A stretch of 41,597 nt of DNA, taken from IMG/VR virus record IMGVR_UViG_2703718828_000001, positions 1 to 41,597 of that record; one strand, written 5' to 3'. Source of the DNA: a virus. Lineage: Duplodnaviria > Heunggongvirae > Uroviricota > Caudoviricetes. Position numbers and translations under genes: made by a program. This document shows, piece by piece, positions 1-41,597 of the stretch. How positions within the stretch are numbered: the first letter of the stretch is position 1; each line of letters starts with the position of its first letter. The notes below the pieces were generated by a model. It was not told where the DNA came from. It searched no databases and saw only the letters and a program-made list of their open reading frames with translations.

Positions 1-500
1 AAGTTGGAGTCATTACCTGCCTTTTCTTTAAATTGCTTCACCCCCTGGCAAGGGTTCATCTTCACTTTCCCTCTTTCATATGCCCATCTGAATACACGAG
101 AAATAAAAGCCTTCTCCCGGTTTGCCTGGACTCTGCTTTTTACGCCTCGCTTGTCCATATACTTACGGATATGCTCAGGTTTAATGTTGTCGGGTTTCAT
201 TTTCCCAAACACAACGTTAACTTTATTTCCGTACTTTCTGTAATCCTTCCGAGTCTCAGTAGCCAACTCGTGAAAATCTCCAGAATTAAAAAACTCCTCA
301 CACAACGCGTTAAAGTTGGTGCCAACCTTAATGTCGTTTATGAAGTTTTCATAAGCCGCCCACACCTGCGACTTAGTCAAGTCAGCGTTACACAGTCGTA
401 TTGTCCTGCCATCCGGTGTACGAAACTCATAGGCAGATTTACCCCGGCGAACGCGGGGCGGCATCCAGTTATCTTCTGGGTTTTTACGAACTCTTGGCAT
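1..500 (-). CDS. int: Tyrosine integrase, N-terminal part only (gene continues left of the window)
   Basis: Reverse translation from ATG at 500 gives MPRVRKNPEDNWMPPRVRRGKSAYEFRTPDG..., resembling lambda-type Int arm-binding N-terminus and SAM-like core-binding segment (RKYMDKRG...NREKAFISRVFRWAYERG); start overlaps stop of upstream gene. Confidence 0.75.
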   Translation of the reverse strand, partial: MPRVRKNPEDNWMPPRVRRGKSAYEFRTPDGRTIRLCNADLTKSQVWAAYENFINDIKVGTNFNALCEEFFNSGDFHELATETRKDYRKYGNKVNVVFGKMKPDNIKPEHIRKYMDKRGVKSRVQANREKAFISRVFRWAYERGKVKMNPCQGVKQFKEKAGNDSN

Positions 501-730
501 CAACACATATCCTTGAAGTTAGGCTCTTCTTCTTCACGATTATTCACTACCAACTTTAAGCCTACAGGGTTTGAAACATGATCCCATGTAGTGCCTGGTC
601 GTCCATCTTTACGAGGAACGTAGAACACCCCGCTCTCCTTAAGTGCCTTGCACTGGAGAGAAGGGCGGCGATAACCAGTCAGCTGATATAGATCATCCGG
701 AGTAAGAAAGCGTTGGCTTTGTTCGCTCAT
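500..730 (-). CDS. DUF4224-like small protein, probable excisionase/recombination directionality factor
   Basis: 76 aa, motif FLTPDDLYQLTGYRRPSLQ; immediately upstream of int and translationally coupled to it. Confidence 0.6.
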   Translation of the reverse strand: MSEQSQRFLTPDDLYQLTGYRRPSLQCKALKESGVFYVPRKDGRPGTTWDHVSNPVGLKLVVNNREEEEPNFKDMC

Positions 731-761
731 GGTTTTTCTCCACTAAACCGGCTGCACCCGG

Positions 762-1031
762 TTAAGGTTTATAGAACGCGCAAGATGAGCATCCACCACG
801 GAGGCCATCATTGCAGGTACGACATCTTTTTGTTTCTGTGTGATAGAGCTGGTGGATCATTTCTTTCGGCATCATCACGGGCATCGGCACTCTGATAACC
901 AGCTTCTTGAGCCTGTCTATCTCGTCTGCCTGCTCCATCACTCTGGCGTGTAGGTCTTTGGCTTCTGCCATCCACCAGGCTACATCGGCCTTAAGGCGGC
1001 GCGAACGCCGCTGTTTGAGTTTGCTGGTCAT
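762..1031 (-). CDS. Hypothetical early protein with Cys-rich C-terminus
   Basis: ATG at 1031 overlaps the TGA of the upstream gene; C-terminal CRTCNDGLRGGCSSC. Confidence 0.45.
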   Translation of the reverse strand: MTSKLKQRRSRRLKADVAWWMAEAKDLHARVMEQADEIDRLKKLVIRVPMPVMMPKEMIHQLYHTETKRCRTCNDGLRGGCSSCAFYKP

Positions 1032-1423
1032 GGTTGCTTGCCGAATATCCATTGGTTGCCAGCATGCGCCTGGAACTTAACGGAGGTATCAGGAAGCAAC
1101 AGTTCCTGCACCACCTCGCCAGACTCGACAAAGTAGTAATTGCTGTCAGTGACATTGTTAATAAATAAACCCTGTCGTTCAGCCTCACTGAGTTCGCCAA
1201 TTATTTTCATGACTTTTTTACGAATCGGACGATAGTCTGGCTCTATCCCGGCCAACTTGGCAGCTGCATAGTTATGGTGGCCATCCATCAAAATGGTGTA
1301 TTGCTGTCCACGAAGGACTATCGGATAGACAGAAACGATGAATCGTTTAAACCTGATTGCACGATCCGCAACTTTTGCGTTATCAAGATATCGCTGGCTG
1401 CTAATAAGCTTTCCTTTGATCAC
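1028..1423 (-). CDS. ParB-like nuclease domain protein (tentative)
   Basis: GTG start at 1423 preceded by AGGAGG; motif ILMDGHHNYAAAKLAGIE. Confidence 0.45.
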   Translation of the reverse strand: MIKGKLISSQRYLDNAKVADRAIRFKRFIVSVYPIVLRGQQYTILMDGHHNYAAAKLAGIEPDYRPIRKKVMKIIGELSEAERQGLFINNVTDSNYYFVESGEVVQELLLPDTSVKFQAHAGNQWIFGKQP

Positions 1424-2235
1424 GGCTTCACCTCCTGCTGCGGTGCTGCAGGCAGCGGCATCCAGTGGGTTATCTCACTGCTCTGGAATTGCGCTTGTAA
1501 TTCGCTCTTGATGAACCACACAGGCCCTTGCCGTTTGCTTTCGCTCCACCACCCCCAATAATTTCCGTCAGTTTCAGGCATCCGCTCACTGCAAGCCACC
1601 CAACCATCCGGAATCACCGGAGAGTTGCCAGCGGCTAACTTCCTGTTCAGCTCCAGCGCCACCATAGCGATGGTCGATGTCGTGAGTGAGTGCATGTGAG
1701 GATTGCTTGCTACAGCCTCCAACCAAACGAGGTCGTTGAATCGATCGAAGTCAAAATCCTCGGGCAACCTGCATTCCTTCGAAACAGGTTCGGCATCCTG
1801 AAGCATGGCGGCGCGGCAGGCTAACCAACATTGCCACATCTGATTAAGCACCCGCCCGGCATATCCAGTGCCGCTACGCATGAGCCTTGAGTCATAGTTC
1901 TCAGTAATCCACTTCTCGAAGGCTAGTCTTGAGAAGTCGAAATCATCAGGCACAGATGCCGGCGCTGGCGGGGCGGTGAATAGCGGTTGTACAGCAACGT
2001 CGCCATCTTGTGTCACAAACTTAGCGCGCGCCGGGTCATTGGTTACATGGTTCTTATCGCGATATTCCCACTGCCACGCAACGGGCTCAGCCGTCAGCGC
2101 TGCCAGCGTGATTTCTGCCAGGCGAAGATGGATAACTGCGGCTTCAGAGGCTCCAGGTATTCTCTCTACCGCACCGCGCAACACCGCGATATTTTTCTGA
2201 GCCTGATTGATCAACTGCTCTTTGGTGAATGTCAT
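1420..2235 (-). CDS. DUF551-like phage protein
   Basis: 271 aa; C-terminal GWVACSERMPE...WGWW motif; AAGGA RBS upstream of ATG at 2235. Confidence 0.55.
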   Translation of the reverse strand: MTFTKEQLINQAQKNIAVLRGAVERIPGASEAAVIHLRLAEITLAALTAEPVAWQWEYRDKNHVTNDPARAKFVTQDGDVAVQPLFTAPPAPASVPDDFDFSRLAFEKWITENYDSRLMRSGTGYAGRVLNQMWQCWLACRAAMLQDAEPVSKECRLPEDFDFDRFNDLVWLEAVASNPHMHSLTTSTIAMVALELNRKLAAGNSPVIPDGWVACSERMPETDGNYWGWWSESKRQGPVWFIKSELQAQFQSSEITHWMPLPAAPQQEVKP

Positions 2236-2245
2236 GGGTTAGTCC

Positions 2246-2509
2246 TTAGCCTGCGGTGCTCAATACACCAGATGGAAAATCTATCGTCTCATCAAAACCC
2301 GCACCTACTGACGCTACTGAAGTGCACCAGTCGCCAGAGGAGCGGTTATCTAGCGCGTCTTGCACCTCTTTATCCCGCCGCAGGTCATACAGAAAGATGG
2401 TCGGATCGCCGATGGTGTAAAAACCGATTTTCTTCGGTGAAGGGCAACGGTCGAGTACGGCTTGCAGCTCGTCTATCCATGCCCGCTCTTTTGCAGTTAA
2501 AGTAGCCAT
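2246..2509 (-). CDS. Hypothetical protein
   Basis: ATG at 2509 with GGAGG RBS; the longer 2246..2578 ORF would overlap the upstream gene. Confidence 0.45.
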   Translation of the reverse strand: MATLTAKERAWIDELQAVLDRCPSPKKIGFYTIGDPTIFLYDLRRDKEVQDALDNRSSGDWCTSVASVGAGFDETIDFPSGVLSTAG

Positions 2510-2510
2510 A

Positions 2511-3053
2511 TCACCCCTCCCCGTTGATGCGGATGCCAGTAGCGGCTGCGGATTCGTCATGCGCGCGTTTCGCGGCATTTAGAATTACCGCCAGAATTAC
2601 CGCCAGTGAGGTGTGCGCGCCATCCAGACGAATCGTGTTATGAATGGCTGCCATTGCCTCGCGCAGATTGCTGTGGCTCGCCTCCAGCTCAGCAATCCGT
2701 TTGCGTGCCGCTGTGAGTTCTGCCATGTGCTCACGGAGGCTGTCAGTTGCTGCTTCCAGCTTGTCCCAATCAGGATTGAAGTTTGCCAACTGCGCGAGCT
2801 GGTCTTTCAAAAAGCTGATGCTCTTGTCTTTGGCTTCCAGCTCATCCAGCAGCGCCAGTACGGTGGCGGGGTTGGCAGCGGCGATGAATACTGAATCAAC
2901 CTTGAGGCAGTGCTGGGCTATTGCTTTTACCCCGACCTTGACCTCGTAGCCCCGCGCGCCTTTGTGTGGGTGATATGATTCCCAGCGGCCCCATGATGCT
3001 TTGTTTGCTGCATCTGCCGTTTCACGTAATGCGATTTTGTCGATGTTGCTCAT
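2511..3053 (-). CDS. Ea22-like coiled-coil early protein
   Basis: 180 aa, heptad-rich (LDELEAKDKSISFLKDQLAQL..., ELEASHSNLREAMAA); ATGA overlap with upstream gene. Confidence 0.5.
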   Translation of the reverse strand: MSNIDKIALRETADAANKASWGRWESYHPHKGARGYEVKVGVKAIAQHCLKVDSVFIAAANPATVLALLDELEAKDKSISFLKDQLAQLANFNPDWDKLEAATDSLREHMAELTAARKRIAELEASHSNLREAMAAIHNTIRLDGAHTSLAVILAVILNAAKRAHDESAAATGIRINGEG

Positions 3054-3733
3054 TGGGCTGCTCCTTCCAGTGAATCAGGCAGTTTTGTGTAATGCGTGAC
3101 GCCTCGCAGTGAATTGATAGAGCGGGAGTGGTCTGCAAGCCAGATTTTGTGGATATTGGTGTCGCTGCCTGCGCAGAAGTTGTGTTCCATCCACTTCGCG
3201 GAGCAGTATTGTGGGCCAACATCCGTTTCGTAGCGCACCCAATAGCGTCCAAACTCTGCCGGTTGATTGCCTTCAATCCAGACCTGCGTCCGCACTTCAG
3301 CCAGGTAGGCGTCGGTGGCCGGGGTTTCAACGCGGAAGTAAACCGGATCGCCGCCTTCAAAGTTACCAGGGTCATCGACCAGTGTTTCGTGCTCATCAGC
3401 AGAGTAGACCTCCTGACGAAGCAGTCCATGCTTCAGTGCCAGCTCCTGTATTTCCGCACCATCAGCGGAGCCACCTTGCCAAGCGATAGAGAGCAACGCA
3501 TCGACGAACGCCTTCAGCCCCGCATTCTCCGCAGCCATCGCCGCTAACCTGGCTTCCAGATTCTCAATGGTGATTTCTAACTGGCGACCGTAGCGTGAGG
3601 ACTCGGTGAGCAACTGATCTGACAGTGAGAGCTTGCGCACCAGGTAGGCAGAAAGCGTTTCACCAACCAAGAGATCGGTTGGAATGCACTTACCATTAAG
3701 AAGACCATTCATTTCTGTAATCGTAAATTTCAT
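3050..3733 (-). CDS. Hypothetical early-left protein
   Basis: 227-aa ORF, translationally coupled on both sides. Confidence 0.5.
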   Translation of the reverse strand: MKFTITEMNGLLNGKCIPTDLLVGETLSAYLVRKLSLSDQLLTESSRYGRQLEITIENLEARLAAMAAENAGLKAFVDALLSIAWQGGSADGAEIQELALKHGLLRQEVYSADEHETLVDDPGNFEGGDPVYFRVETPATDAYLAEVRTQVWIEGNQPAEFGRYWVRYETDVGPQYCSAKWMEHNFCAGSDTNIHKIWLADHSRSINSLRGVTHYTKLPDSLEGAAQ

Positions 3734-4560
3734 GCTGATGCTCCTGAACGGCTTGAGGCGATAGCTTTATGCTCGTCGATGATTTCCTGTACTTCTGCAT
3801 GAGCTAAACCTTTGAGAGTTATCACTCCTGTGTTACTGATTCCTGCCAGGCTTACCAGCTCAACCAGACGTCGCGCTTTCTTCACACTGATTTCGGGAGA
3901 AATGACGCTGCGGGTGACTTTCTTTTTCCCTTTAGCTGCAGCAGCAGCCTTGTCTTGTTGAAGCACATCTCCAGCCTTTTCGCCGTACTCTTTCACACGG
4001 CCAACAGCAACCTCGACAGAGACGGCCCCTGATTTAACCTCACGCTGAACATCATGATTAGCGGTACTGAGAAGCAGGAGTTTTTCGACGGTGGGCACAG
4101 ACTTATTGACCAGCTTTGCGATCTCGCTGGTGGTCTGGTTAAACGCGTTATGCAGTTCCTGGATAACCGCGGCCTGTTCCATATCGGATAATGGAAGCTG
4201 GTTATTGCTGGTCATGATGCGAGCCAGGCGCTGAACATCGTTACCGTTGAAAGGCATGATGTGGATGCGGTCTACAGGCTTTCCTGCTTCAGCGCAGCGA
4301 GCATAGCAACGACGACGGCGGTGACCTTCGACAACCCACACCCCACCTTCATCACGGGCGATAACTTCCAGCGGAGGTACTGAGCCACCATTCATCAGAT
4401 ATTCGAACAGGTCATCATCAGCCAGGCGGGTACGATCATCGTTGTCGTCACGCTTGTTGAAACCTTCGCGCACGTGGATATCGTCGAGACTGATGAACAT
4501 GCCGGTGTCGGTACGCTTGATGGTTCCGTCACGAGACATCAATTTAAATGAGTTGGCCAT
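3730..4560 (-). CDS. ParB N-terminal domain protein with helix-turn-helix
   Basis: ParB box-like VVEGHRRRRCYARCAEAG followed by HTH-like TSEIAKLVNKSVPTVEKLL; ATG at 4560 overlaps upstream TGA. Confidence 0.65.
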   Translation of the reverse strand: MANSFKLMSRDGTIKRTDTGMFISLDDIHVREGFNKRDDNDDRTRLADDDLFEYLMNGGSVPPLEVIARDEGGVWVVEGHRRRRCYARCAEAGKPVDRIHIMPFNGNDVQRLARIMTSNNQLPLSDMEQAAVIQELHNAFNQTTSEIAKLVNKSVPTVEKLLLLSTANHDVQREVKSGAVSVEVAVGRVKEYGEKAGDVLQQDKAAAAAKGKKKVTRSVISPEISVKKARRLVELVSLAGISNTGVITLKGLAHAEVQEIIDEHKAIASSRSGASA

Positions 4561-4919
4561 CACGCAACACCTTCGCTTAATACAGTCAGGGTTACAGGCG
4601 TGAGTTCGCGCAGTTCTCGCTGTGCTTCCAGCAGGTGCATATTGCTGCGGGTTTTGGTGTGACGCTCAACAATGCGATCGCACTCCTTGGCCCAGCTCGT
4701 AACGTCATCCCGAAGGGTGGCATTTTCAGCAGCAAGTTCCTTGCGCTGTTTCATTGCCTCGCACAGCGCCACGCTGGTGTAATCCAGGCGGTTCGCCAGT
4801 TCGGTCATCAGCTGAGCTGAAGCAACAGGCAGAAACTTAGCTGCGGTACGAGCTGCATCGATCAGTTGCTCGCGGGTCAGGCGTGGTTGTAACTCGGTGA
4901 CGTTCTGTGTGTTCGTCAT
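4560..4919 (-). CDS. Hypothetical protein
   Basis: ATG at 4919 with GGAG RBS (track ORF begins at an upstream GTG at 4952). Confidence 0.5.
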   Translation of the reverse strand: MTNTQNVTELQPRLTREQLIDAARTAAKFLPVASAQLMTELANRLDYTSVALCEAMKQRKELAAENATLRDDVTSWAKECDRIVERHTKTRSNMHLLEAQRELRELTPVTLTVLSEGVA

Positions 4920-4969
4920 TGTTAGTTTCTCCGTTATATAAGCGCTCTGCACAGCGCTGATTTTTGGCC

Positions 4970-5230
4970 TTACAACTTAAAAGAGGCCGCCTTGGTCTTT
5001 CGGGGTGTTGCGTTTTCGTTTAGTGATTTCGGTTTTAGAAACCTGCTTATCTGCCCAGGCTTTCGCATGCCGTAACACGTCGTCAAAAATCGCGCCTTTC
5101 TTGCTTGCCTGTGACATGCGTTTATACAAATCAAGCGCCTGCCACGCCCCCCCTGAGCCACCGAAGAGGAAAAGCCCTGTTTGATGAGCAATTCCTTCAC
5201 GTTCTTCTCAATAAATTCGAGGTGGTTCAT
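4970..5230 (-). CDS. Hypothetical protein spanning a C7 homopolymer; possible frameshifted or dual-frame gene
   Basis: ATG at 5230 with GGAGG RBS; two frames stay open for ~57 codons downstream of the homopolymer at 5147-5153. Confidence 0.4.
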   Translation of the reverse strand: MNHLEFIEKNVKELLIKQGFSSSVAQGGRGRRLICINACHRQARKARFLTTCYGMRKPGQISRFLKPKSLNENATPRKTKAASFKL

Positions 5231-5374
5231 CAGTCCTCCAGTGGAAAATCCGCTGAATTTTGGTTGCACGAATCCCTCGCCTGGTGGCGACTAAAAATAA
5301 AGGGGTTTCGTTTTAGTAAGCACCCAGCCTGGGCACTTAGTGAAACGGGCGACTGCAATCGCCTGTTAGCTTCT

Positions 5375-5459
5375 CCACAACTGAGAGCGCGTTCCGCTCG
5401 AAATTGCATTTAACGAACTGACACTTAGGTTAAAGGTCCAGAACGCGCTTTCAGTTGTG
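5375..5459. repeat. 19-bp inverted repeat (one mismatch) with ~46-nt spacer in the leftward early transcript
   Basis: ccacaactgagagcgcgttc at 5375-5394 versus gaacgcgctttcagttgtg at 5441-5459. Confidence 0.6.
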
Positions 5460-5564
5460 TAAAAGGGGCGGTCGACATAAGGACATTCAGAACTGCCGAC
5501 CGCCAAGACTACACACAGCATTTGTTGCAGTTACTACGGGTTTACCACGCTGGCTACGTGATAC

Positions 5565-5641
<77 letters not shown>

Positions 5642-5818
5642 AACTGGGAGCGCACTCCGCTTTTGTTTCACACCTGTCATCCACACTGGTTGATAAGGAG
5701 TACGCTCTCATGTTGTACGCCTGTCTTTTAACCACATCAGGCTCGGTGGATCCTGCTATTCCCCAACAACAAGGATTCGGTTAATCTGAAATCCCCAACA
5801 TTTGGATAGTGATCACGC

Positions 5819-6055
5819 ATGAAGCGCTCAGATGTTTTAACCCAGTGCCTTATTAATACCGGCTGCGGGCTTTCAGAAGCTGATATCCGACACGGCATCC
5901 GGACTACCTTCTCTGAAGAGTACCCAGATAAAAATTACGATTCCTGGGACATTGAGATCAGCGATCAGACAGCAAATCACATCATTAAAACCGTTGGCCG
6001 TGCTATGTGGATAAAAGTCGACCTATTTATCCGTGATCTCTGGGACGCCTACTGA
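5819..6055 (+). CDS. Hypothetical small protein, antisense to the leftward operon (uncertain)
   Basis: 78-aa ORF with weak RBS; 3' end overlaps the convergent minus-strand gene. Confidence 0.3.
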   Translation: MKRSDVLTQCLINTGCGLSEADIRHGIRTTFSEEYPDKNYDSWDIEISDQTANHIIKTVGRAMWIKVDLFIRDLWDAY

Positions 6056-6271
6056 TCCCAAAGGGGCGGAGCCAATCCCTCTAAAACCGGTCGCCATAGT
6101 GCGACCACATTTGTTGGCTTCAGCCTCCAAAGAGGTTTTATCTTTCTCCAGCGCTTCAATAACACCGCCCATAAACAATAGGTAATCGGCTGCGACTGCT
6201 GACTCTGTGAGTAAGGTCTGCTTCAGAACCCCATTAACCAAAAGCTCAATCCTGTTTGCGCTTGAACTCAT
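6023..6271 (-). CDS. Hypothetical protein, first gene downstream of pL (the position lambda N occupies, but not Arg-rich)
   Basis: ATG at 6271 with GGAG RBS; MSSSANRIELLVNG.... Confidence 0.45.
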   Translation of the reverse strand: MSSSANRIELLVNGVLKQTLLTESAVAADYLLFMGGVIEALEKDKTSLEAEANKCGRTMATGFRGIGSAPLGSVGVPEITDK

Positions 6272-6349
6272 CACCACTCCATCATGTGCCATATGCCGTT
6301 CTGCTTATTCTCCGCAGTTTCTGAATGATATTTCCTGCGGTACGAGATA

Positions 6350-6402
6350 AATGTAGGATAACTTACCTTTGGCTGTCAATACTAAAAGTAGGAAATCTTA
6401 CA
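6350..6402 (-). promoter_or_regulatory. pL-like leftward promoter with OL operator copies
   Basis: On minus strand a -35 TTGACA (plus 6374-6379), 18-bp spacer and -10 TACATT (plus 6350-6355); operator-like GTAGGATAACTTAC (6353-6366) and GTAGGAAATCTTAC (6389-6402). Confidence 0.6.
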
Positions 6403-6413
6403 TTTAGAGGTGG

Positions 6414-6440
6414 AAAAAAACCGACTGGATGTCGGCTTTT
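6414..6440 (-). terminator. Rho-independent terminator after the repressor gene
   Basis: Hairpin ccgac-tggat-gtcgg flanked by an A7 run (T7 on minus strand) just past the cI stop. Confidence 0.6.
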
Positions 6441-6452
6441 GAAAAGAGGGGG

Positions 6453-7109
6453 CTATAGGTCGGTTACAACTTGTTTTACGACACCAACAAGTTTGCAGTT
6501 TCCGTTTACTTCCAAAACTCGATAGTTTGGGTTCAGTGGTACTAGATACTTCAGTGGGCCATCGATGACAAACTTTTTTAAAGTTGCTTCAGTTGAGCCT
6601 TCAATTTGTGCCACAACGATCTTGCCATTTACTTCTTCAGGACTTCCATAGTCGGGGTCCACCACGACAAATGAACCTTCCGGTATACTGGGGGCGCCAT
6701 TAGGATTCGTCATCGAGTCACCACGAACGCGTAAAGCGAACCCCTCATCAGATATACACGCAGTAGTGAAAATCCACTCTGATATATCATTTTCGGTAAC
6801 TGGGGCGCCACTTTCAGTCCATTCGCCAGCCTGTACCCAAGACAAGACAGGTATTTTTTTTACACCAAACTTCTCAGTGGGCTTGAAGGTTGACTCACCA
6901 GTATCAGCATCACCGTTGCCAGTAATGATCCACTGTGGGTTAGTCTTTAACGCAGCCGCTAGTGCCTGAAGGTTCGACCCTCCCGGTTCATAGTCTCCGG
7001 ACTCCCACCCTGTAACAGTCACGCGATTTACTCCAACTAATTTGGATAAAACCGCTTGGGTAAGTTTCAGCTCTTTTCGCCGAGCGCGTATGCGTTCATT
7101 CATTTTCAT
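6453..7109 (-). CDS. cI: cI-like repressor (HTH plus LexA-type S24 autopeptidase domain)
   Basis: MKMNERIRARRKELKLTQAVLSKLVGV HTH; C-terminal GDSMTNPNGAPSIPEGSFVVVD motif; divergent from cro across the operator region. Confidence 0.85.
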   Translation of the reverse strand: MKMNERIRARRKELKLTQAVLSKLVGVNRVTVTGWESGDYEPGGSNLQALAAALKTNPQWIITGNGDADTGESTFKPTEKFGVKKIPVLSWVQAGEWTESGAPVTENDISEWIFTTACISDEGFALRVRGDSMTNPNGAPSIPEGSFVVVDPDYGSPEEVNGKIVVAQIEGSTEATLKKFVIDGPLKYLVPLNPNYRVLEVNGNCKLVGVVKQVVTDL

Positions 7110-7110
7110 G

Positions 7111-7175
7111 TAGGTAATCCTACCATTTTGTGATGTAGGAATCCTTGACCTAATAATGTAAGATATCCTACTATG
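7111..7175. promoter_or_regulatory. OR operator cluster with divergent PRM/PR promoters
   Basis: Three related palindromic sites: taggtaatccta (7111-7122), taggaatcct (7136-7145), taagatatccta (7158-7170); PR -35 TTGACC at 7145-7150 and -10 TACTAT at 7169-7174. Confidence 0.65.
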
Positions 7176-7208
7176 ATGTTGTCTGCATCTCTTACATATG
7201 GAGTGAAA

Positions 7209-7406
7209 ATGAAAAAAAATGATGTGATTTCTTACTTCGGTAGCGTTGGCAATGTAGCCAAAGCTTTGAACATCTCCCACGCTTCGGTTTCTGGATGGGG
7301 CGAAATCATACCGAAAGGCCGCGCTTTCGAAATTCAGGCGCTTTCTAAAGGGGCCCTCAAAGTAAACCCTTCACTTTATTTAAAGGCTAATTCATCAGCC
7401 GCTTAA
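7209..7406 (+). CDS. cro: Cro-like small DNA-binding regulator
   Basis: 65 aa starting MKKNDVISYFGSVGNVAKALNISHASVSGW (HTH-like); first rightward gene after OR. Confidence 0.65.
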   Translation: MKKNDVISYFGSVGNVAKALNISHASVSGWGEIIPKGRAFEIQALSKGALKVNPSLYLKANSSAA

Positions 7407-7431
7407 TCATAACTACCAAAGGGAAAACATA

Positions 7432-7977
7432 ATGGTAGACAGCATAAACACAGCGATTCGCCTTATGTGCAAGGCACACAAACACGGTCGTGTAGGCCTG
7501 GCTGCTGATCTTGGCATGACCATCGATCAATTTCACAACCATCTGTACCAAAAATGCGGCAGTCGTTTTTTTACGGTAGTCGAACTTGAACAGATGCAAT
7601 CCATTTCCGGCACGTCTTATCTGGCTGAGTATTTCGCTAAGTGCTGCGGAAAAATGCTGGTGGACATTCCTGTACCTGAGAGCATCGACAATGTCGATTT
7701 GTATGAAATCGATATGAAAGCGACGGTCGCAGCTGGCGAACTGGCTTCAGCAAAAGTTGCAGCTATTGCTGATGGTGTAATCGATATGAAAGAACGCCAG
7801 ACACTTTCCGATTTATTCAACAAGAAGTTGCGTCACCAGATTCATGGGTTTCTGGGGTTCATGGCGCTGTATGGGGTGAGCGTATCGGATCAGGCAGTGG
7901 ATGTTTTTATTTCTACCGGCAGAAAAGGTGACGCCCCGAGTGTGCAGCTCGGAGCGTCTGGCGCGCCGGTTCTTTAA
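7432..7977 (+). CDS. CII-like regulatory protein (CP76-type, tentative)
   Basis: 181 aa, directly downstream of cro with AAAGGGA RBS; assignment mainly by position. Confidence 0.45.
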   Translation: MVDSINTAIRLMCKAHKHGRVGLAADLGMTIDQFHNHLYQKCGSRFFTVVELEQMQSISGTSYLAEYFAKCCGKMLVDIPVPESIDNVDLYEIDMKATVAAGELASAKVAAIADGVIDMKERQTLSDLFNKKLRHQIHGFLGFMALYGVSVSDQAVDVFISTGRKGDAPSVQLGASGAPVL

Positions 7978-7993
7978 GTGGAGAAACTAACGC

Positions 7994-8332
7994 ATGAACA
8001 GTTTAAACCGATTCAGGCCAGCTAAGCAATTCAGATGCCTGCCGCTGAAGGGGAAAAGCTCCCCGTTCGGCTATGTGGAAAGAGTACACAGCGCTGGTGG
8101 TGCCAACAACTACCAGTCGTGTTCAGAAATGGTAGCGGCATTTGCTCTGATGAACGAGAAGGGGCGTGAGGAATGGCTGAAGTTGACCGGAGGTTCAGAG
8201 ACCACAGAGGAATCCCTGTGCGGGTCATCCGATGGGAGCCAGCCACACGCCGCGTTATATACCTTCGCGAAGGGTACGATCATGAGTGCTTCAGCCCTCT
8301 TGAGCAATTCCAGCGCAAATTTACAGAGTTAA
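7994..8332 (+). CDS. Hypothetical protein (uncertain; alternative frame 8173..8385 also open)
   Basis: 112-aa ORF with GGAG RBS ending just before the O-like gene. Confidence 0.3.
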   Translation: MNSLNRFRPAKQFRCLPLKGKSSPFGYVERVHSAGGANNYQSCSEMVAAFALMNEKGREEWLKLTGGSETTEESLCGSSDGSQPHAALYTFAKGTIMSASALLSNSSANLQS

Positions 8333-8341
8333 AGGACTGCC

Positions 8342-9268
8342 ATGAGCCTGTTAATGCCATCCCGGCCGATAGTGATAAACCCTGACCTTGCATACAGCAT
8401 TGGCCTGAACGAGGCAATTGCGTTGCAGCAGGTGAACTACTGGCTGAAAGAAACAAACTCCGGTCTGGAGCGTGACGGCGTGCGCTGGATATATAACACC
8501 AACGAGCAGTGGCTGGAGCAGTTCCCGTTCTGGTCAGAGTCTACCCTGAAGCGCACCTTCACCCGCCTGAAGACTCTCGGCGTGCTCAAAATTGAGCAGC
8601 TGAATAAGTCTCAGCGCGACATGACGAACTACTACACGATCAACTACGAAAGCGAGCTTTTAGATGAGGTCAAAGTGACCAAATCGAAGAGTTCAAAATG
8701 CACTCGTCCATCAGGTCAAAATGAACCGATGGAAGAGGTCAAGGTGGAACACTCCATCGGGTCAAAACGAACCGCTGTCATCAGGTCAAATTGCACTGAT
8801 GTTCTTACAGAGAATACAACAGAGATTACTACAGAGAATAAAACCCCTTCTTGTCCGGTTGCGTCGCAACCAGACCGTGAAGTGTTGATCACTGATCAGG
8901 CCAAATCGGTGTTATCTCACCTGAACCAGGTCACGAACTCACGGTTCCAGGTATCAACCACATCCCTGCAGAATATCCGCGCCCGTATCGGCGAGGGGTT
9001 CACCGTGGAAGAGCTGCAGCTGGTGGTCGATTACTGCAACGCCAAATGGGCTGATGATCTGAAAATGTCCGATTACCTTCGCCCCCAGACGCTTTTCCAG
9101 CCGACCAAGTTCCCTGGCTACCTGAAGTCTGCTAACAACTGGTCAAAAGCTGGTAAGCCTGCACGGGTTAACGGTGAGTGGGCGAGGGAAGAGGGCGTAT
9201 TCAAATCGAGTTTCCAGAACACCAACTACGGCAAGATCCCCGCTGGTTTCAGAGGAGCTAACTCATGA
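8342..9268 (+). CDS. Replication initiator, O-like (replisome-organiser N-terminus, conserved phage C-terminus)
   Basis: N-terminal IVINPDLAYSIGLNEAIALQQVNYWL; C-terminal MSDYLRPQTLFQPTKFPGYL; iterons lie inside the gene as in lambda O. Confidence 0.65.
   Translation: MSLLMPSRPIVINPDLAYSIGLNEAIALQQVNYWLKETNSGLERDGVRWIYNTNEQWLEQFPFWSESTLKRTFTRLKTLGVLKIEQLNKSQRDMTNYYTINYESELLDEVKVTKSKSSKCTRPSGQNEPMEEVKVEHSIGSKRTAVIRSNCTDVLTENTTEITTENKTPSCPVASQPDREVLITDQAKSVLSHLNQVTNSRFQVSTTSLQNIRARIGEGFTVEELQLVVDYCNAKWADDLKMSDYLRPQTLFQPTKFPGYLKSANNWSKAGKPARVNGEWAREEGVFKSSFQNTNYGKIPAGFRGANS
8668..8790 (+). repeat. Putative replication origin: six direct iterons at ~23-bp spacing, followed by an AT-rich tract
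   Basis: GGTCAAA-type repeats at 8668, 8691 (GTTCAAA), 8714, 8737 (GGTCAAG), 8760 and 8784; then ACAGAGA repeats at 8805-8845. Confidence 0.65.
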
Positions 9269-9759
9269 GCCTTTTGAAAAACATTCAGCTGTTCATCACA
9301 AACAACCCTGGCCTGACCAACAAGCAGCTGGCGGCATCAATGCCACAGTTTGACGTTCACGCCGTGCAGCGTGGCGTATGTCACCTGGTAAAACTTAACC
9401 GCGCCACACGTAAGCATAACGGCAAGTGCTACCAGTATTTTGCTGAGCCACCAAGCGGAGCGGTAGGGGAAGTGATTTCCCGCGTGAAAATTGACAGAGC
9501 CCAGAGCACTACTGACGCGGAACAAGAAGCCGTATCAAATCCGGCAGTAGCTGCAATGCTGCTGAAAGCGAAGGGGCTGACTGAAAAGGGTTTGTATCAG
9601 CGTGCGGCGACAGTCCTGATGGAGGCTTTCAACCGTTCTAAGAACGAGGATGTGCGCGAAAAGATTCTGGTTGAGCGCCAGAAATGCCTCAGCCAGGTTC
9701 ACAAGCCGAAAGCACCAACGGATTCATGGTGTCTGGCTGGCAGGGGGAGAAACGTCTGA
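9265..9759 (+). CDS. Hypothetical protein in the replication module
   Basis: 164-aa ORF, AGAGGAG RBS, coupled to flanking genes. Confidence 0.45.
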   Translation: MSLLKNIQLFITNNPGLTNKQLAASMPQFDVHAVQRGVCHLVKLNRATRKHNGKCYQYFAEPPSGAVGEVISRVKIDRAQSTTDAEQEAVSNPAVAAMLLKAKGLTEKGLYQRAATVLMEAFNRSKNEDVREKILVERQKCLSQVHKPKAPTDSWCLAGRGRNV

Positions 9760-10418
9760 TGAAATATTCACTGATTTACGCCGATCCAGCCTGGGAATAT
9801 GGCAACACCATCAGCAACGGTGCAGCAGAGAACCACTACGGCACGATGAAGCTGATCGACATGAAACGTCTTCCTGTGTGGGAGCTGGCTGCCGAAGATG
9901 CCGTTCTGGCCATGTGGTTCACCGGCACTCACACACGTGAGGCTATCGAACTGGCTGAGGCGTGGGGCTTTAAGGTTCGCACGATGAAGGGGTTCACCTG
10001 GGTGAAGCTGAACCAGTTGGCTGAGCAGCATATTAACAAAGCCCTTCAGGCTGGTGGCGTAGAGGACTTTTACGACTTCCTCGACCTGCTCAATGTGCAG
10101 ACCCGGATGAACGGTGGCAACTCCACCCGCGCTAATACCGAAGACCTGCTGATCGCCACCAGAGGGAAGGGCCTCGAACGCATGAACGCCAGTGTGAAAC
10201 AGGTTATCTACAGCCCTCTTGGTGAGCACAGCGAAAAACCAGCAGAGGCTCGTTTCCGTCTGGAGCAGCTTTACGGCGACGTTCCGCGCATCGAACTTTT
10301 CAGCCGCTGCGGCGCGCCTGGCTGGGATCACTGGGGAAATCAGGCTGAGCGCCCAGCAGTTCATTTGTTGCCAGGTGTTGTCTGCGCCATCGACTGGGCT
10401 AAAGAGGATCTTGCATGA
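9759..10418 (+). CDS. DNA N6-adenine methyltransferase, MT-A70/phage Dam-like
   Basis: Start MKYSLIYADPAWEY carries a DPAW variant of the (D/N)PP(Y/W) catalytic motif; ATG at 9759 overlaps upstream stop. Confidence 0.65.
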   Translation: MKYSLIYADPAWEYGNTISNGAAENHYGTMKLIDMKRLPVWELAAEDAVLAMWFTGTHTREAIELAEAWGFKVRTMKGFTWVKLNQLAEQHINKALQAGGVEDFYDFLDLLNVQTRMNGGNSTRANTEDLLIATRGKGLERMNASVKQVIYSPLGEHSEKPAEARFRLEQLYGDVPRIELFSRCGAPGWDHWGNQAERPAVHLLPGVVCAIDWAKEDLA

Positions 10419-10633
10419 ACCAGTCCATCGAGAACGCCATTCAGGCAGAAGCGAAGCGCTGCAGCGAAGCCATCAAGTCAGCGATGAAGGCAAAGCCACG
10501 ACCAAAGTTCGACAGCATCAGCAAGCCCTTGCTCAGCATGCACTATGCGAAGGTAAAACCACTCGGCGTGTCCTTCATCAAATTCGTCAGTGTGATTGGA
10601 CGCCTTAACGGGCGCTATGGAGTGGACTCATGA
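10415..10633 (+). CDS. Hypothetical small protein
   Basis: 72-aa ORF with ATGA overlaps on both sides. Confidence 0.45.
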   Translation: MNQSIENAIQAEAKRCSEAIKSAMKAKPRPKFDSISKPLLSMHYAKVKPLGVSFIKFVSVIGRLNGRYGVDS

Positions 10634-10950
10634 ACCATTTAACGCCCCGTCAAAGTGAAGTTCTGGATGCAATAGTGCTCTACAAGGATAGAACCGGATT
10701 CCCGCCGACGATTCTGGAGCTTGCCGGTTTAATTGGCTGTGCATCACCTAATGCTGCTGCCGAGCATGTGAAGGCGCTTAAGAAAAAAGGTTACATCTCA
10801 ATTGCTCCTGGCGCTGCCAGGGGGATTACCGTAGTCAAAACGGAATGGGATGCAGAACCTGTAACGATCATTAAAGAGCTGCTATCCGGTGGAGAAAATG
10901 CCAGAGATAACGCTGTGGAATGGCTGAAAAAGCAGGGAGTGACGTTATGA
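10630..10950 (+). CDS. LexA N-terminal DNA-binding domain protein lacking the peptidase domain
   Basis: TPRQSEVLDAIVLYKDRTGFPPTILELAGLIGCASPNAAAEHVKALKKKGYI closely parallels the LexA winged-helix N-terminus; only 106 aa, no S24 domain. Confidence 0.65.
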   Translation: MNHLTPRQSEVLDAIVLYKDRTGFPPTILELAGLIGCASPNAAAEHVKALKKKGYISIAPGAARGITVVKTEWDAEPVTIIKELLSGGENARDNAVEWLKKQGVTL

Positions 10951-11333
10951 AACTTGTTCTCCCGTTTCCACCGAGCGTAAACACCTACTGGCGAGCCCCG
11001 AACAAGGGACCACTGAAAGGCCGTCACCTCATTAGCGAAAAGGGCAGGGCATACCAGAGTGCAGCTTGTTCGGCTATTGTCGATCAGCTGCGCCGCCTTC
11101 CAAAACCCTCCACCGCACCGGCGGCAGTGGAAATTCTTCTTTTCCCACCCGATGCGCGTCGCCGCGACATCGACAACTACAACAAAGCGCTGTTCGACGC
11201 GCTGAGCCACGCAGGGATCTGGGAGGATGACAGCCAGATTAAGCGAATGGTGGTGGAGTGGGGGCCAGTAACGCAGAAAGGAAAGGTTGAAATCACGATC
11301 AGTAAGTACGAACCGGCGGGTGCAGCCGCCTGA
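10947..11333 (+). CDS. rusA: RusA Holliday-junction resolvase
   Basis: MKLVLPFPPSVNTYW...RRDIDNYNKALFDAL matches the RusA family; about 128 aa. Confidence 0.85.
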   Translation: MKLVLPFPPSVNTYWRAPNKGPLKGRHLISEKGRAYQSAACSAIVDQLRRLPKPSTAPAAVEILLFPPDARRRDIDNYNKALFDALSHAGIWEDDSQIKRMVVEWGPVTQKGKVEITISKYEPAGAAA

Positions 11334-11348
11334 TAAGTGGAGAAGAGC

Positions 11349-12074
11349 ATGAACCAGATGAACGCAACCGTAATGTGTCAGACCCATCATGCAGCAGCTA
11401 TGGCGCAGCAAATAACGATGTCCAGTCGCGAAATTTCTCAGTTGGTGGATTCTCGTCACAGCAATGTATGCGTGACCATTGAGCGGCTCATGAACAGCGG
11501 TGTTATTGGGGGGTATGCTGCAATGCAGTACACCCATCCCCAGAACGGGCAGGTTTACCATTACTACGAAGTTAACAAGCGAGACAGTTATGTGATCGTT
11601 GCCCAGCTCTCGCCAGAGTTCACGGCTCGTCTTGTTGACCGCTGGCAGGAGCTGGAAAGCAGCGGGAGAATGGTGGTACCGCAATCATTGCCTGAAGCCC
11701 TCAGGTTAGCGGCTGACCTCGCTGAGCAAAAGCAGCGCTTGAGCGAAGAGCTGGCGATTGCCGCACCTAAAGCAGAGTTTGTTGATCGTTATGTCACGGC
11801 AACCGGCTCAATGACTTTTCGACAGGTTGCGAAGCTGCTCAATGCCAAAGAGCCTGAGTTTCGCCTGTTCCTGCTGGATCATCACATCATGTACCGCCTG
11901 AGCGGCGTTCTTACCCCATATCATCAGCATATTGAGTCTGGCCGCTTCGAAGTTAAGACCGGTACAACCAACGCTTCGAATTATGCGTTCAGCCAGGCCC
12001 GCTTCACGGCGAAAGGGGTCAAGTGGATTGGTGGTCTTTGGGCTGAGCACACCGCTAAGGGGCAAATGACGTGA
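11349..12074 (+). CDS. Phage antirepressor, Rha-type N-terminus with KilAC-like C-terminus
   Basis: ITMSSREISQLVDSRHSNVCVTIERL (Rha-like) and a C-terminal antirepressor-like segment. Confidence 0.65.
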   Translation: MNQMNATVMCQTHHAAAMAQQITMSSREISQLVDSRHSNVCVTIERLMNSGVIGGYAAMQYTHPQNGQVYHYYEVNKRDSYVIVAQLSPEFTARLVDRWQELESSGRMVVPQSLPEALRLAADLAEQKQRLSEELAIAAPKAEFVDRYVTATGSMTFRQVAKLLNAKEPEFRLFLLDHHIMYRLSGVLTPYHQHIESGRFEVKTGTTNASNYAFSQARFTAKGVKWIGGLWAEHTAKGQMT

Positions 12075-13060
12075 GGGCACTACTTACACCTGAAATTGCG
12101 CCTATGGCCGGGGTGGTTATCTTTCGCCCCGGAACTGATTTGCTCTGGCTATTCCGTCAGGGAAGGGTGGTAATTGAAAAGCCATCGGACGATATACAGC
12201 ATCTACCGTCTGGCCTGCTTCCAGAGTCATACCAGCCACTGACACATGATGACAGTATGCAGGTTGTTTTTGAGAATGAGCGCGTTATTCAGCGTGCTGG
12301 TGGTCTGAACGGTCTGGATGCCTGGCTGGAGCGAAAGTATGAATGCCAGTGGCCACACGAAGAGTGGCATTCCCGTGATTTTACAGTGATGCGCCACGCT
12401 CCCGGTAGCGTACGTTTGTGCTGGGGTTGTGATAACAATCTGCGTGATCAAACCACTGAAAGACTCGCAGGCATTGCCCGTGAAAACCTGGTATCCTGGC
12501 TACTGGCAACCGTAACCGGTCAACTTGGTTTCAGTGAAGACCATGTGCTGACACTTCCGGAGTTCTGCTGGTGGATGGTCAGGAATGGGCTGGCAGATGT
12601 TATTCCGGAAAAGCTGGCGGCAAAAGCTTTAAGGATTGAGCCAGAACCTATTCAGTCAGTGATGCGTGAAAGTGACATCACACCTTCGGTACCGGCGGCA
12701 GAACTGCTTCAGGAGAAAGTCAAAAAGATAGTAGCGGTGAAGGTAGACCCGGAAACCCCGGAATCCTTCATGCTGAAACCTAAGCGTCGCCGCTGGGAAA
12801 ACGAGAAGTATACCCGCTGGGTAAAGTCGCAGCAGTGCATGTGCTGTAACAACCCGGCAGACGATCCCCACCACCTGATAGGTCACGGGCAGGGTGGAAT
12901 GGGTACCAAAGCGCACGACCTGTTTGTGATACCTCTGTGCAGAGAGCATCACGACGAGTTGCACGCCAGTCCTGTGGCATTCGAAGCGAAATACGGCGAC
13001 CAGTTAACGCTGCTTTTTCGTTTTTTAGATCGTGCGCTGGCAATCGGCGTATTAGCATGA
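12071..13060 (+). CDS. DUF968 (YdfU-like) protein with C-terminal Cys/His cluster
   Basis: 329 aa; C-terminal CMCCNNPADDPHHLIGHG...CREHHDELH; sits directly upstream of Q as ydfU does in the E. coli Qin prophage. Confidence 0.5.
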   Translation: MRALLTPEIAPMAGVVIFRPGTDLLWLFRQGRVVIEKPSDDIQHLPSGLLPESYQPLTHDDSMQVVFENERVIQRAGGLNGLDAWLERKYECQWPHEEWHSRDFTVMRHAPGSVRLCWGCDNNLRDQTTERLAGIARENLVSWLLATVTGQLGFSEDHVLTLPEFCWWMVRNGLADVIPEKLAAKALRIEPEPIQSVMRESDITPSVPAAELLQEKVKKIVAVKVDPETPESFMLKPKRRRWENEKYTRWVKSQQCMCCNNPADDPHHLIGHGQGGMGTKAHDLFVIPLCREHHDELHASPVAFEAKYGDQLTLLFRFLDRALAIGVLA

Positions 13061-13074
13061 ACAGTGGAGATAAC

Positions 13075-13443
13075 ATGCGCGATATTCAAATGGTTTTAGA
13101 ACGCTGGGGCGGGTGGGCTGCAAGTGATAATTCTGGTGTCGATTATTCACCTATTGCTGCGGGATTCAAAGGGCTCCTACCTCAGGAAAGCAAACCCCGT
13201 CTCTCTTGCACTGATGACGATGCCTTAATCATTGAAGGGTGCCTTGCTCGCTTAAAGAAGAAAAAGCCCTATGAACATTCTTTGCTAGTAGCTCATTATT
13301 TATACGGTATTTCTAAGCGGAAGATAGCTAAAGCGCGCAAGAAAGATGAGAAGATTATTCGCATTGAGATACAACTTGCAGAAGGCTTTATTGATGGATG
13401 TTTGGCAATGTTAGACATCAAACTTGAGATGGACTTATACTAA
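13075..13443 (+). CDS. Late-gene antiterminator Q (QuuD-like)
   Basis: MRDIQMVLERWGGWAA...AAGFKGLLP...CLARLKKKKP resembles QuuD-type Q proteins; GGAGA RBS. Confidence 0.7.
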   Translation: MRDIQMVLERWGGWAASDNSGVDYSPIAAGFKGLLPQESKPRLSCTDDDALIIEGCLARLKKKKPYEHSLLVAHYLYGISKRKIAKARKKDEKIIRIEIQLAEGFIDGCLAMLDIKLEMDLY

Positions 13444-13450
13444 TAATTAT

Positions 13451-13480
13451 GGCGGCCACATACTTTGTGGCCCACGCCAA
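13451..13480. terminator. GC-rich hairpin between convergent genes (bidirectional terminator candidate)
   Basis: Stem ggccaca / tgtggcc (13454-13472) flanked by A/T-rich sequence. Confidence 0.45.
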
Positions 13481-13482
13481 CA

Positions 13483-14259
13483 TTATTTTGCTACAACAAA
13501 AGGAATAATATTATCTGCAGGGATTATGATGCTATTTATTTTTGGTATCAATAATCTGCCATTTTGATAAAAATCAAATACGAATCTAAACTCTTTCTCA
13601 TGCCTGAATTTTTGTGGTTTAAGCATATAGCTATGGCTTAACCAATCAATAACTTGTTTCGGATTAGTTTCAACCTCTTTGTTCTCAATCTGTATATTCC
13701 TTTCAGTGTACTTTATTTGGGTAGCTTCCCACTCCAAATGTAAAGTATCTTTTGTAACCTCTCTGTCGAATAGAGATTCACCATTTTGAATTCTCTTCCC
13801 TATAGTTAGTATCAAAGACTGCGCAATTTCATTAGCTACTTTCTCTAAATCTTCTAATTTGATGTGCCAGTAATCATTATAATCCTTGAATATGGATTTG
13901 CATTCAAGAGGATCTTCAAGAAGTGAAATGCAGAATACAAATCTATTGTATTTACTCAAAGATGCCGTAGCCTTAAATTTATCAATGAATAAATAGTCAG
14001 TTGCTAGCTTACTGTGAGGATATACAATTAATTCCTCGGTGTAAAATTTGTTATCAGAATTAAATGACGATGACATTTGATTGAATAAATGTGCAGGTAA
14101 ATCTATTCCGGATAAGTTAAAAGTCATAAATATATATCCTTCATCCTTGTCTGCAATCTCTTCTTTTTCTGTATCCCTGTATTCCGTCAGACTTCCTATT
14201 TTGATTGTTTTCCTGATTAAAATATTGTCACGTTCATCGCAACTTTTCACTAGATACAT
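13483..14259 (-). CDS. AT-rich orphan cargo gene, 258 aa, no recognisable domain
   Basis: ATG at 14259 with AAGGTG RBS; visibly A/T-rich against GC-rich flanks; antisense to the late operon, between Q and the lysis cassette. Confidence 0.6.
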   Translation of the reverse strand: MYLVKSCDERDNILIRKTIKIGSLTEYRDTEKEEIADKDEGYIFMTFNLSGIDLPAHLFNQMSSSFNSDNKFYTEELIVYPHSKLATDYLFIDKFKATASLSKYNRFVFCISLLEDPLECKSIFKDYNDYWHIKLEDLEKVANEIAQSLILTIGKRIQNGESLFDREVTKDTLHLEWEATQIKYTERNIQIENKEVETNPKQVIDWLSHSYMLKPQKFRHEKEFRFVFDFYQNGRLLIPKINSIIIPADNIIPFVVAK

Positions 14260-14392
14260 GAAAACACCTTACTTTTTGGGTGGTTGAAAAAGTTCATACG
14301 CGGTCCGCAAAAAATGCGGTAATGTGATAAGAGTCGTTACTAAGAAAGACCGCTTACGAAGTTCAAGTTATACACAATTCAAGGAACTACTT

Positions 14393-14419
14393 AAAGGCCG
14401 CCATTGGGCGGCCTTTTTC
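14393..14419 (+). terminator. Rho-independent terminator, candidate tR' (Q-antiterminated)
   Basis: aaaggccgcc-attg-ggcggccttttt hairpin with T-tract, ~50 bp upstream of the holin gene. Confidence 0.6.
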
Positions 14420-14465
14420 ATATCCCCTCGTTCTGAGAGGAATCACGGCAATAAGAGGGGGCTAA

Positions 14466-14861
14466 ATGTCCGATCCTGTTTCTGGCACTACGGTAGCGGC
14501 TGGTGGTCTGATGGGGGCCAGCATGTTTGGCCTGGCAACTGGCATTGATTACGGCGTGGTGTTTGGCGCATTTGCTGGCGCGGTGTTCTACGTTGCAACG
14601 GCGGTAAACATCAGCCGTCTTAAGCTGGTGGGCTACTTCATCACCTCGTTCATCTTCGGCGTTATCGGCGCTCCATTACTTGGGTCTTACTTCTCCAAAT
14701 GGACGGGTTACAGCGACAGGCCACTTGATGCGCTGGGCGCGGTAATCGTAGCCGCTATTGCCATTAAGCTGCTGACGTTCGTCAACAGTCAGGATTTGGG
14801 TAGCCTGTTTGGAATTCTCTCTCGCTTACGTGGAGGAGGGGCCAGCAATGGTAACAAGTGA
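14466..14861 (+). CDS. Putative holin (multi-TM membrane protein)
   Basis: 131 aa with several hydrophobic segments; first gene of the lysis cassette. Confidence 0.5.
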   Translation: MSDPVSGTTVAAGGLMGASMFGLATGIDYGVVFGAFAGAVFYVATAVNISRLKLVGYFITSFIFGVIGAPLLGSYFSKWTGYSDRPLDALGAVIVAAIAIKLLTFVNSQDLGSLFGILSRLRGGGASNGNK

Positions 14862-15129
14862 TCCGAGTGCAATAGCGAATGCCGTTATTTGCGGCGTAAT
14901 CGTCCTTGTACTGATGTTCTACCAGCGTGGCGGGGCGAGACATCGCCCGTTGATATCGCTGATGGCTTATTTCACGGTGCTGGTATACGCCAGCGTCCCT
15001 TTCCGTTACCTGTTCGGCCTGTACCATGAATCACACTGGTTTGTGGTGCTGGTGAACGTCCTGATTTGTGCTGCCGTTCTCTGGGCTCGGGGAAACGTGG
15101 CGCGTCTGATTGATGCACTGAGGCACTAA
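14848..15129 (+). CDS. Holin-like small membrane protein
   Basis: 93 aa from ATG at 14848 (GGAGGAGGG RBS); hydrophobic segments; immediately upstream of the endolysin. Confidence 0.5.
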
Positions 15130-15758
15130 TGAACCAATTACAATTTCAAAAGGCGGCTGGGTTAAGCGCCGAGTTAGCTGCGCGCTGGTACCAGCCAATC
15201 AGTGATGCGATGAAAGAGTTCGGTATCACCAAGCCAGTAGACCAGGCTATGTTCATTGCGCAGGCGGGGCATGAGTCGACAGGGTTCACCCGGCTGCAGG
15301 AAAACTTCAACTACAGCGTAGTGGGGTTGGCCAGCTTCATTCGGTCTGGGCGTATCACACAGGACCAGGCTAACGCGCTGGGCCGCCGACCTGAAGAGCG
15401 AGCATTACCGATTGAGCGCCAGCGTGCCATAGCTAACCTGGTATACAGCAAACGCTACGGTAACAACTCGCCAGGTGATGGATGGAAATACCGTGGGCGT
15501 GGCCTCATCGGCATTACGTTCCTGGATAACTACCGTGACTGTGGAAATGCCCTGAAGGTCGATCTGGTTCAGCAGCCTGAGCTGTTAGCCGAACCAATTT
15601 ATGCAGCCAGAAGCGCTGCATGGTTCTTCGCCACAAAGGGATGCCTGAAATATTCAGATAACCTGATGCAGGTGACGAAGATTATCAACGGCGGAACGAA
15701 CGGACTGGAAGATCGTCGCGCTCGATTCGGTCAGGCAAAAACGGCCATGGTGGTGTGA
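15129..15758 (+). CDS. Endolysin, glycoside hydrolase family 19 (chitinase-like)
   Basis: [22 protein letters not shown]...[24 protein letters not shown], typical of GH19 phage lysozymes. Confidence 0.8.
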
Positions 15759-15759
15759 T

Positions 15760-16071
15760 ATGACAACGAAGATATGTCTCTTGCTTTCCGCCATTCTTCT
15801 TATGTCTGCTTGCGACAATGGGCCAGAGCCAGCCAGGTCTACAATGGCTGTTTCCTCGCAACTTTCATCTGACGCTGACCGCATCAAGGTGACAAAAATG
15901 TCAGAGTTCCGTGACGGACTCGCTTATGACAATTGGCGCGGTGTTTATCTCATCCAGGATAAACAAACGGGACGTGAATACATCGGAATAAGTGGAATCG
16001 GTATATCGGAGGTTGGGTCTCATAGTCAACTGGTCGGCAAAGTTCAGCAGCAGGTAAGGGACGAAAGATGA
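15760..16071 (+). CDS. Lipoprotein of unknown function within the lysis cassette
   Basis: Signal peptide plus lipobox (LLMSAC); sits between endolysin and spanins. Confidence 0.5.
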   Translation: MTTKICLLLSAILLMSACDNGPEPARSTMAVSSQLSSDADRIKVTKMSEFRDGLAYDNWRGVYLIQDKQTGREYIGISGIGISEVGSHSQLVGKVQQQVRDER

Positions 16072-16343
16072 ACCTTGAACTAATGCTAGCGCTGATAGTT
16101 TCGGCACTCGCAGCAATTGCCGGAGCGTTTGGATTGGGCCATATCCGCGGCACCAGCAAAGCTGAAGCGAAAGCAGACCAGCAGCGCACTGAAGATAAGG
16201 CCGCCGCCACTCAAGCAGTAGCCGAACGCCGGGTAGAAGCAACGAAAGAGGCCAGCAATGTACAGCAGAATGTTAACCGCATGCCTGATGACGATGTTGA
16301 TCGCGAGCTGCGTGACACGTGGAAGCGTCCCGGTGGTGGTTGA
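16068..16343 (+). CDS. i-spanin (Rz-like)
   Basis: N-terminal TM helix then charged coiled-coil region; position after endolysin. Confidence 0.6.
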   Translation: MNLELMLALIVSALAAIAGAFGLGHIRGTSKAEAKADQQRTEDKAAATQAVAERRVEATKEASNVQQNVNRMPDDDVDRELRDTWKRPGGG

Positions 16344-16476
16344 TACAGCCTGTGACTGGGTAAAGCCAATCTATCTGACTGATCACGACATTGATGTTCT
16401 TGACCGCCAGACGAAACGCGATGTGCTGGCACATAACAAAGCGTGGAAGGCTAACTGCCAGAAGGAGATGAAGTGA
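16258..16476 (+). CDS. o-spanin (Rz1-like lipoprotein) overlapping Rz in another frame
   Basis: Lipobox LIASC; starts inside the Rz gene and extends past it. Confidence 0.55.
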   Translation: MYSRMLTACLMTMLIASCVTRGSVPVVVDTACDWVKPIYLTDHDIDVLDRQTKRDVLAHNKAWKANCQKEMK

Positions 16477-16856
16477 ACGAACAGGCACAAAAAATACTTA
16501 CCGATCTGCTACAAAGAGCTGCCAATGGAGTGGATGCAGCCGTGTCATTCAGTCAGTCTCAAATTCCTGATGTGGTTCGTCAGTTACTAATTTGGAACTT
16601 TGCTGCGTCGGTGATTTTTTCCATCTTAGGTGTCCTGCTTTTTGCAGGGGCGCAGTTTGGTGCATGGAAAGTATTTAAGCACCTTCGAAAACGATGGCGA
16701 GATGATGAATTATGGGAACACCCAGAGATTATAATTATTGCAGTGGTCTACATCGTCACATTCGCGCCTCTGGGTTGGCTGTCATTGGACTGGTTAAAAA
16801 TCTGGCTCGCTCCAAAGCTTTACCTGATTGAGTACGCCGCCTCACTGATGAAGTAG
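16473..16856 (+). CDS. Hypothetical membrane protein
   Basis: GTG start with AGGAG RBS; two hydrophobic helices. Confidence 0.45.
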   Translation: MNEQAQKILTDLLQRAANGVDAAVSFSQSQIPDVVRQLLIWNFAASVIFSILGVLLFAGAQFGAWKVFKHLRKRWRDDELWEHPEIIIIAVVYIVTFAPLGWLSLDWLKIWLAPKLYLIEYAASLMK

Positions 16857-16903
16857 CCATTCCAAAGCTCACCTGCTGGTGGGCTTGATAATGCCGTAGC
16901 GCT

Positions 16904-17014
16904 CTAAAAGTTGAAGCCTTTTGCCAGGCAATAGGTTTTAACAATCTCGTTGATTGCTGGGGAAAGAGCGATTACTAGCGAGAAGAAAAGATCAATGTAG
17001 TGTGTATATGGCAT
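16904..17014 (-). CDS. Candidate small hydrophobic peptide, 36 aa
   Basis: Minus-strand ATG at 17014 preceded by AGGAGGT; MPYTHYIDLFFSLVIALSPAINEIVKTYCLAKGFNF. Confidence 0.3.
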   Translation of the reverse strand: MPYTHYIDLFFSLVIALSPAINEIVKTYCLAKGFNF

Positions 17015-17243
17015 GGGTTTACCTCCTGAGATTTAAGTGACTGGAGATACCTCGATGCGAGATATCTAGTGTGTCGGTTAACTCTCCGGGGTGATCTGTT
17101 ATCTACTATAAGAGATAAAACCTCTATCCTCTCAAGCGGATAAACATTCGAATATCCCGTGTAGGGGATAGGCCTTACAACAGGCATTCACTACTATGTG
17201 TGACAATGCTAATCTTGCTGTGCAAAAACACAGCAAGGAAATG

Positions 17244-17462
17244 CGCATGAACGAAGAAATGACAATTAGCAAATTGTATGAAATCGGGAAATCATACTTT
17301 CCTGGCGGACATTTTCGAGTGGAGGTATGGGATCTCGGTGTTCGTTTTGTGCATATGACTACCGAAAATAAAGAGGGAAAGACAGCTTTCCTTCAGGCTG
17401 ATCTTAAGACTCTTACATCTGCCGCAGTTCGCGGCTTCTTGGATGCTGAAACACGAGGCTAG
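17244..17462 (+). CDS. Hypothetical protein
   Basis: 72 aa from ATG at 17244 with AAGGA RBS; followed by a terminator. Confidence 0.4.
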   Translation, partial: RMNEEMTISKLYEIGKSYFPGGHFRVEVWDLGVRFVHMTTENKEGKTAFLQADLKTLTSAAVRGFLDAETRG

Positions 17463-17494
17463 ATTTCCATTTAATTCTGTACAAATAATCCCCC

Positions 17495-17522
17495 AAAGCC
17501 CTGCACCAACGGGGCTTTTTTA
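17495..17522 (+). terminator. Rho-independent terminator
   Basis: aagccc ... ggggct hairpin followed by T6. Confidence 0.5.
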
Positions 17523-17602
17523 TACGCAGAGTATGCGCTTCAAAGAAAGCCGATCCGTCGCGGGCCACCTGCTGTTGCTGGTGGTTTTTTATTGGAGTGA
17601 AT

Positions 17603-17893
17603 ATGGCATCCAGTTCACCCTGGCACCGACTCTATAACACCAAACGGTGGTACAGGCTCCGCTATCACCAGTTGCAGAAACAGCCACTCTGCGAGTTTCA
17701 TCTCAGGCGAAATCAGGTGATAGCCGCAACCGTTGTTGATCACATCAAACCACACAAGGGTGACGAGACGCTCTTTCACGACCCCGGAAACTTACAAAGT
17801 TTATGCAAACGCTGTCACGACTCAGTGAAGCAGCGCATGGAGAAGGGCGGAACGGTAACGGAATTCGACAATGATGGTCGGGTTATCTGGTAA
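17603..17893 (+). CDS. HNH endonuclease, packaging-associated
   Basis: CEFH...VDHIKPHKGDETLFHDPGNLQSLCKRCHD HNH motif; just upstream of terminase genes. Confidence 0.75.
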   Translation: MASSSPWHRLYNTKRWYRLRYHQLQKQPLCEFHLRRNQVIAATVVDHIKPHKGDETLFHDPGNLQSLCKRCHDSVKQRMEKGGTVTEFDNDGRVIW

Positions 17894-17905
17894 CAGGAGT
17901 ATGCA

Positions 17906-18115
17906 ATGCAAGATATGAAGATTGAATACCGGGACGGTAAGCTTGTTGAACTGAGCATTGATGGCGTGAGTTTCAGCTCTGTTACCGCCATCAACTTCAA
18001 CCACGAGGTGGGCGAGACGATACCTACGGTCAGCCTGACCTTCCCGCTCGGTGTCGGAGAACGACTGGTGCCCGCCAACCTCTCCCGTGAAAACCTGCGA
18101 ATCATCGATAAATGA
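17906..18115 (+). CDS. Hypothetical small protein
   Basis: 69-aa ORF with CAGGAGT RBS. Confidence 0.4.
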   Translation: MQDMKIEYRDGKLVELSIDGVSFSSVTAINFNHEVGETIPTVSLTFPLGVGERLVPANLSRENLRIIDK

Positions 18116-18236
18116 TATTAATTCTCATTTGAACCCCTGAGGGCTGGGGGGAGGGGTAAAACTCTGACGGCAAAATCTTAAAGACCGCGCTCCCCCGTTT
18201 CATTTTAAAAACGTCCAGAAAAAAAGGAAAAAAGCG

Positions 18237-18671
18237 ATGGCACAGCGAGGCAGAAAGTCTCTGGCTGCGACGTCTGCTGTCTCGCTGCCGGCACTGGCTG
18301 AAAGCAGGCTACAGCCGTCCATTCATCTGAGCGATCCGGAAATAAACGTCTGGGTCCGGTTGGTCAATGACAACCCCGCCAGCTCATTTACCGAAACGCA
18401 CCGCGACATGCTGGAAATGTACTGCCGCCATGTTGTGCAGGCTCGGTTGCTCACCACCCAGATTGAAGAATTCGAGCTGGAGTGGTTGTCCCGAGAAGAT
18501 GGGCTGAAGCGTTACGACAAACTGCTCACGATGCGCGAGCGTGAAGTGCGCTCTGCGTCCTCACTGGCGACGCGGCTGCGGATCACCCGGCAGGCGACTG
18601 CCGATCCCAAAACGGTAGGTCGTGCCAACAACAATCTGCCACGGGAGAGAAAACCCTGGGAAATTGAATAA
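18237..18671 (+). CDS. Terminase small subunit (P27 family)
   Basis: 144 aa directly upstream of the large subunit; P27-like composition. Confidence 0.65.
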   Translation: MAQRGRKSLAATSAVSLPALAESRLQPSIHLSDPEINVWVRLVNDNPASSFTETHRDMLEMYCRHVVQARLLTTQIEEFELEWLSREDGLKRYDKLLTMREREVRSASSLATRLRITRQATADPKTVGRANNNLPRERKPWEIE

Positions 18672-18680
18672 GGCTCTTAG

Positions 18681-20213
18681 ATGGCTAAAAAAACTCTGAC
18701 AAGAGCCGAGAGGAATATCCTCTGGTGCGAAAGAAATATCGTTATCCCTGAAGGTAAGTTTGTTGGTCAGCCCCTGAAAATGGCTGAGTTCATGAAAGAC
18801 GACTTCAGGGCTATCTTTGACAACAAACATGGCACTCGCCGCGCCATCATCAGCCGCGGGCGCAAGAACGCCAAGACCGTTGAAACCGCCATGCTGATGC
18901 TGCTCTATCTGGTGGGGCCAGAAGCGGCGCCGAACTCGCAGCTGTATTCTGCCGCACGTTCGCGTGACCAGGCGGCCATTCTGTTTAACCTGGCCTCCAA
19001 GATGTGCCGGATGAACCCGGTGCTGATGCAGTATGTGGCGATCAAGGATTCAGCAAAAGAAATTCACTGCCCTGAACTGGGTTCTTATTATCGCGCACTG
19101 AGCGCCGAAGCCACCACGGCCTACGGTTTCTCGCCGCGATTTGTCGCCCACGATGAGCTGGGGCAGGTTCGCGGGCCGCGCGACCCGCTTTATGAAGCGC
19201 TGGAAACCGCGACCGCTGCTCAGGATAACCCTATCTCGGTAATCATCAGTACCCAGGCGCCCGATGCGAGCGACCTGCTCAGCCTGCTTATTGATGATGG
19301 CCTGACCGGGGCAGATCCGCGAACGGTGGTCAGGCTCCAGACCGCGCCGGAAGATATCGACCCTTTCTCTGTTGAAGCCATCAGGCTGGCAAACCCCGCC
19401 TTTGATGTATTCATGAACCAGAAAGAAGTGCTGGATATGGCCGCCAGCGCAAAACGCCTGCCGTCGCGCCAGGCAGAGTTTGAGAACCTTGTACTAAACC
19501 GCAGGGTTGAGGCGAAAAGCCCGTTCGTGAGCCAGACCGTGTGGCACATGAATAAAGAGGAACCCGGCGAACTGGCGGGCGCTACCGTCTGGGGCGGCCT
19601 GGACCTTTCCAGCGTGTCGGACCTCACCGCGCTGATTCTCAACACAACCCATGGCGATGTGCACTGTAAATTCTGGCTACCTGAGGAAGGGCTGGCTGAC
19701 AAGGCGCGTAACGATCGCGTGCCTTATGACATCTGGGCGAGGCAGGGCTGGCTGAACACGACACCGGGAAAAGCCATTGAGTATGCCTTTATCGCCAGGG
19801 AGCTGCGGCGCGTTTTTGATATCTGTAACGTCAGGGTGCTGGCTTTCGACCGCTATAACATGCGTTTCCTTCGCCCTCATCTCATCGATGCCGGATTCAC
19901 TGAAGCCGAACTTGAGCGGTTTGTGGAGTTCGGCCAGGGCTTTGTCTCTATGTCTCCCGCACTCAGGGAGCTTGAGGCCAGACTGCTCGGTGCGCAGCTG
20001 AAGCACGGCAACCATCCGATCCTCGAAATGTGCGCCAAAAACGCCACGGTAATCACCGACCCAGCCGGTAACCGCAAATTTGTTAAAGGCAAGTCCAGTG
20101 GCCGTATCGACGGCATGGTAGCACTGGCAATGTCCATCGGGGCACAGTCCAGTGACGATGTAGAGGATCCGGGAGATGTTAACGATTTTATCTATAACTT
20201 TTTGAGCGTGTAA
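18681..20213 (+). CDS. Terminase large subunit
   Basis: 510 aa; position between TerS and portal; ATPase/nuclease-like layout. Confidence 0.8.
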   Translation: MAKKTLTRAERNILWCERNIVIPEGKFVGQPLKMAEFMKDDFRAIFDNKHGTRRAIISRGRKNAKTVETAMLMLLYLVGPEAAPNSQLYSAARSRDQAAILFNLASKMCRMNPVLMQYVAIKDSAKEIHCPELGSYYRALSAEATTAYGFSPRFVAHDELGQVRGPRDPLYEALETATAAQDNPISVIISTQAPDASDLLSLLIDDGLTGADPRTVVRLQTAPEDIDPFSVEAIRLANPAFDVFMNQKEVLDMAASAKRLPSRQAEFENLVLNRRVEAKSPFVSQTVWHMNKEEPGELAGATVWGGLDLSSVSDLTALILNTTHGDVHCKFWLPEEGLADKARNDRVPYDIWARQGWLNTTPGKAIEYAFIARELRRVFDICNVRVLAFDRYNMRFLRPHLIDAGFTEAELERFVEFGQGFVSMSPALRELEARLLGAQLKHGNHPILEMCAKNATVITDPAGNRKFVKGKSSGRIDGMVALAMSIGAQSSDDVEDPGDVNDFIYNFLSV

Positions 20214-20215
20214 AA

Positions 20216-21493
20216 ATGGCAGATACCGATTACAGCATTGACCTGCGAACGCGATCGCCATTCTGGGCGCGCATGGCCTCCATCCTGACCGGTGGCAGAC
20301 TGGTTACACCAGAGAAAGGCTCTCAGATGGCTGGCACCTCTGCGCACGGCGTTGTTGGTGAATCCGTTGTCACTGATGAGCGAAACATGCAAATCAGCAC
20401 GGTGTGGGCCTGTATCCGTCTCATTTCTACAGTCACTGCATCTTTACCGCTTGATGTTTACGAAACCAAAGACGATCAGCGCAGCAAGGTTCCTGGCAAC
20501 CATCCTCTCGCAAAACTACTGAGGTTTCGGCCAAACAATTTCATGACCGCACTGGAGTTCCGCGAAGCCATGACCATGCAGTTGTGCGCCTACGGTAATG
20601 CTTACGCGCATGTGGAGCGAAACAGCGTCGGCGACGTTATCAGTATGGTTCCTCTGATGAGCGCCAATATGGAAGTGCGGCTCAGTGAAAACGGCAAAAC
20701 CATTATCTACCGCTATCGTCGTGACACGGAATACGCCAACTTTTCACAGAAAGAAATTTTCCATCTCAAGGGATTTGGCTTCAATGGGCTAACCGGCCTG
20801 TCTCCGCTGGCGTTCAGCGCGAAGTCTGCAGGTGTCGCCATTGCCATGGAAGATAATCAGCGTGAGTTCTTCGCGAACGGCGCGAAGTCTCCGCAGATCC
20901 TGATGACTGATGGCAAGGTGCTGACTAAAGAGCAGCGCGGTCAGCTGGAGGAGAACTTTAAGGAGATTGCAGGCGGACCGGTTAAAAAGCGGTTGTGGAT
21001 CCTGGAGAGCGGGTTTACTACGCAGGCTATAGGGGTTTCGCCTCAGGATTCGGAAATACTGGCTGCACGAAAATTTCAGGTCGCCGAACTGGCCCGCTTT
21101 TACGGTGTTCCTCCGCATCTGGTCGGCGATGTTGATAAAACCACCTCCTGGGGATCGGGAATTGAGCAGCAAAACCTGGGCTTTCTTCAGTACACGCTAA
21201 AACCCTACCTTGACCGCTGGGAGTACAGCATTGAACGCTGGCTGGTGAAAGAGTCAGAGCAGGGCGCTATTCATGCCGAACATAACCTCGACGGGCTGTT
21301 ACGCGGCGACTCAACAAGCCGGGCATCCTTCATGCAGATCATGGTCAATACCGGCATTCGCACCGTTAACGAGGTTCGACGGCTGGATAACCTGCCACCA
21401 CTGCCCGGCGGTGACGTGGCGACGCGCCAGTCGCAGAACGTACCCATTACCGATCTTGGATCAAGCAAAGAGCCCCGCAATGACGGGGCTTAA
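20216..21493 (+). CDS. Portal protein, HK97 family
   Basis: 425 aa; follows terminase; FYGVPPHLVGD segment. Confidence 0.8.
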   Translation: MADTDYSIDLRTRSPFWARMASILTGGRLVTPEKGSQMAGTSAHGVVGESVVTDERNMQISTVWACIRLISTVTASLPLDVYETKDDQRSKVPGNHPLAKLLRFRPNNFMTALEFREAMTMQLCAYGNAYAHVERNSVGDVISMVPLMSANMEVRLSENGKTIIYRYRRDTEYANFSQKEIFHLKGFGFNGLTGLSPLAFSAKSAGVAIAMEDNQREFFANGAKSPQILMTDGKVLTKEQRGQLEENFKEIAGGPVKKRLWILESGFTTQAIGVSPQDSEILAARKFQVAELARFYGVPPHLVGDVDKTTSWGSGIEQQNLGFLQYTLKPYLDRWEYSIERWLVKESEQGAIHAEHNLDGLLRGDSTSRASFMQIMVNTGIRTVNEVRRLDNLPPLPGGDVATRQSQNVPITDLGSSKEPRNDGA

Positions 21494-21498
21494 TTTTT

Positions 21499-22179
21499 AT
21501 GGGGGCCATGATGCCTGAAATTCAAAAGACGCTGGCGTTCGACCAGACCGAAATCAAGTTTACCGGTGACGGCAGTAAGGGAACGTTTGAAGGGTACGCC
21601 TCGGTTTTCAATAACACCGATGCCGATGGCGACATTATTTTGCCCGGCGCTTTCGCTGGTGTGGTCGCTAACCAGAGCCGCAAGGTGGCTATGTTCTTTA
21701 ACCACCAGACGCGAGCCATCCCGGTTGGCAAATGGGATGCCATGCACGAAGACGAGAAGGGGCTTTTTGTGCGAGGGCAACTTACGCCGGGGTTAAGTCT
21801 GGCAGAAGACCTGAAGGCCGCCATGCAGCATGGCACGGTTGAAGGCATGTCGGTGGGGTTTTCCGTCGGCCCCGACGATTACACCATCGGCACGTCAGGC
21901 CTCATTTTCAAACACATTTCTTACCTGCGGGAAATCAGTGTCTGCACCTTCCCGGCAAACGAGCTTGCGGGCGTAACCGCCATGAAGAGCATCGACGGCA
22001 TTAAAACCATTCGTGACGCGGAGGCCTGGCTGAGGGATTCAGTCGGCCTTACTCGCGCAGAAGCGCAGGCGTTTATCTCCCGCGTGAAGTCCGCAGGCCG
22101 AAGCGAGTTCGGCGGCGGCGACATTGACGCGCTGGCACAGCGCATTACCTCATTTGCCGCTAACCTGCGGACACCTTAA
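21499..22179 (+). CDS. Prohead protease, HK97 family
   Basis: FEGYASVFNNTDADGDIILPGAF motif; between portal and capsid. Confidence 0.8.
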   Translation: MGAMMPEIQKTLAFDQTEIKFTGDGSKGTFEGYASVFNNTDADGDIILPGAFAGVVANQSRKVAMFFNHQTRAIPVGKWDAMHEDEKGLFVRGQLTPGLSLAEDLKAAMQHGTVEGMSVGFSVGPDDYTIGTSGLIFKHISYLREISVCTFPANELAGVTAMKSIDGIKTIRDAEAWLRDSVGLTRAEAQAFISRVKSAGRSEFGGGDIDALAQRITSFAANLRTP

Positions 22180-22190
22180 CGGAGTAACAC

Positions 22191-23354
22191 ATGTCTGAAT
22201 TATCTGTACTGGAAAAAGCAATCGAGAACTCCCAGAAAGAAGTGAAGGAGCTTATCGAAGAACAGCGTAAATCCATTAACCAGAACGGGGAAATCAACAA
22301 GCAACTGCAGACCGATCTGGCTAAAGCCCAGGATGAACTGAAAACCACCGGTACCCGCCTGTTTGATCTCGAGCAGAAACTGGCCGGAAACTCACCTGAC
22401 CAGACCGCCCAGAAGTCCTTTGCAGAGCGCGTGTCCGAAGACCTGATGAAAGGCTGGGACGGCTCACGCACCAAAGCGAAAGTCACCAGTTTTGATAAAG
22501 CGATCGGGTCTGGCGCCAACTCCGCCGGCGCACTGGTTCTGCCACAGCAGCAGCCGGGAATCCTTATGCCTGGCCTCCGCCGCCTGACCGTACGTGACCT
22601 GCTGGCACAGGGGCGCATCACCAGTAATGCGCTGGAGTATGTTCGTGAGAACGTGTTCACCAACGCTGCCGCGCCAGTGGCGGAAGGCACCCTCAAGCCG
22701 GAAAGTAACATTACCTTCACCAAAGAAACGGCGAACGTGAAAACCATCGCCCACTGGATCCAGGCATCCCGACAGATTATGGATGATGCACCAGCTCTGG
22801 AGTCTTACATCAATTCCCGCATGATGTACGGCCTGGCTCTGGTGGAAGAGAATCAGATACTGAACGGGGATGGTACCGGCGACAACCTCCAGGGGCTTAA
22901 CGTAGTGGCGACCGACTACGAAACTGCCCTCAACGCGACCGGGGATACCGGTGCAGATGTTCTTGCTCACGCCATCTATCAGGTGTCGCTGAGCGAGTTT
23001 GAAGCCGATGGCATCATTCTTAACCCGGCGGACTGGCACCGTATCGCGTTGCTGAAAGACGCCAATGGCAATTACATCATGGGCGGCCCGCAGGCGTTTG
23101 CCTCGAAAGTGCTTTGGGGTCTGCCGGTGGTGTCGACCACGGCACAGACGGCAGGCAAATTCACCGTTGGCGCGTTTGGCCTGGCATCTCAGGTGTGGGA
23201 CCGTATGGATGCCACTATCGAGATCAGTAATCAGGATCGCGATAACTTCGTTAAAAACATGCTGACCATCCTGTGCGAAGAACGCCTGGCGCTGGCGCAC
23301 TACCGTCCCGCAGCTATCGTCACTGGCGATGTTGCGGTTTCCTCCGGCGAATAA
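22191..23354 (+). CDS. Major capsid protein, HK97 fold
   Basis: 387 aa following the protease; N-terminal coiled-coil delta-like region. Confidence 0.8.
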   Translation: MSELSVLEKAIENSQKEVKELIEEQRKSINQNGEINKQLQTDLAKAQDELKTTGTRLFDLEQKLAGNSPDQTAQKSFAERVSEDLMKGWDGSRTKAKVTSFDKAIGSGANSAGALVLPQQQPGILMPGLRRLTVRDLLAQGRITSNALEYVRENVFTNAAAPVAEGTLKPESNITFTKETANVKTIAHWIQASRQIMDDAPALESYINSRMMYGLALVEENQILNGDGTGDNLQGLNVVATDYETALNATGDTGADVLAHAIYQVSLSEFEADGIILNPADWHRIALLKDANGNYIMGGPQAFASKVLWGLPVVSTTAQTAGKFTVGAFGLASQVWDRMDATIEISNQDRDNFVKNMLTILCEERLALAHYRPAAIVTGDVAVSSGE

Positions 23355-23580
23355 CAGAAGGGCGCGGTCAGTAATGGCCGCGTTTAATGTATGAAAATTA
23401 AAGCTCTCCGTATGTTCTCGCATTATCACCTGGGCACTGTGTCCCAGGGCGAAACCCGCATGGTGAAGAAAGAAATCGGCGAAGCGCTGGTCAAACTGCA
23501 CCTGGCCGAAGAGGTTGAGCCCGAAAAGGCGAAAACCTCCGATCCTGAGCAGCCTGCAAAAGCCAAAACCGGAGGTAAAG

Positions 23581-23913
23581 GTGGAAATAAGCGCGGAGCA
23601 GATGGAGCTGATAAAGACTCATCTGAGGGTTGATAGCGACGCCGAAGATTCTCTTATCGCGGCCTACACATCGGCTGCCGTCGATTATGTTGAGAAGTTC
23701 TGCGACGGCGAGCTGGTGGAGTCGCTGACGCCGCCGGTGGAACGGGAAACGCCGCCCCGTGAGATCCTTTTCACTTCTGGCATATGGGCTGCAATGCTGC
23801 TTCTTATCGGTCACTGGTACGCAAACCGGGAAGCAGTCAATGTCGGCAATATTACTTCTGAGCTACCGCTTGGAGTTGAAGCCCTGCTACTTCGACACCG
23901 GAGGTGGCACTGA
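23581..23913 (+). CDS. Head-tail connector (gp6-like)
   Basis: GTG start after GGAGGT; ISAEQMELIKTHLRVDSDAEDSLIAAYTSAA motif. Confidence 0.6.
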   Translation: MEISAEQMELIKTHLRVDSDAEDSLIAAYTSAAVDYVEKFCDGELVESLTPPVERETPPREILFTSGIWAAMLLLIGHWYANREAVNVGNITSELPLGVEALLLRHRRWH

Positions 23914-23973
23914 TGGCCTGTTCCGGATGTGCCGCCCGCCGTGAGTGGCTACAAAAGTGGATGAAAATCGCCT

Positions 23974-24180
23974 ATGAACGAGCAACAGGTAAACGAACTT
24001 CTGAAAGCGCTGGAGTTACAGACAAAAGCGCAGATAGACCAGACCGCAGCGATAAACCGCCTGGCTGAATCCAATGAATCTCTGGCCGCCATACTTTATC
24101 AGTACGTGGCTGAAGACATTGAAAACACCACACTCGATTCACCGGTACCGACTTACCTTAGCGGTAAGCCCAGGGGGTGA
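23974..24180 (+). CDS. Hypothetical small protein
   Basis: 68-aa ORF between connector genes; weak RBS. Confidence 0.35.
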   Translation: MNEQQVNELLKALELQTKAQIDQTAAINRLAESNESLAAILYQYVAEDIENTTLDSPVPTYLSGKPRG

Positions 24181-24182
24181 GC

Positions 24183-24515
24183 ATGCAGGCCGGAAAACTT
24201 CGTTACCGCGTTACATTGCAGAAGCCAGTCAAAACCCAGAGTCCGACTACCGGAGCCATTATCAACGGCTGGGCTGACGTTGCTACCCTGTGGGCAAGTA
24301 TTGTCGATCTGTCCGCGCGTGAGTTTGTAGCGGCCCAGGCAGGGCAAAGCGAAGTCACGACGAGGATCACTATTCGCTGGCGCGATGACGTAACCAGTAA
24401 GCACCGCATCCTTTATCTCGGTCGTGTGTATAACGTTCATGGCGTTCTGGCCGACGACAAAAGTGGGCGCGAATATCTGACACTTCCATGTTCGCAGGGG
24501 GTTAACGATGGCTGA
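24183..24515 (+). CDS. Head closure / head-tail adaptor protein
   Basis: MQAGKLRYRVTLQKP... typical head-tail joining start. Confidence 0.65.
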   Translation: MQAGKLRYRVTLQKPVKTQSPTTGAIINGWADVATLWASIVDLSAREFVAAQAGQSEVTTRITIRWRDDVTSKHRILYLGRVYNVHGVLADDKSGREYLTLPCSQGVNDG

Positions 24516-24993
24516 CGGTATTGAGTTCAGCATTACTGGCGTCGATTCTTTGCTGGGCAAACTGGATGCCGTCAGCGTCGATCTGCGCCGCAAAGGTGGC
24601 AGGGCTGCGCTCAGGCGTGCCGGCAACGTCATCGTTGAGAAAGCGAAGACTAACGCCCGACGCGTTGATGATCCTGGCACCGGCAGGAGCATCGCAGATA
24701 ACATTGCCATGCGCTGGAATGGCCGTCTTTTTAAGCGTACGGGTGATCTGAGTTTTCGCATTGGCGTGCTGCACGGCGCGGTCCTTAAAAAGCACCCCGA
24801 TCTTGGCAGGAATGCACCTACTCCTCACTGGCGCCTTATTGAGTTCGGTACCGAGAATGTCCGTGCCCAGCCAATTATGCGCCCGGCAGCAGATAGCAGC
24901 GTCGGCGAAGTGATAAATACCTTTGTCACGGAGTATGAAAAGGCCATTGACCGTGCCATTAAGCGTGCTCAGAAAAAAGGAATACCACCATGA
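24508..24993 (+). CDS. HK97 gp10-like tail component
   Basis: 161 aa; position and composition. Confidence 0.6.
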   Translation: MADGIEFSITGVDSLLGKLDAVSVDLRRKGGRAALRRAGNVIVEKAKTNARRVDDPGTGRSIADNIAMRWNGRLFKRTGDLSFRIGVLHGAVLKKHPDLGRNAPTPHWRLIEFGTENVRAQPIMRPAADSSVGEVINTFVTEYEKAIDRAIKRAQKKGIPP

Positions 24994-25355
24994 TTGCGCC
25001 CATATTTGGTGTATGCGCGGCAAGTACGGCGGTAACCGCGCTAATCGGCTCTAATCCGGTTCGACTATACCCCTTCGGCCAGCAGGATGATGCTGTCGTT
25101 TACCCGTACGCGGTTTGGCAGAACGTAACTGGCTTACCGGAAAACTATCTGGCGCAGCGGCCGGATGCAGACTTCTTTACGCTGCAGGTAGATGCGTATG
25201 GCGACACGGCGGACGAGGTTATTGCCGTCGCCTCTGCGCTGCGTGACGCCATCGAGCCGCACGCGTATATCACACGCCTGGGTGAGCAGGAGAAAGACCC
25301 GGAAACAAAGCGCTATCGCTACTCATTCGATGTTGACTGGATAGTCACTCGATAA
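24990..25355 (+). CDS. Tail completion / terminator protein (DUF3168-like)
   Basis: 121 aa upstream of the major tail gene. Confidence 0.55.
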   Translation: MIAPIFGVCAASTAVTALIGSNPVRLYPFGQQDDAVVYPYAVWQNVTGLPENYLAQRPDADFFTLQVDAYGDTADEVIAVASALRDAIEPHAYITRLGEQEKDPETKRYRYSFDVDWIVTR

Positions 25356-25370
25356 ACGAATTATTCAACC

Positions 25371-25393
25371 ACCGGCCTTGAGCCGGTTTTTTT
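25371..25393 (+). terminator. Hairpin plus T7 upstream of the major tail gene (attenuator-like)
   Basis: ccggc-cttga-gccgg followed by ttttttt. Confidence 0.45.
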
Positions 25394-25409
25394 ATGACCG
25401 GAGATAACA

Positions 25410-25910
25410 ATGTCTGTATTGACGCAAGGTACGCAGCTCTTTGTGCTCGCGAAAGGCGCGGTGAGCGAAGTTGAATGTATCACTGCATTTTCACCCGGCA
25501 GCAACCCGGCCGACCAGATTGAAGACACCTGTCTTTCTGAGCGCTTTGATCGCAGCTATAAGCGTGGTCTTCGAACGCCTGGCACAGCATCACTGACGCT
25601 TAACGCTGATCCTAAAAATACCAGCCACATCATGCTCTACAACCTGTCTATTTCGGACGACGAAGAGGATCAGGACCTGACGTTCGCGATTGGATGGTCA
25701 GACGGGACCGCATCGCCAACTGCGGCTGAAGATGGTGCATCCGGTGCAGTCGATGGCCTGCTGCTACCTGACAGCCGCACATGGTTCGTATTCAAAGGCT
25801 ATGTGTCCGACTTCCCGTTTGATTTTGCAGCAAACACGGTTGTTTCTACTTCTGCATCTGTCCAGCGCTCCGGCTCTGCTGTATGGGTGCCAAAAGTCGT
25901 GACTCCATAA
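25410..25910 (+). CDS. Major tail (tube) protein
   Basis: 166 aa preceding the chaperone pair and tape measure gene. Confidence 0.7.
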   Translation: MSVLTQGTQLFVLAKGAVSEVECITAFSPGSNPADQIEDTCLSERFDRSYKRGLRTPGTASLTLNADPKNTSHIMLYNLSISDDEEDQDLTFAIGWSDGTASPTAAEDGASGAVDGLLLPDSRTWFVFKGYVSDFPFDFAANTVVSTSASVQRSGSAVWVPKVVTP

Positions 25911-25945
25911 AATCAGGGCGGCAACGCCCTTATTAATCAGGATTA

Positions 25946-26434
25946 ATGATGAAATTAACACTTGATGCACTCAAAGAGTCCGGCGCGTTTACCGGTCGCC
26001 CGGTTGAGAAAGAAATAACCTGGACACAGGGCGTTAAAAAAATCACCGCGACCGTGTATGTTCGCCCGATGGGTTATCACACAGCAACCTCCGATGTGCT
26101 GGCTTTTGGGGGTAAGGTCGATGGTGTGGCAGGGCGTATCGCCGCATCCATCTGCGATGAACAGGGTAAACCCATATTCACCCCGGCTGACATTACTGGT
26201 GAGGCCGATCCTGAACGTGGAGCACTCGATGGTGGCCTGACGGTAGCGCTGCTGTTGGCCATTCAGGAAGTTAACGATCTGGGAAAGACTTCGAGCTCAG
26301 CGCCGAAGACGAATTCTGGTGCGAGCTCGTCCTCAACGGAATCGGAGGCAGAACAATCGCCGAAGCGCGGGAAGTCCTCTCATTCAAAGAGTCCCAACTC
26401 TGGGCAAAGTACCGGGAACGATACGGAAGTCTGA
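25946..26434 (+). CDS. Tail assembly chaperone (G-like)
   Basis: 162 aa; acidic Ser-rich C-terminus; contains the slippery heptamer near its 3' end. Confidence 0.75.
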   Translation: MMKLTLDALKESGAFTGRPVEKEITWTQGVKKITATVYVRPMGYHTATSDVLAFGGKVDGVAGRIAASICDEQGKPIFTPADITGEADPERGALDGGLTVALLLAIQEVNDLGKTSSSAPKTNSGASSSSTESEAEQSPKRGKSSHSKSPNSGQSTGNDTEV

Positions 26435-26610
26435 ACCCTATGTTGCGGGTTGAGTGGGGTGCCGGGCTGGTGAGCAGCATGATAGCCAACGTTAACAGAG
26501 ACCCCAAGCGCCCACCATTCAACCCGACCGATTTCACACTGCACTTTACCAAAGTCAAAGCTGCTGATGGACCAATCTCGTTAGAGGAAGCCAGAGCCAG
26601 CTGGACATAA
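25946..26610 (+). CDS. Tail assembly chaperone G-T fusion made by -1 programmed frameshift
   Basis: GGGAAAG at 26281-26287; the -1 frame stays open from the slip site to TAA at 26608-26610 (DFELSAEDEFWCELVLNGIGGRTIAEAREVL...). Confidence 0.7.
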
Positions 26611-26629
26611 CGCCGCCAACGGAGAGTTT

Positions 26630-29050
26630 ATGGCTTCCAAATCACTGGGCACGCTGACGATCGACCTGATTGCCAAAGTGGGCGGTTTTGTCTCCGGCCT
26701 CTCGCAGGCGGAGCGAGCTTCACAAAAATGGCGTAAGCAAGTAAAGGAGGATGCCGCTGCGGCTGCAGCTGCCATGACCGGATTCGCAACAGCAGTCGGG
26801 GCTGCAGCCATCGGAGCCGGAGTGGCGGGGTATAACCTGCTCAAAACCACTTCACGTCAGATTACCGAATCAGACCGCTGGGCAAAGTCACTTAACATGT
26901 CCACGCAGTCCCTGTTAGCCTGGCAATATGCTGCAGAAAAAGCAGGTGTTTCCGGCGATCAGATGGCCGATATTTTTAAAGATGTCGGAGACAAAATCGG
27001 TGATGCCGTTCTTAATAAATCTGGTGAGGCGGTCGGTGCGCTGGACGCTCTGGGATTGTCGGCCAAGAAACTGGCCGGAGAATCTCCCGACAAGCAACTT
27101 CTGGCAATCAGCGACGCACTGGAGAAAGTTAAGTCCAACGCCGAGAAGACTACCATCCTGGAGAGTCTTGGTAATGACCTGTCAAAGATGCTGCCGCTCC
27201 TGGACAATGGCAGTGAAAAGCTGCGTCAGTATATGGATGCCGCGAAGAAGTTTGGTGTGGCACCCGACGACGCAGATATTGAAAAACTGGTCAGAGTTAA
27301 CGCCCTGTTTGAGGATATGGAGACGCAGGTCAACGGCGTCAAAATTGAACTTGCTGCAGGGCTCGCCAGCGTAGATTTGAGTGGGCTCCAGAAGTCTATT
27401 GGAGATATGGGGGATGTATTTAAAGACCCGGCTGTTATTCAGGGTCTGACTGATCTGGTTGGTGGGGTAGTGGACCTGGCCACCTGGCTGGTAAGGGTAG
27501 GGGCCGAGGCCGGAAAGCTGATAGACCAGTACAAAGGCGGGAGTTCGGTCGGCCTGAATGCCTCCATTCCAGAAATTGAACGGCGCATCAAGAACCTGAA
27601 TGCAGATCTCGATGATAAAGGCGTACTGGCGAGTTTCAACAGAATAGGTATGGACGTATCCGGTAAGCAGGCCGAAAGGGCTGAGCTCCAGAGGCGACTG
27701 GCCTTTTTGAAAAACTCCCAATCTACTCTGCCGGAAATAAAACTGCCCGAGCCAGTCAAAACAAACTATACCCTCGGCACCGGGGAAACAAACGGTAAGC
27801 CGCAAAAAAATACCTCTGGCCAGAAGCTTGATTCTGCGTTTAAAAGCGTTGAGCGTAGTTACCTGCGCCAGATTGAACTGATCGACACTACCGGCAAAAA
27901 AACGGCTGTGGTGACCGAGCAGCAAAAACTGCAGTTCGATATTGCTGACGGCAAGTTGCAGTCGCTTAACGAAAAGCAGAAGACGAGACTTGTATCTCTG
28001 GCTCAGGAAGTGGATCGCCTGAACGCTGTCAAAAAAGCCAATGAAGAAAATGCCAGGGTAGCGGCGTTTGTGGCAAATCTGCAGGCACAAAACGAGAATG
28101 CTCGCGCAGATTTGGGCGTGGATGTGCAGGGTGCCGGAATCGGTAATAAGCAGCGTGAGCGGCTCAGGGAACGCCTGAGTATTGAGCGCGATTATCTCGA
28201 TCAGCAGCGGGAGCTGCAAAAGCAGTATCAGTCCGGTGATATAAGCCAGACGGTTTATGACCGGGAAACGCAGGCCCTGAAAGATGCGCAGGCCGAAAGG
28301 ATCGAAGTTCAGGAGGATTACTACAAGAAAGTTGATGCGCTTCAGGCTGACTGGGTAACCGGCGCCCGTGACGGACTTGCCGACTGGGTGGATGATTCCA
28401 CGAACTATGCAATGCAGGCTGCCGACGTCATGAAAACCGCACTCTCAGGGATCAGCAGCAACATTGTCGAGATGCTCAACGGCAATAAAGCGAGCTGGAA
28501 AGACTGGGGTATCAGCGTTCTGAAAATCATAGAACAGGTGATGGTAAATATGATGATCGCGAACGCCGCCAGCTCTATCGGTTCGCTGTTTAGCGGTGCC
28601 GGCTCATCCTCAGCCAGTAGCGGAACAGCAATCCAGAACTATGGTGCAAATCTGCAATTAAACGCCAAAGGCGGCGTTTACTCTTCAGCCGATCTCAGTC
28701 AGTACAGTAACTCTGTCGTCAGTTCACCGACGCTGTTTGCGTTTGCAAAAGGTGCCGGCCTGATGGGAGAGGCGGGTCCTGAAGCCATTATGCCTCTTAC
28801 CCGCGCGTCTGATGGTTCACTCGGTGTCCGCGCCGTGGGAAATAGCGGCGTCACGCCAGGCAGTGGAGGGGCACCACAGGTATATATCACCATTGATGGC
28901 AACGGAAATACGGCCACTCAAGCGACATCTGGCTATGAACAATTCGCGAAAGATGTGGGTTCTTATACAGATAGGCGTTACAGGGATCTAATAATGAGAG
29001 ATTTAGCGCCGGGCGGTGCGATCTGGAACCTTGCAAAAGGAGGCCGCTGA
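26630..29050 (+). CDS. Tail tape measure protein
   Basis: 806 aa, coiled-coil-rich with Gly-rich C-terminal region; follows the G/GT pair. Confidence 0.85.
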   Translation: MASKSLGTLTIDLIAKVGGFVSGLSQAERASQKWRKQVKEDAAAAAAAMTGFATAVGAAAIGAGVAGYNLLKTTSRQITESDRWAKSLNMSTQSLLAWQYAAEKAGVSGDQMADIFKDVGDKIGDAVLNKSGEAVGALDALGLSAKKLAGESPDKQLLAISDALEKVKSNAEKTTILESLGNDLSKMLPLLDNGSEKLRQYMDAAKKFGVAPDDADIEKLVRVNALFEDMETQVNGVKIELAAGLASVDLSGLQKSIGDMGDVFKDPAVIQGLTDLVGGVVDLATWLVRVGAEAGKLIDQYKGGSSVGLNASIPEIERRIKNLNADLDDKGVLASFNRIGMDVSGKQAERAELQRRLAFLKNSQSTLPEIKLPEPVKTNYTLGTGETNGKPQKNTSGQKLDSAFKSVERSYLRQIELIDTTGKKTAVVTEQQKLQFDIADGKLQSLNEKQKTRLVSLAQEVDRLNAVKKANEENARVAAFVANLQAQNENARADLGVDVQGAGIGNKQRERLRERLSIERDYLDQQRELQKQYQSGDISQTVYDRETQALKDAQAERIEVQEDYYKKVDALQADWVTGARDGLADWVDDSTNYAMQAADVMKTALSGISSNIVEMLNGNKASWKDWGISVLKIIEQVMVNMMIANAASSIGSLFSGAGSSSASSGTAIQNYGANLQLNAKGGVYSSADLSQYSNSVVSSPTLFAFAKGAGLMGEAGPEAIMPLTRASDGSLGVRAVGNSGVTPGSGGAPQVYITIDGNGNTATQATSGYEQFAKDVGSYTDRRYRDLIMRDLAPGGAIWNLAKGGR

Positions 29051-29388
29051 TGGCTCTTGAAACATTCAGCTGGTGCCCACGCATCAACGCGGAGCAGGAG
29101 GTAACGTTCCGCCGGCGCTCCGCAAAATTTGGTGACGGATATGAACAGGTGGCCGGTGACGGCTTAAATCCGCGTTCACAAAAGTGGAATTTACAGTTTA
29201 CCGGTACCGAAGCGTATATCGGGGCCATTAAAAACTTCCTCGATCGTCACCAGGGCACAAAGTCTTTTCAGTGGCACCCACCGCTTGAGCCACTGGGGCT
29301 GTATCGCTGTGATACTTACACTCCGTCGCCGCTTGGCGCTGGACTATTCAACCTTTCAGCAACTTTTGAACAGGCCGATAAACCATGA
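29050..29388 (+). CDS. Minor tail protein M
   Basis: 112 aa after the tape measure gene, ATGA-coupled. Confidence 0.75.
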   Translation: MALETFSWCPRINAEQEVTFRRRSAKFGDGYEQVAGDGLNPRSQKWNLQFTGTEAYIGAIKNFLDRHQGTKSFQWHPPLEPLGLYRCDTYTPSPLGAGLFNLSATFEQADKP

Positions 29389-30140
29389 GTCTCAACGCAG
29401 ATTATCAGAAGCTTGAACCCGGCGATGAGGTCAGGCTTTTCGAAGTGGATGGCACTGCATTTGGTACAGGTGAGGTGTTACGTTTCCACAACTACAGCCT
29501 CGCACATACTGAAGCAGAAATAACGGCGGCCGGCGGTGACGAAAACAAGCTTCCGGCCAAATCAATCTGGTGGCAGGGCGCCGAATATAAAGCGTGGCCA
29601 TGCCAGATTGAGGGGATCGAGGCTTCTACCTCGGGAAGTAGTGCGCAGCCAAAACTTTCGGTTGCTAACCTCGACAGCTCGATCACCGCTCTTTGTCTGG
29701 CTTATGACGATATGCTGCAGGCGAAGGTGACGATACATGACACCCTGGGTAAATATCTCGATGCGAAAAACTTCACCGGCGGCAACCCGACAGCCGATCC
29801 GACCCAGGAAAAGCTGAAGGTTTTCTATATTGATGCGAAGAGCAACGAGACTAACCAGGTCGTTGAATTCACCCTCTCCAGCCCGATGGACCTGCAGGGG
29901 CTGATGATACCTACGCGCCAGCTCCATTCGTTGTGCACCTGGTGCATCCGTAACAAGTACCGTACCGGTGATGGTTGCGACTATGCCGGAACTCGCTATT
30001 TCGACAAAAACAATAATCCGGTGAGCGATCCCTCGCTGGATGAATGCAACGGTACTCTCTCAGCCTGCAAACTTCGGTTCGGAGAAAATAACGAACTGTC
30101 GTTTGGTGGTTTCCCGGGCACATCTCTGATCAGGAGCTGA
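29385..30140 (+). CDS. Minor tail protein L
   Basis: 251 aa with C-terminal Cys cluster (CTWC...C...C). Confidence 0.8.
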   Translation: MSLNADYQKLEPGDEVRLFEVDGTAFGTGEVLRFHNYSLAHTEAEITAAGGDENKLPAKSIWWQGAEYKAWPCQIEGIEASTSGSSAQPKLSVANLDSSITALCLAYDDMLQAKVTIHDTLGKYLDAKNFTGGNPTADPTQEKLKVFYIDAKSNETNQVVEFTLSSPMDLQGLMIPTRQLHSLCTWCIRNKYRTGDGCDYAGTRYFDKNNNPVSDPSLDECNGTLSACKLRFGENNELSFGGFPGTSLIRS

Positions 30141-30141
30141 T

Positions 30142-30852
30142 ATGCGCCAGAAAACCATTGATGCCATCATCGCGCATGCTGCAGCTGAATATCCTCGCGA
30201 GTGCTGCGGTGTGGTGGCACAGAAGAGCAGGGTGGAGCGATATTTCCCCTGCCGTAATCTCGCTACCGAGCCGACTGAACACTTTCACCTGTCGCCGGAA
30301 GATTACGCAACTGCCGAAGACTGGGGGGCGGTAACGGCGATCGTACACAGCCACCCAGATGCAACCACCCAACCGAGCGAAACTGACAAAGCCCAGTGCG
30401 ACCTGAACGGACTGCCCTGGCATATCGTCAGCTGGCCGGAGGGTGACCTGCGCACCATTATGCCCAGAGGAGAAATTCCCCTCATTGAGCGGCCATTCGT
30501 GCTGGGCGTTTACGACTGCTGGGGGCTGGTAATGAGCTACTTCCGGCAGACCCACGGCATCGAGTTGAAAGATTACCGGGTCGATTATCCCTGGTGGGAA
30601 AACGACTATCCGGACAACTTCTATCAGGACTGCTGGTATGAATGCGGCTTCCGTGAATTTGACGGCCCGCCGCAGCCTGGTGATATGGTGATCATGCAGG
30701 TTCAGGCTGACAAGTGGAACCATGCCGGCATCCTGCTGGAGGGTAATATGCTTCTGCACCATCTGTACGGGCATCTGAGCCAACGCGTGCCCTATGGCGG
30801 CTACTGGCAGGAAAGAACTATGAAAGTTTTGAGATATAAAACCCTGTGCTAA
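30142..30852 (+). CDS. Tail assembly protein K (MPN/JAB plus NlpC/P60-like)
   Basis: ECCG...HSHP motifs at the N-terminus; 236 aa. Confidence 0.8.
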   Translation: MRQKTIDAIIAHAAAEYPRECCGVVAQKSRVERYFPCRNLATEPTEHFHLSPEDYATAEDWGAVTAIVHSHPDATTQPSETDKAQCDLNGLPWHIVSWPEGDLRTIMPRGEIPLIERPFVLGVYDCWGLVMSYFRQTHGIELKDYRVDYPWWENDYPDNFYQDCWYECGFREFDGPPQPGDMVIMQVQADKWNHAGILLEGNMLLHHLYGHLSQRVPYGGYWQERTMKVLRYKTLC

Positions 30853-30881
30853 TCTTCCTGCAATTCACAAAGGGAGAGGAT

Positions 30882-31280
30882 ATGAAAAGAATATTCTTGG
30901 GTTTAGTTATCGTCATATTAACTGGATGCTCCTCAAAACCTTATGAGGCAACGGGCATTATTTATGATTCATCACTTTTATATGACAAGACTGGTGCTAC
31001 CAAAGTAAGGGTACACCGTGTCCAGCAATTATCTGGATCGGGGTTGGGTGAGAACTGTCCATTAGTTTTGAAAGTTGATGAAAAAGAAGTGGCAGGGTTA
31101 CAGCAAAATCAGTATGTAGATGTTTACTTACCAAAGGGCGAGCATAAGATTTCAGTAAGATTCAAATGCGCGCTAACTGAATGGCGAAAATCTTTAAGTA
31201 TTATCGCTGACGGCCATTATCAAGAATACCAAACAGAGACCGGGGCTGCAGGTCAATATCGGATGTGGCAAGTTAAGTAA
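30882..31280 (+). CDS. Lipoprotein cargo gene inserted between K and I
   Basis: MKRIFLGLVIVILTGCSS lipobox signal; lower GC than flanking tail genes; own terminator downstream. Confidence 0.6.
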   Translation: MKRIFLGLVIVILTGCSSKPYEATGIIYDSSLLYDKTGATKVRVHRVQQLSGSGLGENCPLVLKVDEKEVAGLQQNQYVDVYLPKGEHKISVRFKCALTEWRKSLSIIADGHYQEYQTETGAAGQYRMWQVK

Positions 31281-31298
31281 AACGTTCGTCAAAATCGA

Positions 31299-31320
31299 GG
31301 TCGCTTAGGCGGCCTTTTTT
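31299..31320 (+). terminator. Rho-independent terminator after the lipoprotein gene
   Basis: ggtcgc-ttag-gcggcc (one G-U pair) followed by T7. Confidence 0.45.
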
Positions 31321-31332
31321 TATGGGGTAAGA

Positions 31333-31938
31333 ATGAGCGAAAACATGGTTAAAATCGAACTTGGCGGCATCTTAGGTAAGACATTTGGTAAAACCCATTA
31401 TCGATTAATAAGTACAGTTCATGAGGCTACAAGAGCTTTAGCGGCAACGATCACAGGGTTTGAAAAATTTATGATTACTAGTGATCGCCGTGGTCTTACT
31501 TATGCAGTTTTCAAAGGAAAGAAAAACATTGGCGAAGATGACTTGGGCTATCCGGTTACAGAAGATGTAATTCGTATCGTGCCCGTAATTATTGGAAGTA
31601 AAAAAGCTGGCGTGCTGCAAACCGTTTTGGGCGCGGTACTTGTTGTTGTAGGTGCAGTTGTAGGCGTAATGACGTCGTGGACTGGGGTTGGTGGCGTAAT
31701 AGGTAGCGGGATGGTTACCGCTGGTATCGGATTAATGGCCGGCGGTGTGATCCAGATGCTTTCTCCTCAGCCAGCAGGGCTGGCCAGTAAACAGGATGCA
31801 GATAACCGGGCCTCTTATGCGTTCGGTGGCGTAACAAATACCGCTGCGCAGGGGTATCCGGTGCCGCTTCTTTACGGTCGCCGGCGCATCGGCGGCGCGA
31901 TTATTTCAGCCGGCATTTATGTCCAAGATCAGCAGTAG
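31333..31938 (+). CDS. Tail assembly protein I
   Basis: 201 aa with Gly-rich hydrophobic C-terminal half (GAVVGVMTSWTGVGGVIGSGMVTAGIGLMAGG). Confidence 0.8.
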   Translation: MSENMVKIELGGILGKTFGKTHYRLISTVHEATRALAATITGFEKFMITSDRRGLTYAVFKGKKNIGEDDLGYPVTEDVIRIVPVIIGSKKAGVLQTVLGAVLVVVGAVVGVMTSWTGVGGVIGSGMVTAGIGLMAGGVIQMLSPQPAGLASKQDADNRASYAFGGVTNTAAQGYPVPLLYGRRRIGGAIISAGIYVQDQQ

Positions 31939-31957
31939 ACAGAAACGGGAGAGTGTT

Positions 31958-32203
31958 ATGAGTCTAGAAGAACGTGTAGGAGCGCTGGAATCTGCTATCG
32001 CCAGCTTGGCTTTGCAGCAGAGTAATAATTGGGATTTGAGTGATGTGGCGAGGAGTTTTGCGTCGGAATCCATTATAGATGCTTGTTGCGCGAGAGGGAG
32101 AATAAAAGCGGCCCAAGAACAGACCGCATATATGCAAATATTAGAAAATGGGATATCAGTGAAAATCGATAATGTTATTTCTGTCCGCTTGTTAGCGTTT
32201 TAA
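31958..32203 (+). CDS. Hypothetical small protein (cargo between I and J)
   Basis: 81 aa from ATG at 31958 with GGGAGAG RBS; 3' end overlaps the convergent gene by 29 bp. Confidence 0.45.
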   Translation: MSLEERVGALESAIASLALQQSNNWDLSDVARSFASESIIDACCARGRIKAAQEQTAYMQILENGISVKIDNVISVRLLAF

Positions 32204-32426
32204 CCATAACGCCAATTTGCGCAATTGCTAATTGAGCTGCAGCCTGCCCTTCATTTTGTGCATAATAGCGATCAAGGTTAGCAAGGAGTTTTTCAGCGAA
32301 CCCAGGCATTTCATCATTCAAAGTTCTTGCCAAAACTGCATACGCTCCTTGCATCGCATACACCGCTGTGGTGCTATCTGGCAGAGGCATCTCATTTGCA
32401 ATCGATTCTTCAAACTTATAATTCAT
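32175..32426 (-). CDS. Hypothetical small protein, convergent partner
   Basis: 83 aa from ATG at 32426 with AAGGA RBS. Confidence 0.45.
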   Translation of the reverse strand: MNYKFEESIANEMPLPDSTTAVYAMQGAYAVLARTLNDEMPGFAEKLLANLDRYYAQNEGQAAAQLAIAQIGVMVKTLTSGQK

Positions 32427-32554
32427 ATCTATTCCTTGACAGAGGTAAACAGCCATCCCTCTGCATAGTTGTTCGCCAGTGTCCCACCACTGACGGGCTG
32501 AATGCCTACCTTAGCCAGGGTTAAAACGAAACGACATCCTGATATTCAAACAGT

Positions 32555-32579
32555 AGCCACCTCCGGGTGGCTTTTTTTA
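32555..32579 (+). terminator. Rho-independent terminator immediately upstream of J
   Basis: agccacc-tccg-ggtggct followed by T7. Confidence 0.55.
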
Positions 32580-32589
32580 TGGGCGCAAT

Positions 32590-35500
32590 ATGGTAACTGC
32601 AACCGCAATTAAAGGCCGCAAAGGTGGTGGCTCTAAATCCCGCACGCCTACCGAACAGCCTGACGATCTCCAGTCTGTTGCAAAGGCAAAAATATTAATC
32701 GCGCTGGGGGAGGGGGAGTTCTCAGGACAGTTAACCGGCAAGGATATCTACCTGGACGGTACCGCGATTGAGAATGCTGACGGCTCTCAGAACTTCAGCG
32801 GCGTCACCTGGGAGTTTCGTCCCGGCACGCAGGCGCAGAAATACATCCAGGGCATACCCGGCACCGAAAACGAAATTAGCGTGGGTACCGAAGTATCAAG
32901 CGCCACAGCCTGGACCCGAACGTTTACCAATACCCAGCTTTCTGCTGTTCGTCTGCGCCTGAAGTGGCCATCGCTGTTCCAGCAGGAAGACGATGGCGAT
33001 CTGGTCGGGTATTCGATTAAATATGCGATTGATCTGCAGACCGACGGCGGCACCTGGCAGACGGTGCTGAATACCAGCGTAACCGGTAAGACCACATCCG
33101 GTTATGAACGCAGCCACCGTATCGATCTTCCGCAGGCCGGCAGCACATGGACGCTTCGTCTGCGTAAAATCACCGCTGATGCGAACAGCGCGAAGATCGG
33201 CGATACGATGACGCTGCAGAGCTTTACCGAGGTGATTGACGCCAAGCTGCGCTACCCAAACACCGCGCTGCTGTACATCGAATTCGACTCAAGCCAGTTC
33301 AATGGCTCTATTCCTCAGATTTCATGCGAACCGCGCGGACGCGTTATTCGCGTGCCGGATACCTACGATCCAGAAACCCGAACCTACAGCGGGACCTGGA
33401 CGGGGACGTTTAAGTGGGCATGGACGGATAATCCGGCGTGGATTTTTTACGACCTGGTGGTGACCGACCGCTTCGGGCTGGGTGATCGCCTGACGGCGGC
33501 GAATATCGACAAATGGACGCTATACCAGGTGGCGCAGTACTGCGATCAGATGGTGCCGGACGGTAAAGGCGGAAGCGGTACCGAACCCCGCTATACCTGC
33601 AACGTCTATGTTCAGGAACGGAACGATGCCTACACCGTTCTGCGTGATTTTGCTGCCATATTCCGGGGTATGACCTACTGGGGCGGTGACCAGATTGTTG
33701 CGCTGGCGGATATGCCCAGGGATGTTGATTACAGTTATACCCGCGCCAACGTGATTGATGGCCGCTTTACCTACGCCAGCAGTACCACGAAAACGCGCTA
33801 TACCACAGCGCTGGTTTCCTGGTCCGATCCGTCTAACGCCTATGCTGATGCAATGGAGCCGGTGTTTGAGCAGGCACTGGTGGCACGTTACGGATATAAC
33901 CAGCTGGAAATGACGGCTATTGGGTGTACCCGCCAGTCAGAGGCAAACCGCAAAGGACGCTGGGGCATCCTGACCAACAACAAGGACCGCATCGTTTCTT
34001 TCGATGTCGGCCTGGACGGTAACATTCCACAGCCCGGTTATATTATCGCCGTGGCAGACGAAATGCTGTCTGGAAAGGTTATGGGCGGGCGCATCAGCGC
34101 TGTTAACGGCAGGGTAATCACGCTGGACCGCAAACCCGACGCAGTGGCTGGCGGCCGACTTATTCTGAACCTGCCTTCTGGCGCTTCTCAAAGTCGTACT
34201 ATCCAGTCGGTAAACGGCCAGGCCGTGACCGTCACGACGGCTTACAGCGAAACGCCACAGGCTGAGGCTGTCTGGGTAGTTGAGTCCGATGAACTCTATG
34301 CGCAGCAGTACCGTGTTGTGAGCGTCACGGATAACAACGATGGCACATTCTCTATCGCGGGTGCGTGGCACGATCCGGATAAATATGCCCGCATCGATAC
34401 TGGCGCCATCATTGACCAGCGCCCGGTGAGCGTCATTCCTCCGGGCAACCAGTCGCCGCCTGCTAACATCGTCATCAGCTCGTTCTCCGTGGTGCAGCAG
34501 AATATCAGCGTCGAAACCATGCGCGTAAGCTGGGACCAGGCGCAGAACGCTATCGCCTATGAAGCGCAATGGCGCCGCAACGACGGGAACTGGGTTAACG
34601 TCCCGCGCAGCTCAACCACGTCCTTCGATGTGCCGGGGATATATTCGGGCCGCTATCTGGTACGTGTGCGGGCTATCAACGCCGCTGAGATTTCCTCCGG
34701 GTGGGGCTATTCGGAAGAGAAAACTCTGACCGGGAAGGTGGGCAACCCGCCGAAACCGGTGGGCTTCACCGCCTCTGAAAACGTTGTATTTGGTATCGAG
34801 CTGAACTGGGGGTTCCCGGCGAATACGGACGACACGCTGAAAACCGAAATCCAGTACAGCCTGACCGGCAGCGATGATGATGCGCTGCTTCTGAGCGATG
34901 TCCCCTATCCGCAGCGCAAGTATCAGCAGATGGGCCTGAAGGCGGGGCAAATTTTCTGGTACCGGGCGCAGCTGGTGGACAGGACAGGCAATGAGTCGGG
35001 TTACACAGACTGGGTACGTGGACAGGCCAGCATCGATGTATCGGATATCACCGATGTTATCCTGGAAGATATTAAAGAATCGGACACGTTCAAGGAACTG
35101 ATCGAAAGCGCCGTAGACGGCAACGAGAAAATTGCTGGCATGGTCGACGACATCAGACAGAACGCTGACGATCTGGAGCAACAGGCGCTGGCCATCAAGG
35201 AAAACGCCGATGGGCTCGCCCAGGCCGAGGTGAAGATTGACGAAATCTCTGTCTCAATGGACGGCATGACGGGAGGCGTTAAAAACTCCTCTATTGCGGT
35301 TATCCAGAACAGCCTGGCGCAGGTAACCAGCCGTCGATCCCAGACAGCCACCAACGCCGGGAACAGCGCCAGCATCGACCGTATCGATACCACCATTGCA
35401 GATACCAGCCATTCGGTTGCCCGTGCGCTGGTGACGCTTGATGCTTCTGCGGGTGGTAACGTCTCAAACGCGACCGATCTCACCGAAACCCTTGCTGATT

Positions 35501-36030
35501 TCACGCAGGCCTCGGCCACGAAAATCAATTCCCTGACGGTTACGGTAAACGGCCAGACCGCGGCTATTAACGAGACCGTACAGGCGGTGGCTGATGTAAA
35601 CGGCAACCTGAGCGCGATGTATAACATCAAGGTGGCGGTGGACTCCAATGGACGCCAGTACGCCGCCGGGATGGGGATCGGCGTTGAGAATACACCATCC
35701 GGCATGCAGTCACAGGTGCTGTTTGTTGCTGACCGTTTCGCGGTGATGTCTCAGGCTGGCGGGGCTGTGACGCTGCCATTCGTGATCCAGAACGGGCAGA
35801 CGTTCATCCGGGATACGTTCATTCAGGACGGAACCATCAGCAATGCCAAGATCGGCAACTTTATTCAGTCGAACAATTACGTTGCAGGCTCGGCGGGATG
35901 GAAGCTGGATAAAGGCGGGAATTTCGAAATCAACGGCGTGGTCGGTGGCGGCAGAATGCTGATATCCAGCACCCTGATCCGCATTTATGACAGCAATAAC
36001 GTGTTACGCGTCAGAATGGGGTTATGGTAA
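32590..36030 (+). CDS. Host specificity / central tail fibre protein J
   Basis: 1146 aa; lambda J-like size and position. Confidence 0.85.
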   Translation: MVTATAIKGRKGGGSKSRTPTEQPDDLQSVAKAKILIALGEGEFSGQLTGKDIYLDGTAIENADGSQNFSGVTWEFRPGTQAQKYIQGIPGTENEISVGTEVSSATAWTRTFTNTQLSAVRLRLKWPSLFQQEDDGDLVGYSIKYAIDLQTDGGTWQTVLNTSVTGKTTSGYERSHRIDLPQAGSTWTLRLRKITADANSAKIGDTMTLQSFTEVIDAKLRYPNTALLYIEFDSSQFNGSIPQISCEPRGRVIRVPDTYDPETRTYSGTWTGTFKWAWTDNPAWIFYDLVVTDRFGLGDRLTAANIDKWTLYQVAQYCDQMVPDGKGGSGTEPRYTCNVYVQERNDAYTVLRDFAAIFRGMTYWGGDQIVALADMPRDVDYSYTRANVIDGRFTYASSTTKTRYTTALVSWSDPSNAYADAMEPVFEQALVARYGYNQLEMTAIGCTRQSEANRKGRWGILTNNKDRIVSFDVGLDGNIPQPGYIIAVADEMLSGKVMGGRISAVNGRVITLDRKPDAVAGGRLILNLPSGASQSRTIQSVNGQAVTVTTAYSETPQAEAVWVVESDELYAQQYRVVSVTDNNDGTFSIAGAWHDPDKYARIDTGAIIDQRPVSVIPPGNQSPPANIVISSFSVVQQNISVETMRVSWDQAQNAIAYEAQWRRNDGNWVNVPRSSTTSFDVPGIYSGRYLVRVRAINAAEISSGWGYSEEKTLTGKVGNPPKPVGFTASENVVFGIELNWGFPANTDDTLKTEIQYSLTGSDDDALLLSDVPYPQRKYQQMGLKAGQIFWYRAQLVDRTGNESGYTDWVRGQASIDVSDITDVILEDIKESDTFKELIESAVDGNEKIAGMVDDIRQNADDLEQQALAIKENADGLAQAEVKIDEISVSMDGMTGGVKNSSIAVIQNSLAQVTSRRSQTATNAGNSASIDRIDTTIADTSHSVARALVTLDASAGGNVSNATDLTETLADFTQASATKINSLTVTVNGQTAAINETVQAVADVNGNLSAMYNIKVAVDSNGRQYAAGMGIGVENTPSGMQSQVLFVADRFAVMSQAGGAVTLPFVIQNGQTFIRDTFIQDGTISNAKIGNFIQSNNYVAGSAGWKLDKGGNFEINGVVGGGRMLISSTLIRIYDSNNVLRVRMGLW

Positions 36031-36326
36031 TGCCACAGGGTCTACAGTGCTGGGACAGTGCCGGTCGTGTTGCGGTAGATTTAAGTGATTATTCACTTCG
36101 ATATATGGGCAGCACGTCCTTCAATTTTCCGTCGGGTGTGAGCAGCGTGAACGTTGCGTTTCCGGGAGCTACTCAGGACGGGTCTTTTGTTTCAATAGTA
36201 ACCACCGGCGTCGGGATGAATGAGTATTTTTGCCGCGCTTATAATGGCGGCTTTACTGCTTATTATTTACCGACAAAGGCCAATCAGGCTACAACACTAA
36301 ATGTGGAGGTTTACAACTTCCAATGA
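36024..36326 (+). CDS. Hypothetical protein coupled to J
   Basis: 100-aa ORF overlapping the J stop. Confidence 0.45.
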   Translation: MVMPQGLQCWDSAGRVAVDLSDYSLRYMGSTSFNFPSGVSSVNVAFPGATQDGSFVSIVTTGVGMNEYFCRAYNGGFTAYYLPTKANQATTLNVEVYNFQ

Positions 36327-36964
36327 GCGGATTCGAATCTTATAACGATGCCGGAAAACTTCAGGTTGATTCGGAGAACAGGTCGACACTTTTTTATGAC
36401 CAGAGAACGCTGGGCGCTGTTACTGATAAAGGCTTTTACAGAGTAAACAGCCCGTTTGGTGATGGTTCGACGCTGGGGTATACCCCCACTCAGTTCTGGA
36501 ATGACGGAAGACTCAGATGGCTTCAACTGGGGACAAATAAATATGGGTTACCTGGCGCAAACCTTCTTGAGGATAACGCCGGGAGTATGATCCGCACTGC
36601 GCGAAATATTGGACTGGAGAGCGGGTACCTTGATGTTCTGGACAGCTCAGGGAACCTTATCTGGAGTGCTGTGTCAGCTTCGAAAATGCCCCGGGTGGTT
36701 GGCTTCTTTGATGTGCCGGCTAACTATGACCTGCAGAACAACACGTTTAGCATCACGCCAGGGTTCAACCCATGGATTCTGGTAAACAATTGTCCCGGTA
36801 ATCTCAGTGATGATGGAACGGTTGTTGGATATTCAGGTATTGCTCTTAAATGGACTGGTTCGCAGTTACAGGGGAGGTACATCTCAAGTAATCAGCGAAC
36901 CTGGGCCCAGACCATGCAGGGGAGAGGATTAAGAATTCCGATCGCCCGGTTTGTTGGGATTTGA
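36323..36964 (+). CDS. Hypothetical protein downstream of J
   Basis: 213-aa ORF, ATGA-coupled to the previous gene. Confidence 0.45.
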   Translation: MSGFESYNDAGKLQVDSENRSTLFYDQRTLGAVTDKGFYRVNSPFGDGSTLGYTPTQFWNDGRLRWLQLGTNKYGLPGANLLEDNAGSMIRTARNIGLESGYLDVLDSSGNLIWSAVSASKMPRVVGFFDVPANYDLQNNTFSITPGFNPWILVNNCPGNLSDDGTVVGYSGIALKWTGSQLQGRYISSNQRTWAQTMQGRGLRIPIARFVGI

Positions 36965-37291
36965 TGCCGGAGGAACACGCGGGTAGTGAGTGGCGATCAT
37001 ATCTTGCTTCACGCCCTTTGCTAACTCAAAACGATAAACAACATCAAACTTATTCGTTTTTTTATAGCAAATATTGCTCAAGCGCTTATTGATATGGCGG
37101 CTGAATATTCCGTTGCTACTGTCGGAAATAACTTCGACATCCCTGGTGGCACAGTCAATATTTACGTGAATATCCCCAGCCAAAGATAAGCGAGCGGCAT
37201 CAACCGGGTAATCCATCTGGAATGCGTTTTCTGTGTGCTTATTCGTACATCCAGTCACGAGCAAAATCGCTGCAACAAATAAAAGTTTCAT
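36929..37291 (-). CDS. Lipoprotein, possible Cor-like superinfection exclusion factor (by position only)
   Basis: MKLLFVAAILLVTGCT lipobox signal; minus strand between J-region genes and the side tail fibre. Confidence 0.5.
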   Translation of the reverse strand: MKLLFVAAILLVTGCTNKHTENAFQMDYPVDAARLSLAGDIHVNIDCATRDVEVISDSSNGIFSRHINKRLSNICYKKTNKFDVVYRFELAKGVKQDMIATHYPRVPPASNPNKPGDRNS

Positions 37292-37354
37292 CTCAACATT
37301 CCTGTTTATGCGGGAACTTCCATTTTATTAGAGTTTAAAAAATAGTCAGATTGA

Positions 37355-37400
37355 TATGAGCGATCAATTTTTTTTACATTATTGATCGCTTTAAACGATC
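37355..37400. promoter_or_regulatory. Palindromes with three GATC sites in the divergent intergenic region
   Basis: agcgatcaat ... attgatcgct inverted repeat and aacgatcgtt palindrome; GATC at 37362, 37384, 37397. Confidence 0.4.
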
Positions 37401-37421
37401 GTTATTATCGTGAGGTAGTTC

Positions 37422-38597
37422 ATGCTTTATACCATCGGCACAATATCTGTTAACGGAAATACCGCCACCGGCACCGGTACAAACTGGACGGCACCTGCCA
37501 GCCAGATTCGTCTCGGCCAGACCCTGGTGGTACTTTCTAATCCCGTTCAGCTGTTCCAGATTACCGCCATTAACAGTGCAACCTCGTTAACAGTAACGCC
37601 TGCAGCGTCACCCGCGGTGAGCGGTCAGAAGTACGGCATTCTGGTGACAGATGCCTTGTCAGTCGATGGCCTGGCACAGAGCATTTCGCAGCTCATTAAC
37701 GAGTACGACGAGAATATTGGCGGCTGGGAAACGTTCGCCACTACCTCAGCAAACCAGAACATTACGGTCACCATCAACGGTAAAGCAGTCACCATTCCCG
37801 CTATTGGTAAGTTGCTCCAAAAGGGAGGCAATGGCGCTCTTGCGGTTGCTGACGGAGGAACTGGAGCAAAGACCGCGGCAGATGCAAGGGTGTCCTTTGG
37901 ATGGGTTAATGACATGCTTCCTGTTGCACTTGGGGGGACCGGATCTGCGGATGCCTCTGGGGCTCGAACTAATCTCGGTCTTGGCGAGAGCAGTAACCTA
38001 AAATTTGCGGGGATGACTATTGAAAGTAATAGCTATACCTCTATCGTTGTCAGAAATACATCGCGTCAGTCTGACGATGTGGGATCTCAGGTAAGCTTGG
38101 AGGTTTCCCCATCAGCAGGCGGCAGACCATATTTTACGCAACGCAGTAATTCAGGTTCTAATACTGGCCAGGCTGTGAATAATTTACCAACCTCATCAGG
38201 CGTGCTCGCCATACAGGGGACCTCGGGGCTAATGTACAAACGCGATATATCTCCGGCACCGTTAAGCGATGCCGTAGAACGAATTGCTGCTCTTGAGATG
38301 GTAAATTTCACCTATAAAGATGATGAACAAAACAGGGTAAGGTTTGGGATTATTGCGGAGCAGGCAGAGGCCGTGGCACCTCAGTATATCAAGCACAATC
38401 TGGAGCCAGATCCTGATGTCATTTATAAAGCAAACGAACTTGATGATGAAGGACGCCCACTAAATCCTGTAATGCGCGACAGGCCTTCAATCGACAACAA
38501 CCCAATCGTTATGGATTTACTGGGAGCGGTTCAGTTTTTGCACCAGCAGGTTCTTGAGCTGAAAAGCAAACATGAGGCTGGGGATGTTCAGCAGTAA
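37422..38597 (+). CDS. Side tail fibre with C-terminal intramolecular chaperone (peptidase S74-like)
   Basis: C-terminal RFGIIAEQAEAVAPQYIK motif typical of self-cleaving chaperone domains; Gly/Thr-rich N-terminal region. Confidence 0.7.
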   Translation: MLYTIGTISVNGNTATGTGTNWTAPASQIRLGQTLVVLSNPVQLFQITAINSATSLTVTPAASPAVSGQKYGILVTDALSVDGLAQSISQLINEYDENIGGWETFATTSANQNITVTINGKAVTIPAIGKLLQKGGNGALAVADGGTGAKTAADARVSFGWVNDMLPVALGGTGSADASGARTNLGLGESSNLKFAGMTIESNSYTSIVVRNTSRQSDDVGSQVSLEVSPSAGGRPYFTQRSNSGSNTGQAVNNLPTSSGVLAIQGTSGLMYKRDISPAPLSDAVERIAALEMVNFTYKDDEQNRVRFGIIAEQAEAVAPQYIKHNLEPDPDVIYKANELDDEGRPLNPVMRDRPSIDNNPIVMDLLGAVQFLHQQVLELKSKHEAGDVQQ

Positions 38598-38641
38598 TGA
38601 TTAATAGGCGGTCCAGCATTGATCTGCCCTCACTTTAAAAC

Positions 38642-38661
38642 TACTGTATATAAAAACAGTA
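38642..38661. promoter_or_regulatory. Near-consensus LexA (SOS) box
   Basis: TACTGTATATAAAAACAGTA matches TACTGTATATATATACAGTA at 18 of 20 positions; ~18 bp upstream of the ATG at 38679. Confidence 0.7.
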
Positions 38662-38678
38662 TAAATGGAGTGTGGATC

Positions 38679-38918
38679 ATGCCCCGCAAATCAGACCTTC
38701 GCGCCGCTTTCGTTGCCGCCGTGCACAAAAACCCGAAAGGGTATCAGTGCCTGCGCACCGCTGACTTTATCAGGGAGCTACGCGCCAGAAACTGGCATTT
38801 CACAGAAACTGACGCCAATGAATGGATAGAACGATACCAGGCTGGCTTTGTAGATAAAACACCCGACGACAGCCAGAACCGGCTCTGGATAATGCGCAAT
38901 ATGGGGTACATACGATAG
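38679..38918 (+). CDS. Hypothetical small protein, first gene of the putative SOS-regulated pair
   Basis: 80 aa from ATG at 38679 with GGAGTG RBS. Confidence 0.5.
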   Translation: MPRKSDLRAAFVAAVHKNPKGYQCLRTADFIRELRARNWHFTETDANEWIERYQAGFVDKTPDDSQNRLWIMRNMGYIR

Positions 38919-39235
38919 TGGGCTTCGTCTCGCCGGCGGGCGACTATATCGAGCGCAGGTTAAATCCCGAGGATATGCTCACGACAGATCAGAGCCGTAT
39001 CGTCGAAACGGCTACCGGCTATGCCGTGATTGAGCCGGTGACAAAACTTTCGCAGGGGCAGGTGCTGCTAATTCTGTGTGGTGGGTATACCCAGTTTGCG
39101 AAACTACAGGGCCGATCGTTAATCACTGATGATGGCGAAGCGTTAGAAGGTGAGGCCATGGAAGAGGCAGAAGTAATGGGCAGGGTGACGTATTTCATCA
39201 ATCGCACTATACGGGGTGATGACTGTCCGGTTTAA
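38918..39235 (+). CDS. UmuD'-like protein, apparently pre-cleaved and lacking the catalytic Ser
   Basis: Starts at GTG with GFVSPAGDYIERRL, matching the UmuD segment just after its Cys24-Gly25 cleavage site (GFPSPAADYVEQRI); SGDSM position replaced. Confidence 0.5.
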   Translation: MGFVSPAGDYIERRLNPEDMLTTDQSRIVETATGYAVIEPVTKLSQGQVLLILCGGYTQFAKLQGRSLITDDGEALEGEAMEEAEVMGRVTYFINRTIRGDDCPV

Positions 39236-39370
39236 CTGTAAGTTCGCCCAGAATTCTTTCGCCATTGAGATTTTTAACCAACAGTAACTTACTGATCTTG
39301 CATTAGTTCAATACGCAAAACAATGGCGAAAAAATCATGTAAGTTTATGATTAATCTGAATAACACGCAT

Positions 39371-39427
39371 GATTTAAAATCCCTCGGCGTTCGCGCTGTG
39401 CGGGTTCAAGTCCCGCTCCGGGTACCA
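39371..39427 (+). other. 3' fragment of tRNA-Leu(UAA): prophage attR core
   Basis: GATTTAAAATCCCTCGGCGTTCGCGCTGTGCGGGTTCAAGTCCCGCTCCGGGTACCA equals the leuZ-type tRNA from anticodon loop to CCA; upstream sequence is not tRNA. Confidence 0.75.
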
Positions 39428-39469
39428 TGGGAAACATCAGAATAATCAAAGCAATAAGCAGTGTCGTGA

Positions 39470-39492
39470 AACCACCTTCGGGTGGTTTTTTT
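39470..39492 (+). terminator. Rho-independent terminator (likely the original tRNA terminator)
   Basis: aaccacc-ttcg-ggtggtt followed by T-tract. Confidence 0.6.
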
Positions 39493-39667
39493 GTGCATGC
39501 AATTCACGCCCTGTGCATATCCTGTGCTCACGGGGTGCAATGAGCTGCAATCTACAGCCTGGCAATGCCGAATTGAACGTGTCGCCTCCAGCATAGAGAA
39601 CCAGGTTGCTTTGCCTGTTTTCCGGTACTCTTCCGGGAAGGGGCCCTGCTGAGCAAGCTGTAATGCT

Positions 39668-40408
39668 CTAGCCACCCTGAGTACAAAGTTGCTTAATTCG
39701 TGCAATCACCTCATCTCTGTACTTCTGGTGTCCGCGCATAGCCCTTGGATGGGCAATTCTGAAACAGATTGCATTACCTGTTTTGAACTCCCACAGCTTC
39801 TCCGGAATGACTGAAGAAGTCTCATAGCCGCCCAGCTCAGTAAGCACCTGTTTTATGATGTAGTCTGTTCTCCGGGCTCCGGATGCAAAGATGATGAAAT
39901 CAGGCTCAAGGTGTTTAATTTGTACCGCCAGCAGCTTCAGCGAGGCTAATATGACTTCCTGCACTTCATTTTGAGGGCGATTGAGAGGGGTCAGTCCGTC
40001 GTAATCCCACGCCAGTAGATTGGCATACACGATTGCCTGGGGAAGAATATTAAGCTCCCGGGCCAGCCTGAAATGATATTGCGTGAAGCGGCTACGTGAT
40101 TTGAGGTTGGTGGTGCCATAATTTTGTACCGGAAGATGTTTCCTGTAACGATCTACAGCTTCTTCAACCACCTGCCCGATGGTGACGTCAGGTATAAGTC
40201 CCAACACCCGTGATATCGTATTCTTACCATTCAGCGTATTCCAGCCAGCGGTTTCACGTCCAACCAGCATGATTTTTACCGGTGAGTGCCAGTATTCTTC
40301 AAAGGGTACGGGTAAAAATACGCCTGAGTATTTATCCTCATTCAGGTTAAATGACTGGGCGTTAACTTCCTGCAATATCCGTTTGTACGCGTCTAATAGC
40401 TTTTCCAT
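39668..40408 (-). CDS. Hypothetical protein at the island junction; uracil-DNA-glycosylase-like motifs (tentative)
   Basis: 246 aa; KIMLVGRETAGW resembles UDG motif A and a C-terminal HPRA resembles motif B. Confidence 0.4.
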   Translation of the reverse strand: MEKLLDAYKRILQEVNAQSFNLNEDKYSGVFLPVPFEEYWHSPVKIMLVGRETAGWNTLNGKNTISRVLGLIPDVTIGQVVEEAVDRYRKHLPVQNYGTTNLKSRSRFTQYHFRLARELNILPQAIVYANLLAWDYDGLTPLNRPQNEVQEVILASLKLLAVQIKHLEPDFIIFASGARRTDYIIKQVLTELGGYETSSVIPEKLWEFKTGNAICFRIAHPRAMRGHQKYRDEVIARIKQLCTQGG

Positions 40409-40489
40409 TCTTCAATCCTGCCCCGTAATAAAAACACCTTCAGATATATATTATTTTCATGATATCAATCAGATACATGAGGATAAATA

Positions 40490-41597
40490 TGCAAAAATCC
40501 TTCCGATTCACCAATTCATCCATCAAAGCCCTTCCGGCAAACACAGATACCAGATCTACAGAGCTAGAGGTATCTGATACCGAAGTTATTGGCCTCAAAT
40601 GTCTCTCAGGTCGAACGGGTAACAAACGTTTCCTCCTGCGCTACACATTCCACGGTACCAAAAAAAGTATCAGTATTGGCAGATTCCCTGAAATTGATGT
40701 GGGGACAGCTCGCCAGATAGCTCGCCGTCATAAGGAGGCGATTGCACTTGGAAATGACCCCAAGGCAGAGCGCGATAATTATCGTGCGATGCCAACGCTT
40801 AGTGAGTTTTTTCACCAGACCTATGTTCCGTTCATCAAGCGCCATAAAAAGTCCTGGGATAAGGATGTTCAGCGTTTCACGCAATACATTGAACCTCGTC
40901 TGGGAAAGATACGTTACTGCGATCTCAGGGCCAGAGAGATACAACAGGTGCTGTTTGACATGCTGGAGGGGCGTATTCACGGGCAGCAATATGCGCCGTC
41001 TACCTGTAACAGAGCCCTTGCTATTCTGAAAACGATGGGGCGTTATGCGTTGCGACAGGATGTGCTGGAAAAGAATGAAGCCGATAAGATCCCTTTACTG
41101 AAAGAGAATAATCAGCGGACGCGCTTTTTTGATGCTGATGAGATCAGGCGCATTCTTGACGCTGCTACCCAATATCCCAACAAAGCTGCCGGGGGATTGA
41201 TAGCCATGTTGTTGTTAACCGGTACACGCAAATCAGAAATGCTTAATGTCAGGCATGAACATATCGACCGGGCCAATCGTACTCTGTTTATTCCTTATAC
41301 AAAAAATGGTCGCAGTCGGACGGTATATCTAAGCGATGCCGCATTATCGATTATTGATGCTATCCCACGAGTTGGCAGTAATCCGTATCTGTTCGCCATT
41401 AAGGATAATGGAAAACCGATATCGGAACCCCGATGGGCATATGAAAAAATACTGGCACAGTGCGGTATAGACAAGAATGAAGTCTGTTTTCACACCACAC
41501 GTCATTCTGTTGCCTCTTTACTGGTTTCGAGTGGTCAATTCAGCCTGTATGACGTTAAAGCCCAACTGGCGCATGCCAGGGAAGGTGCGAATAAGCA
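40490..41597 (+). CDS. P4-type tyrosine integrase, N-terminal ~369 codons (gene runs off the window)
   Basis: Manual translation from ATG at 40490 (GAGGA RBS): MQKSFRFTNSSIKALP...LLLTGTRKSEMLNVRHEHID...FHTTRHSVASLL with R/H-x-x-R catalytic signatures; not in the supplied ORF track because no stop lies within the window. Confidence 0.7.

Follow-up and report, generated by a model that had tools for sequence, protein, structure and literature searches.

Switches built on homopolymeric tracts are textbook features of Neisseria, Haemophilus and Campylobacter, and are considered rare in the Enterobacteriaceae. For bacteriophages, contingency loci were described in 2025 by Gomez, Barrick and Waters, who reported on poly-A runs in the agt gene of T2 and the rIIA gene of T4 (bioRxiv, PMC12633550). 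The authors state that contingency loci had not previously been ascribed to phages. Passages of the same paper also note poly-G tracts in the receptor-binding proteins of Campylobacter phages, in the methylase gene of BPP-1 and in a PB1-like baseplate gene; the word "temperate" is absent from the paper, and "prophage" appears once. In an enterobacterial host, poly-G phase variation has been described for rmpA of hypervirulent Klebsiella pneumoniae, in which a conserved modal length of G10 is accompanied by ON and OFF states scattered on the tree (bioRxiv 10.1101/2025.09.12.675794).

The G run analyzed here lies in a small conserved early gene (phrog_4439, 84-85 aa, hereafter gene X) of lambdoid temperate phages of Enterobacterales. 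It is probably a hypermutable homopolymer of the contingency type, and the copy in our window would then be an OFF allele. The window is the entire 41,597-nt stretch of DNA that was analyzed, all of which is a mosaic mEp390-like temperate phage. Our literature searches returned no account of gene X or of any poly-G switch conserved among lambdoid phages.

Gene X, identified from the sequence and its open reading frames, a homologue search and an HMM match, spans positions 4977..5230 of the minus strand and is split by the tract. Its start codon is the ATG at 5230-5228 (minus strand), and a Shine-Dalgarno sequence, GGAGG, can be read 4 nt 5′ of this ATG (5235..5239, minus strand). The same GGAGG context is present at two other loci, L007 and L070. 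Direct reading of the sequence bears out the preliminary description in which a C7 run on the plus strand at 5147-5153 was taken as seven G residues on the coding strand. This tract (5147..5153, minus strand), the G7 or OFF form, is the sole G/C run of seven or more across the 41.6-kb window; its interpretation draws on the sequence, on the distribution of lengths among homologues and on third-codon positions. The N-terminal segment ahead of the run is read in frame 0 and comprises codons 1-25 and the first two bases of Gln26 (5154..5230, minus strand). Its translation is MNHLEFIEKNVKELLIKQGFSSSVAQGG, and the AlphaFold2 model predicts that it forms helix 1 and the start of helix 2.

Beyond the run, the annotated frame had been described as continuing into an odd Arg/Cys-rich tail, with a more natural-looking protein in the −1 frame, and translation of the open reading frames agrees on both counts. 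From the ATG, frame 0 reads MNHLEF...AQGG, then RGRRLICINACHRQ..., and terminates at the TAA at 4970-4972, giving a product of 86 aa. The portion of this read-through that lies past the tract (4970..5146, minus strand) is the 58-codon Arg/Cys-rich tail, so named from the open reading frames. The C-terminal segment (4977..5146, minus strand, including its TAA at 4977-4979) is in the −1 frame with respect to the ATG, and is delineated by the sequence, the structure model and the low dN/dS reported below. It translates as AWQALDLYKRMSQ...QGGLF; downstream of the tract the same frame can also be written AWQALDLYKRMSQASKKGAIFDDVLRHAKAWADKQ...KDQGGLF. A conserved core, RMSQASKKGxIFDDVLRHAKxWAxKQ, is followed by a basic disordered tail and the terminal QGGLF. 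The stops of the two frames are 7 nt apart. In its in-frame form the tract is G8, CAG GGG GGG Gcn, specifying Gln26-Gly27-Gly28-Ala29, and the G7 of the window sits within codons 26-29. The OFF product of the window consists of 28 native N-terminal residues and 58 out-of-frame residues. A role for the tract as an internal Shine-Dalgarno sequence was considered and rejected on inspection, as the start codons just past it open ORFs of only 4 codons.

Addition of a single G, to give G8, joins the two halves into an 84-aa protein, MNHLEFIEKNVKELLIKQGFSSSVAQGGAWQALDLYKRMSQASKKGAIFDDVLRHAKAWADKQVSKTEITKRKRNTPKDQGGLF. Nearly all of the 142 homologues of this restored protein are 84-85 aa long, and their hosts include Citrobacter, Enterobacter, Klebsiella, Salmonella, Raoultella and others. 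Residues 1-74 match the phrog_4439 HMM with E = 9.2e-32; the PHROG label is "unknown function". The exact protein that G8 restores in the window is found in public assemblies (P0126, loci L134-L136), where G8 is accompanied by 2-5 synonymous differences from the window gene. Q-GGA, QGGGA and Q--GA variants in the protein alignment correspond to G8, G11 and G5. A Pfam search detected no domain in the gene X protein, and a sequence search of the PDB gave insignificant matches and no solved relative. The AlphaFold2 model was computed from 89 homologues and has a mean pLDDT of 69.7. It predicts three helices (residues 3-18, 22-40 and 46-70) and a disordered basic tail with pLDDT <50; a Foldseek comparison of the model with the PDB and BFVD yielded no significant fold match.

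Gene X is placed just left of the lambdoid immunity region, which in the window contains an S24/HTH repressor (6453-7280), a P22-type Cro (7173-7406) and a CII-like gene (7432-7977). Its downstream neighbor is orf119 (phrog_14171; 4560..4919, minus strand), and a ParB-like gene (3730-4563) lies beyond; in phages of the window type, this pair usually follows gene X. About two-thirds of the loci, the window included, have gene X ahead of orf119 and ParB. In the other third it directly follows cII and precedes replication genes, either O with a DnaC-like loader or DnaB. OFF alleles are present in both of these gene orders. A tRNA-Arg(UCU) gene upstream of gene X (5565..5641, minus strand), which occurs in some related phages only, was the sole match in an Rfam search around the site, with no other known RNA element detected. 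A scan for promoters and terminators from 4800 to 7500 revealed nothing convincing upstream of gene X, and the "terminator-like" match that it returned over the tract is weak.

The length of the tract was compared in loci drawn from viral contigs (80) and GTDB species-representative genomes (39), with further phage and E. coli records; the main clade comprises 99 loci and the wider set about 130. Comparison with related prophages had been proposed at the outset as a check, and across the wider set it reveals lengths from G6 to G11, with about half of the copies out of frame. Effective lengths in the main clade are 6 in two loci, 7 in 21, 8 in 46, 9 in 22, 10 in seven and 11 in one, so that the mode is the in-frame G8. 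Of the 99 loci, 47 are in frame (ON); the other 52 are shifted, 24 to +1 and 28 to −1. G7 and G10 place the downstream half in −1, and G9 and G6 place it in +1. In Klebsiella phages with 72% DNA identity, for example, the gene lies between cII and O and carries G9, its downstream half is in +1, and G8 would restore the frame. The three Klebsiella phages with deposited records all have OFF alleles (G9, G9 and G7). Among 5,426 complete E. coli genomes the gene occurs in just two, one G6 and OFF, the other G8 and ON.

The tract is widely distributed. It is found in Klebsiella, Raoultella, Enterobacter, Citrobacter, Leclercia, Lelliottia, Atlantibacter, Phytobacter and Kluyvera, and also in Pluralibacter, Trabulsiella, Pantoea, Pectobacterium, Izhakiella, Erwinia typographi, Biostraticola and others. 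It is kept even in some homologues that have different N-termini and only ~50% identity, and an uninterrupted run is absent only from the most distant homologues, those of Edwardsiella, Proteus, Serratia, Sodalis and Erwinia endophytica. Interrupted tracts are rare, being limited to CAA in L015, GGA in L056 and L060, and three interrupted OFF variants. Within 855 kb of related sequence, the tract of gene X accounts for almost all G/C runs of eight or more.

Polymorphism in tract length is real and heritable, is far commoner than point substitution, and is the source of nearly all frameshifts in gene X. One haplotype, represented by eight loci that are identical over 180 nt outside the tract, includes G7 four times, G8 once and G9 three times; a second haplotype, again identical over 180 nt, includes G8, G9 and G10. 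Among 40 pairs of loci with the same 180 nt outside the tract, 23 (57%) have tracts of unequal length, close to the 69% found for all pairs. On a neighbor-joining gene tree with 99 tips, at least 42 changes of tract length are required, compared with 46.8 ± 2.1 when the tips are shuffled; the fastest synonymous sites on the same tree undergo 8-19 changes. A frameshift clearly off the tract was seen in one of the ~130 loci, a 1-nt deletion in L103 of Kluyvera. Phage Omnitron has one loss directly abutting the tract.

Both coding flanks are under strong purifying selection, even in OFF alleles. The ratio dN/dS is ~0.02 for the 35 codons that follow the tract and ~0.11 for the 25 codons that precede it. 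Calculated separately, the downstream and upstream values are 0.019 and 0.115 in ON alleles and 0.023 and 0.102 in OFF alleles, and the downstream frame is open to its normal stop in 52 of 52 OFF alleles. The intact downstream frame and low dN/dS imply that OFF alleles are evolutionarily young or are regularly reverted. Selection also appears to reach the run itself. In 96 of 99 loci, G occupies the third position of Gln26, Gly27 and Gly28, with 2-3 changes on the tree, while ten other four-fold sites have major-base frequencies of 0.39-0.77 and 8-19 changes. At the other two conserved glycine codons, GGG is used in 3/76 and 21/76 loci (a 76-locus count, with G7 alleles omitted). Because G is held at the synonymous sites of the tract, it seems that the run is maintained, beyond mere tolerance.

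In the explanation that we favor, one G would be gained or lost through slipped-strand mispairing as the DNA of the prophage or phage replicates. Alleles with G8 (or G5 or G11) would encode the full-length three-helix protein and be ON. Those with G7 or G9, and less often G6 or G10, would be OFF, with truncation after residue 28 and a meaningless tail. What was noticed in the window as a second open frame would then be the real C-terminal two-thirds of the protein. The tract may be kept because ON/OFF heterogeneity benefits the phage, a mixed population being advantageous; such bet-hedging might arise if the protein helped the phage in certain hosts or stages but was a cost, or exposed it to detection, in others. 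Slipped-strand phase variation was among the possibilities raised in the preliminary description, and it is the one that draws support here, from the range of G6-G11, from an OFF half divided between both directions, from switches between otherwise identical alleles, from the intact reading frame of OFF copies and from the synonymous conservation of the homopolymer. Several hallmarks of a contingency locus are likewise found: an uninterrupted intragenic run that reaches the typical minimum of seven G/C and at which a ±1 change shifts the frame, length polymorphism between close copies, an intact ORF in the OFF state, and a tract maintained beyond neutral expectation. Since the evidence comes from comparing assemblies, clonal reversibility is inferred only, and high-frequency reversible switching within a lineage is offered on that footing.

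Several other explanations must be weighed against slipped-strand switching. It is very improbable that the true run is G8 and was miscalled, through sequencing or assembly error, in the window and in the other out-of-frame records. Homopolymers are indeed error-prone on several sequencing platforms, and the tract length lacks phylogenetic signal, as random errors would also give. However, contigs from SRR11582210 and ERR15609877, two unrelated runs, match the G7 allele of the window with 100% identity along 1,284 nt, and one of these contigs has been recorded in at least 20 samples. Tens or even hundreds of contigs carry other OFF products: 622, complete chromosomes among them, encode exactly the 49-aa product of the Klebsiella G9 allele, several 33-aa G9 products are on 26-51 contigs each, and G7 and G10 products also recur, the sources being NCBI, JGI, ENA and Logan contigs. 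The sequencing indel that had been suggested for the window is thus essentially excluded. The +1 and −1 states occur equally often, whereas sequencing errors usually favor deletions, and G5 and G11 in-frame variants exist as annotated proteins. Control runs point the same way, since an A7 common to 10 loci and several A6 runs of the same contigs are invariant, and A8/T8 runs inside the cI and cro genes of the window leave both ORFs intact. A somewhat less remote alternative, though still an improbable one, is programmed recoding, in which slippage of RNA polymerase or ribosomal frameshifting on the G run would produce the full-length protein and/or a second isoform from out-of-frame alleles, the length mattering little if the run is long. 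In its favor, G_GGG_GGG of the window is formally a −1 slippery heptamer, its bases falling in the X XXY YYZ register. The downstream frame is constrained by purifying selection to the same degree whether the allele is OFF or ON, and a slippage site would likewise be expected to conserve the homopolymer. But known programmed frameshifts keep one frame configuration, and here both +1 and −1 arrangements are common and the in-frame G8 is the mode. With frame 0 in 47 loci, +1 in 24 and −1 in 28, neither a fixed −1 nor a fixed +1 frameshift can be the design. A 121-nt segment starting at the tract has a minimum free energy of −34.6 kcal/mol, against a shuffle mean of −33.4 (z = −0.40), and so offers no stimulatory fold, in keeping with the Rfam result. 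This value and the occurrence of all three frame states led us to reject −1 frameshifting with a stimulatory structure.

Nor is there a conserved second product. The preliminary description had considered two frames open over ~57 codons unlikely by chance, and had suggested programmed frameshifting into two isoforms; neither suggestion held up. Shuffling the codons of the true frame of the window leaves the alternative frame open in 12% of trials (P ~0.12), and a frame of the window type is open to the end of the gene in 17 of 99 loci (17%), and it usually runs for 10 or 23 codons before closing. Across the 99 loci the other shifted frame is open for 4-21 codons. Frame 0 ends at 51-52 aa in other G7/G10 loci, and among viral contigs only the window and L042 reach 86 aa. 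Frame-0 products overall are 33-110 aa long (33, 36, 49-52, 86 and others), with unrelated tail sequences, and tails that differ in both length and sequence give no conserved second isoform. Lack of conservation of the alternate frame had been named beforehand as evidence against its significance, and the Arg/Cys-rich tail, open in 17% of loci, lacks it. The dual-coding, or two-isoform, reading of this frame is rejected on the same figures and on the unrelated tails; the tail of the window is an accidental by-product of its OFF allele. For programmed transcriptional slippage, the run is of the wrong kind and the out-of-frame arrangement is not conserved. In Neisseria, the possibility that out-of-frame poly-G genes are leakily expressed has been discussed; we rank recoding low while regarding low-level leaky expression as conceivable. 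Transcriptome data from E. coli place every homopolymer insertion in an A/T run, and describe G/C runs as "not prone to slippage" (PMC5574713). The more serious rival, which we still consider unlikely, is a neutral mutational hotspot or ordinary pseudogene: the run would be error-prone in an accessory gene that is unexpressed in the lysogen, its frameshifts would be passive, and the window copy would be inactivated with no selected switching. G8 is near the lower limit of tract lengths generally taken to be phase-variable. If frame were irrelevant, 33% of copies should be in frame, and the 47% observed is only a modest excess; moreover, the out-of-frame G10 is commoner than the in-frame G11; a neutral hotspot would be expected to give a similar snapshot. 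A very large set of Klebsiella assemblies is fixed for one OFF allele, that of the 622 contigs noted above. An OFF state that widespread suggests that it can persist by clonal expansion and that switching may be slower than at classical contingency loci, and together with the modest in-frame excess it is why a hotspot in a lysogen-silent gene retains its standing. The gene is dispensable enough to be OFF in all three deposited Klebsiella phage records, and the independent, ordinary frameshift of L103 indicates that some copies decay. The main argument against neutrality is that a tolerated liability should erode synonymously, whereas the tract positions are G in 96/99 loci and change 2-3 times against 8-19 elsewhere. 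The tract also persists in the ~50%-identity homologues with different N-termini, and all 52 OFF alleles have kept the downstream frame with the dN/dS of 0.02 seen in ON alleles; their intactness indicates that OFF states are short-lived relative to sequence decay, or are regularly reverted.

The function of the protein gated by the putative switch may be approached through its C-terminus. The terminal pentapeptide is QGGLF, QPGLF, QQGLF or QAGLF in ~88 of 99 loci. Proteins bind the beta clamp through a Q-phi-x-[L/M]-[F/L] motif that is frequently located at a disordered C-terminus; Pol II terminates in QLGLF (PMC11139829). Q, L and F of the QxGLF tail match this motif, and the fit is partial because position 2 is not aliphatic. 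Adjacency to the replication module in many phages and the C-terminal QxGLF suggest an interaction with the host sliding clamp, which we regard as a lead. An extended and rather doubtful proposal combines the two ideas. The tract would be a selected bet-hedging switch of temperate lambdoid phages that gates a small early protein docking on the host beta sliding clamp through QxGLF, and this protein would either redirect or block host replication or be sensed by host defense. If so, each lysogen population or burst would be a mixture of expressers and non-expressers, and gene X would be the first conserved locus of the contingency type to be described in temperate enterobacterial phages, and its product would be a new phage protein that targets the clamp.

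Switching at gene X would extend the contingency-locus idea from virulent T-even laboratory phages to temperate lambdoid phages, by way of evidence from natural populations. The tract is conserved across hosts as far apart as Klebsiella, Pantoea and Pectobacterium, and roughly half of its copies are OFF. An uncharacterized early protein that is often encoded beside replication genes, and whose expression is seemingly gambled on, is an attractive target for functional study. The locus also carries a warning for annotation, as pipelines call gene X as fragments of 33-51 aa or miss the gene, and hundreds of public records carry such fragments.

Like the loci in T2 agt and T4 rIIA, gene X has a homopolymer within a phage ORF in which slippage by ±1 would cause an ON/OFF frameshift; in the T-even genes the change is reversible and has been proposed as bet-hedging against host defenses (PMC12633550). 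The T-even tracts are poly-A, belong to virulent phages, and were studied by reversion assays and deep sequencing of laboratory populations (PMC12633550), whereas that of gene X is poly-G, lies in an early gene of temperate lambdoid phages, and is documented by natural variation over more than 100 prophages and phages. Conservation of the tract across genera and at synonymous sites is a feature of gene X that goes beyond what was shown for the T-even loci. With rmpA, gene X shares an intragenic poly-G run in an enterobacterial host, a conserved modal length, scattered ON and OFF states, and truncation after the tract. In contrast, rmpA is a bacterial regulator carried on a virulence plasmid or ICE, with a G10 mode and an experimentally shown phenotype, and gene X is a phage gene with a G8 mode that is known from sequences alone.

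Tracts of G7-G11 that generate subpopulations are also found in the receptor-binding protein genes of Campylobacter Fletchervirus phages, as cited in PMC12633550. These genes are structural, govern host range and belong to virulent phages, whose host genus has many poly-G switches; gene X is a small, non-structural early gene in phages of a host family in which such switches are considered rare. The resemblance to programmed −1 frameshifting, exemplified by the lambda G/GT tail chaperone and dnaX, lies in a slippery run with a second frame that continues downstream. In lambda G/GT and dnaX, the frame relation is fixed, the slippery site is conserved and both products are functional. Gene X instead presents three frame states and alternative tails that are not conserved, and its commonest form, G8, needs no shift at all to encode the complete protein.

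Public annotation systematically splits gene X, the phrog_4439-family gene interrupted by the poly-G tract, into fragments or misses it. The truncated 49-aa product of the out-of-frame Klebsiella G9 allele (loci L001 and L002; P0166 protein cluster) appears in annotations as a "hypothetical protein" in its own right; this exact 49-aa sequence is present on 622 contigs.

Only one frameshift clearly distant from the tract was found among the roughly 130 homologous loci. It lies in the chromosome of Kluyvera genomosp. 3 (locus L103), where an in-frame G8 tract is present, yet gene X is broken elsewhere, by a 1-nt deletion at codons 44–45 (L103 3130–3140; AAAGGGAGG -> AAGGGAGG, with locus L090 as the reference). 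The gene of Citrobacter phage Omnitron (L130) likewise has a G8 run and is nonetheless out of frame, because a base is absent immediately 3′ of the tract (L130 about 1520–1530; GGGGGGGGAATCC vs GGGGGGGGCATTCC in relatives). A 93-aa protein from Klebsiella quasipneumoniae (P0061) carries a 9-residue tandem duplication, with two copies of GFTQAVAQG, that ends at the tract. This duplication suggests that bigger replication-slippage events are also anchored there.

Other homopolymer runs occur in the window. A8/T8 runs are located at 6854–6861 and 7212–7219, one within the cI-like repressor gene and the other within the cro-like gene; both open reading frames are intact in the window. Since poly-A contingency loci have recently been reported in phages, these runs could, by analogy, be further mutable sites in the lysis–lysogeny switch.

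The stretch that separates the repressor region from gene X contains a tRNA-Arg(UCU) gene (5565–5641, minus strand). Not all related phages have this tRNA; in those that do (L006, L010, L020, L038, and L055) it precedes gene X by about 330 nt. It therefore behaves as an optional phage-borne tRNA serving the rare AGA codon. Between the repressor gene and this tRNA, on the opposite strand, is a 78-aa ORF of phrog_10348 (5819–6055, plus strand; function unknown), followed by terminator-like hairpins at 6089–6137. The ORF resembles a moron that has entered the immunity-left region.

A 43%-identical homologue of gene X is encoded at 1501–1758 of L131, a record named Elizabethkingia phage EKP1. Its tract reads AAG GGG GGC (G6, in frame), and its product ends in QPGLF. 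The cI/cro/replication layout of L131 is typical of enterobacterial lambdoid phages, which is oddly at variance with the assignment of the record to a Bacteroidota host.

The motif Q-x-G-L-F forms the C-terminus of the gene X protein in the window (4977–4994, minus strand) and of most of its homologues, at the tip of a basic tail that is predicted to be disordered. In Klebsiella-type phages, replication genes lie directly downstream of gene X. The ending resembles the bacterial sliding-clamp-binding motif in part: Pol II terminates in QLGLF, and the gene X protein of the window in QGGLF.

What the first reader, a model, noticed from the sequence alone, without database searches (positions are those of the whole stretch)
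13451..14420. AT-rich orphan gene in the Q-to-lysis cargo hotspot
A 258-aa ORF (13483-14259, minus strand) sits between the Q antiterminator and the late terminator and holin, where lambdoid phages classically carry cargo such as Shiga toxin. It is strikingly A/T-rich against GC-rich flanks, transcribed against the late operon, has its own RBS and is followed by a hairpin, so it is likely expressed in the lysogen. I recognise no domain. An abortive-infection or other anti-phage function, or a toxin, is a reasonable hypothesis and my best candidate for an undescribed system here.
Basis: partly seen in the sequence, partly recalled or inferred. Interest (0 to 1): 0.75.

Follow-up and report, generated by a model that had tools for sequence, protein, structure and literature searches.

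The report
Prophage cargo gene, DUF2971-like enzyme
The AT-rich gene wedged between a prophage's late-gene switch (Q) and its lysis genes is real and belongs to a large, unnamed family distantly related to DUF2971 proteins, one of which is a proven single-gene anti-phage system, so it is most likely a stand-alone phage-defence enzyme that nobody has tested.

Summary
A 258-aa ORF (13483-14259, minus) has 31.7% GC against 52% flanks (z = -5.5). It is convergent with Q, has an AAGGTG ribosome-binding site and is followed by a hairpin.

It is not an orphan. A profile search finds 457 clusters (at 50% identity) of ~260-aa single-domain proteins, all unnamed.

No Pfam, NCBIfam or PADLOC model reaches threshold. 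The confident AlphaFold model has no PDB or BFVD neighbour.

Profile-profile comparison links the C-terminal ~80 residues to genuine DUF2971 proteins (hhalign 94.8%, E 5e-8). The invariant Y, K, F, ExE and R residues line up one to one. DUF2971 is a predicted ADP-ribosyltransferase-like family. It includes Aristaios, a validated single-gene abortive-infection system, and PADLOC candidate PDC-S31.

The gene is always solitary. It is the only cargo of a 3.1-kb E. coli plasmid. It evolves much faster than its neighbours.

Sister phages with the same Q type carry other antisense cargo in the slot, including a TIR protein in mEp390. The slot appears to lie between Q and its probable late promoter, so it differs from the stx position.

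Best reading: a stand-alone defence enzyme expressed in the lysogen. ADP-ribosyltransferase chemistry is inferred, not shown.

The parts
13075..13443 (+). Q antiterminator gene (122 aa), convergent with the cargo ORF
   Evidence: PF06530 in the identical locus L001. 90% aa identity to phage mEp390 Q. Q is the only recurrent neighbour of the family: position +1, opposite strand, in 10 distinct family clusters.
13454..13472 (.). Hairpin GGCCACA-TACTT-TGTGGCC between the two convergent stop codons; terminator-like on both strands but without a clear U tract
   Evidence: Folding gives -18.1 kcal/mol (+) and -20.0 kcal/mol (-), z -4.3 and -3.3. A hairpin at this position recurs in mEp390, SfIV, cdtI and Klebsiella prophages with unrelated sequence. 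mEp390 annotators marked a bidirectional terminator there.
13483..14259 (-). 258-aa cargo ORF: solitary member of an unnamed ~260-aa family remotely related to DUF2971
   Evidence: ORF. Homologs. Conserved residues K5, C7, Y27, R28, D37, E40, G41, C110, S112, Y127, W131, Y184, R187, K214, E221, E223, R225 are all present. hhalign to DUF2971 proteins: 94.8%, E 5e-8. AlphaFold model pLDDT 88.6.
14265..14270 (-). Ribosome-binding site AAGGTG, 5 nt upstream of the ATG
   Evidence: Read from the sequence.
14367..14395 (-). Weak candidate promoter for the cargo gene: TTTAAG, 17 nt, TATAAC (8 of 12 matches)
   Evidence: My own reading of the sequence. It is below the threshold of the promoter scan, which reported nothing here on this strand. 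Unverified.
14299..14334 (+). Conserved non-coding block CGCGGTCCGCAA...TGTGATAAGAGT; probable Q-cognate late promoter and Q-utilisation region
   Evidence: Aligned across the window, mEp390 and two Klebsiella prophages despite different cargo or holin. The 12-mer occurs exactly once in each of 17 loci. In every locus whose gene layout was examined (mEp390, cdtI, the Klebsiella prophages, the window) it lies between the cargo's 5' end and the lysis genes. It occurs once in the window. The functional assignment is inference from lambda's architecture.
14393..14419 (+). Stem-loop with T run (AAAGGCCGCC-ATTG-GGCGGCCTTTTTC), late-terminator-like, 47 nt before the holin start
   Evidence: -20.5 kcal/mol, z -5.2. 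An equivalent stem-loop with T run follows the conserved block in mEp390 and the Klebsiella prophages. The terminator scan missed it, probably because the A/T flanks extend the stem.
14466..14861 (+). Holin, first gene of the lysis cassette
   Evidence: PF16931 in L001. Annotated as holin in mEp390 and E. coli genomes.

Best explanation
The ORF encodes a cytoplasmic, single-domain enzyme. It belongs to an unnamed ~260-aa family that is a divergent sister of DUF2971.

It is carried as solitary cargo between Q and the probable late promoter of a lambdoid E. coli prophage, on the strand opposite to the late genes.

Most likely it is made in the lysogen and acts as a one-protein, abortive-infection-type defence against other phages. 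A variable surface (residues ~42-104 and 135-181) would sense an infection cue. An invariant pocket would then carry out a toxic modification. That pocket is built from four conserved blocks: K5/C7, Y27-R28...D37-x-x-E40-G41, C110-M/I-S112...Y127...W131, and Y184...R187...K214...E221-x-E223-x-R225. By analogy with the ADP-ribosyltransferase prediction for DUF2971, the modification would be NAD-dependent ADP-ribosylation of nucleic acid or of a protein of the transcription machinery.

**Shown here:** the gene, its family, its conserved residues, its remote homology to DUF2971, its solitary and mobile nature, and the variability of the slot.

**Inferred:** expression in the lysogen, the defence phenotype, the sensing role of the variable regions, and the chemistry.
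For: **Family**
- 457 representatives at E <= 1e-3, nearly all 250-275 aa and matched end to end.
- Across 133 diverse members E40, W131, K214 and E223 are invariant. K5, C7, Y27, R28, D37, C110, S112, Y127, Y184, R187, E221 and R225 are kept in at least 90%. This is the pattern of an active site.

**Homology to DUF2971**
- hhalign of the family against 54 homologs of a genuine DUF2971 protein gives 94.8% probability, E 5e-8. The seed protein scores 22.9 bits against Pfam's cut-off of 22, and several of its homologs are named DUF2971.
- The aligned pairs are Y184=Y151, K214=K172, F218=F176, E221=E179, E223=E181, R225=R183.
- A relaxed alignment also pairs D37-x-x-E40-G41 with the invariant D-P-F-E-G, C110 with C104 and W131 with W116.
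- 18 of 133 members give faint Pfam DUF2971 hits. 13 of 133 hit PADLOC PDC-S31, best E 6e-6. The genuine DUF2971 protein hits PDC-S31 at 3.9e-26.

**Function of relatives**
- Aristaios is a 316-aa DUF2971 protein and a validated single-gene Abi-like system. It disturbs phage transcription (PMC11381338, PMC13064643).
- DUF2971 and the sister families Lsan_0116 and Lsan_2474 are predicted ADP-ribosyltransferase-like (PMC12522546). The Lsan_2474 motifs Kxx / [CS]Mx / QxE resemble K5-S-C / C110-M-S112 / E221-x-E223.

**Context**
- No recurrent same-strand partner in 46 family clusters.
- It is the sole cargo of the 3,164-bp plasmid pEC545_5, alongside Rep and Rop.
- It occurs in the Q slot, at prophage ends after the tail fibres, and at the end of a small integrase-capsid island.
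- It is AT-richer than its flanks in 64 of 64 loci.
- It is 38-49% identical between prophages whose Q proteins are 66-83% identical.
- mEp390, whose Q is 90% identical, carries an antisense TIR protein in the same slot (PADLOC TIR-TM, E 1.9e-56).
Against: - No experiment exists for any member of this family.
- The window protein itself hits no PADLOC model. It scores only 8.6 bits on Pfam DUF2971, against a cut-off of 22.
- Significant homology covers only the C-terminal third. The N-terminal and middle alignments are not significant on their own (E 0.006 and 0.09).
- The ADP-ribosyltransferase assignment of DUF2971 is itself computational.
- No good sigma-70 promoter was found upstream. A gene at 32% GC in E. 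coli is a typical target of H-NS silencing (established knowledge). Expression in the lysogen is therefore uncertain.
- A solitary toxin-like enzyme with no antitoxin needs a mechanism that keeps it inactive, and none is known.
Confidence: 0.5

Rival explanations
1. It is a defence protein, but its chemistry is not ADP-ribosylation. The conserved K/C/D/E/Y/R pocket would belong to a different enzyme type, such as a nuclease, a nucleotide hydrolase or another NAD-consuming enzyme, on a fold with no solved relative.
Confidence: 0.2
2. It is a lysogenic-conversion toxin or effector aimed at eukaryotic cells or competing bacteria. It would be carried next to Q much as Shiga toxin, cytolethal distending toxin and the APSE toxins are.
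For: Phages with the same Q family include Stx-converting phages, and APSE phages with toxin cassettes next to Q. The Legionella survey predicts many members of the related families to be secreted effectors.
Against: No signal peptide, transmembrane segment or delivery domain is visible in the sequence. The gene is antisense to the late operon, so it is not released by the Stx-type route of co-transcription with lysis. The family occurs in environmental Pseudomonas, Rhodobacteraceae and Bacteroidota and on a 3-kb plasmid, with no secretion genes as recurrent neighbours.
Confidence: 0.1
3. It serves the phage's own cycle. For example it could modify a host or phage component to control the lysis-lysogeny decision, lysis timing or superinfection, or it could counter a host defence.
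For: It is tightly linked to the Q / late-promoter region in at least 10 family clusters. Phage-encoded ADP-ribosyltransferases that reprogramme the host are known, such as T4 Alt, ModA and ModB (established knowledge).
Against: The slot holds unrelated genes in sister phages, or none in antisense, so the function is dispensable for this phage type. The same family sits at prophage ends, in a satellite-like island and on a plasmid with no phage genes.
Confidence: 0.1
4. It is a silent or decaying passenger with no current function in this host.
For: It is absent from all 5,426 complete E. coli genomes at DNA level. It is very AT-rich and has no clear promoter. Frameshifted copies exist in two genomes (L057, L059).
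Against: The frame is intact and every family-invariant residue is present. The identical protein is found on 26 contigs. The active-site pattern is conserved across 457 clusters.
Confidence: 0.05

Closest known systems
DUF2971 (Pfam PF11185), including Aristaios (Lactococcus single-gene Abi-like system) and PADLOC candidate PDC-S31
   Same: - Similar size (~250-320 aa), single domain, solitary gene on mobile elements.
- Same order of conserved motifs.
- Significant profile-profile match over the Y...K..F..E-x-E-x-R region.
- Shared D-x-x-E-G and Cys motifs in the relaxed alignment.
- Aristaios is experimentally anti-phage.
   Different: - The window protein fails the Pfam threshold (8.6 bits against 22) and hits no PDC-S31 model.
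- Its first strand starts at Met1 with M-x-L-x-K-x-C, not the W-R-Y-M or H-Y type motif.
- It carries a variable beta-rich insertion (residues ~42-104).
- Its middle motif is C-M-S, not C-W-H.
Lsan_2474 and Lsan_0116, predicted ADP-ribosyltransferase-like families from the Legionella survey (PMC12522546)
   Same: - The published Lsan_2474 motifs Kxx / [CS]Mx / QxE closely resemble K5-S-C / C110-M-S112 / E221-x-E223.
- Lsan_2474 is described as a distant relative of AbiGi and DUF2971 and is found in Vibrio, Pseudomonas, Yersinia and a siphovirus.
- The DUF2971-type comparison set used here shows the Lsan_0116 motifs [RK]Y[ML] / [CS]WH / ExE.
   Different: - The third motif is ExE here in 122 of 133 members, not QxE.
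- No Lsan_2474 sequence or model was available, so identity with that family could not be tested.
- Those authors favour secreted effectors, whereas the context here points to phage defence.
DarT of the DarTG toxin-antitoxin defence system
   Different: DarT is always paired with the DarG macrodomain antitoxin. This gene has no conserved partner. No family member hit a DarT model in PADLOC.
Shiga-toxin-type cargo of lambdoid phages
   Same: Variable cargo next to Q. The same Q family is found in Stx phages, at 76% identity.
   Different: Established knowledge places stx downstream of the late promoter and terminator, on the sense strand, co-transcribed with lysis. This gene is antisense and appears to lie upstream of the late promoter block.
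Single-protein prophage abortive-infection systems (HepS of Gifsy-1, BstA)
   Same: One prophage-encoded protein that would both sense infection and kill or arrest the cell.
   Different: The folds are unrelated: HepS is a HEPN nuclease and BstA is a DNA-binding protein. No trigger is known here.

Membership tests
Pfam DUF2971 (PF11185) | Score at or above the Pfam gathering threshold (22 bits) | tested here: not met
   Window protein: 8.6 bits, E 6.7, residues 182-226 only. Best of 133 family members: E 0.036.
Pfam DUF2971 (PF11185) | Profile-level homology to genuine DUF2971 proteins, with the invariant residues aligned | tested here: met
   hhalign 94.8%, E 5e-8 over ~80 C-terminal columns. 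Y, K, F, E-x-E and R align one to one. The N-terminal part is only suggestive.
PADLOC PDC-S31 (candidate single-gene defence) | Match to a PDC-S31 model | tested here: not met
   No hit for the window protein, P0012, P0016 or the plasmid homolog. 13 of 133 family members hit weakly (best 6e-6). A genuine DUF2971 protein hits at 3.9e-26.
ADP-ribosyltransferase superfamily | The ADP-ribosyltransferase fold (split beta-sheet with an NAD-binding cleft) | tested here: inconclusive
ADP-ribosyltransferase superfamily | Three-part catalytic signature [R/H] ... [STS/Y] ... [E/Q]xE on successive strands | tested here: inconclusive
   E221-x-E223 at the start of strand 223-232, C110-M-S112 on strand 107-114 followed by a helix, and K5 on strand 2-7 are all near-invariant. 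Which residues truly correspond to motifs I and II is not settled.
ADP-ribosyltransferase superfamily | NAD-dependent ADP-ribosyl transfer | not testable with these tools
   Needs biochemistry.
Toxin-antitoxin module (including DarTG and AbiG two-gene systems) | A conserved adjacent partner gene | tested here: not met
   Clustering of neighbours over 66 loci and 46 family clusters finds no recurrent same-strand or adjacent partner other than the phage's own Q, HNH, RusA and holin genes. The 3.1-kb plasmid holds only Rep, this gene and Rop.
Stx-type late-operon cargo | Located downstream of the late promoter and terminator, and transcribed with the late genes | tested here: not met
   The gene is on the opposite strand. 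The conserved block plus terminator lies between the gene's 5' end and the holin. The promoter assignment is inferred.
Prophage moron / variable-slot cargo | Deviant composition, its own transcription signals, and replacement by unrelated genes in related phages | tested here: met
   GC z = -5.5. Hairpin after the stop codon. In the same slot: a TIR protein in mEp390, a DUF6731 pair in cdtI and 716R3, and other genes in SfIV.
Anti-phage defence system (validated) | Reduced plating or burst of phages when the gene is present | not testable with these tools
   No experiment on this family was found. All database names are 'hypothetical protein'.

The most novel reading that the evidence does not exclude
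The family is an uncharacterised solitary defence enzyme. It is either an ADP-ribosyltransferase derivative remodelled beyond recognition or a fold with no solved relative. Its hypervariable beta-insert would sense phage infection directly, and its invariant K/C...D-x-x-E-G...C-M-S...E-x-E-x-R pocket would modify phage nucleic acid or the transcription machinery, with no antitoxin needed.

In addition, the interval between Q and the late promoter of this Q-type of lambdoid phage would be a dedicated antisense defence hotspot. Its conserved block would supply expression signals for whichever cargo is inserted: this family, TIR, DUF6731 and others.
Probability: 0.25. Interest if true: 0.7.

Novelty: new variant of a known kind. 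Interest (0 to 1): 0.5.

Why it matters
If the defence role holds, a family of several hundred sequence clusters would move from 'hypothetical protein' to a testable single-gene immune system. The family is present in E. coli, Klebsiella, Pseudomonas, Acinetobacter, Aeromonas and marine bacteria, and is invisible to Pfam, NCBIfam and PADLOC.

It would extend the DUF2971/Aristaios branch of candidate ADP-ribosyltransferase defences to Gram-negative prophages.

It would also raise a specific question: how is a solitary toxin-like enzyme kept inactive without an antitoxin?

The slot analysis suggests a practical rule for finding further systems. Look for antisense genes between Q and the conserved late-promoter block in this phage group.

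Tried and rejected
**Searches that found nothing useful**
- Direct scans of the protein against Pfam, PADLOC, PHROGs and NCBIfam gave only PHROG 13198, of unknown function.
- Sequence and profile searches of the PDB gave only chance hits.
- DNA and tblastn searches of the phage collection and the complete E. coli genomes do not find the ORF.
- A word-indexed protein search with the 133-sequence alignment returned only close relatives.

**Searches that failed and were replaced**
I replaced it with a hand-built degenerate DNA pattern for the G22...G41 motif. The pattern proved highly specific: 32 of 33 viral-contig hits were verified. The remaining hit sits at the edge of its locus and could not be checked.
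- Consensus sequences of sub-clades scanned against Pfam and PADLOC improved little.
- hhalign restricted to the N-terminal or middle parts was not significant.

**Hypotheses rejected**
- Structural or housekeeping phage protein: the slot is variable and there is no such homology.
- Pseudogene: all invariant residues are intact.
- Toxin-antitoxin pair: there is no partner gene.
- Lipoprotein or secreted protein: the conserved N-terminal M-x-L-x-K-x-C is a predicted beta-strand, not a signal peptide.
- mEp390 gp47 and SfIV gp48/gp49 as family members: hmmsearch was negative.
Full report
**1. The observation**

The ORF at 13483-14259 on the minus strand is real: 258 aa with an ATG start.
- Its GC content is 0.317. 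Elsewhere in the window, 777-bp stretches average 0.519 with sd 0.037, so z = -5.5. It is the most AT-rich stretch of the 41.6-kb window.
- It lies between the Q antiterminator (13075-13443, +) and the holin (14466-14861, +). Both are identified by precomputed Pfam hits in the identical locus L001.
- It is antisense to both genes.
- An AAGGTG ribosome-binding site sits 5 nt before the ATG.
- A stable hairpin at 13454-13472 occupies the 39-bp gap between the convergent stop codons. Its energy is -18 to -20 kcal/mol and z is -3.3 to -4.3.
- The promoter scan found nothing of consensus quality upstream on the gene's own strand. The best candidate I can read is TTTAAG, 17 nt, TATAAC at 14395-14367, with 8 of 12 matches.

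Every descriptive element of the finding is therefore confirmed. Expression in the lysogen is not shown.

**2. Not an orphan**

The word-indexed search found only 16 relatives. These are the identical protein on 26 E. coli contigs, 38-45% relatives in Klebsiella, a ~30% Klebsiella clade, and one Pseudomonas protein.

An exhaustive profile search found far more. There are 457 representatives at 50% identity with E <= 1e-3, 267 below 1e-10 and 107 below 1e-30. Nearly all are 250-275 aa and matched end to end. Every name available is 'hypothetical protein'.

In an alignment of 133 diverse members:
- E40, W131, K214 and E223 are invariant.
- K5, C7, G22, L24, Y27, R28, D37, G41, C110, S112, Y127, Y184, R187, E221 and R225 are kept in at least 90%.
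- Conservation is concentrated in four blocks: residues 1-41, 105-134, 182-192 and 213-232.
- Residues 67-104, 135-181 and 193-212 are variable.

This is the signature of an enzyme with a fixed pocket and a changeable surface. The window protein has every conserved residue.

**3. What the databases and structure say**

- Pfam, NCBIfam and PADLOC give no hit at threshold. PHROG 13198, of unknown function, matches the window protein (E 7e-7) and 124 of 133 family members.
- The AlphaFold model built on 15 sequences is confident, with pLDDT 88.6 and pTM 0.83. It is a mixed alpha/beta single domain.

I treat the ADP-ribosyltransferase hits as a hint only.

**4. The link to DUF2971**

- Faint Pfam DUF2971 matches recur in 18 of 133 members.
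- Matches to PADLOC's candidate single-gene system PDC-S31 recur in 13 of 133 members, best E 6e-6. They always fall in the C-terminal third.
- A DNA pattern scan happened to retrieve a contig (L074) that also carries a genuine DUF2971 protein. It scores 22.9 bits against a cut-off of 22 and hits PDC-S31 at 3.9e-26.
- I aligned 54 of that protein's homologs, several of them named DUF2971 or carrying PF11185.

Profile-profile comparison of the two alignments gives 94.8% probability and E 5e-8 over about 80 columns. The invariant residues pair exactly:

| Window family | DUF2971 set |
|---|---|
| Y184 | Y151 |
| K214 | K172 |
| F218 | F176 |
| E221 | E179 |
| E223 | E181 |
| R225 | R183 |

A relaxed alignment extends collinearly. 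It pairs D37-x-x-E40-G41 with the invariant D-P-F-E-G, C110 with C104 and W131 with W116. These pieces are not significant on their own, at E 0.006 and 0.09.

I conclude that the family is a divergent sister of DUF2971. The homology is secure for the C-terminal catalytic block and probable for the rest.

**5. What is known about DUF2971**

- A 2025 survey predicts DUF2971 and two neighbouring families to be ADP-ribosyltransferase-like (PMC12522546).
- Its Table 1 lists DUF2971 as HYx / Yxx / ExE. It lists Lsan_0116 as [RK]Y[ML] / [CS]WH / ExE and Lsan_2474 as Kxx / [CS]Mx / QxE.
- My DUF2971 comparison set shows the Lsan_0116 pattern: WRYM, SCWH, EHEKE.
- The window family shows K5-S-C, C110-M-S112 and E221-x-E223. 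This is closest to Lsan_2474 except for E in place of Q. I could not obtain a Lsan_2474 sequence to test identity.
- Aristaios is a 316-aa DUF2971 protein from a lactococcal plasmid. It is a validated single-gene Abi-like system and interferes with phage transcription (PMC11381338, PMC13064643).

**6. Genomic context**

I verified family members with an HMM on three sets of sequence. These were 32 of 33 IMG/VR viral contigs hit by the pattern, about 13 of the 24 loci it hit in the species-representative genomes, and the loci fetched through homologs.

- *Partners.* Neighbour clustering over 66 loci and 46 family clusters (<80% identity) finds one recurrent neighbour only. It is Q at position +1, convergent, in 10 clusters. 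The phage's own HNH/DUF968 and RusA genes follow it, and the holin lies on the other side. There is no partner gene.
- *Other settings.*
  - The end of Klebsiella prophages after the tail fibres. Here the identical protein occurs in both siphovirus-type and myovirus-type prophages.
  - The end of a ~9-kb integrase-capsid island in Pseudomonas.
  - A mobile region next to tmexCD-toprJ in Aeromonas.
  - A 3,164-bp E. coli plasmid that holds only Rep, the homolog and Rop.
- *Composition.* The gene is AT-richer than its flanks in 64 of 64 loci, 0.362 against 0.523.
- *Rate of change.* Between prophages that share the slot, the cargo is 38-49% identical. Q is 66-83% and the HNH protein 59-93% identical.

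Solitary, mobile, compositionally foreign and fast-diverging with a fixed pocket: this profile fits a defence gene well. It does not prove one.

**7. The slot**

Phages with the same Q type carry different cargo in the same place:

| Phage | Q identity to window | Cargo in the slot |
|---|---|---|
| mEp390 | 90% | Antisense 272-aa TIR protein (Pfam TIR_2 at threshold; PADLOC TIR-TM, E 1.9e-56) |
| cdtI and vB_EcoS-716R3 | 83-87% | Antisense pair of 146 aa and 312 aa (DUF6731) |
| SfIV | 88% | An IS element and two antisense genes |
| PhiR49_2 | 76% | Sense-strand methylase and tRNAs |

A non-coding block, CGCGGTCCGCAA...TG(T/A)TAAGAGT, lies at window 14299-14334.
- It is conserved across phages with different cargo, and even with a different holin type.
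- It occurs exactly once in each of 17 loci.
- In the loci whose layout I examined it lies between the cargo's 5' end and the lysis genes.
- In the four loci aligned it is followed by a stem-loop with a T run. In the window this is at 14393-14419, at -20.5 kcal/mol and z -5.2.

By analogy with lambda's late promoter, Q-utilisation site and late terminator (established knowledge), I infer that this block is the Q-cognate late promoter region. The cargo would then sit between Q and the late promoter. This differs from the stx position, which is downstream of the late promoter and terminator and on the sense strand.

One alternative is not excluded. A promoter-like site, TAGACA, 18 nt, TATACT (10 of 12 matches), lies at 13412-13441 at the end of Q. 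It would read antisense through the cargo. Transcript mapping would decide.

**8. Mechanism, with basis marked**

*Shown here:*
- a conserved single-domain protein with an enzyme-like invariant constellation;
- remote homology to DUF2971;
- a solitary, mobile gene;
- a variable slot that holds a TIR protein in a sister phage.

*From the literature:*
- a DUF2971 protein is a working single-gene abortive-infection system;
- the superfamily is predicted to be ADP-ribosyltransferase-like.

*Inferred:*
- The protein is made in the lysogen.
- It stays inactive until an infecting phage supplies a cue, sensed through the variable regions.
- It then modifies nucleic acid or the transcription machinery using NAD, which stops the infection.

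I put about 0.5 on the defence-enzyme reading as a whole. I put roughly 0.3-0.4 on ADP-ribosylation as the actual chemistry.

**9. Novelty and verdict**

The gene is not a member of any curated family. It fails the thresholds of DUF2971 and PDC-S31. It is a recognisable relative, however, so I file it as a new variant of a known kind.

It is a good, cheap experimental target. The surprise is moderate rather than high, because prophage-borne single-gene defences are now a familiar theme.

Noticed in passing
L075:1901-2719 (phage mEp390 gp47, record 33400-34218, minus strand): It is annotated as a hypothetical protein. It is a TIR-domain protein (Pfam TIR_2 28.7 bits against a cut-off of 28; PADLOC TIR-TM, E 1.9e-56). 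It sits antisense in exactly the same slot, next to a Q protein 90% identical to the window's.
   Followed up: partly
L077:3887-5275 (phage cdtI gp53-gp54); L078:3886-5274 (vB_EcoS-716R3): An antisense two-gene cassette (146 aa plus a 312-aa DUF6731 protein) occupies the same slot in two phages. In vB_EcoS-716R3 the larger gene is annotated 'portal (connector) protein', which looks like a mis-annotation. Neither protein hit any PADLOC model.
   Followed up: partly
window 14299-14334 and 14393-14419 (+): A conserved non-coding block with a terminator-like stem-loop, shared by phages with this Q type regardless of cargo or holin type. It is probably the late promoter / Q-utilisation region and late terminator. 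It would give a short leader transcript of roughly 70-75 nt (my estimate).
   Followed up: partly
window 13412-13441 (+): A strong promoter-like site (TAGACA, 18 nt, TATACT; 10 of 12 matches) overlaps the last codons of Q. It points into the hairpin and antisense through the cargo gene. It could drive antisense transcription or be the real late promoter.
   Followed up: no
L016 (NZ_CP018971.1, E. coli plasmid pEC545_5, 3,164 bp), homolog at 1755-2516: A small plasmid carries only Rep, a 253-aa family member (31.7% identical) and Rop. The family gene's start overlaps the end of rep by 10 nt.
   Followed up: partly
L074:2606-3394(-) and L074:8494-9237(+) (Alphaproteobacteria MAG contig): A genuine DUF2971 protein and a distant relative of the window family lie about 5 kb apart on one contig. 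This may be a defence island.
   Followed up: no
L057:7951-8747 and L059:8516-9310: Family genes are split into two adjacent ORFs, apparently by frameshifts, in a Gammaproteobacteria MAG and a Rhodobacteraceae MAG. They are either decayed copies or assembly errors.
   Followed up: no
L002-L006 (Klebsiella), gene at 8001-8759: The identical 252-aa family protein sits at the chromosome junction after the tail fibres in prophages with different tail modules (GpJ-type and baseplate-type). This suggests the gene moves between unrelated prophages.
   Followed up: partly
L011:59-8795 (Pseudomonas oryzihabitans): A ~9-kb island carries an integrase, small HTH genes, a capsid-like gene and the family gene at its far end. 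The layout looks like a phage satellite with a defence cargo.
   Followed up: no
window 5565-5641 (-): tRNA-Arg (anticodon TCT), the only RNA gene found in the window. It lies near a drop in GC (0.45-0.49 over 5-8 kb). It may be the prophage attachment site.
   Followed up: no
window 16900-17500: A second, milder low-GC patch (0.43) lies between the lysis genes and the packaging genes. It holds only small ORFs and may be another cargo slot.
   Followed up: no

Follow-up and report, generated by a model that had tools for sequence, protein, structure and literature searches.

The lysis-packaging junction of an HK97/HK022-like prophage: a variable moron slot with a possible orphan micro-gene

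The window analysed here (the whole stretch of viral DNA, 41,597 nucleotides in length) belongs to an HK97/HK022-like lambdoid enterobacterial prophage, whose structural genes share about 86% identity with those of HK140, mEpX2 and HK022. Between its plus-strand lysis cassette and an HNH endonuclease gene, two small transcription units are arranged back to back: on the plus strand a gene encoding a protein of 71 residues, and on the minus strand an open reading frame (ORF) of 36 codons (Table 1). As the lysis cassette lies upstream and HNH, TerS and TerL follow downstream, the region represents the lysis-packaging junction and is situated on the path of the Q-dependent late transcript. The Q antiterminator gene is located upstream of this junction so that, by established lambdoid biology, late transcription of the plus strand should read through the region; the whole 36-aa ORF is antisense to the late operon. 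The placement between lysis and packaging modules proposed by a sequence-only reading of the window is hence borne out, with endolysin, Rz/Rz1-like genes and the gene of a 127-aa membrane protein on one side and HNH-TerS-TerL on the other.

Table 1 Features of the lysis-packaging junction and its surroundings (positions are those of the window)
Feature	Position	Strand	Remarks
Two holins		plus	Lysis cassette, upstream of the 36-aa ORF
GH19 endolysin	15129-15758	plus	Lysis cassette, upstream of the 36-aa ORF
Small ORF between endolysin and Rz-like gene		plus	Lysis cassette
Rz-like gene	16068-16343	plus	
Rz1-like gene	16258-16476	plus	
127-aa membrane protein, phrog_3054	16473-16856	plus	Last gene of the lysis cassette
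Conserved 37-nt junction element	16857-16893	plus	End of the lysis module; 9-bp hairpin (16866-16874 / 16879-16887)
Lineage-specific segment	16894-17124		231 bp; holds 36-aa ORF, Shine-Dalgarno sequence and leader
36-aa ATG ORF, MPYTHYIDLFFSLVIALSPAINEIVKTYCLAKGFNF	16904-17014	minus	Stop codon included
Shine-Dalgarno sequence AGGAGGT	17021-17027	minus	Read from sequence
Predicted imperfect 72-nt leader hairpin	17021-17092	minus	5 of 7 Shine-Dalgarno bases paired with upstream ACCCC
Best promoter-like site for the 36-aa ORF, TTGAGA-19-TATAGT	17105-17135	minus	10/12 matches; relaxed scan
Two perfect 18-bp palindromes, TATCC-N8-GGATA	17125-17142, 17153-17170		Between the divergent promoters
Extended -10 promoter of the 71-aa gene, TGTGACAAT	17199-17207	plus	Implied start at about 17214
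5' stem-loop, CTTGCTGTG-N6-CACAGCAAG	17214-17237	plus	Perfect 9-bp inverted repeat
71-aa gene	17247-17462	plus	Small conserved phage family; C-terminal motif GFLDAE(T/K)R
Intrinsic terminator 1	17495-17524	plus	9-bp GC-rich stem (17495-17518) and U-run; z -2.8
Second hairpin with U-run	17562-17595	plus	Just upstream of the HNH gene
HNH endonuclease	17597-17893		Downstream side; followed by a 69-aa ORF, TerS and TerL

The plus-strand unit (17199-17595) is a textbook moron, comprising its own promoter, a gene and an intrinsic terminator, which are conserved as a unit. The sequence-only reading had described a divergent gene of 72 aa (17244-17462) with its own terminator; orientation and terminator stand, whereas the start is shifted to 17247 and the product to 71 aa. 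This start is backed by an AAGGAA Shine-Dalgarno (SD) sequence (17235-17240) and by gene callers, which also report 71 aa. An extended start at 17196, giving 88 aa, was rejected, as it has no SD and its frame is broken by a 1-nt indel in the related locus L019. Homologues of the protein share 42-89% identity, with 7 matches in an indexed search, and the family amounts to 14 clusters in 1.8 billion representatives. Its gene is always found between lysis and terminase genes, and this holds across three types of packaging module (HK97-like, P22/Mu-F-like and lambda GpA-like). Searches for relatives in collections of genome and metagenome contigs gave no confirmed loci. An AF2 model (pLDDT 86.7) predicts an alpha-beta3-alpha topology, for which no sequence family, PDB relative or informative structural match was obtained.

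The signals of this unit are shared among relatives, termed L loci here, which were retrieved through the 71-aa gene. L001-L003 and L019 carry the extended -10 promoter TGTGACAAT unchanged, and L032 has TGTGATAAT in its place; the Serratia-type homologues of L013, L017 and L024, at 54% identity, still have TGTGACAAT upstream. Equivalent terminators are found 3' of the homologues in L013, L017 and L019. The 5' stem-loop abuts and partly covers the SD of the 71-aa gene, and the 51-nt stretch 17205-17255 containing it folds with -17 kcal/mol (z -4.0); covariation support for this stem-loop was sought among the relatives and is absent, as these show only wobble or disruptive changes.

Regarding the sequence that separates the two units, the sequence-only reading assumed an A/T-rich leader of about 350 bp suited to antisense RNA control. 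Measured from start codon to start codon, however, it spans only 232 bp, and its A/T-richness is mild (44% GC versus 51% for the window). For this stretch, divergent promoter/operator region is the more apt description, in preference to a target of antisense control. The two palindromes that it contains are the sole perfect copies of TATCC-N8-GGATA in the window (expected count 0.63 with one mismatch allowed). L001, L002 and L003 all keep the right half-sites, (G)GGATA; in L032, GGATA survives at the second palindrome only, the first reading GCGAATAA. The same promoter/operator cassette drives a different operon in L032. The palindromes were also considered as operators of the prophage repressor, an option that was dropped, since no further copies occur in the window.

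On the other side of the minus-strand ORF, the boundary is formed by the 37-nt junction element at the end of the lysis module. This element occurs once in the window and is found with 92-100% identity in HK022, HK446, mEpX1/X2, mEp235, ECP1 and E. coli prophages. Its stem can be fully paired only as plus-strand RNA, by means of G.U pairs (window, L003, HK022 and L032), and a C.A mismatch arises on the minus strand; neither strand offers a U-run. The junction hairpin thus probably serves the late transcript and would make a poor terminator for the 36-aa ORF.

Homology of the retrieved relatives to the window begins only at 17106-17135. L003, a viral locus, and L032, an E. coli prophage, both have the homologue of position 17125 onward immediately next to the junction element. 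Hence, the 231 bp in between constitute a lineage-specific segment, and the 36-aa unit is, in the manner of a moron, present or absent between otherwise collinear phages with precise junctions. A blastn search of this segment against phages (E ≤ 1e-3) gave no match; it was encountered solely in near-identical copies of the prophage. Other relatives carry different cargo at this place: L019 a 154-aa minus-strand protein with a hydrophobic, transmembrane-like C-terminal segment, the Serratia-type phages a 60-aa ORF together with a KTSC-domain ORF, L017 a 109-aa ORF, and L032 a 184-aa ORF, a GT2 glycosyltransferase gene and one further ORF. In L001, a truncated fragment of a GT2 gene is present. 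The region is therefore a variable 'moron slot' at the lysis-packaging junction, occupied here by the two small back-to-back transcription units. Several alternative origins of the segment were rejected. An ERIC-like repeat had been considered owing to an 11-nt resemblance, and a search of 16894-17130 against 5,426 E. coli genomes gave no match even at E ≤ 10. A MITE is contradicted by the segment being single-copy in the window and having no terminal inverted repeats. Likewise, a truncated N-terminus of a larger cargo gene found no basis in the 154-aa gene of L019 or the GT2 operon of L032, as neither shows any similarity.

The minus-strand ORF itself is present as described by the sequence-only reading; it opens with ATG, and the AGGAGGT ribosome binding site stands at good spacing, 6 nt upstream of the start codon. 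How much weight such a signal can bear was estimated by dinucleotide shuffling of the window: of sites combining AGGAGG with a downstream ATG that opens an ORF of 30 codons or more, 0.47 are expected per window and three are observed. As two of the three sites belong to ordinary genes, the third being the 36-aa ORF, the SD alone is not decisive. When the 390-nt intergenic stretch is shuffled, about 75% of the products contain an ATG ORF of 30 aa or longer; one that also combines an SD core with a best 19-residue Kyte-Doolittle mean (KD19) of 1.6 or higher turns up in just 1.1%, a figure whose criteria were picked after the ORF had been seen. Gene callers report the ORF on Logan assemblies, whereas the NCBI annotations (PGAP) of the same prophage leave it uncalled. 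Assembly GCA_015316765.1 is among those that carry this prophage.

Of the hydrophobic core that was thought to resemble small membrane toxins, a mildly hydrophobic centre remains, at the lower end of what canonical toxins show. The peptide has a KD19 of 1.75, its longest apolar run (free of charged residues, N/Q/H and proline) covers 10 residues, and the short hydrophobic stretch is broken by D8 and P19. The Hessa insertion cost over 19 residues sums to about +7.0 kcal/mol, a value less favourable than that of any of the seven canonical toxins compared. The net charge is 0, compared with 0 to +3 for these toxins.

Relatives of the peptide were sought at several levels. Among 5.8 billion proteins, a padded query returned the self-match only, and tblastn against 50,697 phage and 72,556 plasmid records as well as degenerate patterns run on viral, genome and metagenome collections gave no match. 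Comparison with Pfam (E ≤ 0.1), NCBIfam (E ≤ 1), PHROG and PADLOC assigned it to no family, and by Pfam, NCBIfam and PADLOC it stands outside all described toxin families (Hok/Gef, Ldr, TisB, Ibs, ShoB, Fst and others). The exact ORF is found solely on near-identical copies of the same prophage. Nine such copies, compared over 1.6 kb, differ at a single position (17129 C>T), which falls in the palindrome region and outside the ORF; consequently, selection on the 36-aa frame is not measurable from them, and with no homologue found purifying selection is not demonstrable. The ORF is missing from the sister loci L002, L003, L019 and L032, and in L001 its place is taken by a non-homologous ORF. 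Translation signal and conservation in related prophages, the two properties on which the sequence-only reading had staked the ORF, therefore part ways here: the SD is present, and the ORF is absent from the sister loci.

The ORF of L001 (the same phage as L021 and L033) deserves separate consideration. It encodes a hydrophobic peptide of 38 aa, MNIEKLLSTAIKIVSLATQIIILHHWLCKLQLETLLFA, matches the 36-aa ORF in position and strand, is preceded by a GAGAGG SD, reaches a KD19 of 1.68, and is likewise an orphan. The two ORFs were rejected as alleles, since the protein alignment scores 16 against a shuffle mean of 17 and the DNA comparison gives a z of about 1; they are analogues. When the L001 stretch is shuffled, an ORF satisfying the same criteria appears in 0.65% of cases. 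In addition, the SD of the L001 leader (GAGAG) is predicted to pair with an upstream CUCUC, a marginal structure (z -1.66, 9 of 200 shuffles being as stable). These unrelated ORFs of window and L001 form the best argument that the slot may encode small peptides, an argument from two cases judged by post hoc criteria.

In the window, the leader of the 36-aa ORF is predicted to fold into a long hairpin that includes the SD. The 101-nt leader segment reaches -25.7 kcal/mol (z -3.66), and none of 200 shuffles was as stable. The predicted structure would cover the SD in the way of the ribosome-blocking leaders of type I systems. Since the hairpin is a palindrome at the DNA level, the plus strand folds too, and the plus-strand fold of 17015-17246 (232 nt) is even better than that of the minus strand (z -4.84). 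By blastn, the leader hairpin was found in no other phage and in no E. coli genome; as it is not conserved in any other phage, covariation is lacking. The best promoter-like site for the ORF emerged from a relaxed scan, a stricter one having missed it because of its 19-nt spacer. The implied transcription start at about 17098 lies just 5' of the hairpin foot, and the -10 hexamer is not conserved in L001. At the other end, the junction hairpin, having no U-run and pairing worse on the minus strand, leaves the unit without a clear terminator. Judged as a moron, the 36-aa unit thus has a promoter-like site of 10/12 with a long spacer and a downstream hairpin devoid of a U-run.

Taken together, the small ORF can plausibly be read as an orphan micro-gene occupying a variable moron slot; at best, it is an unproven gene specific to this lineage. 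Tentatively, and with slightly less than even confidence, we regard it as a genuine lineage-specific micro-gene that is gated by an SD-occluding leader and whose expression from the prophage runs counter to late transcription. In such a scheme, a weak sigma-70 promoter overlapping the left palindrome would give rise to a minus-strand transcript from about 17098, the first 72 nt of which would fold and bury the very strong SD, so that the primary transcript would be poorly translated. Were the hairpin opened, be it through processing, a standby ribosome or a trans factor, the peptide could be made; it would be weakly hydrophobic and probably membrane-associated. Lying antisense to the Q-dependent late operon, the unit is proposed to be active in the lysogen and to be shut off in lytic growth, when late transcription converges on it. 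Candidate roles of the peptide are those of a membrane-active toxin, of an exclusion factor or of a modulator of a host membrane protein.

The most serious competitor of a genuine micro-gene is a chance ORF, which we consider quite possible though clearly short of an even chance. In that case, the 231-bp segment would be non-coding filler or regulatory DNA, for instance a remnant of cargo exchange, the combination of AGGAGG, ATG and frame would be fortuitous, and the frame would be neither transcribed nor translated to any effect. The complete orphan status of the peptide and its absence from sister phages fit well with a fortuitous frame, as do the roughly 0.47 ATG ORFs with strong SD expected per window, the ORFs of at least 30 aa in about 75% of the shuffles, the missing clean promoter and terminator of its own, and the silence of PGAP. 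The truncated GT2 fragment in L001 moreover illustrates that the slot gathers debris. However, SD and hydrophobicity coincide in only about 1% of the shuffles, an unrelated sequence of L001 in corresponding position and orientation satisfies the same criteria again, and in both loci the SD is predicted to be paired with an upstream anti-SD. Furthermore, phage genomes rarely keep 570 bp without function. A further rival would make the 72-bp palindrome or hairpin itself the functional unit, with the ORF being incidental, be it as an RNase III processing or stability element (of the late plus-strand RNA or of a non-coding minus-strand RNA) or as a protein-binding site in the DNA. RNase III typically acts on long imperfect hairpins of about 30 bp, such as lambda sib; the plus-strand fold of the 232-nt stretch surpasses that of the minus strand, and the neighbouring junction hairpin is clearly a plus-strand structure. 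Still, we find this rather improbable: the hairpin is absent from every other phage searched and hence offers no covariation, a perfect 7-nt SD at ideal spacing before a 36-codon ATG frame is left unexplained, and L001 retains the SD/anti-SD logic with a different sequence.

A type I toxin-antitoxin system, in which a membrane-depolarising toxin of 36 aa would be translated from a leader-inert mRNA and neutralised by an antisense RNA (either a small RNA or late read-through), would supply a role in prophage stabilisation, lysis aid or abortive infection as for hokW-sokW on Sp5. Size and hydrophobic centre of the peptide are within the range of Ldr-like toxins, the predicted structure of the long leader would sequester the SD, the ORF lies in its entirety antisense to the late operon, and a lambdoid prophage provides a precedent in hokW-sokW (PMC8621323). 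The antisense RNA control suggested by the sequence-only reading, however, found no support. Consensus scans of 16801-17266, which an unusual promoter could escape, yielded no plus-strand promoter-like site of at least 8/12, and neither did a stricter scan. No terminator bounding a small plus-strand antisense RNA and no direct repeat of at least 18 nt for trans pairing of the IstR or Orz type were detected. An Rfam scan of the region returned no credible match and no antitoxin RNA at E ≤ 1; the match to TLS-PK6 (E 0.14; 23.8 bits, with a gathering score of 44) was dismissed as chance. At this ORF, a case for an antisense RNA can thus be made for late-operon read-through only. In addition, Pfam and NCBIfam place the peptide in no toxin family, its insertion energy is the worst among the peptides compared, its net charge is 0 and its locus is not duplicated; the 36-aa ORF is not a recognisable toxin-antitoxin system. 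A type I system is unlikely, given that the search for an antitoxin RNA came back empty and that the peptide shows no more than weak hydrophobicity. Most speculative, and very improbable in our view, is the idea that the 36-aa and the L001 38-aa ORFs are fast-evolving, translation-gated membrane peptides that partner the conserved divergent 71-aa alpha/beta protein. Such a partnership would amount to an undescribed two-gene module sharing a palindromic operator region, for example a peptide toxin with a protein partner, or alternatively to an exclusion or abortive-infection switch at the lambdoid lysis-packaging junction.

Returning to the genuine micro-gene, synthesis of the 36-aa peptide would add one more orphan small protein to the poorly charted micro-genes of prophages, and its leader would afford a simple, natural and directly testable example of SD occlusion. 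There are three sturdier by-products. The HK97/HK022-like lysis-packaging junction emerges as a defined cargo slot, with a conserved 37-nt hairpin at its boundary; two palindromes and an extended -10 make up a portable promoter/operator cassette that drives differing cargo from one prophage to another; and a small conserved family of 71-aa proteins is always located at this junction. Current thinking is left unchanged by these results, which would help to annotate the junction in related prophages.

Among known systems, type I toxins (Hok/Sok, TisB/IstR-1, ZorO/OrzO, Ldr/Rdl, ShoB/OhsC) resemble the 36-aa ORF in their tiny ORF with a hydrophobic centre and in the masking of a strong SD by a long, structured 5' leader, the latter being a prediction in the present case. 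SD-occluding leader hairpins occur in many type I toxin mRNAs. As in the primary transcripts of tisB (+1) and zorO, the helix predicted here would join the SD to an anti-SD about 65 nt upstream. The pairing in L001 is analogous with a different sequence, a parallel drawn from two sequences only. Differences from type I systems are the absence of an antitoxin RNA, promoter or complementarity, the lack of membership in a toxin family and a marginal hydrophobicity. Moreover, type I toxins belong to widespread, often duplicated families, whereas the 36-aa ORF is an orphan. The hokW-sokW type I system, carried by the lambdoid prophage Sp5 (PMC8621323), additionally shares the location on a lambdoid prophage. 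The locus is nevertheless not part of the hokW-sokW family or of any other described one.

Lambdoid morons offer the other point of comparison. In lambda, bor is a moron on the opposite strand between Rz and cos, and HK97 gp15 is an inner-membrane exclusion protein likewise encoded by a moron. Morons are the subject of 'The moron comes of age' (PMC3594210). The 36-aa ORF differs from lambdoid morons by its weak promoter, by having no clear terminator and no homologue among the sequences searched, and by being far smaller than those described. Yet, it shares with them the position after the lysis genes and before cos or the terminase genes, the orientation against late transcription, the variable presence in collinear phages and a base composition that is AT-richer than the surroundings, and the adjacent 71-aa gene displays the full promoter-gene-terminator anatomy of a moron.

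Between the lysis and packaging genes of this HK97/HK022-like prophage lies a variable cargo site with lineage-dependent content, and the two palindromes together with the extended -10 sequence found there constitute a portable putative promoter/operator cassette. In the window, this cassette is located 5' of the 71-aa gene, while in the E. coli prophage L032 (NZ_CM132251) it is found instead upstream of an operon comprising a 184-aa ORF, a GT2 glycosyltransferase gene and a hypothetical ORF. The 88-aa ORF of the related locus L001, which shares 76% DNA identity with the intact GT2 gene of L032, is a leftover from cargo exchange in the same site.

Features of the prophage and of related loci
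Feature	Location	Strand	Remarks
tRNA-Arg(TCT) gene	window 5565-5641	minus	inside prophage early region
258-aa gene	window 13483-14259	minus	between Q antiterminator and holins
37-nt junction element	window 16857-16893		9-bp hairpin; closes lysis module
Predicted promoter/operator cassette	window 17125-17207		two TATCC-N8-GGATA palindromes, extended -10 TGTGA[C/T]AAT
Same cassette	L032 2991-3077
71-aa protein gene	window 17247-17462	plus
Promoter-like site TCGAAA-16-TATGAT (9/12)	window 17291-17318	minus	within 71-aa gene, directed at 36-aa small ORF
88-aa ORF	L001 3377-3643		N-terminal fragment of GT2 glycosyltransferase
Homologue of KwaA (Kiwa defence), with TerB/DUF3927 genes	L019 1-1380		just upstream of holins

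Members of the 71-aa family are encoded between lysis and terminase genes in every case, across three packaging-module types, and share an invariant C-terminal GFLDAE motif (longer form GFLDAE(T/K)R). An alpha-beta3-alpha fold is predicted with confidence for the 71-aa protein, and relatives of known function were found neither by structure nor by sequence. Two large proteins, P0009 (1531 aa) and P0021 (3539 aa), matched the family profile in a search of 1.8 billion representatives; both do so via many short repeated stretches and are probably repeat or low-complexity artefacts. The promoter-like site inside the 71-aa gene is conserved in L001, which is probably explained by the coding nature of this sequence alone.

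The junction element is 92-100% identical in HK022, HK446, mEpX1/X2, mEp235, ECP1, SaltyDalty, one Enterobacter phage and one Aeromonas phage. Changes within its stem preserve pairing on the plus-strand RNA only, via G.U pairs, and no U-run follows the hairpin. The element may serve the late transcript as a processing or stability hairpin, or as a recombination boundary.

In the sister prophage L019, the KwaA homologue and TerB/DUF3927 genes represent defence cargo near the late promoter. For the 258-aa gene of the window, no Pfam match is recorded in precomputed annotations. In other lambdoid phages, the interval between Q antiterminator and holins is the site of Shiga-toxin-type cargo, and the 258-aa gene occupies this same position.

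Follow-up and report, generated by a model that had tools for sequence, protein, structure and literature searches.

A putative lipoprotein cargo gene, followed by a terminator-like hairpin, between tail genes K and I of an HK97-like Escherichia coli prophage

Cor, an outer-membrane lipoprotein of phi80, N15, HK022 and the mEp phages that is encoded in the tail region of the prophage with a terminator behind its gene, makes the receptor unusable for phi80, N15 and HK022, and Llp does the same for T5. Llp and Rtp45 of phage Rtp are periplasmic outer-membrane lipoproteins that exclude phages, and Llp is reported to shield progeny from debris (PMC12685063). The HK97 protein gp15, a moron of the tail operon, blocks genome injection and leaves the receptor untouched; it has bacterial chromosomal homologues, and its exclusion depends on features of the incoming tail (PMC3594210). 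Lambda Bor is a prophage-encoded outer-membrane lipoprotein moron (cited in PMC3594210). Morons were defined as extra DNA of deviant GC content with its own promoter and terminator and with expression from the repressed prophage (Juhala et al. 2000, summarised in PMC3594210).

Here we analyse a lipoprotein gene, lpp, in a 41,597-nt stretch of viral DNA (IMG/VR record IMGVR_UViG_2703718828_000001, hereafter the window). The source of the window is an HK97-like E. coli prophage, and lpp is an extra gene at its K-I junction. The reading frame (30882-31280, plus strand, like all features below unless stated) runs from the ATG at 30882 to the stop codon at 31278-31280 and encodes 132 residues, the position and length given in the initial annotation. 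The slot is bordered upstream by the tail-tip gene K (30142-30852; JAB/MPN and NlpC/P60; Pfam Prok-JAB, 1.5e-20, and NLPC_P60, 5.6e-21; phrog_30), which ends in TAA, and the 29-nt spacer between K and lpp contains a strong Shine-Dalgarno sequence read from the DNA (AGGGAGAGG, 30871-30879). Tail gene I follows at 31333-31938 (phrog_32, 4.8e-73). The GC content of lpp is 0.401, compared to a window mean of 0.514 (sd 0.051, 400-nt windows), and only 2.7% of the 400-nt windows of the whole stretch are at or below 0.40; the tail genes K and J have 0.558 and 0.563. The initial annotation was therefore right that GC is lower here, but the low-GC tract does not stop with the lipoprotein gene and runs on into the first approximately 290 nt of I (0.399, versus 0.566 for the remainder).

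Residues 1-15 (MKRIFLGLVIVILTG, 30882-30926) form a canonical lipoprotein signal peptide, with CSS following from Cys16 (codon 30927-30929). In it, a positive n-region precedes the 10-residue hydrophobic core and the lipobox L-T-G-C, which ends at Cys16; the peptide splits as MKR, IFLGLVIVI and LTG before the cysteine. In a six-frame scan of the 41.6 kb for the pattern [LVI][ASTVI][GAS]C, covering every start of ORFs of at least 40 residues, only 3 matches were obtained, so that the Lpp lipobox is not a chance match; the other two are a convincing second lipoprotein (36929-37291, minus strand) and a spurious antisense match. Cys16 is invariant in Lpp-family alignments of 42 and 27 sequences, in agreement with the clear lipobox claimed originally. 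Pfam LPAM_1 scores 19.1 bits, slightly below its cut-off of 20, and the identical protein at NCBI is named 'membrane lipoprotein lipid attachment site-containing protein'. Under the rules for Lgt, LspA and Lnt processing and for Lol sorting, Ser rather than Asp at position +2 directs a lipoprotein to the outer membrane. The +2 residue of Lpp is Ser, and no homologue in the alignment has Asp there; Lpp is therefore predicted to acquire its lipid at Cys16 and to be carried by the Lol system to the outer membrane, where it would be anchored facing the periplasm.

The mature part (Cys16 to Lys132 plus stop, 30927-31280) is predicted to form an eight-strand beta-sandwich with the conserved Cys59 and Cys96. 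In the AlphaFold2 model, built on the 42-sequence alignment, a short linker joins the helical signal peptide to eight beta-strands (mean pLDDT 82.6, pTM 0.75). Structure prediction, which had been proposed as a check, thus yielded a confident model, but the predicted fold is that of a generic small transthyretin-like beta-sandwich and names no partner. PDB structure searches gave no Llp, Rtp45 or lysozyme-inhibitor structure, the matches among viral structures are uncharacterised or DUF4352 proteins, and a PDB sequence search with the Lpp family profile returned chance-level matches only (E >= 0.1). Likewise, NCBIfam gave nothing above signal-peptide-level noise, and no family of the PADLOC defence models matched at E <= 0.1. 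Any likeness to DUF2846/transthyretin-like lipoproteins such as the T6SS protein TssJ is, for TssJ, at the level of fold only.

Pfam DUF2846 scores 15.1 bits against Lpp and does not reach its gathering score of 34.3, a threshold passed by one distant relative only (P0092, 46.5 bits). When 1.84 billion representatives were searched exhaustively with an HMM, 29 cluster representatives passed at E <= 1e-3. Of these, the small remote homologues all have a lipobox and often match DUF2846 weakly. Three matches were rejected as spurious: P0079 and P0089 are immunoglobulin-repeat proteins that match through their repeats, and P0090 matches over short repeated stretches only, with no coherent Pfam family. 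A literature search on DUF2846 gave no assigned function, and a structure paper on the DUF2846-annotated protein Bd1399 found it to be really DUF4360-like. Literature searches on mEp390, DUF2846, and lipoproteins, morons or superinfection exclusion retrieved no study of Lpp.

Closer relatives were found among phage protein families. Lpp matches the phrog_890 'lipoprotein' profile with an E value of 3.3e-12 (residues 1-128 on profile positions 1-131 of 136), and when the Lpp family is compared by hhalign with a wider family that includes mEp390, HK639, SSU5, Pseudomonas-phage and metagenomic members, the probability is 99.7% and the E value 3.5e-26, with both cysteines aligned. The mEp390 protein gp17 (YP_007112434), annotated 'lipoprotein' and also present in Fostie and CharmingMan, has 136 residues and occupies the K-I slot, as does Lpp, and shares with Lpp the lipobox, the two aligned cysteines and a downstream hairpin with a T-run. 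However, it is only 25% identical to Lpp and is missed by tblastn with Lpp as query; in a megablast of K-lpp-I, the match to mEp390, Fostie and CharmingMan ends 19 nt inside their lipoprotein gene. Wider-family members are also found at the K-I position in siphophages of P. aeruginosa and in phiAH14a, an Antarctic Pseudomonas phage. In HK639, the family member lies between the tape measure gene and M and adjoins a YafO toxin gene; further positions are the end of a P2-like prophage and, in SSU5, a site outside the tail genes. On profile evidence, Lpp is a new, divergent member of the PHROG 890 superfamily and distantly DUF2846-like, and the superfamily appears almost exclusive to the tail-tip genes of lambda-like siphophages, where its members usually stand just ahead of I. 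Lpp is less novel than first implied, given that a homologue in the same slot was already annotated as 'lipoprotein' in mEp390.

Downstream of lpp lies an intrinsic-terminator-like hairpin with a T7 run (GAGGTCGC-TTAG-GCGGCCTT plus T7, 31297-31321), recognised by folding, pattern and conservation of structure. The 8-bp stem (31297-31316) starts 16 nt past the lpp stop and runs into the T7 (31315-31321), which ends 12 nt before the start codon of I. RNA folding of the stretch gives a z of -2.84, and the hairpin and T7 of the initial annotation are confirmed. We compared 15 copies of the family, from the K-I, I-J and TMP-M junctions, from a chromosome and of the mEp390 type: a G+C-rich hairpin is present directly 3' of the gene in all 15, with a T-run in nearly all. 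Most K-I copies have a recognisable variant of GGTCGC-TTAG-GCGGCC, while the hairpins of the Buttiauxella, Leclercia, Citrobacter and Pragia copies are alike in shape but unlike in sequence. That the hairpins of different contexts are non-homologous but similarly shaped suggests function rather than shared ancestry alone.

Two consensus scans, which can miss weak promoters or those of other sigma factors, found no sigma-70-like promoter within 250 nt upstream of lpp; the same is true for the other copies that abut K. In copies not abutting K, the matches are weak, with 7-8 of 12 positions, and lie mostly 21-33 nt ahead of the ATG; they are not significant and can be called suggestive at most. 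The lpp gene is extra DNA relative to related phages, differs in GC from its neighbours and has its own terminator, but neither scan of the 250 nt upstream found a promoter of its own, and the gene therefore corresponds only partly to the classical definition of a moron.

The initial annotation regarded K and I as normally contiguous. This is true for phi80, where the two genes overlap, but not for HK97, which has a 321-bp gap with a 32-codon hydrophobic ORF unrelated to Lpp, closed by an annotated 'putative terminator' just before I. The HK97 gap is not a decayed copy of lpp, as there is no protein similarity and alignment at the DNA level is confined to its two ends, the 3' end of K and the sequence preceding I. 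ORFs between I and J of the window were compared with HK97 gp22 and gp23 and are not homologous to them. Between K and I, HK97-like phages have a permanent slot for cargo, and a terminator separates it from I. Among 36 IMG/VR viral contigs with an lpp gene, the gene immediately precedes I in 28, lies between I and J in 7 and occupies the TMP-M junction in 1; species-representative genomes show the same three junctions. The 28 upstream copies lie 43-80 bp from I, with K either 33-108 bp away or separated by 0.4-3.2 kb of cargo, and in Yersinia enterocolitica prophages Arc/Bro/ANT-type genes are stacked between K and the lipoprotein gene. The Pragia fontium copy is located in non-phage chromosomal DNA, between ppk/ppx and fabA.

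Since Lpp is absent from most relatives and occupies various junctions, it is to be regarded as cargo and not as a tail component. With its variable position, its absence from most relatives and its export signal, it does not resemble a lambda-type tail protein, and among the homologues examined none was seen that lacks the lipobox, which had been named as the sign of a conserved tail component. The original proposal of an inserted accessory gene with a terminator has thus held up, and Lpp is very probably an accessory envelope lipoprotein carried as cargo.

The exact Lpp protein is present in several E. coli draft genomes, and one of these assemblies (GCA_015316765.1) matches 9.4 kb of the window, in the tail region, at 99.98%. 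By contrast, the lpp part of the query is matched by none of 5,426 complete E. coli genomes, and tblastn with Lpp finds nothing in 50,697 deposited phage records. In 28 related phage records, K matches that of the window at 80-84%, with lpp missing or replaced. The Lpp type is known so far from prophages and metagenomic viral contigs and from no deposited phage genome. Homologues fall into 76 clusters with 55-98% identity, most full-length ones having 131-133 residues, and are annotated as hypothetical throughout. Their hosts are spread across the Enterobacterales, among them Hafnia, Citrobacter, Lelliottia, Raoultella, Yokenella, Klebsiella, Erwinia, Rahnella, Rouxiella, Leclercia, Yersinia, Pantoea, Kosakonia and Pragia. 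C59, C96 and motifs such as VRVHR, GLQQNQY and GQYRMW are invariant or nearly so, and the two cysteines would fit a periplasmic disulfide. Close pairs of lpp genes have a dN/dS of 0.21-0.28 and distant pairs one of about 0.1-0.16, compared to 0.03-0.06 for K and I. Lpp is under purifying selection that is several-fold more relaxed than that on K and I.

Sliding nucleotide identity and composition delimit a mosaic block at 30775-31700, which consists of the 3' end of K, lpp, the terminator and most of I, and is 91-97% identical to Hafnia prophages and 83-92% to Citrobacter prophages. Against a Hafnia prophage, identity is 0.73-0.89 in K, rises to 0.91-0.97 from approximately 30775 (where 0.95 is reached) to approximately 31700, and drops to 0.80 at the end of I; the last approximately 75 nt of K are already inside the high-identity block. 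Between the window and Hafnia, dS is 1.3 for K, 0.19 for lpp and 0.38 for I. Given that the block matches the low-GC tract and that dS agrees, lpp, the terminator and most of I look like one recently exchanged module, and the putatively foreign DNA comprises the 5' part of I in addition to lpp. Hitch-hiking alone, between two conserved anchors for recombination, could account for the linkage of lpp to I.

What might such a lipoprotein do? The initial annotation proposed lysogenic conversion or superinfection exclusion, both of which stay candidate roles. We consider it a realistic possibility, though short of probable, that Lpp excludes phages at one step or another. The most direct model would be a mask of the Cor or Llp type, in which Lpp binds the periplasmic face of the outer-membrane receptor of J, probably FhuA. 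A predicted small outer-membrane lipoprotein encoded beside host-recognition genes would be suited to this role, the J C-terminus of the window is approximately 80% identical to that of phi80, and tblastn of phi80 Cor against the window gave nothing below E 0.4, so that the window has no cor gene of its own. Llp and Rtp45 provide the precedent (PMC12685063), being, as predicted for Lpp, small outer-membrane lipoproteins that face the periplasm and whose genes adjoin those for receptor binding. They are, however, proteins of approximately 6 kDa that are receptor-specific and matched to the receptor-binding protein, whereas Lpp has approximately 12.5 kDa and a predicted beta-sandwich; its 116 mature residues are about twice those of Cor, Llp or Rtp45. 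Pfam and PDB structure searches gave no sequence or structural similarity of Lpp to Llp or Rtp45, and Cor, with 77 residues and a gene downstream of J, likewise lacks sequence similarity and a fold match to Lpp. Moreover, the position of cor in phi80 is occupied in the window by the second lipoprotein from the lipobox scan (120 residues, MKLLFVAAILLVTGC..., 36929-37291, minus strand), which is the better candidate for a Cor analogue. It has homologues in HK639, LLS, Flotzy and CharmingMan, which share the J C-terminal type of the window, as well as in LMessi and Eeyore; T1-like lytic phages have more distant ones. A K-I lipoprotein as a replacement for Cor is ruled out by mEp390 and Fostie, each of which has both, and since HK639, CharmingMan, mEp390, Fostie and the window all pair a PHROG-890-type protein with a lipoprotein in the cor slot, the two appear to be non-redundant. 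Nor does the type of Lpp follow that of the J C-terminus. Hafnia and Citrobacter copies that are 84-89% identical to Lpp accompany J C-termini only 34-40% identical to that of the window, yet CharmingMan, with a J C-terminus 87% identical, has the 25%-identical lipoprotein type; in the small sample of 7 loci, there is no co-variation. We therefore disfavour a receptor mask and consider it quite unlikely.

A benefit to the lysogen, for example serum or complement resistance as for Bor, envelope stress tolerance or adhesion, with no role towards phages, is also rather unlikely, although lambda Bor sets a precedent (PMC3594210) and the conserved terminator points to transcription that does not depend on the late operon. 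The non-prophage copy of Pragia fontium and distant relatives that are ordinary bacterial DUF2846-like lipoproteins are in line with such a benefit, and they indicate that the fold is not intrinsically phage-directed. However, a generic benefit gene would be expected at many prophage positions, and the copies lie in the tail-tip cluster in all 36 viral contigs, 28 of them directly upstream of I, and nearly always in the genomes. The two consensus scans detected no promoter for lpp in the window, and Pfam Bor/Iss, TraT and Ail/Lom do not match Lpp; the bor gene lies by the lysis genes, and serum resistance is a function of Bor itself. A role confined to the lytic cycle, with Lpp made late only for envelope conditioning in lysis and release, for protection from debris, or as part of tail assembly or the virion, would fit the co-directional position in the late tail operon, 29 nt past K and without a promoter found, as well as the conserved place beside I from E. 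coli to Pseudomonas phages. As a whole we regard it as improbable, and for assembly or the virion in particular, predicted export and lipidation would take Lpp away from cytoplasmic tail assembly, and most related phages with collinear tails lack a gene whose position in any case varies. Protection from debris, as said of Llp (PMC12685063), has nothing arguing against it and overlaps with the explanation that we prefer. Finally, Lpp is rare in E. coli and has no functional annotation anywhere, as might be expected of a decaying or functionless passenger between conserved tail genes, but the conservation of length and sequence across many Enterobacterales genera, the dN/dS of 0.1-0.28, the invariant cysteines and motifs and the confident fold prediction largely refute this, leaving it a very slim chance.

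Our preferred explanation is that Lpp is a moron-type accessory gene in the cargo slot of an HK97-like E. coli prophage, and that it may protect the infected or lysogenic cell, and the released progeny, against the entry of related siphophages at the envelope. Because no promoter of its own is detectable, lpp would be transcribed at least with the late tail operon, with antiterminated polymerase presumably reading through the hairpin. The conserved terminator suggests that there is also some transcription in the prophage state, stopped before I and J. The action of Lpp would follow receptor binding and be directed at the tail tip or at ejected tail proteins in the periplasm, leaving the receptor of J unmasked; alternatively, Lpp may serve as late-expressed protection of the progeny. 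A step other than receptor binding is argued for by the co-occurrence with Cor and the absence of co-variation with the J C-terminus, but exclusion specifically at a post-adsorption envelope step remains a tentative proposal, with a fairly low probability in our view. By analogy, its closest functional precedent is HK97 gp15 (YebO-like), which like Lpp is a moron in an HK97-like tail operon with chromosomal homologues. Unlike Lpp, gp15 is a small inner-membrane protein and not a lipoprotein, its gene lies between the tail chaperone and tape-measure genes, and the two are not homologous.

We also entertain, as a long shot, that the PHROG-890/DUF2846-like lipoproteins constitute one ancient, receptor-independent exclusion family linked to the tail tip, which would capture or block a conserved tail-tip protein released into the periplasm (I, the C-terminus of the tape measure, or the K peptidase). 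If so, co-inheritance of lpp with the 5' two-thirds of I would represent matched sensitivity and escape. Lpp is ordinary in type; what stands out is that the family persists beside I across distant hosts and co-occurs with lipoproteins in the cor slot. HK97-like tails have cargo slots at both the K-I and the I-J junction, each with a terminator before the next tail gene, which should aid the reading of prophage annotations. If Lpp does exclude phages, it would be a third kind of lipoprotein exclusion in coliphages, beside Cor and Llp/Rtp45, and its lack of a tie to a particular receptor would bear on prophage-mediated resistance in phage therapy.

At the I-J junction, the window carries a 616-bp insertion (31940-32555) that was not found in any relative compared. 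It holds two convergent ORFs whose 3' ends overlap, one of 81 aa (31958-32203, plus strand) and one of 93 aa (32175-32456, minus strand; phrog_25136), together with a terminator-like hairpin on the minus strand (32127-32108). In HK97 the same junction is occupied by the gp22 'moron' and the gp23 'reverse moron', in a layout like that of the window's ORF pair, but there is no sequence similarity between the two pairs. The phi80 I-J moron, morF (L024, the phi80 locus, 1605-2138), has a lipobox, …LLGVLFISG/CAPQ, if read from an internal Met; its sequence is unrelated to that of the 132-aa window lipoprotein encoded between K and I.

In HK97 (locus L067, 2212-2532) the K-I gap measures 321 bp and contains a 32-aa hydrophobic ORF, MYTVGFGWIFVGIFIGLILWFFINRASVRANR, followed by an annotated putative terminator; the HK97 feature table retrieved has no CDS entry for this ORF. 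The gap is enlarged to 2.5-5.4 kb in L005 from Yersinia enterocolitica (1097-6001) and in locus L003 (4088-6001). In both, a 101-aa ORF with a signal peptide has a stop that overlaps the start of the lipoprotein gene, and the L005 gap genes further encode Arc-like repressors and the anti-repressor-type Bro-N/P22_AR_C and KilA-N/ANT proteins.

A copy of the lipoprotein gene is also present in the non-prophage chromosome of Pragia fontium, with ppk/ppx on one side and fabA on the other (L006, ~6001-6399; L012, ~4001-4396) and terminator-like hairpins on both flanks. This chromosomal copy could be the source of the phage gene or, conversely, a domesticated copy of it.

The window encodes a second lipoprotein at 36929-37291 (minus strand; 120 aa, MKLLFVAAILLVTG/C, GC 0.435, phrog_25729), on the opposite strand, with the gp23-like gene and the side tail fibre gene flanking it. 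In phi80, this position is held by cor, which encodes a 77-aa superinfection exclusion outer-membrane lipoprotein, and the window protein is this phage's probable Cor analogue. Homologues at 75-84% are found in HK639, LMessi, CharmingMan, LLS, Flotzy and Eeyore, and others at ~38-44% in T1-like phages of Klebsiella and E. coli.

GC in the window is lowest (0.31-0.34) at 13150-14100, a tract with a 258-aa ORF (13483-14259, minus strand) that has no Pfam match and is likely a further moron, with the early-right region on one side and the lysis region on the other. Another low-GC (~0.41) ORF, of 246 aa, lies close to the prophage right end (39668-40408, minus strand); it matches phrog_29550 (E 1e-177) and no Pfam family.

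Directly 5' of J lies the hairpin AGCCACCTCCGGGTGGCT followed by T7 (32555-32579). The hairpin after the K-I lipoprotein gene of mEp390 and CharmingMan is almost identical to it, and the HK97 K-I terminator resembles it. It seems that the tail-tip cargo slots are each closed by a terminator, followed by TATGG(G) and then the next tail gene.

Follow-up and report, generated by a model that had tools for sequence, protein, structure and literature searches.

The window, by which we mean the whole stretch of 41,597 nucleotides analysed here, carries a complete HK97/lambda-like prophage whose late operon lies on the plus strand in the order terminase, portal, protease, capsid, tape measure (26630-29050), M, L, K, I and J. 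The gpI-like tail assembly gene (31333-31938, plus strand; phrog_32, E 4.8e-73) and the gpJ-like central tail fibre gene (32590-36030, plus strand) form the left and right backbone flanks of a cassette that begins beyond I. Wedged between them are two small genes that an earlier note on this DNA had picked out and that we were able to confirm: a forward gene, here called F (31958-32203, plus strand, 81 aa), co-directional with the late operon, and a reverse-strand cargo gene, here called R (32426-32175, minus strand, 83 aa), whose convergent 3' ends overlap by 29 bp (32175-32203). Each gene has its own ribosome binding site (RBS) as had been noted, GGGAGAG for F and AAGGAA for R, and the lower GC content remarked on in the same note also holds (0.42-0.46 over 32000-32600 vs 0.55-0.60 in K, L and J). 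The F start codon lies 19 nt past the gpI-like stop (31938), and because this gap leaves no room for a promoter F should be readable only from the late transcript. DNA similarity to the gpI genes of HK97 and HK022 covers 31740-31937 of the window and similarity to their J genes reaches 32900. The N-terminal half of the gpI-like gene (31333-31600) has a GC content of ~0.40 and the C-terminal half ~0.55, a step which together with the start of the HK97/HK022 similarity at 31740 suggests a mosaic joint inside I.

Two intrinsic terminators lie in and beside the pair. The plus-strand terminator (32555-32579; stem 32555-32572, T run to 32579) ends 10 nt before the gpJ-like ATG (32590) and forms the outer edge of the module. 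The earlier note was right that a strong terminator stands just before J, although it is not peculiar to the insert, as HK544 and N15 keep it. The R-transcript terminator (32098-32127, minus strand; stem 32127-32108, then a T run), which a terminator scan reads as GCGGTCTGTTCTTGGGCCGC followed by TTTTATTCTC, is embedded in the F codons for AAQEQTA, and its hairpin is kept in L014-L018 and L008 (L numbers designate the loci compared with the window). The positions of these elements indicate that two terminators insulate R, its own within F and the plus-strand one beyond its upstream region.

In order to place the cassette we compared the junction with those of related phages, and it proved to be extra DNA relative to these. 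At the empty site of HK544 the I stop is followed by 19 nt, the same terminator and J, and in N15, HK225, HK75, mEp390 and others the I-J interval holds the terminator only, with 39/39 nt identical between N15 and the window across the terminator and the start of J. The earlier note had taken the pair for inserted cargo and not tail machinery, which is borne out by the synteny comparison it proposed for the I-J junction (occupied in HK97 and HK022, empty in HK544) and by the presence of the same pair at the M-L junction of another phage; it had also named conserved tail accessory proteins as the finding that would speak against this, and the close relatives lack the pair. The M-L copy (L150) has an R protein 88% identical to that of the window and the same 29-nt overlap. 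Further copies of the F-R pair lie between the tape measure and distal tail genes (L008-13) and near HNH/terminase (L014-17), the 29-nt overlap being kept in L008-L017, L029, L034 and L150. On this comparison F and R move together between late-operon junctions. The window core is 69-76% identical to the copies after the tape measure gene, and a core block of 474 bp running from terminator to terminator (32104-32577), with the R terminator as its left edge, is 90% identical to L014-16.

When the I-J interval was searched as DNA, the only stretch with homology was 32421-32593, which comprises the terminator and the non-coding DNA upstream of R. The matches fall at the same I-J junction in HK022 and HK97, where they adjoin gene 23 ('reverse moron'), at the M-L junction in ES18, Oslo and SPN3UB, and between Rz and the terminase region in mEp213, mEp043 and HK633. 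Each matching phage has a small reverse-strand gene immediately downstream of the stretch, and the small proteins of these phages are unrelated to F and R of the window. At the I-J and M-L junctions the reverse gene is met by a converging small forward gene, and the Rz-terminase copies have no annotated forward ORF that overlaps it. Megablast of the window cassette against complete E. coli genomes returned partial matches to the leader end only, in 2 genomes, from which the host is not E. coli. The convergent overlap, described earlier as unusual, is in fact recurrent, with genes 22/23 of HK97 and HK022 and genes 24/25 of ES18 already annotated as moron and reverse moron, and the layout is ordinary for HK97-like phages.

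In the sense reportedly given to the term by Juhala et al. in 2000, a moron is extra DNA of deviant base composition that has its own terminator and its own promoter for prophage expression. Extra DNA, a GC difference and an own terminator are all found at the I-J cassette, and from these comparisons the pair is a mobile accessory cassette (moron plus reverse moron) of an HK97-like prophage with an Enterobacter-type host. The window has a second moron at the K-I junction (30882-31316), a gene for a 132-aa lipoprotein (phrog_890, E 3.3e-12, lipobox signal) with a GC content of 0.39-0.43, its own plus-strand terminator (31297-31316) and zero DNA matches in the phage collection; at this junction HK022 has a different moron (gene 20) and HK97 a terminator only. 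A tRNA-Arg gene (anticodon TCT) is found at 5565-5641 on the minus strand, in the early-gene arm of the prophage.

The R family is small, with homologues in 14 clusters at 62-100% identity from Enterobacter, Kluyvera and other Enterobacteriaceae and only 15 clusters among 1.8e9 representative proteins. An in-frame ATG upstream at 32456 would give a 93-aa form with the 10-residue extension MAVYLCQGID; the start of the family is 32426, all members (14/14) being annotated from MNYKFEE. Between the window and the copy in another phage R shows no indels and a dN of 0.057 against a dS of 1.395 (dN/dS ~0.04). It matches phrog_25136 (E 2.5e-5), and its AF2 model (pLDDT 84.7) has three long helices, so that R is predicted to be a soluble helical protein and not a small hydrophobic peptide. 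Searches of the model against BFVD and the PDB gave chance-level helical-bundle matches only (best E 0.5 and 1.3), the predicted fold being a generic three-helix bundle with no informative structural neighbour.

For F the first protein search returned three truncated relatives only. A full-length homologue, P0051 (81 aa, 48% identity), is collinear with 67% nucleotide identity and 0 indels, and a profile search assembled a family of 89 clusters, every one annotated 'hypothetical'. The comparison with the copy in another phage gave a dN of 0.41 and a dS of 0.985 (dN/dS ~0.4). The sister F protein of locus L007 matches phrog_9873 at E 1e-50, and the window F matches the same family weakly (E 0.012). 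The AF2 model of F is of low confidence (pLDDT 51), with an N-terminal helix and three C-terminal strands. The body of F is variable, and its C-terminal 30 residues track the R family even in distant members. On the substitution rates both F and R are genes under purifying selection and not a chance pair of ORFs. Of the profile searches called for in the earlier note, that against PHROGs matched both proteins to families without an assigned function only; Pfam, NCBIfam and PADLOC gave no match for either. The two proteins are new and uncharacterised.

The start of F is conserved in a different manner. A left 'handle' (31946-31990, plus strand) comprises the F RBS and the first 11 codons (MSLEERVGALE); the consensus for the F-start family is MTLEQRVEALEK, the window version reads MSLEERVGALES, and the handle has an 80% DNA match to the F starts of L007, L008 and L010-12. 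The MTLEQRVEALEK start is common to F ORFs beside many different cargo families. Across 32 distinct starts the peptide is kept through synonymous changes (Arg6 as CGA, CGT or CGC; Leu10 as CTG, TTA, CTT or TTG), which shows selection on the peptide. F starts have a good RBS throughout, typically with a GCC-GAAA-GGC mini-hairpin and a GGGAGA RBS upstream. The mini-hairpin precedes the F RBS in most other loci (e.g. L008:3371-3395), with the consensus AAGCCGAAAGGCGGGAGACAGTT-ATG; the window lacks it, F there abutting the I stop codon. In L014-L018 F is short and is without the conserved N-terminus.

The most conserved element of the cassette, missed in the first reading of the DNA, is the ~130-nt stretch between R and the terminator; leader and terminator together form a conserved unit of ~135 nt. 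On the R strand the consensus module begins with the reverse complement of the plus-strand terminator, the imperfect palindrome TACTG-N9-CAGG, GTGTTAC, 17 nt and a TAnnnT element (TAAGGT), continues with UCAGCC, hairpin 1 (CGUCAGUG-GUGGGA-CACUGGCG) and a variable linker, and ends with hairpin 2 (CAGAGG-GAUGGCUGAUUA-CCUCUG) followed by the Shine-Dalgarno (SD) sequence and start codon of the cargo. In the window the structured 5' leader of R occupies 32423-32502 (minus strand; covariance-model match of 86.2 bits), with hairpin 1 at 32474-32495 (loop GUGGGA) and hairpin 2 at 32440-32463, the latter containing SD-like GGAGG/AGAGG and the ATG of an upstream ORF (uORF, 32456-32454). A putative promoter/operator region (32503-32555, minus strand), which we infer from an alignment of 83 non-redundant leader copies, includes the TAnnnT element (TAAGGT, 32513-32508), conserved in the 83 copies with constant spacing to the leader, and the palindrome (32555-32538). 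A sigma-70 consensus scan of the minus strand upstream of R found no promoter.

The palindrome could be an operator. We considered a LexA box here and rejected it on the copy alignment, in which the spacing is CTG-N9-CAG and not the N10 of the LexA consensus; sigma-54 and CRP sites near the leader were set aside by eye as their spacing does not fit. On the plus strand a promoter-like sequence (TTTGCA-16-TATAAT, 32395-32422, 10/12 matches) lies within R codons 2-11 and points toward the terminator. A plus-strand sRNA of ~150 nt that would start there, antisense to the R leader, was likewise discarded since neither L017 nor L008 has kept the promoter, and the site is probably there by chance.

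Comparison among leader copies lends moderate support to an RNA structure. Across 48 diverse leaders 99% of hairpin 1 is paired, and every change in it is compatible with wobble pairing on the R strand only; for hairpin 2 the paired share is 84%, and in 4 of its pairs both partners have changed. All but 6/500 shuffles scored lower in covariation, and slid controls were 29-50% paired; the set was picked by the hairpin-1 motif and its sequences are related, hairpin 1 and the long-range pairing being nearly invariant. RNAalifold pairs the invariant UCAGCC with an invariant GGCUGA in the hairpin 2 loop, which implies a pseudoknot or an alternative fold. In the window UCAGCC (32501-32496) can pair with GGCUG (32454-32450); a minimum free energy (MFE) fold is part of the evidence for the structured leader there. 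The covariance model recovers 97 copies in 94 sources, divergent ones included, such as that of phage Perceval, which lies between holin-region and endolysin genes and has AUGGGG/CCCCAU as stem 2. The AUG in hairpin 2 opens a five-codon uORF (MADYL*) in 50 copies and is fused in frame to the cargo in 24 copies including that of the window, both counts among the matches listed; in the window fusion the usual TGA reads TGT, as it does in L014-L016. The uORF could couple or gate translation. Three GGA motifs, in the GUGGGA loop of hairpin 1, in AGGGAUGG of hairpin 2 and in the SD AAGGAA, give the leader what we take, with low confidence, to be a likeness to CsrA-type sites.

The leader appears to have gone unremarked in annotation. 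An Rfam covariance scan of the whole window gave no match for it, only the tRNA passing its gathering score, and the best matches within 30800-32700 were at chance level (e.g. isrD, 19.5 bits vs a gathering score of 37). The leader sequence was not found in the literature searched, and it is unannotated in 225/225 of the E. coli RefSeq genomes carrying it. Exact hairpin-1 copies among species representatives are confined to Citrobacter, Enterobacter, Kluyvera and Atlantibacter.

In order to ask how widely the leader is used we searched viral contigs with a motif of 21 specified bases. Among the matches listed the motif occurs in more than 119 contigs, and in ~130/136 instances an ORF starts ~70-85 nt past it. 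The products of these ORFs are 70 distinct proteins, which BLAST groups into at least 21 clusters; the clusters correspond to separate PHROG families without an assigned function apart from one DUF1883 and one aspartyl-protease-like family. The idea of a single superfamily of helical cargos was rejected, as hhalign between clusters gave three weak links only (60-75% probability), and PADLOC returned no match for ten other cargo families. A convergent ORF in the F position accompanies 122/132 of the leader copies with a cargo ORF and is absent from the other 10/132, again among the matches listed. Modules without F include those with the DUF1883 cargo (87 aa; cluster 6: L023, L027, L067, L077, L096) and with a 169-aa cargo (cluster 11: L086, L119). 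Two leader modules with different cargo occur at different junctions of one phage in L024, L027 and L068, L024 for example carrying a 73-aa HK022-gp23-like protein and a 154-aa aspartyl-protease-like protein. The module is found at no fewer than ten (>=10) kinds of late-operon junction, and among the matches listed only 4/124 scored copies stand before J. The plus-strand terminator accompanies the leader at these other junctions, with compensatory changes in its stem.

What is conserved, by this comparison, is the flanks, or chassis, and not the cargo. The variable F body and R are bracketed by two conserved handles, which would allow cargo exchange by recombination, and the diversity of cargo, with at least 21 clusters in separate PHROG families, fits an arms race. 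It is possible, if rather doubtful, that the terminator, the palindrome, the weak promoter, the two-hairpin leader with its invariant UCAGCC and GGCUGA pairing and its uORF of SD and AUG, and the conserved F start together make up an undescribed portable expression chassis, a plug-in slot for reverse cargo that is gated by a shared factor. Such a chassis would represent a new cis-regulatory RNA/promoter family of enterobacterial HK97-like and lambdoid phages. Its slot would serve for the exchange of no fewer than 21 unrelated families of small proteins, at ten or more junctions of the late operon, and candidates for the shared gating factor would be the late antisense transcript or a regulator that binds GGA, CsrA for example. 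The leader-and-handle combination appears to be previously undescribed. The shared leader, which would define a compact conserved regulatory RNA, may matter more than the F-R pair itself, as one motif of 22-28 nt is a simple sequence handle by which Enterobacteriaceae genomes could be searched for dozens of phage proteins that are expressed in the lysogen and still uncharacterised, together with their late partners.

For the F-R pair itself, the reading we favour, at a little under an even chance and by analogy, is that it forms a non-contiguous operon in which R is a prophage effector and F its late neutralising partner. In the lysogen R would be transcribed leftward from its own weak promoter, with TAAGGT as the -10-like element and a start near 32501-32503, and its translation would be set by the structured leader. 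Upon induction Q-modified late transcription would run rightward through F, antisense across R and the leader, and through the terminator into J, so that F would be made and R damped by transcriptional interference and antisense pairing, amounting to a switch from R to F. R would most likely be expressed from the prophage as an effector against competing phages, or serve another function of benefit to the lysogen, and F would most likely be made late to neutralise it and protect the phage's own assembly. These roles are proposed because of the analogy with Tab/anti-Tab and Tai/Ati, two defence and counter-defence pairs compared with the window below. Several observations count against them. 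Cassettes whose R families differ have the F N-terminus in common, and a protein that bound only its cognate R would not be expected to show this; neither protein resembles Tab, anti-Tab, TaiEcA or AtiEcA or has a PADLOC match, and the R fold is generic; and no sigma-70 promoter was found for R, with 10/132 modules having no F.

The main rival to the effector and antidote reading, which we regard as unlikely but deserving of weight, is that R is a stand-alone lysogenic-conversion moron (acting for example in superinfection exclusion or on host physiology) and F an unrelated late or structural/assembly protein, the two being linked by compaction and shared recombination flanks. The 12 conserved N-terminal residues of F, the same ahead of many R families, speak for this, as do the modules that have no F and the short F of L014-L018 without the conserved N-terminus. 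Against it, the C-terminal 30 residues of F vary in step with the R family, distant members included, three different junctions preserve the 29-nt overlap, and phages without R at the same site are also without F.

The toxin-antitoxin option raised in the earlier note fared worse. An addiction module, in which R or F would be toxic and neutralised by the partner protein or by antisense RNA, would agree with the converging and overlapping 3' ends and with a late/F transcript that is fully antisense to R and its leader. It is nonetheless improbable, given that no toxin or antitoxin domain was matched in Pfam, NCBIfam or PADLOC, that the genes are not co-transcribed, that R, at 83 aa, is predicted to be soluble and helical and not a short hydrophobic peptide, that L017 and L008 do not share the sole plus-strand promoter-like site within R (32395-32422), and that the cargo includes unrelated folds (DUF1883, aspartyl-protease-like). 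Just as improbable in our view is that F is not a functional gene and its ORF a by-product of constraints from the terminator and 3' end of R and from a conserved flank used in recombination. The embedded terminator and the overlap do constrain part of F, the first protein search yielded truncated relatives, and confidence in the structural model is low, but the 81-codon collinear homologue (67% nucleotide identity, no indels, dN/dS ~0.4), the synonymous variation beneath a conserved N-terminal peptide with a good RBS throughout, and the 89 clusters of the profile search all argue for a real gene. A role for F and R as conserved accessory or assembly proteins of the tail in this lineage has in its favour their location inside the tail cluster between I and J and is highly improbable, since they are missing from close relatives with intact I and J, R lies opposite to the late operon strand, the same cassette occurs beside lysis and terminase genes, and among the matches listed only 4/124 leader copies with a scorable downstream late gene stand before J.

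Returning to R as the proposed prophage effector and F as its proposed late partner, the systems with which the pair may be compared fall into those that share its DNA and those that share its architecture only. The HK97-type moron and reverse-moron layout has reportedly been known since the work of Juhala et al. in 2000. HK97 gp22 (moron) and gp23 (reverse moron) and HK022 gp22 and gp23 ('srb') lie at the same I-J junction (GenBank AF069529, AF069308) and have, like the window, a forward small ORF, a convergent reverse small ORF and a terminator before J. Their leader upstream of the reverse gene and their terminator are homologous to 32421-32593 of the window at 76-82% identity. In contrast to this the proteins are not detectably related to the window F or R (17-25% identity), and hhalign places HK022 gp23 and HK97 gp23 in cargo clusters other than that of the window R. 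In the literature searched no function was reported for gp22 or gp23 of either phage, and neither the phrase 'reverse moron' nor HK022 srb was found. ES18 (gp24/gp25), Oslo and SPN3UB have the same leader and terminator (83-85% identity) and convergent small genes annotated 'possible moron', differing from the window in lying at M-L instead of I-J and in carrying unrelated cargo proteins.

Type I and type II toxin-antitoxin loci resemble the window in having two small adjacent genes with overlapping opposite-sense transcripts. The pair differs from type II systems in being convergent and not co-transcribed and in having no toxin or antitoxin domain in Pfam, NCBIfam or PADLOC, and from type I systems in having neither a small hydrophobic toxin nor a conserved promoter for an antisense RNA.

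Two experimentally characterised pairs share the architecture. In Pseudomonas phage JBD26 the tab gene (83 aa, minus strand) has its own promoter inside the late operon, and atab (83 aa, plus strand), a gene of the late operon, converges on it with a 47-bp overlap (Patel et al. 2024, PMC10884400); the coordinates we compared were 13377-13628 (plus) and 13582-13833 (minus). Tab is made from the prophage and blocks tail assembly of the invader through the tape measure protein, and its antidote anti-Tab is made late and binds Tab (PMC10884400). Like this pair, the window has a small gene set in reverse within the late operon, its 3' end meeting that of a forward late gene. It differs from Tab/anti-Tab in position, the window copy lying at I-J and the others at ten or more junctions. 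Neither R nor F aligned with Tab (YP_010299225) or anti-Tab by BLASTP, and hhalign probabilities were at most 0.5%. A resemblance to Tab seen by eye in one cargo family (MDIEVLKRSL...) was dropped, as BLASTP did not support it. In the enterobacterial lambdoid phage phi80 taiEcA runs against the Q-driven late operon that contains it, beside the late-expressed atiEcA, an arrangement termed a 'non-contiguous operon' (He et al. 2024, PMC11364771), with Tai (204 aa) the immune protein, Ati a small counter-defence protein and Q expression lowering Tai (PMC11364771). The window is similar in having a reverse gene set against a plus-strand late array with a late neighbour; tai and ati overlap at their 5' ends (divergent) and the window genes at their 3' ends. 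The hhalign probabilities of R and F against TaiEcA and AtiEcA were 0.1% and 0.04%, and the enterobacterial leader is absent from both JBD26 and phi80.

The suggestion in the earlier note of a two-component defence or immunity pair under antisense control is thus upheld as regards layout, which matches Tab/anti-Tab and Tai/Ati, and not as regards sequence or profile similarity, of which there is none. By architecture only, the window pair may work as Tab/anti-Tab and Tai/Ati do while being a member of neither family. What is added here to the known moron layout is its tie to the non-contiguous-operon paradigm of phage defence and the recognition of a portable leader and handle chassis. Should R and F prove to be effector and late antidote, they would be a new protein pair among the few non-contiguous-operon defence and counter-defence modules, and gp22/gp23 of HK97, unexplained since 2000, would belong to that class too.

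What the first reader, a model, noticed from the sequence alone, without database searches (positions are those of the whole stretch)
37292..37421. GATC-dense palindromes between the lipoprotein and side tail fibre genes
A 10-bp inverted repeat (agcgatcaat / attgatcgct) and an adjacent palindrome (aacgatcgtt) place three GATC sites within ~40 bp of the divergent promoter region. The prophage also encodes an MT-A70-like adenine methyltransferase (9759-10418). This hints at methylation-sensitive or repressor-controlled expression, possibly phase-variable, of the receptor-binding fibre or the exclusion lipoprotein.
Basis: partly seen in the sequence, partly recalled or inferred. Interest (0 to 1): 0.4.

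Follow-up and report, generated by a model that had tools for sequence, protein, structure and literature searches.

The report
OxyR/Dam-type epigenetic switch beside prophage lipoprotein
The three GATC sites lie in a conserved site that matches the known OxyR/Dam methylation on-off switches (agn43, Mu mom, P22 gtr), placed just upstream of the predicted promoter of a prophage lipoprotein that probably blocks phage entry; this particular copy has four extra T's that probably break the switch.

Summary
GATC sites start at 37362, 37384 and 37397. The 10-bp inverted repeat is at 37359-68 / 37381-90 and the palindrome AACGATCGTT at 37394-403.

GATC density alone is not unusual: 53% of simulated windows contain such a triple. 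The evidence is conservation and pattern. In 67 distinct relatives the GATCs are essentially invariant. The intergenic core is 96% identical to consensus, against 78-80% at third codon positions.

The element consists of two OxyR-type half-sites (consensus ATAGnTnnnAnCTAT). ATTGATATGAGCGAT (37350-64) ends in GATC1. ATCGCTTTAAACGAT (37385-99) is flanked by GATC2 and GATC3. GATC spacing in relatives is 18/13 bp, as in Mu mom (18/13) and close to agn43 (19/13). The element is 81% identical to the P22 gtr OxyR(B)-OxyR(C) segment.

The same module recurs upstream of many unrelated prophage accessory genes, including cor. It directly abuts the predicted lipoprotein promoter. The lipoprotein sits in the cor position and has a TonB-C-terminal-like fold.

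Best reading: a host Dam/OxyR phase-variation switch for the exclusion lipoprotein, not the fibre. No link to the phage MT-A70 enzyme was found.

The window alone carries a TTTT insertion, giving half-site centres 35 bp apart instead of 31. That geometry was never seen elsewhere, so this copy is probably disabled or locked. This is a new member of a known kind.

The parts
37350..37364 (.). OxyR-type half-site A' (ATTGATATGAGCGAT), whose inner end lies in GATC1
   Evidence: 8 of 10 specified positions of ATAGnTnnnAnCTAT. In 67 relatives T6 is 67/67 and A10 is 56/67, while the n positions 8-9 vary. It aligns with agn43 ATAGAATAAAACGAT and P22 gtr OxyR(B).
37385..37399 (.). OxyR-type half-site B' (ATCGCTTTAAACGAT), flanked by GATC2 and GATC3 13 bp apart
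   Evidence: 8/10 match. T6 is 64/67 and A10 is 66/67, while n positions 5, 8 and 9 vary. It has the same gATCGnTnnnAnCGATc form as P22 gtr OxyR(A) and (C) and as the agn43 GATC-II/III site.
37362..37365 (.). GATC1
   Evidence: Present in 67/67 relatives.
37384..37387 (.). GATC2
   Evidence: Present in 67/67 relatives.
37397..37400 (.). GATC3, the centre of the palindrome AACGATCGTT (37394-37403)
   Evidence: Present in 66/67 relatives.
37359..37390 (.). Inverted repeat AGCGATCAAT / ATTGATCGCT, formed by the inner ends of the two half-sites
   Evidence: The equivalent inner repeats are visible in the agn43 and mom sequences. There are no changes inside the GATC cores, and the outer pairs vary mostly one-sidedly.
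37368..37375 (.). T8 run. It carries a window-specific TTTT insertion; all relatives have T4.
   Evidence: The half-site spacer is 16 nt in 66 distinct relatives and 20 nt only here. No other length variant was found in viral or metagenome collections. The generic module pattern has 0 hits at gaps N16-24.
37322..37349 (-). Predicted sigma-70 promoter of the lipoprotein gene: -35 CTGACT (37349-37344), 16-nt spacer, -10 TAAAAT (37327-37322)
   Evidence: Promoter scan, 9/12 match. Both hexamers are conserved across relatives while the spacer varies. The -10 alternates between TAAAAT and TAGAAT. A TAAAAT lies at a comparable distance from the ATG in lipoprotein homologues that lack the module. The transcription start was not mapped.
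36929..37291 (-). Lipoprotein gene (120 aa, lipobox LVTGC), the proposed regulated gene
37351..37380 (+). Weak candidate plus-strand promoter TTGATA-18-TACATT. In relatives it reads TTGATA-16-CAnnAT.
   Evidence: Promoter scan, 9/12 match. The -10-like hexamer is poorly conserved. If it is real, the OxyR-type site would cover it.
37422..38597 (+). Tail fibre gene (flanking; probably not the controlled gene)
   Evidence: Homologous fibre genes in HK97, mEpX2 and mEp213 have no module directly upstream.

Best explanation
The GATC palindromes are one copy of a conserved cis-regulatory module of the agn43 / Mu mom type. It has two OxyR-type dimer half-sites. The first ends in one GATC and the second is flanked by two GATCs 13 bp apart.

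Shown by sequence: the module lies immediately upstream of the predicted promoter of the minus-strand lipoprotein gene. That gene is an accessory gene in the position where related phages carry the exclusion gene cor.

Inferred mechanism: a host OxyR tetramer binds the unmethylated site and shields the GATCs from host Dam. Dam methylation of the GATCs blocks OxyR. Each state propagates itself through replication, so a lysogen population would split into lipoprotein-ON and lipoprotein-OFF lineages.

The sign of control is not determined. I lean slightly to OxyR as repressor with the methylated state ON, as in agn43 and mom.

In this window a unique TTTT insertion moves the half-site centres from 31 to 35 bp apart. 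That spacing is off the helical register seen everywhere else. This copy is therefore probably impaired and locked in one state, unless the insertion is a homopolymer assembly error.
For: (1) Geometry. GATC spacing is 18/13 bp in all 66 distinct relatives. It is 18/13 in Mu mom and 19/13 in agn43, and the 13-bp pairs also occur in P22 gtr.

(2) Consensus. Both half-sites match ATAGnTnnnAnCTAT at 8/10. Centre-to-centre distance is 31 bp in relatives, against 32 in agn43, 31 in mom and 32 in gtr. This is the only properly spaced 8+8 pair in the window.

(3) Conservation pattern. The specified positions T6 and A10 and the GATCs are conserved while the 'n' positions vary. Core identity is 0.96 against 0.78-0.80 at third codon positions.

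(4) Similarity to a proven switch. 39 of 48 positions are identical to the P22 gtr OxyR(B)-OxyR(C) segment. The alignment score is 29, against a shuffle mean of -3.8 (sd 3.5, maximum 9). OxyR binding there, and its block by methylation, were shown experimentally (PMC2909390).

(5) Recurrence and strict spacing. A 21-base pattern encoding the architecture hits at least 120 viral contigs with 70 distinct module sequences, in 10 or more unrelated gene contexts. With the same pattern, gap N15 gives 8 hits, N16-24 gives 0 and N4-13 gives 2.

(6) Target gene. The module abuts the -35 of a conserved predicted lipoprotein promoter. BLAST-found copies lie upstream of cor in mEp213, mEp043, mEp237, HK140 and HK225, in the same orientation relative to the exclusion gene. 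A diverged E. coli F467 prophage keeps the 18/13 spacing with different filler bases.
Against: There is no experimental evidence for OxyR binding, differential methylation or bistable expression at this locus. The lipoprotein transcription start is predicted, not mapped.

The OxyR consensus is degenerate: 20 fifteen-mers in the window reach 8/10. The viral scan forced the consensus positions, so it cannot by itself prove OxyR specificity. Another LysR-type or GATC-reading protein could be the binder.

Lipoprotein homologues in 7 loci have no module at all, so the module is not obligatory for the gene.

The window's own spacing (35 bp) fails the geometry seen in every other copy. The plus-strand RNA of the region is predicted to fold unusually well (z = -4.1).
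Confidence: 0.62

Rival explanations
1. The inverted repeats act at the RNA level. A structured 5' leader of the fibre mRNA or late transcript would control stability, processing or translation. The structure is a nested hairpin plus a small helix covering the Shine-Dalgarno and start codon.
For: The plus-strand RNA 37340-37425 folds to -23.5 kcal/mol, z = -4.1, with 0 of 200 shuffles as stable. The same holds for phage Flotzy. Outer stem pairs vary mostly as G-U-compatible changes on the plus strand, and 3 sequences show A-T to G-C at 37359/37390.
Against: The stem core never varies, so there is no real covariation. The few double changes probably come from one lineage. Pairing does not require GATC, yet GATC is invariant. 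The same module occurs upstream of unrelated genes on either side and in either orientation, and in agn43, mom and gtr. The symmetry of a two-fold protein site predicts the fold as a by-product. There is no Rfam match.
Confidence: 0.1
2. The palindrome is an operator for another DNA-binding protein, and the GATCs are only part of its recognition sequence. The protein could be a different host LysR-type regulator such as HdfR, a phage repressor, or SeqA acting on hemimethylated DNA.
For: The palindromic half-sites (TTGATCG) with conserved cores and variable linkers look like a dimer or tetramer operator. The OxyR consensus is weak. HdfR binding at std is also blocked by GATC methylation (PMC6735912). 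SeqA is an accessory factor at opvAB (PMC4856963).
Against: The module occurs in lambdoid, P2-like and other phage contexts with different immunity regions, which argues for a shared host factor. The std/HdfR GATC spacing is 13/9, not 18/13. Geometry and consensus coincide with three loci where OxyR is the established binder.
Confidence: 0.15
3. Regulation depends on the prophage's own MT-A70-type adenine methyltransferase (9759-10418) rather than on host Dam.
For: The ORF is an MT-A70 family member. HK639, which also has the module, encodes a 78% identical homologue. Prophage class-beta adenine methyltransferases such as M.EcoGII can methylate any adenine (PMC7544214).
Against: The enzyme's specificity is unknown and was not tested. 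The established switches with this architecture use host Dam. M.EcoGII-type prophage enzymes are reported silent in lysogens. Homologues occur in 504 phage records of many hosts, with no shown tie to the module.
Confidence: 0.05
4. The GATC cluster is a chance feature of an AT-rich intergenic spacer that is conserved only because it is a recombination joint between phage modules.
For: A triple GATC within 35 bp arises in 53% of simulated windows. Phage module boundaries are often conserved.
Against: Conservation is position-specific: GATCs and consensus positions are fixed while filler positions are free. Diverged copies in F467, MINF_7C, mEp213 and a Yersinia phage keep the 18/13 spacing with different filler. 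The strict gap preference is N14 much greater than N15, with essentially nothing at other gaps.
Confidence: 0.03

Closest known systems
agn43 (flu) Dam/OxyR phase-variation switch of E. coli (CP4-44 prophage region)
   Same: Three GATCs with 19/13 spacing, against 18/13 in this family. Half-sites ATAGAATAAAACGAT-N17-ATCGTTTATATCGAT are both 8/10, with one GATC at the inner end of the first and two GATCs flanking the second. It has a single tetramer site, so it is a two-state switch. It is also prophage-associated.
   Different: In agn43 the first half-site contains the -10 (TAGAAT), and the annotated 5' end of the leader is at GATC-I. OxyR therefore sits on and downstream of the promoter of the rightward gene. 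Here the equivalent hexamer (TTGATA) is not a -10, and the best promoter points the other way, abutting the first half-site. Spacing differs by 1 bp in relatives and by 3 bp in the window.
Mu mom regulatory region (OxyR represses unless three GATCs are Dam-methylated)
   Same: Identical 18/13 GATC spacing and 31-bp half-site distance (ATAGAAAACGACGAT-N16-ATCGGTAATACAGAT). The site lies upstream of the regulated promoter rather than on it, in a phage.
   Different: The mom promoter lies on the two-GATC side and also needs the phage activator C (my own knowledge). Here the gene lies on the single-GATC side, and no activator is known. The mom half-sites match the consensus less well (7/10).
P22 gtrABC OxyR/Dam switch (Broadbent 2010, PMC2909390)
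   Same: 39 of 48 positions are identical to the OxyR(B)-N17-OxyR(C) segment, including a 17-nt identical run TACATTATTGATCGCTT. GATC pairs lie 13 bp apart inside a half-site. It controls a prophage function that blocks superinfection.
   Different: gtr has three half-sites and four GATCs, giving alternative OxyR(AB) activating and OxyR(BC) repressing positions. Its promoter lies just downstream of OxyR(C). Here there are only two half-sites and three GATCs, and the fibre ATG is 21 bp after GATC3, which leaves no room for a gtr-type promoter.
opvAB OxyR/Dam switch of Salmonella (PMC4856963)
   Same: Its OxyR half-sites are centred at -43 and -75, with the proximal one immediately upstream of the -35. 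The predicted positions here are about -42 and -73 in relatives (-77 in the window).
   Different: opvAB has four half-sites and four GATCs, and OxyR is an activator. GATC placement relative to the half-sites differs.
cor superinfection-exclusion genes of phi80/HK022-type phages
   Same: cor has the same genomic slot, after J and two small ORFs and before the fibre. It also encodes a small outer-membrane lipoprotein. mEp213-type cor genes carry a 3-GATC module upstream in the same orientation.
   Different: No sequence similarity to Cor was detected. This 120-aa protein has a TonB-C-terminal-like fold. The gene is on the opposite strand. HK022/mEpX2-type cor has a degenerate module with one GATC.

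Membership tests
OxyR/Dam epigenetic switch (agn43 / mom type) | Two OxyR dimer half-sites matching ATAGnTnnnAnCTAT | tested here: met
   37350-64 and 37385-99 both match 8/10. That is equal to or better than agn43 (8, 8) and mom (7, 7). The consensus positions are conserved in 67 relatives.
OxyR/Dam epigenetic switch (agn43 / mom type) | Half-site centres about 31-32 bp apart (reduced-OxyR register), or 22 bp (oxidised) | tested here: not met
   The window has 35 bp (20-nt spacer). All 66 other distinct family sequences have 31 bp. Reference values are 32 for agn43, 31 for mom and 32 for gtr. The family meets this feature; this copy does not.
OxyR/Dam epigenetic switch (agn43 / mom type) | GATC sites inside the OxyR site in the characteristic arrangement (one plus a pair 13 bp apart) | tested here: met
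   GATC2-GATC3 is 13 bp. GATC1-GATC2 is 22 bp in the window and 18 bp in relatives, against 18 in mom and 19 in agn43.
OxyR/Dam epigenetic switch (agn43 / mom type) | The site overlaps or adjoins a promoter, so that occupancy changes transcription | tested here: inconclusive
   A conserved predicted promoter (CTGACT-16-TAAAAT) abuts half-site A'. No mapped transcription start is available, and the sign of regulation is unknown.
OxyR/Dam epigenetic switch (agn43 / mom type) | OxyR binds unmethylated but not Dam-methylated DNA | not testable with these tools
   This needs EMSA or footprinting.
OxyR/Dam epigenetic switch (agn43 / mom type) | Heritable ON and OFF lineages with opposite GATC methylation, abolished in dam or oxyR mutants | not testable with these tools
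   This needs single-cell reporters and per-molecule methylation calls.
Cor-type superinfection-exclusion lipoprotein (function of the regulated gene) | Small lipoprotein encoded next to the receptor-binding tail genes, in the cor slot | tested here: met
   A lipobox is present. The gene sits after J plus the HK022 gp24/gp25 homologues, where mEpX2, PHB10 and mEp213 carry cor.
Cor-type superinfection-exclusion lipoprotein (function of the regulated gene) | Sequence homology to Cor, or demonstrated exclusion | tested here: not met
   There is no Pfam hit. The PHROG family is of unknown function. All homologues are annotated as hypothetical. The fold resembles the TonB C-terminal domain instead. 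Exclusion activity is untested.

The most novel reading that the evidence does not exclude
Dam/OxyR epigenetic phase variation may be a portable regulatory cassette that temperate enterobacterial phages attach to receptor-blocking and surface-modifying accessory genes. The contexts seen include cor, this lipoprotein, small membrane proteins in the accessory-gene slot upstream of the P2-like tail sheath gene, family-25 glycosyltransferases and others. Lysogen populations would then hedge between paying the cost of a blocked receptor and being open to superinfection. The lipoprotein controlled here would be a new kind of exclusion protein: a periplasmic TonB-C-terminal-domain decoy that captures the TonB box of the phage's TonB-dependent receptor.
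Probability: 0.35. Interest if true: 0.7.

Novelty: new member of a known kind. Interest (0 to 1): 0.55.

Why it matters
Only a handful of Dam/OxyR switches have been characterised: agn43, gtr, opvAB and mom. My literature searches found none reported for cor-type exclusion genes or for this lipoprotein.

If the module works as predicted, superinfection exclusion by many lambdoid prophages would be heterogeneous within a clonal lysogen population. That would affect phage-host dynamics, phage-therapy escape, and the fitness cost of blocking TonB-dependent nutrient receptors.

The module's strict sequence signature gives a simple search key for candidate phase-variable prophage genes. At least 120 viral contigs and 10 or more gene contexts were found here.

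The window's naturally mis-spaced allele, next to 66 normally spaced relatives, offers a ready-made test of the spacing requirement.

Tried and rejected
(1) GATC density as evidence. Rejected: 53% of simulated windows have such a triple.

(2) The half-site TTGATCG as a repeated operator elsewhere in the prophage. It occurs 9 times against 6.1 expected, which is not enriched, and the full dyad occurs only here. A phage-wide repressor is therefore unlikely.

(3) FNR (TTGAT-N4-ATCAA). The spacing here is N7, so I rejected it by inspection (my own knowledge of the consensus).

(4) Intrinsic terminator. The main hairpin is not followed by a T-run on either strand. The scan flags only weak, partly overlapping candidates.

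(5) Known RNA family. No Rfam match at E <= 1.

(6) HdfR/std-type site. The GATC spacing there is 13/9, which does not fit.

(7) Slipped-strand phase variation of the T-run. There are no other T-run lengths among 66 relatives, viral contigs or metagenome contigs. The 3 metagenome hits were unrelated coding sequence.

(8) A gtr-type promoter downstream of the second half-site for the fibre. The ATG is only 21 bp after GATC3. No acceptable -10 fits, unlike the other right-hand contexts, which have TGnTAnnAT about 13 nt after the module.

(9) Literature search for a prior description of this locus or of cor regulation by OxyR/Dam. Nothing was found.

(10) Host identification. The window is not E. 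coli: the best match is 81-84%. Relatives are mostly Enterobacter and Pseudescherichia prophages. The species was not determined.

Full report
**What is there.**
The 130-bp interval 37292-37421 separates two genes. One is a minus-strand 120-aa lipoprotein gene (36929-37291, signal peptide ending LVTGC). The other is a plus-strand 391-aa tail-fibre gene (37422-38597) with a C-terminal Peptidase_S74 chaperone domain.

- GATC sites start at 37362, 37384 and 37397.
- A perfect 10-nt inverted repeat lies at 37359-68 / 37381-90 with a 12-nt spacer.
- The palindrome AACGATCGTT lies at 37394-37403.
- The ORF at 9759-10418 is an MT-A70 family member.

**Is it more than chance?**
GATC density is not significant. 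The window holds 160 GATCs against 162 expected, and 158 of 300 Markov simulations contain a triple within 35 bp. The dyad CGATCAA-N-TTGATCG is unique in the window and absent from 100 shuffles.

The strong evidence is comparative. I collected relatives through the lipoprotein protein, so the intergenic sequence was not used for selection. These were six sequenced phages (HK639, CharmingMan, Eeyore, LMessi, Flotzy, LLS), 7 bacterial genome loci (Enterobacter, Pseudescherichia) and 70 IMG/VR contigs.

Seventy-six of these loci share the intergenic region, giving 67 distinct sequences including the window. Mean identity to consensus is 0.96 in the core 37341-37421. It is 0.78-0.80 at third codon positions of both flanking genes. 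GATC1 and GATC2 are kept in 67/67 and GATC3 in 66/67. Variable columns fall between the conserved blocks, like a footprint.

**What it resembles.**
Broadbent et al. (PMC2909390) report that in P22 gtr the GATC pairs lie 13 bp apart inside one OxyR dimer half-site. I therefore fetched the known OxyR/Dam loci and scanned them with the consensus ATAGnTnnnAnCTAT.

| Locus | Half-site 1 | Gap | Half-site 2 | GATC spacing |
|---|---|---|---|---|
| agn43 | ATAGAATAAAACGAT (8/10) | N17 | ATCGTTTATATCGAT (8/10) | 19/13 |
| Mu mom | ATAGAAAACGACGAT (7/10) | N16 | ATCGGTAATACAGAT (7/10) | 18/13 |
| This family | ATTGATATGAGCGAT (8/10) | N16 | ATCGCTTTAAACGAT (8/10) | 18/13 |

In each locus one GATC sits at the inner end of the first half-site and two GATCs flank the second.

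In the 67-sequence alignment the consensus-specified T6 and A10 are conserved. In A' they are 67/67 and 56/67; in B' they are 64/67 and 66/67. The unspecified positions 5, 8 and 9 vary freely.

The family sequence is 39/48 identical to the P22 gtr OxyR(B)-OxyR(C) segment. The alignment score is 29, against a shuffle mean of -3.8 (sd 3.5, maximum 9). The match includes a 17-nt identical run. The window contains 20 fifteen-mers at 8/10 or better, but this is the only 8+8 pair with a relevant spacing.

**The module is recurrent and its spacing is strict.**
BLAST with the 90-bp consensus found diverged copies in other settings:
- Upstream of cor in mEp213, mEp043, mEp237, HK140 and HK225.
- Upstream of a 75-aa ORF beside the fibre genes of Yersinia phages.
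- In an E. coli F467 prophage, with a diverged lipoprotein and fibre.
- Upstream of a secreted 116-aa protein in E. coli MINF_7C.

All four inspected (mEp213, a Yersinia phage, F467, MINF_7C) keep the 18/13 spacing with different filler bases.

I then scanned IMG/VR with a 21-base pattern encoding the architecture: ATNGNTNNNANCGATC-N14-GATCGNTNNNANNGATC. These lie in at least ten unrelated contexts:
- This lipoprotein-fibre junction.
- A small membrane protein next to the P2-like tail sheath gene.
- Family-25 glycosyltransferases.
- EAL-like proteins.
- Other lipoproteins.
- umuD-like genes with LexA boxes.
- Several other membrane and secreted proteins.

The same pattern gives 8 hits with gap N15, none with gaps N16-24, and 2 with gaps N4-13. 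This fits a protein with a fixed register that is shared across phage types, meaning a host factor.

**Which gene is controlled?**
A promoter scan finds CTGACT-16-TAAAAT on the minus strand (37349-37322), directly abutting half-site A'. Both hexamers are conserved while the spacer sequence varies. The -10 alternates between TAAAAT and TAGAAT. With a start near 37315, the half-site centres fall at about -42 and -73 in relatives. This resembles opvAB OBSD and OBSC at -43 and -75 (PMC4856963).

Three comparisons point to the lipoprotein rather than the fibre:
- (a) In mEp213 the module precedes cor with the two-GATC half-site distal, as here. That module-plus-gene unit is inverted relative to the fibre gene, and a terminator separates cor from the fibre.
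- (b) Homologous fibre genes in HK97 and mEpX2 have no module directly upstream.
- (c) The fibre ATG is 21 bp after GATC3, which leaves no room for the gtr-type extended -10 promoter seen about 13 nt after the module in right-hand contexts.

A weak plus-strand promoter inside the module (TTGATA-16-CAnnAT in relatives) cannot be excluded.

Seven loci carry a 71%-identical lipoprotein with a different, GATC-free upstream region and a lambda-type fibre. The module is therefore optional for the gene.

**What the lipoprotein may do.**
It occupies the slot after J and the HK022 gp24/gp25 homologues, where related phages carry cor. It has no Pfam family, and all homologues are annotated as hypothetical.

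I infer a periplasmic decoy that engages the TonB box of a TonB-dependent receptor. Blocking a nutrient receptor would be costly, which would make phase-variable expression sensible. This function is a hypothesis.

**The window's copy is odd.**
The window alone has T8 at 37368-37375 where all relatives have T4. This puts the half-site centres 35 bp apart rather than 31, and GATC1-GATC2 at 22 bp rather than 18. Targeted scans found no other T-run length in viral or metagenome contigs; the three metagenome hits were unrelated coding sequence.

Given the strict gap preference above, cooperative binding is probably impaired here. The gene would then be locked in one state. Alternatively, the run is a homopolymer assembly error.

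**Rivals.**
An RNA structure is predicted (z = -4.1). However, the stem core never varies, pairing does not need GATC, no Rfam family matches, and the module works in both orientations next to unrelated genes.

Another binder cannot be excluded by sequence alone. Candidates are HdfR (whose GATC spacing is 13/9), SeqA, or a phage repressor.

The MT-A70 enzyme has a 78% identical homologue in HK639 and relatives in 504 phage records. Its specificity is unknown, and the established switches rely on host Dam. Prophage class-beta enzymes such as M.EcoGII are reported silent in lysogens (PMC7544214).

**Verdict.**
This is a new, untested member of the known OxyR/Dam switch class. It most likely controls the exclusion-type lipoprotein and is part of a widespread prophage regulatory cassette, but it is probably defective in this particular prophage. 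No publication describing it was found.

Noticed in passing
[not shown]
   Followed up: partly
window 37368-37375: The T8 run carries four more T's than any of 66 distinct relatives. No other length variant was found in viral or metagenome collections. It is either a private switch-breaking mutation or a homopolymer assembly error.
   Followed up: yes
L091 (mEp213) 1190-1260; L089 (mEpX2) 1095-1160: cor genes of mEp213, mEp043, mEp237, HK140 and HK225 have a 3-GATC OxyR-type module upstream (13/18 spacing read in the direction of cor). HK022/mEpX2-type cor has a degenerate version that keeps only one GATC.
   Followed up: partly
IMG/VR loci L095-L212 (for example L097, L107, L109, L120, L122, L161): The same 3-GATC module lies next to many unrelated prophage accessory genes. 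These include a small membrane protein beside the P2-like sheath gene, family-25 glycosyltransferases, EAL-like proteins, other lipoproteins and secreted proteins. Right-hand contexts often have an extended -10 (TGnTAnnAT) about 13 nt after the module, as in P22 gtr.
   Followed up: partly
window 38642-38661 and 38679-39235: A LexA box, TACTGTATATAAAAACAGTA, lies upstream of a 79-aa ORF (phrog_3893). That ORF is followed by a UmuD-like 105-aa ORF. In IMG/VR loci L205 and L098, homologous genes carry both a LexA box and the 3-GATC module, which suggests combined SOS and epigenetic control there.
   Followed up: no
window 37299-37316: The hairpin TTCCTGTTTATGCGGGAA overlaps the lipoprotein Shine-Dalgarno region. 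In relatives the stem is conserved and the loop varies. It could be a plus-strand terminator-like element ahead of the fibre gene, or a ribosome-site-sequestering helix in the lipoprotein leader.
   Followed up: no
L001 (HK639) 3130-3492: The GenBank annotation of HK639 lacks the minus-strand lipoprotein gene. It lists a 159-nt plus-strand ORF (HK639_26) inside that region instead. The E. coli F467 prophage copy (L093) is also unannotated.
   Followed up: no
window 9759-10418: The MT-A70 family adenine methyltransferase candidate has a DPAW motif. HK639 has a 78% identical homologue (HK639_35), and homologues occur in 504 phage records, including Stx and Vibrio phages. Its target sequence is unknown.
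   Followed up: partly
L006 (phage LLS) 2619-2675: The LLS tail fibre gene downstream of the same module carries an annotated inverted repeat (IR-L), with a second fibre gene on the opposite strand. This suggests a DNA-inversion host-range switch beside the putative epigenetic switch.
   Followed up: no
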